Virus record (IMG/VR): IMGVR_UViG_2698536505_000004 | DNA: 13,072 nucleotides | Direction: 5' to 3' (one strand) | From: a virus | Lineage: Duplodnaviria; Heunggongvirae; Uroviricota; Caudoviricetes | Shown here: piece by piece, positions 1 to 13,072 of the stretch | Position numbering within the stretch: position 1 is the first letter of the stretch | Layout of the letters: each line of letters starts with the position of its first letter | Translations under genes and position numbers: made by a program | The notes under the pieces: generated by a model | The model's database searches: none | The model's input: the letters and a program-made list of their open reading frames with translations, nothing else | Told to the model about the DNA's origin: nothing

Positions 1-124
1 AAAGTGAAGACGTAAAGCTTCAGTGATCCAGGTCCGGTGTTTCATACGATAGTGTCCATTAAAAATGATGGACATTATTTTTGTAGAGCCGGAGGAAACA
101 GACCAGACGGTTTAAATGAGCCGG

Positions 125-256
125 TTACTTAACTTTTGCCAGACGCGACCAGTCAACGTCTGAAAGCGGATTCGCATAAGGGTCACCGCTCCCCTTATAA
201 ACCCACAGGGTGGTCCCGGCACCTTTCACCGGCATTGTAGGATTTGGTACAGGCAT
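125..256 (-). pseudogene. V: Truncated major tail protein gpV (N-terminal 43 codons, then TAA)
   Basis: Minus-strand ATG at 254-256 translates to [43 protein letters not shown] then stop at 125-127. This matches the N-terminus of lambda gpV (about 246 aa full length) as I recall it. Correct 7-nt spacing after U stop. Sequence below about 128 no longer follows lambda. Confidence 0.7.
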
Positions 257-263
257 AGCGTCC

Positions 264-659
264 TCACATTTCATAGGTAATGACATAAGTCAGATCGGCT
301 GAACTCCACAGGCCCGCATCATCGTCGCGCCGGTAGTCATAGCCGCTGGCCACCATACTGGTGATCAAATCTGACAGTGCCGGGATATCGCTCATCACCG
401 GATAAATCCGGGACTCCATCCACGCATCCAGCTCTGAATCCGGCACCTGAGCAGGCAGGAAAACTTCGATATGCAGCTCCGCCTGCCAGGTATCGCTGTC
501 CAGCTCTTCGCCCGTGTATTCAGCGCCGGTGAGATAAACGGCAACTGCCGGAAAATCCGCCTCATCAAAAACAGCGGGGCGACCATCAAAAAGCGTCGCC
601 CCGGTGTCATGCTTCTCCAGTGCATCCAGTACGGCTGCACGGAGTTCAGTATGTTTCAT
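264..659 (-). CDS. U: Tail terminator protein gpU
   Basis: 131-aa [51 protein letters not shown]... is essentially identical to lambda gpU as recalled. 4-nt overlap with Z as in lambda. Confidence 0.93.
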
Positions 660-1234
660 CGCTTTATTACCATTCTCAGTTGATGCTGCAGCGCATAGCC
701 CAGCTCTTTCGGAAGACGTTCACGCCGTATCCGTTCAATATTCTGTTTAAACGCCGTGGTAAGCGGCACCGCCATCGGGATTTTCACCACATCAATGGGG
801 TAACGGTTTTTCCCGGCCACACGCTGCATGACATGCCACCGGCCATTTTTCAGTTGCTGAATAAACGCGCCGGGAATACGACGGTTTCCCACCACAAGCA
901 CGCTGCCGCCACCTTTCAGGGATGAACGCTGCCCCTTTTTACGACGTCTGCGGCGGGAAAGGACAACCCGCGCGTTACCCAGCTTGATTACGGGCAAATC
1001 CCCCCGATTAACCCTGATTCTGGCCTGCGGATTTTTGACCGTGGCCCTTTTCAGCCTGGCCCTTTCCTTTACCAGTTTCCGGCGTACCTTTGTCTCACGG
1101 GCAACCTGTGCCACCGACTGCGATATCGCGGATGAAGCAACGCGGTTAATGGCCATTGCGGCGGCACCGGGCACCGCCGTTCTGCTGATACGGCTGAGGT
1201 TTTCAACGGCCTGCTCAAGACCTTTTATGGCCAT
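656..1234 (-). CDS. Z: Tail completion protein gpZ
   Basis: 192-aa ORF MAIKGLEQAVENLSRIS... matches lambda gpZ in sequence and length. Position between FII and U. Confidence 0.93.
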   Translation of the reverse strand: MAIKGLEQAVENLSRISRTAVPGAAAMAINRVASSAISQSVAQVARETKVRRKLVKERARLKRATVKNPQARIRVNRGDLPVIKLGNARVVLSRRRRRKKGQRSSLKGGGSVLVVGNRRIPGAFIQQLKNGRWHVMQRVAGKNRYPIDVVKIPMAVPLTTAFKQNIERIRRERLPKELGYALQHQLRMVIKR

Positions 1235-1245
1235 ACATCCCCCTT

Positions 1246-1599
1246 TCAGCGGCGACGGTTAACGGCAGGCGGTACGCCCCGCCCAAGCCAGAGATGACAG
1301 CTTCCGCCATCATCCGGCGAAATCCGGTCTATCCAGAAGTTTTCCTCACCGATGGTCAGCGTGTCGCCGCGCCGCAGCTGCCGCACATCATCAGTCCGGA
1401 CAAACAGGGACGGGCTGGAGCCTTCAACGCGCACGCCCTGTCCGGCATAGCTGATATTTTCAGGGTCATCAAAAACACCACGTATCACAGCACCGGACTG
1501 CTCACCGGATGTCATGGTGGCTGACGTTCCCATGTACCCGCGTATCGTTTCATCGGCGCAGGCAATGGCAGCATCGAACAGGTTATCGAAATCAGCCAC
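1246..1599 (-). CDS. FII: Head-tail connector protein gpFII
   Basis: 117-aa ORF MADFDNLFDAAIACADETIRGYMGTSATMTSGEQSGAVIRGVFDDPENISYAGQGVRVEG... matches lambda gpFII in sequence and length. Confidence 0.93.
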   Translation of the reverse strand: MADFDNLFDAAIACADETIRGYMGTSATMTSGEQSGAVIRGVFDDPENISYAGQGVRVEGSSPSLFVRTDDVRQLRRGDTLTIGEENFWIDRISPDDGGSCHLWLGRGVPPAVNRRR

Positions 1600-1610
1600 A
1601 GCGCCTCCCG

Positions 1611-2006
1611 TTATTGCATTCTGGCCAGGCCGCGCTCTGTCATTTCAGCTGCCACACCGGCAGAGACACGGAACGCCGTTCCCGGCAGCACAAATGCCAC
1701 AGCCTCATCCCGCGTGGCGTGAAGTGCATCAGTATGCAGCGTCACCAGTGCCACAACCGTGACCAGATCAGCCGTATCAGTCACGGTATCCGGCTGCGCT
1801 GATACAACCTCATTTTCATGTCCGGTCAGCACATTTTCCGGGCTGAGAGGGGTATCCTGATCGGCAGTGTCGCCCGTGTCATCAAGCTCTTCTTCCAGCT
1901 CTGCCACACGGAGCGCCAGTTCTTCTTTCGTCCCCGTCAGGCTGATATCACGGTTCAGTTGTTCACCCAGCGAGCGGAGACGGGCAATCAGTTCATCTTT
2001 CGTCAT
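1611..2006 (-). CDS. FI: DNA packaging / head assembly protein gpFI
   Basis: Start chosen at internal MTKDELIARLRSLGEQLNRD... (131 aa), which is the lambda gpFI N-terminus. The longer track ORF (to 2045) is an upstream extension. The 41-nt E-FI spacer matches lambda. Confidence 0.9.
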   Translation of the reverse strand: MTKDELIARLRSLGEQLNRDISLTGTKEELALRVAELEEELDDTGDTADQDTPLSPENVLTGHENEVVSAQPDTVTDTADLVTVVALVTLHTDALHATRDEAVAFVLPGTAFRVSAGVAAEMTERGLARMQ

Positions 2007-2047
2007 GGACTCCTCCACAGAGAAACAATGGCCCCGAAGGGCCATGA

Positions 2048-3073
2048 TTACGCCAGTTGAACGGACACGAACTCATCAGGATCAGCCAGCAGCATCAGCG
2101 GTGCTGACTGAATCATGGTGAACTCTCGCGCCGGATCGCCGGATGTCTTCCAGTTTTTCGGATAACGGGGAGACGCATTAATACCCTCACTCAATGCATC
2201 CGCATCCTGAATACAGCCATAGGTGCGCAGACCGCGTGCATGAGTGTTACCCAGCACCATCGTGTTGTCCGGCAGGAAGTTCTTTTTGACGCCGTTTTCC
2301 ACGTACTGTCCGGAATACACGACGATGGCCACATCGCCATACATCCCCTTATAGGACACCGCTTTACCCAGGTCTTTCACCGCTGTCTCCAGCTCGGAAT
2401 GAGAGCCGCGACGGGTATCCAGCTTCTCCTTGACGGCTTTGAAGGAACGGAACAGCGCCCAGCCTTTCGGATCAAACACGATGATATTCACCACTCCGCT
2501 GGCGTTCAGCGCGTAGGCTTCGATATCGTCGGTCGGGTCATACGTGGACTTGTCACGCTTGCTCCACTCCGTGCCGCCGGACTGCGTGATGTTGTTCGCC
2601 GCACTGCGGCCCATATCCACCTCAACCGGATCGAAGGCTTCACCGGTCATGGTGTATTTGCCCTTGAGCACGGCAGAAACTGCCTGCATCTCTTCGACCT
2701 GAGCAATGGCCAGCTCTTCGTCACGCATGTTCTGCAGGATGATGCGACGGCGGCGGTAAGCCGGGTCCGCCAGATTCTGCGGATCTTCATCCGGCAGGCG
2801 ACGCAGGGTCATCTGCGGATTCACTTCATGCTTGGGTTTGACATATCCCGGCGTAAATTCAGAGGTGGAGCCGCCACGGGAACGGATAACCTCACCGGAA
2901 ACAATCGGCGAAACGTACAGCGCCATGTTTACCAGTCCCGGAATTTGTGAGAGATAGACTTTCTCCGTAGTGAAGGGATAGCTCTCACGGAAAAAGAGAC
3001 GCAGAAACAGCGGATCAAACTTAAATTTCTGCTCATTTGCCGCCAGCAGCTGGGCGGTTGTGTACATCGACAT
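2048..3073 (-). CDS. E: Major capsid protein gpE (HK97-fold)
   Basis: 341-aa protein starting MSMYTTAQLLAANEQKFKFDPLFLRLFFRESYPFTTEKVYLSQIPGLVNMALYVSPIVSGEV..., recognised as lambda gpE. ATG at 3071-3073. The track ORF extends to a GTG at 3100. The 55-nt D-E spacer matches lambda. Confidence 0.95.
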   Translation of the reverse strand: MSMYTTAQLLAANEQKFKFDPLFLRLFFRESYPFTTEKVYLSQIPGLVNMALYVSPIVSGEVIRSRGGSTSEFTPGYVKPKHEVNPQMTLRRLPDEDPQNLADPAYRRRRIILQNMRDEELAIAQVEEMQAVSAVLKGKYTMTGEAFDPVEVDMGRSAANNITQSGGTEWSKRDKSTYDPTDDIEAYALNASGVVNIIVFDPKGWALFRSFKAVKEKLDTRRGSHSELETAVKDLGKAVSYKGMYGDVAIVVYSGQYVENGVKKNFLPDNTMVLGNTHARGLRTYGCIQDADALSEGINASPRYPKNWKTSGDPAREFTMIQSAPLMLLADPDEFVSVQLA

Positions 3074-3128
3074 AAAAAAATCCCGTAAAAAAAGCCGCAC
3101 AGGCGGCCTTTAGTGATGAAGGGTAAAG

Positions 3129-3461
3129 TTAAACGATGCTGATTGCCGTTCCGGCAAACGCGGTCCGTTTTTTCGTCTCGTCGCTGGCAGCCTCCGGCCA
3201 GAGCACATCCTCATAACGGAACGTGCCGGACTTGTAGAACGTCAGCGTGGTGCTGGTCTGGTCAGCATCAACCGCCAGAATGCCAACGGCAGCACCGTCG
3301 GTGGTGCCATCCCACGCAACCAGCTTACGGGTGGAGGTATCCAGCATCAGCGGGGTCATTGCAGGCGCTTTCGCACTCAATCCGCCGGGCGCGGTTGCCG
3401 TATGTGCCGGGTCACTGTTGCCCAGCGGCTGGTAATGGGTAAAGGTTTCTTTGCTCGTCAT
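3129..3461 (-). CDS. D: Head decoration protein gpD
   Basis: 110-aa protein [43 protein letters not shown]...[10 protein letters not shown] matches lambda gpD. An AAGGGA Shine-Dalgarno lies 8 nt upstream of the ATG at 3459-3461. 9-nt gap after C/Nu3 stop as in lambda. Confidence 0.95.
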
Positions 3462-3470
3462 AAACATCCC

Positions 3471-4076
3471 TTACACTGGTGTGTTCAGCAAATCGTTAAC
3501 GGCATCAGATGCCGGGTTACCTGCAGCCAGCGGTGCCGGTGCCCCCTGCATCAGACGATCCAGCGCAGTGTCACTGCGCGCCTGTGCACTCTGTGGTGCT
3601 GCGGCCAGAATACGGCGGGCCGTTTCCACGGTCATACCGGGGGTTTCGGCCAGCACGCATGCCTGTTCTTCGCGTCCGTGAGCCTCCTCACAGTTGAGGA
3701 TCCCCATAATGCGACTGTTTTCTGCCGCAACCGCTGCGGTGATCTGCGCGTTCACGTCCGGCTGCGCAGCGCTGGCGTTCTCGCCCTCCGTCGCTTGCAC
3801 CACGCCAGTAACGTCAGCCTGCGAAGCAGTGGCTGAAACAGTTGTTGATTGAGTCTCTTTGGTCATTCGCCCTCCTGAGAGACGGGATTTACGTGCATCC
3901 AGTGCATCACGCATGACGGTGATCGCATCGGTACTGTTCACAAGTTCATCAGCCAGTCCGGCATCAATGGCCTCCTGACCGCTGTACACTGCAGCCTCGG
4001 TATCCAGCACAGCCTGCACGGACAGGCCGGTATATGCCGACACCTTCTGTGCAAACATCCGGCGGGTTGCATCCAT
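3471..4076 (-). CDS. Nu3: Scaffolding protein Nu3 (in-frame internal start within C)
   Basis: In-frame ATG at 4074-4076 gives a 201-aa product MDATRRMFAQKVSAYTGLSVQAVLDTEAAVYSGQEAIDAGLADELV...NDLLNTPV sharing the C stop. Length and position equal lambda Nu3. Confidence 0.8.
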   Translation of the reverse strand: MDATRRMFAQKVSAYTGLSVQAVLDTEAAVYSGQEAIDAGLADELVNSTDAITVMRDALDARKSRLSGGRMTKETQSTTVSATASQADVTGVVQATEGENASAAQPDVNAQITAAVAAENSRIMGILNCEEAHGREEQACVLAETPGMTVETARRILAAAPQSAQARSDTALDRLMQGAPAPLAAGNPASDAVNDLLNTPV

Positions 4077-4770
4077 CCGGGACTGCAGTGTTTCCCGGAC
4101 ATCATCCGGTAGATGGCTGTAGGGGTTGCCATCCACCTTATGGCTGCCGCTGTAAATCAGCGTGATTTCCACGCCCTGTTTCTCCAGCGCAGCACCGTAA
4201 TTACTGTGAGCCATCATGACGCCGATGGAGCCTGTCCGGGCGGTCTGCGTGACCAGACGCCGGGAGGCGGCGCTGGCAAGCAGCTGACCTGCACTGCAGT
4301 TCATGTCGTTGGCCAGCGCCCATACCGGTTTTATGTCTCGCACACGGGCGATGATGTCAGCACAGTCAAATGCTCCCGCCACCATCCCGCCCGGTGTGTC
4401 CATATCCAGCAGAATGCCGTCCACCATCGGATCGCTGGCAGCCTGTTGCAGACGGGCGATAATGCCGTTGTAACCGGTCATCCCCGAATACGGCTGCAGC
4501 GCCCGCGTCCGGCTGACCAGCGTGCCGGACACCGGCAGCACGGCGATGCCGTTCATGACCTGATAACTGCGGGCCTGTCGTGGTCCGTCATCATCAACGG
4601 ATAACGCCAGCGCCGCGGGTGCCTCTCCGGCAGTCAGGCTGTCGCCGGACACCGCATCCGTCAGGCGGCTGATCCCAAGCTGGCCTGCAAGCGCACAAAA
4701 GAAAACCCGCGCATAGGCGGGTTCAAGCATCAGCGGCTCATTAAAGGCCATACTGGCAATATGCGGGAGA

Positions 4771-4790
<20 letters not shown>
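3471..4790 (-). CDS. C: Capsid assembly/maturation protease gpC (S49 peptidase family)
   Basis: 439-aa protein from GTG at 4788-4790 (VTAELRNLPHIASMAFNEPLMLEPAYARVFF...), with GAGGAG Shine-Dalgarno just upstream. 20-nt overlap with B stop, exactly as in lambda. The track ORF is extended upstream to 4925 through the B overlap. Confidence 0.9.
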
Positions 4791-8471
<3,681 letters not shown>

Positions 8472-8497
<26 letters not shown>

Positions 8498-9017
8498 TCA
8501 GCAACCCCGGTATCAGTTCATCCAGCGCGGCTGCTTTGTTCATGGCTTTGATGATATCCCGTTTCAGGAAATCAACATGTCGGTTTTCCAGTTCCGGAAA
8601 ACGCCGCTGCACCGACAGGGGGATCCCGTCGAGAATACTGGCAATTTCACCTGCGATCCGCGACAGCACGAAAGTACAGAATGCGGTTTCCACCACTTCA
8701 GCGGAGTCTCTGGCATTCTTCAGTTCCTGTGCGTCGGCCTGCGCACGCGTAAGTCGATGGCGTTCGTACTCAATAGTCCCTGGCTGGAGATCTGCCTCGC
8801 TGGCCTGCCGCAGTTCTTCAACCTCCCGGCGCAGCTTTTCGTTCTCAATTTCAGCATCCCTTTTGGCATACCATTTTATGACGGCGGCAGAGTCATAAAG
8901 CACCTCATTACCCTTGCCACCGCCTCGCAGAACGGGCATTCCCTGTTCCTGCCAGTTCTGAATGGTACGGATACTCGCACCGAAAATGTCAGCCAGCTGC
9001 TTTTTGTTGACTTCCAT
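8472..9017 (-). CDS. Nu1: Terminase small subunit gpNu1
   Basis: 181-aa ORF MEVNKKQLADIFGASIRTIQNWQEQGMPVLRGGGKGNEVLYDSAAVIKWYAKRDAEIENEKLRREVEEL... (winged-HTH N-terminus), recognised as lambda Nu1. Immediately downstream of cosB. Confidence 0.97.
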
Positions 9018-9019
9018 TG

Positions 9020-9160
9020 TTCATTCCACGGACAAAAACAGAGAAAGGAAACGACAGAGGCCAAAAAGCTCGCTTTCAGCACCTGTCGTTTCCTTTCTTT
9101 TCAGGGGGTATTTTAAATAAAAACATTAAGTTACGACGAAGAAGAACGGAAACACCTTAA
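9020..9160 (-). promoter_or_regulatory. cosB: Nu1 binding elements R1, R2, R3 and intervening AT-rich IHF (I1) region
   Basis: Reverse complement matches the lambda left-end sequence ...GTTTAAGG(C/T)GTTTCCGTTCTTCTTCG... (R3, about 9139-9154), AGAAAGGAAACGACAG (R2, about 9083-9098) and CTGTCGTTTCCTTTCTCTG (R1, about 9039-9056). The AT-rich block 9100-9130 sits between R3 and R2. Confidence 0.75.
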
Positions 9161-9194
9161 ACCGGAAAATTTTCATAAATAGCGAAAACCCGCG

Positions 9195-9206
9195 AGGTCG
9201 CCGCCC
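9195..9206 (-). other. cosN cohesive-end site (12-nt GGGCGGCGACCT on minus strand); cosQ expected in flanking 9207-9240
   Basis: Plus strand reads aggtcgccgccc at 9195-9206, the reverse complement of the lambda 12-nt cohesive end. It is flanked by CGCGGGTTTTCGCT (left-end side) and CGTAACCTGTCGGATC (right-end side). Confidence 0.88.
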
Positions 9207-9242
9207 CGTAACCTGTCGGATCGCCGGAAAGGACCCGCAAAA

Positions 9243-9257
9243 TGATAATAATTATCA
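9243..9257. promoter_or_regulatory. Perfect 7-1-7 inverted repeat TGATAAT-A-ATTATCA (Fur-box-like candidate operator)
   Basis: Read directly: tgataat a attatca at 9243-9257. It matches the 7-1-7 Fur box consensus TGATAATnATTATCA. Lies about 150 bp upstream of the plus-strand ylcI-like gene and next to cosQ. Confidence 0.35.
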
Positions 9258-9405
9258 TCTGCATGTCACAACGTGCATCTACGCCATCAAACCACGTCAA
9301 ATAATCAATTATGACGCAGGTATCATATTAATTGATCTGCATCAACTTAACGTAAAAACAACTTCAGACAATACAAATCAGCGACACTAAATACGGGACA
9401 ACCTC

Positions 9406-9639
9406 ATGTCAACGAAGAACAGAACCCGCAGAACAACAATCCGCAACATCCGCTTTCCTAACCAAATGATTGAACAAATTAACATCGCTCTTGATCAAAA
9501 AGGGTCCGGGAATTTCTCAGCCTGGGTCATTGAAGCCTGCCGCCGGAGACTGTGCTCAGAAAAAAGAGTTTCTCCTGAAGCAAACAAAGAAAAGAGTGAC
9601 ATTACTGAATTGCTCAGAAAACAGATCAGACCAGATTGA
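9406..9639 (+). CDS. ylcI: YlcI/YnfO-family (DUF3950) small protein, putative ribbon-helix-helix DNA-binding protein
   Basis: 77-aa ORF MSTKNRTRRTTIRNIRFPNQMIEQINIALDQKGSGNFSAWVIEACRRRL... resembles E. coli cryptic-prophage YlcI as recalled. The pattern basic strand (RNIRF), helix (MIEQINIAL), G-x-S/N turn, helix (AWVIEACRRRL) is typical of RHH/CopG-like folds (inference). Confidence 0.7.
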   Translation: MSTKNRTRRTTIRNIRFPNQMIEQINIALDQKGSGNFSAWVIEACRRRLCSEKRVSPEANKEKSDITELLRKQIRPD

Positions 9640-9695
9640 AGCAATTTAGATAATCGTGCAGACTACGCCCCTCATATCACATGGAAGGTACTACA

Positions 9696-10106
9696 ATGGC
9701 TCAGGTTGCCATTTTTAAACAAATATTCGATAAAGTGCGAAATAATTTAAACTATCACTGGTTTTATTCTGAACTAAAACGTCACAATGTCTCACATTAC
9801 ATTTACTATTTAGCTACAGAGAATATTCATCTTGTTCTTGAAAACGATAATACGGTTTTAATAAAAGGACAGGGTAAGGTTGTAAATGTAAGATTTTCAA
9901 AAAATAAATGCCTTATAGAAGCCACCTTAAAAGGATTCAAATCAGGAGAGTTATCATTTTACGAATACAGGAAAAATCTTGCTACAGCAGGGGTTTTCAG
10001 ATGGATTACAAATATCCACGAAAACAAAAGGTATTACTATACCTTTGATAATTCATTACTCTTTACTGAGAACATTCAGAACACTACACAAATATTTCCG
10101 CACTAA
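9696..10106 (+). CDS. DUF1398 (YbcV/YdfO-like) prophage protein of unknown function
   Basis: 136 aa from ATG 9696 ([11 protein letters not shown]...[39 protein letters not shown]...), with GGAAGG Shine-Dalgarno 6 nt upstream. The track ORF starts 15 nt earlier at 9681 without an SD. The FYEYR...AGVFRW motif recalls the DUF1398 family. AT-rich codon usage. Family call is from memory. Confidence 0.6.
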
Positions 10107-10362
10107 ATCATAACGTCCGGTTTCTTCCGTGCCAGAACCGGACTCGCTGGCATGATGAAATATGTGTACCCGGTAACCCCGGTGTGCATCGTTTTTGATT
10201 ATTCCCGCACACTCGCGCAGAAGGAGTTCCCCGTCGGGCTACGGTCTCTGTTAATACGGGAATACGGCGACGATACAGCGCATGATGTGTCAGGCTTGAA
10301 TACCTTTATCCTTTAAAAGGGATATCAGTTAAGTTATCCCGTGTAGGGTATAAACCATTATC

Positions 10363-10390
10363 AAAGCCACTCTGTAGGAAGTGGCTTTTG
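10363..10390 (+). terminator. Rho-independent terminator for the plus-strand ylcI-like/DUF1398 transcript
   Basis: Perfect 9-bp stem aaagccact / agtggcttt (10363-10371 and 10380-10388) with 8-nt loop ctgtagga, followed by a T-run (ttttg). Confidence 0.55.
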
Positions 10391-10395
10391 TAATG

Positions 10396-10423
10396 GCAAT
10401 AAAAAGCCCCGCGAATGCGAGGC
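10396..10423 (-). terminator. Rho-independent terminator downstream of the lysis cassette (minus strand)
   Basis: On the minus strand: gcctcgc-attc-gcggggc hairpin (7 bp including one G-U pair, tetraloop) followed by TTTTTATT. Plus-strand coordinates 10406-10423 for the hairpin, A-run at 10398-10405. Confidence 0.55.
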
Positions 10424-10597
10424 TAAATCCTGGTATTTGTAATGACTGGTTCTTATCTCAACACAGCCCCTTACCGCGCGCAAAATGCTCAATATCAAGC
10501 ATCAGCAATGAGATGTTTAATCTGGATTCACTCCAGAAGTGAGCACCACCCTGTCTACAGAGCCAGATGTGAAGGATGATGAGTAAAATTATCGCTA

Positions 10598-11065
10598 TCA
10601 TCGAAGGCATTGCGTCCTGATGTATTCCTGAAGCGTTCTCAGTGCTGTTTGGTCGCGGATAATTCCGTCCCGGATACCGAGAACGTTTCGTCCAGCAACT
10701 GGAGAGAGTTCGACGGTGGCATCATTGCCCATGCCGGAGGCGCTGGAGGTTTCGGCTGAGGATGGCACAGGGCATTTTCCTTTGACGAGCACCCGACCAC
10801 CATTATCAAGCTTGCGCCGAAGAGCATCATTTTCAGCTTTCGCATCAGCTAACTCCTTCGTGTATTTATCATCGAGTGCATCAGCATCACGCTGGCGCTG
10901 CTGCATGTCAGTAATGGTGGCGTTCGCCTTCTCCAGTTCACTGGCCTTGTTATCGCGCTGTTCTTTGTAGGCGATTGCATTATCACGGTAATGATTAACA
11001 GCCCATGACAGGCAGACGATGATGCAGATAACCAGAGCGGAGATAATCGCGGTTACCCTGCTCAT
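10598..11065 (-). CDS. Rz: Rz inner-membrane spanin (i-spanin)
   Basis: 155 aa from ATG 11063-11065 ([31 protein letters not shown]...), a lambda Rz-like N-terminal transmembrane segment then a coiled-coil-like region. ATGA overlap with R stop. The C-terminal third differs from lambda Rz. Confidence 0.85.
10639..10845 (-). CDS. Rz1: Rz1 outer-membrane lipoprotein spanin (o-spanin), embedded in Rz in the +1 frame
   Basis: 68-aa [48 protein letters not shown]... has a signal peptide with lipobox VVGC and a proline-rich mature part. AAGGAG Shine-Dalgarno 8 nt upstream. Wholly inside Rz, as for lambda Rz1. Confidence 0.78.
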
Positions 11066-11559
11066 TGTTGCCCCCACAAACAGACCTCACGCTCAATCTC
11101 ACGACGAGTCATCAGGCCTTTCCATTGCTTACCGCCAGCGTATGCCCAGCGACGTAGCTGGTCACATGCGCCCTTGATATCGCCCTGGTTTATTTTGCGA
11201 AGAAGAGTAGATGTTCTGAAATTGCCTGCGCCCACGTTATAGACGAACGAGTAAAGAGCGCCGCGCGTTGTTTCCGGTATATCGACTTTGATGTACGGGT
11301 TAATTTGTCTGGCTACCGTGGCAAGGTCTTTATTCAGGAGGGCTTTGCATTCTGCTTCGGTATACGTTTTACCGGGAATGATGTCTTTTCCTGTATGCCC
11401 GTGACATACAGTCCATACGCCAACGATATCTTTGTATGGTATGTAGCTGACACCTTCCAGACCATCGTTACCACTTGGGCCAGTGATTAACACTGATGCT
11501 ATAGCAATTGCTCCGCCACCAATAGCAGCAGCAACGACTTTTCGTAATGATGGAGGCAT
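11062..11559 (-). CDS. R: SAR endolysin (phage-21 R-type lysozyme, GH24)
   Basis: 165-aa [60 protein letters not shown]... has a Gly/Ala-rich N-terminal signal-anchor-release domain and an E-x8-D-x5-T catalytic motif. Close to phage 21 R as recalled. AGAGGTG Shine-Dalgarno present. Confidence 0.9.
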
Positions 11560-11774
11560 TATTCACCTCTCGCAGCCTTGCGCTTATCTTCTTTAATCTT
11601 GAAATAAAGGTTTGTCAGGTACGTCAGCAGGCCAAATACCAAGCTACCCAGCACACCTATTGCTGCCCACTGTGAGGGCGTGACTTTATCGAGCAGCTGT
11701 AAAAACCAGTAGCCAGCACTGCCTGCGGAGGTGCCGTAGGCAATGCCCGTTGTTAACTTATCCATGGATTTCAT
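11559..11774 (-). CDS. S: Pinholin (S21-type class II holin) with dual-start MKSM motif
   Basis: 71-aa [74 protein letters not shown] has two transmembrane segments and resembles phage 21 S21 (S2171 and S2168 forms). GGAGGTGAGG Shine-Dalgarno upstream. Stop overlaps R start (TAATG). Confidence 0.9.
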
Positions 11775-11961
11775 AGCCTCACCTCCGCAAATAACGGATG
11801 GTGTACACGGTTCGGAACGAAGAGGAAAGGTATAGAAGTTACATTAGCGTAAGGCTTGAACATCTATTCAAAAAGAAAAACGCCGCGATTATTCTGGCGT
11901 AGCTGAAAGCATCATACAATTATCAAATACGAAAATTACAAAATCATTAAAACGCATCACG

Positions 11962-12693
11962 TTACATCATGTCTTTTTCTAAAAAAAATCTTGATGAATA
12001 TTGATGGGGAGGAACACCAAAATACCTTCTGAAAACACTTACAAAATATGACGTGTTTTCATAACCGCATATCTCAGCAACTTTTCCAACAGAATATAAA
12101 TTGTAGCTTAATAACCTTTCCGCCATCACCATTCGCTCTTCAAGAATTAACTTACTAAATGATAAGCCTTCGTGCTTTAATTTTCTTTTTAACAGACTTT
12201 CACTCAGATACAGTCTTGAAGATATATCACAAAGTCTCCATGCTGCAGATATATCCGTGTGAATAATAGCCTTAACTTTACTTCCTAAACTATTAAGACA
12301 TCCAAATAAAAAACTTTGCACTATTTTCTCTGAAGATAAGATAGCAAGACATGCAAGTGATATTTGATTTCTAACAAAATCCACAGTTCTGCCATCACAA
12401 TTCAAGCATGCAATCAAGTTCTTTAACAATGAAAAATCTTCACATTCCACCATCAAGTATGCCGGATAAAACCTTCTTACAGAAAAAGGTGAGAGTGTGT
12501 TGCTTTTAAAGAAATCATTAACTGTTTTTTCTTCAACATCTACGATCATTACATGATCTATATTTGATGAAAAAAAATCTTTTAAATTGTAATCAATGAG
12601 AACAGCACTTCCTTTTTTAAACAAAATATCTTCTTTACCAATTCGGACATCAAACGAGTTCAACACCAAAATGATAGAACATATGTATAGCAT
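11962..12693 (-). CDS. AraC/XylS-family transcriptional regulator (AppY/GadX/Rns-like), moron
   Basis: 243 aa from ATG 12691-12693 with AGGTGG Shine-Dalgarno 5 nt upstream; the track ORF begins at an upstream GTG at 12702. C-terminal dual-HTH signature ...AAWRLCDISSRLYLSESLLKRKLKHEGLSFSKLILEERMVMAERLL...VGKVAEICGYENTSYFVSVFRRYFGVPPHQY. Gene is visibly AT-rich compared with flanking phage genes. Confidence 0.8.
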   Translation of the reverse strand: MLYICSIILVLNSFDVRIGKEDILFKKGSAVLIDYNLKDFFSSNIDHVMIVDVEEKTVNDFFKSNTLSPFSVRRFYPAYLMVECEDFSLLKNLIACLNCDGRTVDFVRNQISLACLAILSSEKIVQSFLFGCLNSLGSKVKAIIHTDISAAWRLCDISSRLYLSESLLKRKLKHEGLSFSKLILEERMVMAERLLSYNLYSVGKVAEICGYENTSYFVSVFRRYFGVPPHQYSSRFFLEKDMM

Positions 12694-12996
12694 ATTATCC
12701 ACCTGATATCATTGGGGTTACACCAGGTAAGTATAGGTGGAAAATCAATATTCGCCAGTTCAACAATAAGGAAAATTTCATTGCATCACAAGTATAAAAT
12801 TATGTATTTAACTCACAAAGACAAATTATTAAACCAATCTGTTATATTATATATAGCTGCGTGGAATCATAATATTATATATTTTGACTGGCATGTTTAC
12901 TAACTTTAAGTTGCATCTCAATTGTTTCTTCAGCGTAAACAGAGTTTTTATACAAACTGACACTCTGGGTATCATAGTGTAGGTAATGACTCCAAC

Positions 12997-13072
12997 TTAT
13001 TGATAGTGTTTTATGTTCAGATAATGCCCGATGACTTTGTCATGCAGCTCCACCGATTTTGAGAACGACAGC
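12997..13072 (-). CDS. 3' end of an ORF running off the window (candidate late antiterminator Q by position)
   Basis: Minus-strand frame reads ...LSFSKSVELHDKVIGHYLNIKHYQ then stop at 12997-12999. Normal GC content, directly upstream of the AT-rich moron and lysis cassette where Q sits in lambdoid phages. Identity not verified. Confidence 0.3.
   Translation of the reverse strand, partial: LSFSKSVELHDKVIGHYLNIKHYQ

Follow-up and report, generated by a model that had tools for sequence, protein, structure and literature searches.

The N-terminal domain of the bacteriophage lambda protein gpV builds the tail tube, and gpV as a whole consists of this domain (PF16461) followed by a C-terminal Big_2 domain. 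Defective lambdoid prophages disrupted by insertion sequences (IS) include the DLP12-type of E. coli K-12 and the Sp prophages of O157 Sakai that have been hit by IS629. Elements of the IS66 family (ISCro1/IS679-type) are ~2.7 kb long with GTAA termini and imperfect terminal inverted repeats of ~22 bp, carry tnpA-tnpB-tnpC in that order and generate an 8-bp duplication, and all of these properties are shared with the IS described here. Han and co-workers are said to have found in 2001 that IS679 makes 8-bp duplications and needs all three genes. ISCro1 itself is already known from E. coli, one case being its position upstream of afaA in ST131 (PMC8764528). The full copy of the IS studied here is 2,699 bp by comparison with 2,824 bp for ISCro1 (PMC8764528); it is therefore treated as a member of the family and not necessarily as ISCro1 itself.

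The DNA that we analysed (hereafter the window) is the entire short-read draft contig CYAI01000056.1 of 13,072 nt, from a lambda-like E. coli prophage. A look-up with the truncated 43-aa V product (V') described below identified it in draft assembly GCA_001277655.1, where the matching locus (L085), once reverse-complemented, is the same as window 1-10256. Both ends of the window are assembly breaks at multi-copy IS, an IS66-type element on the left and IS1 on the right. At the right-hand end, the matches of all other genomes to the window end at 12982, and related prophages carry, ahead of their own IS1, ~1.5 kb more with genes for a YbgA-family protein and a lipocalin; the IS1 of the window is therefore at a different site or associated with a deletion. 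Because the whole contig terminates inside a multi-copy IS at its left-hand end, the tnpA open reading frame runs off the window and any DNA beyond this IS is invisible here. A search of window 1-400 for a sigma-70-like promoter or a terminator-like site found neither.

The prophage shares with the IS-disrupted lambdoid prophages named above lysis and packaging genes of the nohD/essD/rrrD type, as well as hits by IS, in this case an IS66-type element in V and IS1 near the lysis region. By comparison with DLP12 of K-12, however, all of its head genes are intact and its tail genes have apparently been kept. The description of the head and packaging genes as intact in an initial annotation of this DNA was borne out, with every gene from Nu1 to U complete (Nu1 181, A 641, W 68, B 533, C 439, D 110, E 341, FI 131, FII 117, Z 192 and U 131 aa). 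Strains 2EC1, 2018-11-3CC and others carry the closest uninterrupted prophages, with ~99.2% identity to window 129-12982, and the one that was displayed, in 2EC1, has an intact V of 246 aa and a full tail module up to J.

Alignment of lambda (J02459) nt 9082-1, nt 1 being the cos end, to window 129-9206 gave 97.96% identity with 4 gaps, and colinearity with lambda ended exactly at window 129, which corresponds to lambda nt 9082 and to V nt 128 (lambda V starts at nt 8955). The fragment of V lies directly after U as in lambda, within a stretch (window 129-700 versus lambda 9082-8511) of 99.3% identity, so that both identity and synteny assign it to V. A full-length V of ~246 aa, the length in intact relatives, is absent after U in the window; only 42 2/3 codons of lambda gpV precede the IS and the remainder is displaced by 2.7 kb. 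Translation of window 256..1 gave a minus-strand V' open reading frame of 43 codons at 256..128 with its stop codon at 127..125, and the 43-aa product matches PF16461 (Phage_TTP_12). Codon 43 reads AAG in the window and AAA in intact V. As both the G of this codon and the following TAA come from the IS terminus GTAA (AA/G TAA), V proper ends at nt 128, i.e. window 129 (Table 1). The initial annotation had read V as stopping after 43 codons, which translation of the minus strand confirmed, and had described the sequence below about position 128 as no continuation of lambda V; alignment to lambda, which it proposed for placing the breakpoint, does halt at window 129.

Table 1. Features of the window (plain numbers are window coordinates) and insertions of ISCro1-family IS in related prophages (V nt coordinates, where negative values lie upstream of the V start).
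Feature	Position	Strand or IS orientation	Remarks
tnpA-proximal terminal 128 nt of 2,699-bp ISCro1-family (IS66-family) IS	1..128	-	128/128 identical to WS0115A copy
tnpA, first 15 codons, MKHRTWITEALRLHF...	1..45 (ATG at 45..43)	-	cut by contig end
Terminal inverted repeat GTAACCGGCTCATTTAAACCGT	107..128	-	imperfect partner GTAAGCGACTCGTCAGAACCGT at other IS end
TAA stop of V' open reading frame	125..127	-	from IS terminus GTAA
8-bp target AAAGTTAA (V nt 121-128)	129..136	-	duplicated across IS
V 5' fragment (lambda major tail tube gene), nt 1-128, 42 2/3 codons	129..256	-	lambda alignment
U, tail terminator, intact, 131 aa	264..659	-	upstream neighbour of V
IS1 terminal ~90 nt	12982..13072	.	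91 nt 100% identical to both IS1 ends of strain 2EC1 (L004)
Insertion, RMDEC332	V nt -429..-422	late transcription	
Insertion, O103:H2 strain 129	V nt -261	late transcription	
Insertion, A1	V nt -48..-41	late transcription	
Insertion, EC1722-1	V nt -26..-19	late transcription	
Insertion, 1504D004	V nt about -6..+2	late transcription	
Insertion, c1-17	V nt 7-14	late transcription	
Insertion, GZ2408C	V nt 54-61	late transcription	
Insertion, IMG/VR L074	V nt 55-62	late transcription	
Insertion, NCTC86	V nt 75-82	late transcription	
Insertion, WS0115A	V nt 104-111	late transcription	
Insertions at five sites	V nt about -429, -133 (ETEC H10407), -69, -64, -14	opposite	estimated from alignment spans
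Insertion	V nt 7-14	opposite	confirmed at nucleotide level

The sequence on the other side of the junction is the end of an IS. Read as its reverse complement, window 1-128 matches nt 1-128 of the IS cut from E. coli WS0115A with 100% identity, and in both WS0115A and NCTC86 the same sequence forms the end of a complete IS located inside V. Comparison of the two ends of the full WS0115A copy showed that both begin with GTAA and carry terminal inverted repeats of ~22 bp. By megablast, positions 1-128 are annotated in matching complete E. coli genomes as 'IS66-like element accessory protein TnpA', and the complete IS encodes TnpA (225 aa), TnpB (115 aa) and an 'ISCro1 family transposase' (523 aa). 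Scored against the NCBIfam equivalog cut-offs for IS66 TnpA, TnpB and TnpC, the 225-aa TnpA of related full copies reached 296.7 bits (NF038385, IS66_access_TnpA; cut-off 150), TnpB of the full copies 128.9 bits (NF033819; cut-off 50) and TnpC 477.9 bits (NF033517; cut-off 180). The order tnpA-tnpB-tnpC is found in the full copies with the identical end, the window itself showing only codons 1-15 of tnpA, and a sister contig (L084) extends past the junction for 1,375 nt into the IS with 99.9% identity. ISCro1-type copies occur at up to 23-27 matching places per E. coli genome, and the numerous insertion sites of near-identical copies would imply recent activity of this type of element. The leader of the IS, just upstream of the tnpA start, contains an 11-nt inverted repeat (ATAGTGTCCAT at window 49-59 and ATGGACATTAT at 68-78), which may be a regulatory or transposase-binding hairpin.

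These data recast two proposals of the initial annotation. The breakpoint that it described is real and lies at window 128/129, but the deletion or recombination origin that it suggested does not hold, as the sequence across the breakpoint is a precise IS66 terminus matching over 128 of 128 nt. Similarly, the minus-strand open reading frame starting with the ATG at 43-45 (MKHRTWITEALRLHF) is present; it is the start of the IS66 tnpA gene.

The window junction reads ...AAAGTTAA and then GTAACCGG. The IS66 family makes 8-bp duplications, and the insertions in WS0115A and NCTC86 are flanked by duplications of CGACCAGT and CATAAGGG respectively (written on the + strand of each locus); the reciprocal junction was therefore predicted to read ...GAGTCGCTTAC, AAAGTTAA and AGACCTGACG in succession. 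A look-up of the exact 160-aa remainder of V (P0138), which begins at the in-frame start Met87, led to contig CYFX01000091.1 (L110; assembly GCA_001285605.1). The first 86 nt of this contig are the tnpC-end of the IS; AAAGTTAA and then AGACCTGACG follow, so that the junction is observed directly as ...GAGTCGCTTAC, AAAGTTAA, AGACCTG. Beyond the IS it carries V from nt 129 onward followed by G, T, H (853 aa), M and L, and the stretch is 99.65% identical to the intact 2EC1 prophage. The last base before the IS thus maps to V nt 128 (window) and the first base after it to V nt 121 (L110), an 8-bp duplication read from two junctions in sister assemblies (the window junction in GCA_001277655.1 and the reciprocal one in GCA_001285605.1) and not from one closed sequence. 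Duplication of AAAGTTAA together with the presence of tail genes behind the IS is the signature of one simple transposition.

Pattern scans for the predicted reciprocal junction gave no match in IMG/VR or in JGI metagenomes; these negatives are uninformative because the window junction itself is also absent from the JGI metagenomes. When IMG/VR was scanned for the tnpC-end, 79 contigs matched, none of them from the sister genome 2695420585, and the truncated V proteins P0016, P0007 and P0021 led only to contigs with runs of N or contig-end truncations, without IS junctions.

Simple transposition of an IS66-family IS into V of a lambda-like prophage, with the tail genes lying beyond the IS, is in our judgement a very probable explanation of the locus. 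A 2.7-kb element (ISCro1 family in NCBI naming, with tnpA-tnpB-tnpC) would have transposed into V after nt 128, facing the same way as late transcription, and would have duplicated the target AAAGTTAA; its GTAA terminus would supply the immediate TAA stop and so create the 43-codon V' open reading frame, and the remainder of V with G, T, H, M, L and following genes would come to lie on the far side. The assembler would then have halted inside the multi-copy IS, as it would have done in the IS1 on the right. A simple insertion in GCA_001277655.1 predicts that CTGACGAGTCGCTTACAAAGTTAAAGACCTGACG occurs among its other contigs or reads, and we infer that the source genome itself retains the reciprocal junction.

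The main competing explanation is that later recombination between IS copies in the source strain deleted or inverted the DNA past the insertion in V, which would make the prophage truly tail-less. CYAI01000056.1 does not reach past the IS, the source genome carries several copies of the IS and ISCro1-type copies are abundant in E. coli as noted above, and the IS1 end of the contig, at which relatives carry ~1.5 kb more, indicates that IS-associated change does occur in this prophage. Any tail genes adjoining the head module would lie beyond the source contig, but a sister assembly of the same accession series with the same insertion has the reciprocal junction, the 8-bp duplication and the remainder of V with G, T, H, M and L, and this gene order argues against deletion of the tail module. 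The accessions of the 43-aa V' and of the 160-aa remainder (P0138) likewise fall in the same ENA protein series, CTT/CTY/CTZ. Further, both junctions could be read for 11 other insertions of ISCro1-family IS in the Z-U-V region, and all 11 were simple with an 8-bp duplication; the downstream genes were displayed for ten of them (all but the IMG/VR locus L074), and in each of the ten the remainder of V or intact V, G, T and the start of H follow directly behind the IS. On this evidence recombination between IS copies is improbable.

Considerably less probable still is an assembly chimera, or a sequencing error that gave an otherwise complete V a spurious stop. Repeats lie at both ends of the contig, and an assembler may misjoin there; however, the identical junction was found in independent assemblies (GCA_000704425.1, Logan SRR1186741, ENA metagenome ERZ927384 and IMG/VR UViG_2695420585_000002), L084 reaches 1.37 kb into the IS, and the complementary junction exists in L110. 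In IMG/VR, the sister contig L003 has the identical junction and differs from window 61-13072 by 2 mismatches. The window junction recurs in four or more independent assemblies, draft or metagenomic, and is therefore a real, inherited allele and not a chimera. When window 1-700 was compared by megablast with 5,426 complete E. coli genomes, no complete RefSeq E. coli genome showed the exact V-IS junction, and an exact-pattern scan for the window junction found no match in genome contigs and none in JGI metagenomes. The look-up with the 43-aa V' gave ten places, of which six were rejected as examples of the junction because the contig simply stops at V nt 129-131 with intact AAAGTTAAAGA; these contig-end matches were selected by the look-up itself.

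A deletion end-point, or the mosaic junction of lambdoid phages to unrelated phage or host DNA by homologous or illegitimate recombination that the initial annotation had envisaged, has next to no probability, for although lambdoid phages are mosaic and one assembly whose head module differs (L086) shares the Z, U and V 5' sequence, the non-lambda side begins at the first base of the IS with the tnpA start and 128/128 identity, and the expected target duplication lies across the IS in L110.

The prophage is probably tail-defective through the disruption of V because V residues 1-86 are split from the remainder, because the sole downstream in-frame start, Met87, would yield a 160-aa fragment without the N-terminal part of the tube-forming domain, and because the 2.7-kb insert may lower transcription of the tail genes behind the IS. 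As judged from the gene structure, parting residues 1-43 of gpV from the rest, with the 160-aa fragment as the most that can be made, should abolish tail assembly, and we infer that the prophage, if otherwise inducible, would produce filled tail-less heads as a result of the split V and not of a missing tail module. The tail-less prophage of the initial annotation is thus retained in part: V is inactivated and the phage probably makes no tails, but the tail genes were probably not deleted, since L110 keeps G, T, H, M and L. That annotation had itself named, as a result that would speak against it, an intact tail module right next to the junction, and such a module was found behind the IS in this sister assembly.

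The explanation as a whole is an ordinary, known process, and the only mildly new element is an apparent hot region for insertion. Among 5,426 complete E. coli genomes and IMG/VR, we found at least 15 other combinations of site and orientation of ISCro1-family IS between the 3' end of Z and V nt 128 (loci L001, L002, L074, L098-L101 and L113-L117; Table 1), two sites, V nt 7-14 and about -429, being used in both orientations. The ~850 nt that follow V nt 128 contained the same IS in neither orientation, by queries able to detect insertions there. Of 81 IS ends sampled without bias from IMG/VR, eight map to the 33-kb 2EC1 prophage reference and seven of these lie in the late region, with one in V and one in U. 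The ~560-bp stretch from the Z 3' end through U to V nt 128 may be a regional hot spot for ISCro1-type IS66 elements, with the window insertion as the most downstream, a proposal to which we give about even credence on a raw tally of sites that ignores phylogeny and selection.

A bias in IS orientation with respect to late transcription was considered and rejected, given about six sites in the opposite orientation. A strong target motif was likewise rejected; only a weak preference, GC-N-[NNWNNWNN]-N-GC, was seen among 107 unique flanks (79 + 28). V contains a 7-bp perfect inverted repeat, ATAAGGG/CCCTTAT, at window 176-182 and 192-198 (V nt 59-65 and 75-81), the arms of which are overlapped by three of the independent IS sites (V nt 54-61, 55-62 and 75-82).

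Further observations concern related loci. In c1-17, LSN03-016011/A and DP033 (L099, L100 and L101), the hit at V nt 7-14 leaves an open reading frame from Met8 that is annotated as an intact tail protein of 239 aa, i.e. V without its first seven residues and its native ribosome-binding site. Strain 2EC1, the closest complete relative, carries another copy of the same IS (L004, 10946-13700) in the E-D intergenic region, by a terminator-like hairpin and with duplication of AAAAAAGC; the late region of the 2EC1-type prophage has been struck repeatedly by this IS. A Logan contig (L087, SRR22309374_2; 9200-10131) runs from J through G and V to approximately V nt 184 and then continues with an inverted partial Z, U and V nt 1-131, a join which is either an artefact of the Logan assembly or a real inversion between prophages.

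For the reading of draft genomes, the locus provides a caution that a gene ending beside unrelated sequence at the edge of a contig usually reflects a repeat-induced break at an IS and not a deletion or mosaic junction. For lambdoid prophages it adds one more route of disablement, in which the tail tube gene is hit by a single IS while the head, packaging and lysis functions are spared. The hot spot, if true, would point to a rule of target selection by the transposases of the IS66 family, enzymes with a little-understood mechanism, beyond the weak GC-N-[NNWNNWNN]-N-GC preference, and the repeated targeting of U and the 5' part of V by one IS66-type element offers a small, testable lead on how IS66 elements choose their targets.

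Follow-up and report, generated by a model that had tools for sequence, protein, structure and literature searches.

Locus layout and gene families

Why do two small genes stand on the plus strand between cos and Rz of a lambda-like prophage, and do they belong together? The original prediction described them as a two-gene accessory cassette, a ribbon-helix-helix (RHH) protein followed by a DUF1398 protein, resembling toxin-antitoxin (TA), superinfection-exclusion, or defense modules. In the window, i.e., the whole 13,072-nucleotide stretch of DNA that was analyzed, the neighboring phage genes (nu1, terL, Rz, R, and holin) are all located on the minus strand, and the terminase, portal, and lysis genes are intact. 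The main genes are as follows:

6572-8497, minus strand: terL
8472-9017, minus strand: nu1
9406-9639, plus strand: ylcI/ynfO-like gene, 77 aa, basic product (pI 10.6), Arc-like RHH candidate with a core of aa 1-55 and a variable C-terminal tail
9696-10106, plus strand: DUF1398 gene (ydfO/ybcV/lambda p78 family), 136 aa, product soluble and basic, without a transmembrane segment
10598-11077, minus strand: Rz

The ORF coordinates and the minus-strand flanks confirm the predicted layout of two genes running against the late operon, in the slot between Rz and cos in which lambda carries bor. As anticipated, the DUF1398 gene starts exactly 56 nt 3' of ylcI; its ribosome-binding site, GGAAGG, lies at 9683-9688. 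Both ORFs are under purifying selection (pairwise dN/dS 0.07-0.37, including lineages with dS up to 1.7), which identifies them as genuine genes. The predicted family assignments also proved correct. The 77-aa protein matches Pfam DUF3950 (PF13132; E 5e-21, 74.7 bits against a curated cut-off of 25), NCBIfam YlcI_YnfO_N (NF041551; 35.7 bits against a cut-off of 30), and phrog_949 (E 9e-33), and the 136-aa protein matches the full 119-position profile of Pfam DUF1398 (PF07166; E 3e-43, 147 bits against a cut-off of 22) as well as the YdfO structure in the PDB (2HH8; E 2.9e-67, residues 1-135).

The pair is already annotated: lambda, K-12 Qin (ynfO-ydfO), and DLP12 carry both genes, and HK630, like these three, has them in the same slot. 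The region is a lambda-family accessory stretch, extending from cos to the lysis genes, in a "Qin-type" layout, and matches to it were found in 4470 of 5426 complete E. coli genomes, with 579 records at 99% identity or more.

The YlcI and DUF1398 proteins

The RHH pattern proposed for the 77-aa protein was borne out to a moderate degree. The motif NIRFPnqmIEqI...G..NFS is in register with P22 Arc, and the AF2 monomer (pLDDT 68) contains helices at residues 19-32 and 37-55, joined by a GSG turn, and shows coil in the strand region (~13-17). The top Foldseek matches, each with E of 1 or above, are nearly all RHH proteins (Arc, NikR, CdbA, ParD2, TacA, CopA, and MazE9-N), with AtaR and VapB also among them. 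The hhalign alignment of YlcI with Arc is in register (14-47 versus 11-47) at a probability of 11%, and the alignments with RHH proteins in general (Arc, Mnt, and NikR) are likewise in register at low probabilities of 3-11%; the pairwise E-values for Arc (0.003), NikR (0.016), and Mnt (0.05) fall below those of four non-RHH controls (0.08-0.48). When the PDB was searched with YlcI, neither the sequence nor the profile search gave a significant match. Together, the motif and the models give moderate support to YlcI as a predicted RHH DNA binder.

The DUF1398 protein of the window is a distinct allele, with ~76% identity to the lambda and Qin proteins; both it and YlcI lack a transmembrane segment and a signal peptide. 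No toxin family was matched by DUF1398 in Pfam, NCBIfam, or PADLOC. In PADLOC-DB v2, YlcI gave no match and DUF1398 gave only a chance-level one, to Csx23 (E 0.023, 12.7 bits). Positive selection in the divergent center of DUF1398 was considered and rejected (dN/dS 0.13-0.49). The labels "head protein" (phrog_413) and "putative envelope protein" attached to this family are unsupported, given the missing transmembrane segment and a non-essential lambda homolog. CRISPRi knock-down of this homolog, lambdap78, gave an EOP of 1.9 in the available excerpts of the lambda study (PMC10695390), so that, as far as these excerpts go, it is dispensable for lambda lytic growth.

Several published datasets touch on the K-12 homologs. 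An ionic liquid induces ydfO 12-fold in arrays and 116-fold in qPCR (PMC4077768), and ybcV mRNA is reduced 10-fold in a pdhR mutant (PMC7660256). The ASKA ybcV clone is scored as glycogen-deficient in a list that includes the toxins hokA and yoeB, and given this screen, ybcV overexpression may have some effect on growth (PMC2853380). The statement that YdfO overexpression confers oxidative-stress resistance (PMC4077768) was set aside as untraceable to data. Full-text literature searches returned no demonstrated function for YlcI or DUF1398. A further site that touches on PdhR lies within ylcI itself:

9620-9636, plus strand: PdhR-box-like sequence AACAGATCAGACCAGAT at the 3' end of ylcI, one base off the Qin PdhR SELEX site AAcaGGTcagACCAgaT, which is tabulated between ynfO and ydfO (PMC7660256)

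Predicted regulatory sites between cos and ylcI

The stretch between nu1 and ylcI contains the following elements:

9195-9206, no strand assigned: cosN cohesive-end sequence AGGTCGCCGCCC, the complement of lambda GGGCGGCGACCT; an exact, single match, placed by the lambda/Qin/DLP12 alignment
9230-9236, no strand assigned: cosQ-like heptamer AGGACCC, read from the sequence and kept in all aligned copies
9242-9269, minus strand: putative sigma-70-like promoter GTGACA-16-TATCAT, facing cos and nu1, with 10 of 12 consensus bases
9243-9257, no strand assigned: Fur box TGATAATAATTATCA, a perfect 7-1-7 palindrome matching the consensus exactly
9332-9345, no strand assigned: perfect FNR box TTGATctgcATCAA (TTGAT-N4-ATCAA), the sole match in the window, where 0.01 were expected
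9367-9372, plus strand: candidate -10 hexamer GACAAT of a ylcI promoter, inferred from the sequence

The cosN site is a mosaic boundary towards the terminase side; in one locus (L089), the nu1/cosB side is unrelated and the ylcI side is conserved. From what is known of lambda packaging, we take the heptamer at 9230-9236 to be cosQ.

The upstream perfect palindrome of the original prediction is present in 7-1-7 form, but it does not appear to be the operator of the RHH protein. It matches the 7-1-7 Fur-box consensus that was used (TGATAATnATTATCA) exactly and lies 149-163 nt 5' of the ylcI ATG. No second match occurs in the window, where 0.06 chance matches were expected even with two mismatches tolerated, and the box was found in 102 of the 132 loci compared, lambda among them. 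The homologous K-12 nohA site binds Fur by gel shift and FURTA, and nohA (22.3 bits) and nohB (25.3 bits) are among the strongest predicted K-12 Fur clusters (PMC2189734). By K-12 homology, the palindrome is the predicted binding site of the host iron regulator Fur. The -10 hexamer of the minus-strand promoter-like site falls within this box.

The FNR box, which is conserved as well, is located 75 nt beyond the Fur box. The same 24-mer is an FNR ChIP-chip and EMSA site at K-12 nohA/ydfO and nohB, for which Grainger et al. reported marginal FNR effects, assayed in the nohA direction only (PMC1802558), and the same K-12 site is a ChIP-seq peak in the class "FNR regulation masked by Fur" (PMC3688515). 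Upstream of ylcI, scanning for promoter consensus sequences yielded nothing on the plus strand. A start at ~9379-9380 would place the center of the FNR box (9338.5) at about -40.5 to -41.5, a geometry that hangs on the inferred GACAAT hexamer. A class II FNR site is established to have a spacing of this kind, and a position of about -41.5 fits it. The Fur box lies ~130 nt from the proposed ylcI start, and Fur control of the plus-strand unit is therefore a candidate only. An Rfam search of positions 8900-10800 (E of 1 or below) returned sub-threshold chance matches only.

Distribution and linkage of the two genes

A total of 154 phage records carry YlcI and 43 carry DUF1398; in at least 111, YlcI occurs and DUF1398 does not. 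A lone YlcI gene lies beside HNH-TerS-TerL in Stx phages 2851 and JLK-2012 and beside a lambda-type nu1 in E. coli War. In lambda and DLP12, the opposite-strand gene ybcW splits ylcI from DUF1398. With lone YlcI genes in phages and ybcW lying in between in lambda and DLP12, ylcI and DUF1398 do not form an invariable pair, and the term "cassette" was not upheld. A ylcI gene is located upstream in all 43 DUF1398-bearing phage records and in every intact locus examined, which makes a one-sided dependence possible: DUF1398 may depend on YlcI. One locus truncated by IS5 has kept DUF1398, with the adjacent ylcI gone.

The window ylcI is 98-100% identical to the copies in Qin and in another compared locus (L090), and identity drops to 62-90% inside DUF1398, which indicates a recombination boundary between the genes. 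In one pair of loci compared, dS is ~0 for ylcI and 0.71 for DUF1398, and one ylcI allele was found joined to DUF1398 alleles 24% apart.

The genes are kept in functional phages, i.e., lambda, Kati, ev099, and the PhiR series. A search of viral contigs with DUF1398 yielded 80 loci that are 99-100% identical and added no diversity. Matches in genome contigs outside Escherichia (Pseudomonas, Bacillus-like, Flavobacterium, and others) are mostly lambda DNA in assemblies, many of them contigs of ~3.5 kb, and are uninformative on natural distribution.

Probable transcript ends downstream of DUF1398

Between DUF1398 and Rz, three features were delineated:

10107-10316, plus strand: conserved spacer with a 54-aa ORF (10152-10316), homologous to the lambda ybcV-bor spacer
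10355-10396, plus strand: strong hairpin (inverted repeat I2), the likely end of the plus-strand unit and possibly bidirectional; dG -21.1 kcal/mol, z -4.97
10405-10424, minus strand: intrinsic terminator of the late-strand lysis transcript, facing the plus-strand unit

The gene bor is absent from the window, and the hexamers of its promoter are mutated or destroyed. The 54-aa ORF was rejected as a third gene, given no family match, homology to lambda that falls in two frames, and indels of lengths not divisible by three; it is probably non-coding.

The terminator scan found no plus-strand terminator, and the pair's "own terminator" is not found directly after DUF1398. A hairpin just past the DUF1398 stop (10115-10143) was rejected, having a z of -1.3, similar to shuffled sequence, and no U tract. 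The first convincing plus-strand hairpin is ~250 nt on, at 10355-10396; none of 200 shuffles was equally stable, and its stem shows compensatory changes in Stx phage 2851 and L090. The 56-nt spacer between ylcI and DUF1398 is unstructured (z +2.5), which makes it plausible that the two genes are co-transcribed.

Interpretation of the locus

We consider it reasonably probable that the locus is a prophage accessory unit under host control, in which an Arc-like DNA binder is accompanied by an exchangeable cargo gene, and not a matched two-component system. Expression would come from the prophage under host control and not from the phage late program. A weak FNR-assisted (class II-like) promoter with a start near 9380, proposed from geometry only, would read ylcI; transcription would then cross the unstructured 56-nt spacer into DUF1398 and stop at the 10355-10396 hairpin. 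The Fur box would more plausibly gate the opposite promoter-like site, which leads into cos and nu1. YlcI would act as a dimeric DNA-binding regulator, and DUF1398 would be cargo that affects host physiology in lysogens.

The toxin-antitoxin or defense idea of the original prediction fails on comparison, considering the non-obligate co-occurrence, the recombination break, the lack of a toxin or defense family match, and the non-essential lambda homolog. In a type II TA system, YlcI would be an RHH antitoxin and autorepressor acting on the upstream palindrome, and DUF1398 the toxin. Such a system would accord with two small co-directional genes, the first of them RHH-like, that no terminator separates, with the RHH antitoxins among the Foldseek matches (TacA, ParD2, AtaR, VapB, and MazE9), with a C-terminal tail that is variable as in antitoxins, and with the listing of ybcV overexpression next to hokA and yoeB (PMC2853380). 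It is nevertheless very unlikely: the 111 or more phage records that have YlcI but lack DUF1398, the opposite-strand gene separating the pair in lambda and DLP12, and DUF1398 retained at the IS5-truncated locus all argue against an obligate partnership, and an identical ylcI allele with DUF1398 alleles 24% apart means that the partners do not co-vary. Moreover, DUF1398 has no toxin-family match, the 56-nt spacer is long for such a pair, and the palindrome is an exact Fur box ~150 nt before the ATG whose nohA homolog binds Fur. An anti-phage defense or superinfection-exclusion module expressed from the prophage is somewhat less improbable, yet still quite unlikely. The slot adjoining bor is a known moron slot, both genes are read opposite to the late genes and occur in very many prophages, and the neighboring lambda gene lambdap79 (ybcW) plays a part in defense biology by triggering the Vulcan system (bioRxiv 10.64898/2026.09.04.749371). 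Against this stand the failure to match any PADLOC model beyond the chance-level Csx23, full-text literature searches on these gene and family names that found no defense phenotype, the absence of diversifying selection by dN/dS even in the divergent DUF1398 center (maximum 0.49), and a pair that is not obligate.

A different kind of explanation, unlikely in our estimate, makes YlcI a packaging-linked DNA-binding factor whose site of action would be in or close to cos or the terminase genes, or which would control read-through into them; DUF1398 would be unrelated cargo. In every case, ylcI borders the packaging module on its upstream side and is read away from it, and this holds for two terminase types without relation to each other (lambda nu1/A, or HNH with a Terminase_2 TerS); in lambda-type (Nu1) copies, the conservation on the ylcI side begins exactly at cosN. 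In addition, satellite-like islands encode fusions of DUF3950 with the N-terminal DNA-binding domain of a TerS (P0309 and P0322; Pfam Terminase_2 best E 1.6e-11), and a published listing of capsid-forming PICIs with their own TerS and TerL includes YlcI/YnfO genes (PMC13612085). However, ylcI is antisense to the late transcript, a poor position for late expression. Lambda packaging is not known to require more than cosQ, cosN, cosB, terminase, and IHF, which also counts against a packaging role. A ylcI-specific essentiality or packaging effect was not found in the article excerpts returned by full-text literature searches, and the lambda CRISPRi results, in the excerpts available, concern lambdap78 and lambdap79 and not the ylcI-like ORF (PMC10695390). 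Finally, the locus could be a decaying, currently functionless prophage remnant, as many copies reside in cryptic prophages (Qin, DLP12), the WCHEC020031 copy has a truncated packaging gene, and degenerate copies exist (L124). This is extremely improbable: ylcI and DUF1398 are both under purifying selection in lineages as far apart as dS 1.7, functional phages (lambda, Kati, ev099, and the PhiR series) have retained them, and the window has intact terminase, portal, and lysis genes.

An accessory unit of a DNA binder and exchangeable cargo under host control is the reading that we prefer. A bolder and doubtful proposal, to which we give little credence, would treat DUF3950/YlcI as an Arc-like module tied to the packaging boundary: in phages, it would be a lysogeny regulator of transcription into cos and terminase, gated by host iron and oxygen status via the conserved Fur and FNR boxes next to cosQ; in satellites, a TerS-domain fusion interfering with or redirecting helper packaging; and DUF1398 would be a separately exchanged effector.

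As found, the pair is of little significance: lambda-like prophages carry it very commonly, and it has been annotated before. Its residual value is that two of the most widespread uncharacterized E. coli prophage genes, also present in lambda, lie beside exact Fur and FNR sites near cosQ whose K-12 homologs are experimentally bound. This raises the question of whether lambdoid prophages sense host iron and oxygen status at the cosQ-ylcI locus.

Comparison with known systems

Type II TA systems with RHH antitoxins (ParDE, CopG/RelE-like, and TacAT) share with the window a small RHH-like gene 5' of a second small co-directional gene. In contrast to them, the window pair has no toxin-family match, is non-obligate and without co-variation, has a 56-nt spacer, and is preceded by a palindrome that corresponds to a host Fur site. 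The Arc and Mnt repressors of P22 are similar to YlcI in size, in the N-terminal strand motif (NIRFP versus NLRWP in Arc), and in the Gly-containing turn between two helices, and mnt, like ylcI, is oriented against the late genes. However, homology to them is undetectable by ordinary search, and the window has no adjacent antirepressor gene or obvious operator.

The lambda morons bor and lom, which are lysogenic-conversion genes, are accessory units in the late region, read independently of late transcription and dispensable lytically, with a terminator-like hairpin at the end, as is proposed for the window unit; they encode envelope proteins with known phenotypes, whereas the two window proteins are cytoplasmic. 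Moron traits of the window are the opposite orientation, the terminal hairpin, the presence or absence of DUF1398 among phages, the non-essential lambdap78, and a promoter that is inferred only.

The lambda right end carries the ylcI-like ORF, lambdap79 (ybcW), lambdap78 (ybcV, "putative envelope protein"), and bor. It shares with the window the Rz-cos slot, YlcI residues 1-55 at 93% identity, DUF1398 at 76% identity, the cosQ-Fur box-FNR box region, and a homologous spacer 3' of DUF1398. It differs in having ybcW between the genes and bor with its promoter downstream, both genes being absent from the window; loss of lambdap79 by recombination with Qin has been described to yield the window-type layout (bioRxiv 10.64898/2026.09.04.749371).

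The closest layout is that of K-12 Qin ynfO-ydfO, with the same order and orientation of nohA/nu1, cos, ynfO, and ydfO, ylcI DNA that is ~98% identical, shared Fur and FNR boxes, and a DUF1398 protein with 76% identity. In contrast to Qin, the window carries another DUF1398 allele, with 62-66% DNA identity in its center, unrelated sequence 3' of DUF1398, and a complete nu1 and terminase in place of the truncated nohA.

Genomic context of the ylcI and DUF1398 genes

The window, a lambda-like prophage, carries its late genes on the minus strand; between cos and Rz it has two plus-strand ORFs, exactly as the original prediction had them.

Features of the cos-lysis region
6572-8497, minus: terminase large subunit, followed by portal and head genes
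8472-9017, minus: nu1
9195-9206: lambda cohesive-end sequence
9243-9257: exact 7-1-7 Fur-box consensus, TGATAATAATTATCA
9332-9345: exact FNR consensus, TTGATctgcATCAA
9406-9639, plus: ylcI, 77 aa
9696-10106, plus: DUF1398 gene, 136 aa
10598-11077, minus: Rz/Rz1
11062-11559, minus: endolysin
11559-11774, minus: holin

Just upstream of the holin, in a late-gene moron position, lies an AraC-family regulator gene (11962-12702, minus strand); it matches phrog_1450, its nearest NCBIfam models (YdeO, GadX and HilD) all fall below their cut-offs, and in strain WCHEC020031 this gene carries a frameshift flag in RefSeq. Directly after Rz on the late strand, a 50-aa hydrophobic ORF (10458-10610, minus strand; maximum 19-residue hydropathy 2.07; hypothetical protein in RefSeq) stops at the terminator at 10405-10424.

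YlcI as a predicted ribbon-helix-helix protein

YlcI is a basic protein (pI 10.6) with hits to Pfam DUF3950 (E 5e-21) and to the NCBIfam model YlcI_YnfO_N. Its family, YlcI/YnfO, is a small one: at 50% identity, 108 clusters belong to it in a set of 1.84 billion representatives. The core comprises residues 1-55, and the C-terminal tail varies. In the AF2 model (pLDDT 68), a GSG turn lies between two helices, 19-32 and 37-55. A Foldseek search against the PDB returned nothing significant (all E ≥ 1), and the resulting list was nearly all ribbon-helix-helix (RHH) proteins (Arc, CdbA, NikR, TacA, ParD2, CopA, MazE9-N, YiiF, AtaR). Aligned to P22 Arc, the core profile stays in register (14-47 against 11-47), as it does with Mnt and NikR; the E-values for Arc (0.003), NikR (0.016) and Mnt (0.05) each lie below those of all four non-RHH controls (0.08-0.48), while CopG, ParD and MetJ were not separable from these controls. 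The YlcI motif NIRFPnqmIEqI...G..NFS parallels NLRWPreVLdlV...G.SvNS of Arc. The RHH assignment is thus plausible from the modeled helices, the RHH-rich though non-significant Foldseek list and the Arc register; sequence and model together support it moderately, with dimerisation and DNA binding as predicted properties. At codon 12 (9439-9441), in the basic arm just ahead of the predicted DNA-contacting strand, the window encodes Ile (RRTTIRNIRF), as opposed to Thr in nearly all close relatives (RRTTTRNIRF).

Upstream Fur and FNR boxes

The palindrome at 9243-9257 had been put forward as a possible target of the RHH protein. It is instead an exact Fur box, and the homologous K-12 nohA site was reported to shift with Fur in gel assays (PMC2189734); we therefore read the palindrome as a site for host Fur and consider an RHH operator unlikely. 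Among Fur clusters predicted across the K-12 genome, the same report lists nohA (22.3 bits) and nohB (25.3 bits) with the strongest. A 24-mer identical to that in the window is the FNR ChIP-chip and EMSA site reported at nohA/ydfO and nohB (PMC1802558), and in the classification of Myers et al., nohA is one of the operons in which Fur masks regulation by FNR (PMC3688515). In the passages available from this literature, the homologous sites figure solely as the "nohA/nohB" sites that belong to K-12 cryptic prophages. Both boxes are kept in all intact copies examined, lambda included (L003, the lambda copy, 232-246); only a decayed copy has them in degraded form. In the window, 6 nt separate the Fur box from the cosQ-like heptamer AGGACCC (9230-9236), and the FNR box follows 75 nt beyond the Fur box, ending at 9345.

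The Fur box also contains the -10 hexamer of a promoter-like site on the minus strand, GTGACA-16-TATCAT, which is directed into cos and nu1. Scanning upstream of ylcI gave no consensus plus-strand promoter, so we only infer one from the sole suggestive geometry, a GACAAT hexamer at 9367-9372, which would put the FNR box at about -41.

The DUF1398 protein

The DUF1398 gene begins 56 nt downstream of ylcI behind a ribosome-binding site, GGAAGG, and its product matches Pfam DUF1398 (E 3e-43) and the NMR structure of E. coli YdfO (PDB 2HH8; E 3e-67). The protein is basic and soluble, without transmembrane segments, so nothing here supports the names "envelope protein" and "head protein" that databases give it. 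Its AF2 model was poor and a fold search with it uninformative. CRISPRi knock-down of the lambda homologue lambdap78 was reported not to lower plating, which makes the gene non-essential (PMC10695390). The K-12 homologues are, by published reports, transcriptionally responsive in the prophage state: ydfO is induced by ionic liquid (12-fold on arrays, 116-fold by qPCR; PMC4077768), and ybcV mRNA is 10-fold lower in a pdhR mutant (PMC7660256). The available passages under these gene and family names contain no report of a function for DUF1398 homologues. At the 3' end of ylcI, AACAGATCAGACCAGAT (9620-9636) is one base off the PdhR SELEX site between K-12 ynfO and ydfO, a G to A change in the GGT half-site; this similarity hints that DUF1398 genes have a separate promoter linked to PdhR.

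Co-occurrence of the two genes and the end of the unit

The two genes had been likened to a toxin-antitoxin (TA) or defence module. In every intact DUF1398 locus examined, ylcI lies upstream; an IS5-truncated locus keeps DUF1398 without adjoining ylcI. Among 50,697 phage records, YlcI occurs in 154 and DUF1398 in 43, so that at least 111 carry YlcI without DUF1398. Stx phages 2851 and JLK-2012 lack DUF1398 and have a lone, reverse-oriented ylcI that diverges from an HNH-TerS(Terminase_2)-TerL module; E. coli War likewise has ylcI by itself, next to a lambda-type nu1 and with a Rha gene after it. An opposite-strand gene separates the two in lambda and DLP12. Identity of the window to Qin and the comparison locus L090 is 98-100% through ylcI but drops to 62-90% inside DUF1398, indicating that DUF1398 alleles were swapped behind a constant ylcI; downstream, identity to L090 is back at 90-98%. 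No sign of diversifying selection was detected in DUF1398 (dN/dS ≤ 0.49), and PADLOC has no model for the protein. By these comparative results, the two genes lack three features that define type II TA pairs; the TA/defence reading is left unsupported, and the evidence argues against a functional pair, with the caveat that all intact DUF1398 loci examined do have ylcI upstream.

The remaining cassette anatomy was confirmed, except for its own terminator. The hairpin directly 3' of DUF1398 was rejected as not terminator-like; a strong terminator-like hairpin, with compensatory stem changes in relatives, occurs only at 10355-10396, facing the late-strand terminator at 10405-10424. The spacer at 10107-10316, homologous to the lambda ybcV-bor spacer, includes a 54-aa ORF, which is probably non-coding. 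Conservation of the spacer is ~90% in phages 2851 and JLK-2012, neither of which has DUF1398, and 82% in lambda, where it lies upstream of bor. The hexamers of the lambda bor promoter (TGGACA-17-TACAAT) are mutated in the window, where bor is missing.

DUF3950-TerS fusions

In four further loci, DUF3950 is fused to the N-terminal DNA-binding domain of TerS (Pfam Terminase_2; 120-129 aa). The islands bearing these fusions are satellite-like, with an integrase, a small alpA-like gene and a primase; L128 and L129 also have their own TerS and capsid, and there the island directly adjoins a prophage HNH-TerS module with its own ylcI.

DUF3950 loci in the islands
L127: 4714-5103
L128, L129, L130: 4590-4772 and 5001-5363

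In L128-L130 a second, stand-alone DUF3950 gene adjoins the fusion gene. Upstream of the 60-aa DUF3950 gene in L128 (about 4545-4590), two copies of the palindrome GGTACGTACC surround a TATAAT hexamer and look like an operator.

Conservation and comparison with known prophages

Pairwise comparison with lambda, Qin, DLP12 and Stx-phage homologues gave dN/dS of 0.07-0.37 for ylcI and the DUF1398 gene, with dS up to 1.7; both are real genes. Assemblies labelled Pseudomonas, Oceanobacillus, Flavobacterium, Kitasatospora, Cohnella and others (L095-L123) hold the lambda right end at 98-100% protein identity, many on contigs of ~3.5 kb. Such sequences almost certainly entered the assemblies as control or spike-in DNA, and they make the host range of both families look wider than it is, e.g., through "Staphylococcus" and "Bacillus" YlcI entries.

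The ylcI-DUF1398 region was matched in 4470 of 5426 complete E. coli genomes, at a median of two places per genome, and 579 records at ≥99% identity carry the RefSeq labels "YlcI/YnfO family protein" and "DUF1398 domain-containing protein". The locus is thus an already known, very common accessory region of the lambda family. Megablast and tblastn located both genes in lambda, where they occupy the equivalent slot and have the same relative orientation; the order from cos is a ylcI-like ORF, lambdap79 (ybcW, opposite strand), lambdap78 (ybcV, DUF1398), bor and Rz. Lambda-vir was reported to evade the Vulcan NADase defence by losing lambdap79 through recombination with Qin (2026 preprint, bioRxiv 10.64898/2026.09.04.749371), and lambda minus lambdap79 (L003 754-960) has exactly the ylcI-DUF1398 layout of the window (9406-10106). 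The DLP12 prophage shares the lambda layout, and the K-12 Qin prophage has the exact layout of the window: nohA, cos, ynfO, ydfO.

Follow-up and report, generated by a model that had tools for sequence, protein, structure and literature searches.

An AT-rich cargo of a lambda-like Escherichia coli prophage, upstream of the lysis genes, encodes an AraC-type regulator

Prophage-borne regulators of acid resistance and their locations

The prophage-borne regulators AppY, PatE, and PsrA/B plug into the gadE acid-resistance circuit of Escherichia coli and, in EHEC, cross-regulate type III secretion. PatE and PsrB act on hdeA/gadE, and PsrA/PsrB (Z1789/Z2104), secretion regulators of E. coli O157:H7, reportedly work via gadE/yhiF and hdeA (reviewed in PMC10877973). 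AppY, which is encoded by DLP12 of E. coli K-12, directly activates gadE, gadY, and slp (PMC10057817). We compared these systems with an AraC-type regulator gene, here called araC, in a 13,072-nucleotide stretch of viral DNA (hereafter, the window).

PatE (Z0321) of CP-933H/Sp1 in E. coli O157:H7 has the same two domains as the window protein (247 vs. 243 aa) and is likewise AT-rich prophage cargo (GC of 0.35 vs. 0.31). A TATACT −10-like element is common to the upstream regions of both genes. Their locations differ. PatE-type genes, with few exceptions among 36 IMG/VR loci, follow tail-fibre assembly genes (tfa) and adjoin an IS3 fragment, whereas genes of the window lineage are always in the interval between the antiterminator gene Q and the holin gene S (75 IMG/VR loci). 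PsrA and PsrB belong to the same clade as the window protein, and their genes are directly 3′ of Q and 5′ of a holin gene. However, PsrB-type genes have tRNAs, TerB, and a NanS-p esterase as neighbors in place of blc and ybgA, and occur with four other types of Q besides the PF06530 type. The window, in contrast, has no tRNA genes at its cargo site, and scans within the window found no tRNA genes, no Rfam family, and no meaningful repeats. The gene taken as psrB (EDL933_RS10010 in CP-933O/OI-57) encodes a protein that is only 40% identical to the window protein overall and 54% identical in the DNA-binding domain.

AppY is also a prophage-borne member of the clade. Its gene has a GC content of 0.317, and its N-terminus is recognizably like that of the window protein (MDYVCSV in AppY against MLYICSI). 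But the two proteins are only 32% identical, and appY is at the far end of DLP12, past tail-fibre remnants, rather than between Q and S. The genes for GadW, YdeO, and GadX are, unlike the phage-borne window gene, part of the core genome, in the acid fitness island or at the ydeO locus.

The Q–S interval is also the site of other cargo genes. In Stx phages it is occupied by stx, and in DLP12 by nmpC. These morons share with the window cargo the site, conserved flanks, foreign composition, and late-strand orientation. They differ in content: where stx and nmpC sites hold a toxin or a porin, cargo of the window type consists of a regulator with blc and ybgA.

Architecture of the cargo locus

The locus is an AT-rich cargo of a lambda-like E. 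coli prophage, located upstream of the lysis genes and encoding an AraC-type regulator. Its features, with coordinates relative to the window, are as follows.

11559..11774, minus strand: S21-type class II holin (pinholin) gene; Pfam Phage_holin_2_1, 2.2e-35
11833..12981, no strand: AT-rich block defined by composition, spanning araC, the 289 bp upstream of it, and the greater part of the araC–S spacer
11870..11900, minus strand: weak hairpin, ACGCC...GGCGT with an 11-nt loop, followed by UUUUUCUUUUU; recognized by eye and in the centroid fold
11962..12693, minus strand: coding sequence of the AraC/XylS-family regulator, 243 aa; ORF list, Pfam, NCBIfam, PDB, and AF2
12699..12704, minus strand: Shine–Dalgarno sequence AGGTGG, 5 nt 5′ of the ATG; read from the sequence
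12730..12758, minus strand: proximal sigma-70 promoter-like element; −35 CTGGCG (12758-12753), 17-nt spacer, −10 TATACT (12735-12730)
12971..12976, minus strand: orphaned −10 TATGAT of a distal promoter-like element, its −35 displaced by IS1
12982..13072, minus strand: right end of IS1; the 3′-terminal 24 codons of insB, with the stop at 12999-12997, are followed by the right inverted repeat

The block is compositionally foreign. GC is 0.316 in window 11833-12981 and 0.537 in the remaining sequence of the window (z = −3.9 relative to 1149-bp windows that do not overlap), and windowed GC thus bears out an earlier description of an AT-rich block of ∼1.2 kb. Over the coordinates of that original prediction, 11790-12996, GC is 0.323. 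Along the locus, GC decreases from 0.49–0.54 in phage genes to 0.43–0.44 in blc and ybgA and to 0.31 in araC. GC at third codon positions follows the same order (0.61 in terminase A, 0.44 in R, 0.40 in ybgA and blc, and 0.26 in araC). The shift of araC relative to the backbone, in GC (0.31 vs. 0.49–0.54) as well as in GC3 (0.26 vs. 0.44–0.61), is as expected of a moron.

Intact relatives show that the block is only the most AT-rich third of a larger unit. They carry a 3.1-kb cassette with the order Q–blc(−)–ybgA–araC–S21 holin, in which araC is last, and this order is conserved in 75 of 75 IMG/VR loci with sufficient upstream DNA. The flanking Q gene encodes a Q21/QuuD-type antiterminator, and in an intact relative a terminator-like hairpin is located 99 bp 3′ of Q. 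The S21 holin gene, first of the late lysis genes, forms the downstream edge of the cargo site. The flanks of the cassette in relative L002 are 92% identical to those of nmpC in DLP12; homology breaks off 18 bp short of the Q stop codon and resumes 11 bp before the start of S (essD), so that the 3.1-kb interior is swapped for nmpC. In Sakai Sp8, only ∼320 bp separate Q from the holin gene. Two phage backbones, DLP12-like and Qin-like, carry the cassette, as do the isolated phages IdasGreatGrand and 1H12.

These comparisons agree with the original prediction in that the block is a moron in the lambdoid Q–S interval, at a locus equivalent to that of nmpC, and in the same orientation as the late operon. 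By synteny in intact relatives, the cargo has an stx-like position on the late strand between Q/pR′-tR′ and the holin gene, and in the window araC shares a strand with the genes for the S21 holin, R, Rz, Nu1, and A. The extent that was given to the cargo needs revision, because the ∼1.2 kb describes the AT-rich AraC block but not the unit, which is the 3.1-kb cassette of blc, ybgA, and araC.

The upstream neighbor of the block also needs revision. It was first read as the candidate 3′ end of Q, but is the right end of IS1. Relative L001 has three IS1A copies that match window 12982-13072 at 91 of 91 bp, and in a database search, query bases 1-90 gave thousands of IS1 matches. The C-terminus of InsB ends in VELHDKVIGHYLNIKHYQ, with its stop codon at 12999-12997, and is followed by the right inverted repeat of IS1. 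In intact relatives, the real Q gene is separated from this position by ∼2.2 kb that hold blc and ybgA. The contig (IMGVR_UViG_2695420585_000002) terminates within IS1; the other end of the element is off the contig, and the Q side is outside the window.

The insertion is 289 bp upstream of the araC ATG, at a junction that corresponds to 9000/9001 of relative L002 and splits the distal promoter-like element between its −35 and its −10. The transposase gene reads toward araC. The coding sequence, Shine–Dalgarno sequence, and proximal promoter-like element are all intact despite IS1. The exact IS1–araC junction is absent from complete E. coli genomes and from a collection of genome contigs and, in IMG/VR, is present solely in the contig of the window. 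Other genomes have independent IS1 insertions in ybgA, in codon 28 of araC, and near the 3′ end of araC. Because several strains carry IS1-disrupted copies, araC is dispensable. A simple insertion of the 768-bp IS1 would leave a 9-bp target duplication beginning TACACTATG.

The AraC-type protein and its relatives

The gene has the features of a complete AraC/XylS regulator with its own Shine–Dalgarno sequence, as originally predicted. Its ORF (11962-12702, minus strand) has an ATG at 12693, which yields 243 aa, and an alternative in-frame GTG at 12702. AGGTGG (12704-12699), 5 nt from the ATG, is unchanged across four alleles. The protein consists of an N-terminal beta-sandwich/helical domain and a C-terminal double helix-turn-helix domain. 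Profile searches detected both Pfam helix-turn-helix models above their gathering scores, HTH_18 at 1.1e-14 (54.9 bits; cutoff of 33.6) and HTH_AraC at 2e-11 (44.1 bits; cutoff of 26.6), and the C-terminal domain has the two helix-turn-helix motifs in ∼100 aa that characterize the family.

Structure comparisons are consistent with this assignment. The protein has matches in the PDB to the DNA-binding domain of GadX and to Rns, CsvR, and ToxT. In the AF2 model (pLDDT of 81.5), the N-terminal domain has beta-strands at residues 3-54 and 79-83 and helices at 87-134. The modeled C-terminal domain can be overlaid on MarA, on AraC, and, with an rmsd of 1.2 Å and 41% identity, on the DNA-binding domain of GadX. 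Full-length Foldseek matches to Rns, CsvR, and ToxT (E of about 1e-10; TM of about 0.5) indicate that, as in other AraC/XylS proteins, an N-terminal regulatory/dimerization domain is joined to the DNA-binding domain.

The window protein is 100% identical to WP_016246969.1 (RefSeq) of strain A23, in which the cassette is without interruption. Estimates of dN/dS for araC are 0.26 and 0.15, values that show purifying selection and, together with its spread among E. coli genomes, mark araC as a functional gene.

Alignments place the protein in a narrow and mainly Escherichia clade that includes GadW, YdeO, and AppY as well as PatE and PsrA/PsrB, which are encoded by prophages. Among 1.84 billion representatives, only some 10 clusters at 50% identity reach E <= 1e-30. 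BLASTP alignments to GadW (34% identity), YdeO (32%), and AppY span residues 1-233. The N-terminal motif of the clade, M..CS[VI]I, is present, with M1 and C5 invariant in the alignment. The invariant K169 of the window protein aligns with K170 of AppY, a residue required for DNA binding (PMC10057817).

Within the clade, the closest characterized relative is the protein we assign as PatE. The Sakai Sp1 gene ECs_0287, the sole AraC gene in Sp1/CP-933H, encodes a protein that is 54% identical to the window protein overall, 71% in the DNA-binding domain, and 40% in the N-terminal domain. The stretch ISSRLYLSESLLKRKLK, which spans the first recognition helix, is the same in both. The original label of AppY-like therefore stands as to clade membership but not as to closeness, and the BLASTP comparison with named regulators that it called for shows homology across the clade. 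ECs_0287 was assigned as patE from its genomic location, and EDL933_RS10010 as psrB from its location in CP-933O; both assignments rest on location and on a 90%/92% variant pattern. A counterpart of psrA was sought by region inspection and tblastn, and no AraC homologue was found in Sakai Sp6, Sp7, or Sp8 or in CP-933N of resequenced EDL933; of the prophage regions inspected for psrA and psrB, only CP-933O has one. A gene of strain Nissle 1917 described as a PatE homologue (CIW80_12240; bioRxiv 2025.08.01.668021) was set aside, as the RefSeq entry CIW80_RS12240 is bcsZ; the tags mismatch and the gene was not located.

By its equivalog scores, the lineage is paralogous rather than orthologous to YdeO and GadX. 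The top NCBIfam match is the YdeO model (residues 1-236), but its 126.5 bits are under the cutoff of 348, and the 85.5 bits of the GadX model are under a cutoff of 500. Nor is the protein a PatE orthologue as judged by near-identity and shared position, with 54% identity and a different locus. We thus regard the regulator, on its sequence, as a further and uncharacterized member of the known group of prophage acid-resistance regulators. Searches of the literature found no name for this lineage, and a search by accession number was also empty.

Expression signals and predicted role

Two promoter-like elements are upstream of araC. The proximal element is ∼40 nt 5′ of the ATG and, with a poor −35, matches 8 of 12 consensus positions; it was thus missed in a consensus scan with a threshold of 9 of 12. 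In a footprint of the upstream regions of the window, 1H12, Qin-type, P0013, and PatE genes, TATACT(T) and a −35 of xTGGCx/TTGGTA align, and in the PsrB-like gene TATAAT occupies the position aligned with TATACT. We infer that the proximal element functions as a promoter. The distal element, TTTACA-16-TATGAT, scores highest (10 of 12) among the promoter-like sites of relative L002 (8985-9012). Its 28 bp are invariant in four alleles except for two spacer positions, amid intergenic surroundings that are divergent in 1H12. The transcription starts predicted from the two elements, ∼7 nt 3′ of TATACT and of TATGAT, are near window 12723 and 12964, respectively. The two conserved elements fit the independent upstream promoter of the original prediction, though promoter-like sites are not more common than in shuffled sequence. 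Damping of expression by H-NS is probable given the 31% GC of the block; the predisposing trait, a GC content of 31–32%, extends across 1.15 kb.

Other signals in the transcript are weaker. The hairpin at 11870..11900, between the araC stop codon and S, is possibly a leaky terminator of the cargo gene. The terminator scan called no intrinsic terminator 3′ of araC, and the fold is no better than those of shuffles (z = −0.21). Upstream of the Shine–Dalgarno sequence, a CCACCU (window 12740-12735) is conserved and could pair with AGGUGG, and in three alleles the minimum free energy folds contain a helix of UCCACCU and AGGUGGA (z of −1.1 to −1.65). A hairpin that sequesters the Shine–Dalgarno sequence was nevertheless rejected: the z scores are weak, the CCACC is upstream of the predicted proximal start, and the two arms, being invariant, show no covariation. 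CCACC is not kept in P0013 or PatE. In long transcripts, from the distal promoter or the late operon, the pairing could gate translation in a manner that differs by transcript type.

We consider it fairly probable that araC is a lysogenic-conversion (moron) gene that activates the gadE/hdeA acid-resistance regulon. In a lysogen, transcription would most likely start from its own sigma-70 promoter or promoters, the proximal one and, in intact alleles, also the distal one, and H-NS would probably damp it. Upon induction, araC would be swept into Q-antiterminated late transcription, as Q-modified pR′ transcription would have to cross araC to reach S given that araC is between Q and S in intact relatives. 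The protein is predicted to bind AT-rich sites in promoters of the acid fitness island, those of gadE and hdeA and perhaps slp and gadY. Glutamate-dependent acid resistance would then be switched on and, in strains that carry the LEE, LEE/T3SS would be repressed. We infer these targets for the window protein by analogy with characterized relatives that are at most 54% identical to it, and members of the clade differ in details of their regulons.

The arrangement of genes can also be read in terms of the phage. AraC-family genes often adjoin their targets, araC is linked to blc and ybgA in the window and P0004-type lineages (75 of 75 loci, on two phage backbones), and four of five lineages in the clade are directly downstream of a Q gene. 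The protein might then control its own cassette or late and lysis functions of the phage, but such a local role is decidedly unlikely. Sister lineages lack blc and ybgA, with PsrB-like and P0024 genes beside TerB/NanS and P0013 directly after Q, and PatE, after tail-fibre assembly genes, is also without either. The difference in GC between araC (0.31) and blc/ybgA (0.43–0.44) suggests separate acquisition, and all characterized relatives act on host acid-resistance genes. It is very improbable that araC is a leader gene of the late operon, made mainly in lytic growth by Q-dependent read-through and reprogramming the dying host for phage production. In all intact relatives araC is co-oriented with the late genes between pR′/tR′ and S, no strong terminator separates it from S, and relatives recur behind different types of Q. 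Yet these same permissive sites also hold stx, nmpC, bor, and other morons that have no lytic role; the genes for PatE and AppY, which act in lysogens, have other prophage locations; and the conserved promoter-like elements directly upstream favor expression that is independent of Q. Clade members are directly behind five different Q-type antiterminators, and this recurrence could itself have been selected, with araC as a dual-mode gene that combines a weak, H-NS-damped promoter in the lysogen with a Q-driven burst on induction. We view selection of this kind as quite improbable. Were it true, the targets of the burst would be acid-stress, envelope, or motility genes, reprogrammed either in the induced cell itself or, via the induced fraction, on behalf of the lysogen population.

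The IS1 insertion raises a different concern, that araC has lost its connection to its main promoter, and possibly also to Q/pR′ via an IS1-mediated rearrangement, and persists as a silent or decaying passenger. IS1 is within the spacer of the best-scoring and most conserved promoter-like element, ybgA and araC have been hit independently elsewhere, and, with a contig that ends in IS1, a rearrangement is conceivable. We nonetheless think this unlikely. The ORF is intact and its product is the same as that of the uninterrupted cassette of A23, and IS1 has left the proximal element and Shine–Dalgarno sequence untouched. Transcription of the transposase gene points into araC, and genes in silenced AT-rich regions, such as bgl, can also become active upon IS insertion. 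Repeated hits need not mean selection either, as IS1 favors AT-rich targets. Natural IS1 alleles with insertions in the promoter spacer, ybgA, or araC itself provide ready comparisons.

The finding extends a known type of biology rather than founding another, and it corrects the map of the locus. Among complete E. coli genomes, about 19% have the lineage (araC is in 1033 of 5426), many of them from clinical isolates, and it also occurs in inducible or isolated lambdoid phages. If the regulator acts like its relatives, it would be a widespread factor, transmissible by phage, that modifies acid tolerance and passage through the gut.

The regulator gene and its insertion sequence neighbor

The window covers the late region of a lambda-like prophage in reverse orientation, with a 246-codon open reading frame (araC) past the holin gene.

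Features of the late region
6572-8497, minus strand: terminase A (head gene)
8472-9017, minus strand: Nu1 (head gene)
9195-9206, minus strand: exact match to the lambda cohesive end, GGGCGGCGACCT; upstream of Nu1
9406-9639, strand opposite to late genes: DUF3950 gene, YlcI/YnfO-like
9681-10106, strand opposite to late genes: DUF1398 gene, YbcV/YdfO-like
10598-11077, minus strand: Rz
10639-10845, minus strand: 68-aa ORF inside Rz, out of frame, with lipobox-like signal …LIMVVGCSS…
11062-11559, minus strand: R, SAR-type lysozyme
11559-11774, minus strand: S21-type class II holin
11962-12702, minus strand: 246-codon ORF (araC), past the holin

Windowed GC content drops from 0.47–0.60 to 0.30–0.34 at about 11850-13050; block 11833-12981 has a GC content of 0.316 versus 0.537 in the remaining window (z = -3.9 relative to equal-size non-overlapping windows). 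From the ATG at 12693, preceded five bases 5′ by an AGGTGG Shine-Dalgarno, araC encodes a 243-aa product that exceeds the Pfam gathering thresholds for both HTH_18 and HTH_AraC. The original prediction of an AT-rich block encoding a complete AraC regulator, with its own Shine-Dalgarno and co-oriented with the late operon (both on the minus strand), is thus borne out. With a cohesive end at this position, the packaged genome would have its right end ∼2.8 kb from araC. Between Rz and the cohesive end lies a second AT-rich cargo block (9400-10150; GC of 0.31–0.33 at 9600-10050), whose two genes, opposite in strand to the late genes, also occur in DLP12 and Qin. The 68-aa ORF is the Rz1 outer-membrane spanin to be expected inside Rz, although here it runs on to the end of Rz.

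The gene end beside araC, proposed to be the 3′ end of a candidate Q, instead belongs to IS1. Positions 12982-13072 match three IS1A copies of strain A23 at 100% identity. They encode the C-terminus of InsB (...VELHDKVIGHYLNIKHYQ; stop at 12999-12997) and then contain the right inverted repeat, with the transposase directed toward araC. The predicted block ended at 12996, the base after the InsB stop, hence the candidate Q was InsB. When 11700-13072 was compared with complete E. coli genomes by megablast, the first 90 query bases matched 9841 records, and most genomes matched from base 91 on only. Within IMG/VR, a single contig has the IS1–araC junction pattern: the source contig, IMGVR_UViG_2695420585_000002. 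Like the window, it stops inside IS1, probably at an assembly break in the repeat.

A three-gene cargo cassette between Q and S

The order Q-blc-ybgA-araC-S21 holin-R-Rz is present at the IS1-free loci of A23 and FDAARGOS_497 and in the isolated phages IdasGreatGrand and 1H12, and Q-blc-ybgA-araC-S is found in all 75 of 80 IMG/VR loci with enough upstream DNA to judge. Q of the intact relatives is 125 aa (Pfam Phage_antitermQ), blc is a lipocalin gene on the opposite strand, and the ybgA product combines a 2-thiouracil-desulfurase domain with DUF1722. In one intact relative (L002, 7262-8938), these two further cargo genes, constant companions of araC in the lineage of the window, encode an outer-membrane lipocalin of the Blc type, on the opposite strand, and a 319-aa YbgA protein in which a 2-thiouracil-desulfurase-like domain (PF04463) is fused to DUF1722. 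A Qin-like prophage has the same cassette with a 237-aa AraC allele that is 85% identical. Homology to DLP12 (92%) breaks off 18 bp short of the Q stop and picks up again 11 bp ahead of the S start, with nmpC in place of the 3.1-kb cassette interior. The Q–S cargo site was therefore correctly predicted, but the unit of cargo comprises three genes, not araC alone. GC content steps from 0.48–0.54 (Q, S, R, Rz, and terminase) to 0.43–0.44 (blc and ybgA) to 0.31 (araC with the spacer upstream of it), and araC has a GC3 of 0.26. The araC block is a sub-module of distinct composition within the cassette.

Of 5426 complete E. coli genomes, 1033 carry araC at ≥80% DNA identity, in nearly every case as one chromosomal copy. 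Values of dN/dS are 0.26 relative to the 1H12 allele (87% identical) and 0.15 relative to the IdasGreatGrand allele, indicating purifying selection. The gene is dispensable: at least three independent IS1 insertions have occurred in the cassette of other strains, in ybgA of MINF_9A (L015 4378-5075), at araC codon 28 of NCTC11023 (L020 3928-4625), and near the araC 3′ end of EC25 (L021 2191-2888). Either the AT-rich block is a hot spot for IS1 or selection sometimes favors losing the regulator.

Relationship to prophage AraC regulators

The best NCBIfam match is the YdeO model (residues 1-236; 126 bits vs. a cut-off of 348), and PDB sequence matches are the GadX DNA-binding domain, CsvR, Rns, and ToxT. 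In the AF2 model (pLDDT 81.5), an N-terminal beta-sandwich is followed by a helical linker and then by seven C-terminal helices; Foldseek matched it full-length to Rns, CsvR, and ToxT, and to the DNA-binding domain of GadX at 1.2 Å. Over its full length, the protein is 34% identical to GadW, 32% to YdeO, 32% to AppY, and 54% to Sakai ECs_0287, which we infer to be PatE (Z0321, OI-8) because it is the sole AraC gene in Sp1/CP-933H. The DNA-binding domain of this putative PatE is 71% identical, with the stretch ISSRLYLSESLLKRKLK unchanged. "AppY-like" therefore names the right clade but a loose namesake. Invariant K169 aligns with AppY K170, which is needed for binding DNA (PMC10057817). EDL933_RS10010 (40% identity), the sole AraC gene in the CP-933O/OI-57 stretch examined, we infer to be PsrB; its IMG/VR variants are 89–92% identical to it, consistent with the reported 90% identity of PsrA and PsrB. 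Reviews place psrA (Z1789) in OI-50/CP-933N, but an AraC homologue was not found in resequenced EDL933 CP-933N (L013, CP008957 1630001-1680000) or in Sakai Sp6–Sp8 (L010-L012), and the assignment may reflect an old assembly or a different prophage. The full-length family is small: at E ≤ 1e-30, only ∼10 representative clusters were recovered in an exhaustive HMMER search. The protein's PHROGs entry, phrog_1450, is annotated "unknown function."

Genes of the PsrB-like and P0024 lineages are always directly after a Q gene, of four types (PF06530, Sp8-type, Sp6-type, and DUF1133), and ahead of TerB/NanS/holin, and P0013 is 204 bp past a PF03589-type Q. An AraC regulator at the stx-equivalent site is thus an established pattern of the clade rather than a new one. 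PatE-type genes, in contrast, follow tail-fibre assembly genes and adjoin an IS3 fragment, an arrangement shared by isolated phage mEp332, as if the end of the prophage held a fixed module. Across the PatE-type loci (L129-L164, L008, and L009), the genes are 97–99% identical and nearly always have the same IS3-family transposase fragment behind.

Predicted expression and function

In consensus scans, promoter-like sites are no commoner than in shuffled sequence, and comparison of alleles is more informative. A distal 28-bp TTTACA-16-TATGAT in the ybgA–araC spacer, the top-scoring site (10/12), is invariant in four alleles except at two spacer positions, including in 1H12 despite much divergence in the rest of its spacer. 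In the window, IS1 lies within the spacer of this site and leaves the -10 alone (12976-12971). A proximal TATACT (12735-12730), ∼40 nt before the ATG, is kept with an xTGGCx -35 in the window, 1H12, Qin-type, P0013, and PatE lineages, and aligns with TATAAT in the PsrB-like gene. This conservation footprint supports a predicted Q-independent promoter of araC that would be intact here. A terminator scan and fold statistics found no convincing terminator after araC, and intact relatives have a terminator-like hairpin 99 bp 3′ of Q, so their late transcripts must cross araC before S. Expression would combine the gene's own promoter or promoters, damping by H-NS, and Q-dependent read-through. A CCACCT motif (12740-12735), overlapping the proximal -10 region, is exactly complementary to the Shine-Dalgarno (12704-12699), both on the minus strand. 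Both are invariant in three alleles and pair in MFE folds, but with z of only -1.1 to -1.65 and no covariation.

AppY directly activates gadE, gadY, and slp (PMC10057817), and for PatE and PsrB the sites of action are hdeA and gadE (PMC10877973). By analogy, the most likely function of the araC product would be to activate the acid fitness island and thus glutamate-dependent acid resistance. That araC is an AraC-family cargo regulator at the Q–S site is close to certain, and the predicted acid-resistance targets are little better than an even bet; the full account of cargo regulator, expression, and acid-resistance function is, on balance, favored. RefSeq names the product only "helix-turn-helix domain-containing protein," and searches of the literature by accession numbers or descriptive terms did not find it. 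The gene is a new, widespread, and uncharacterised relative of the known prophage regulators PatE, Psr, and AppY.
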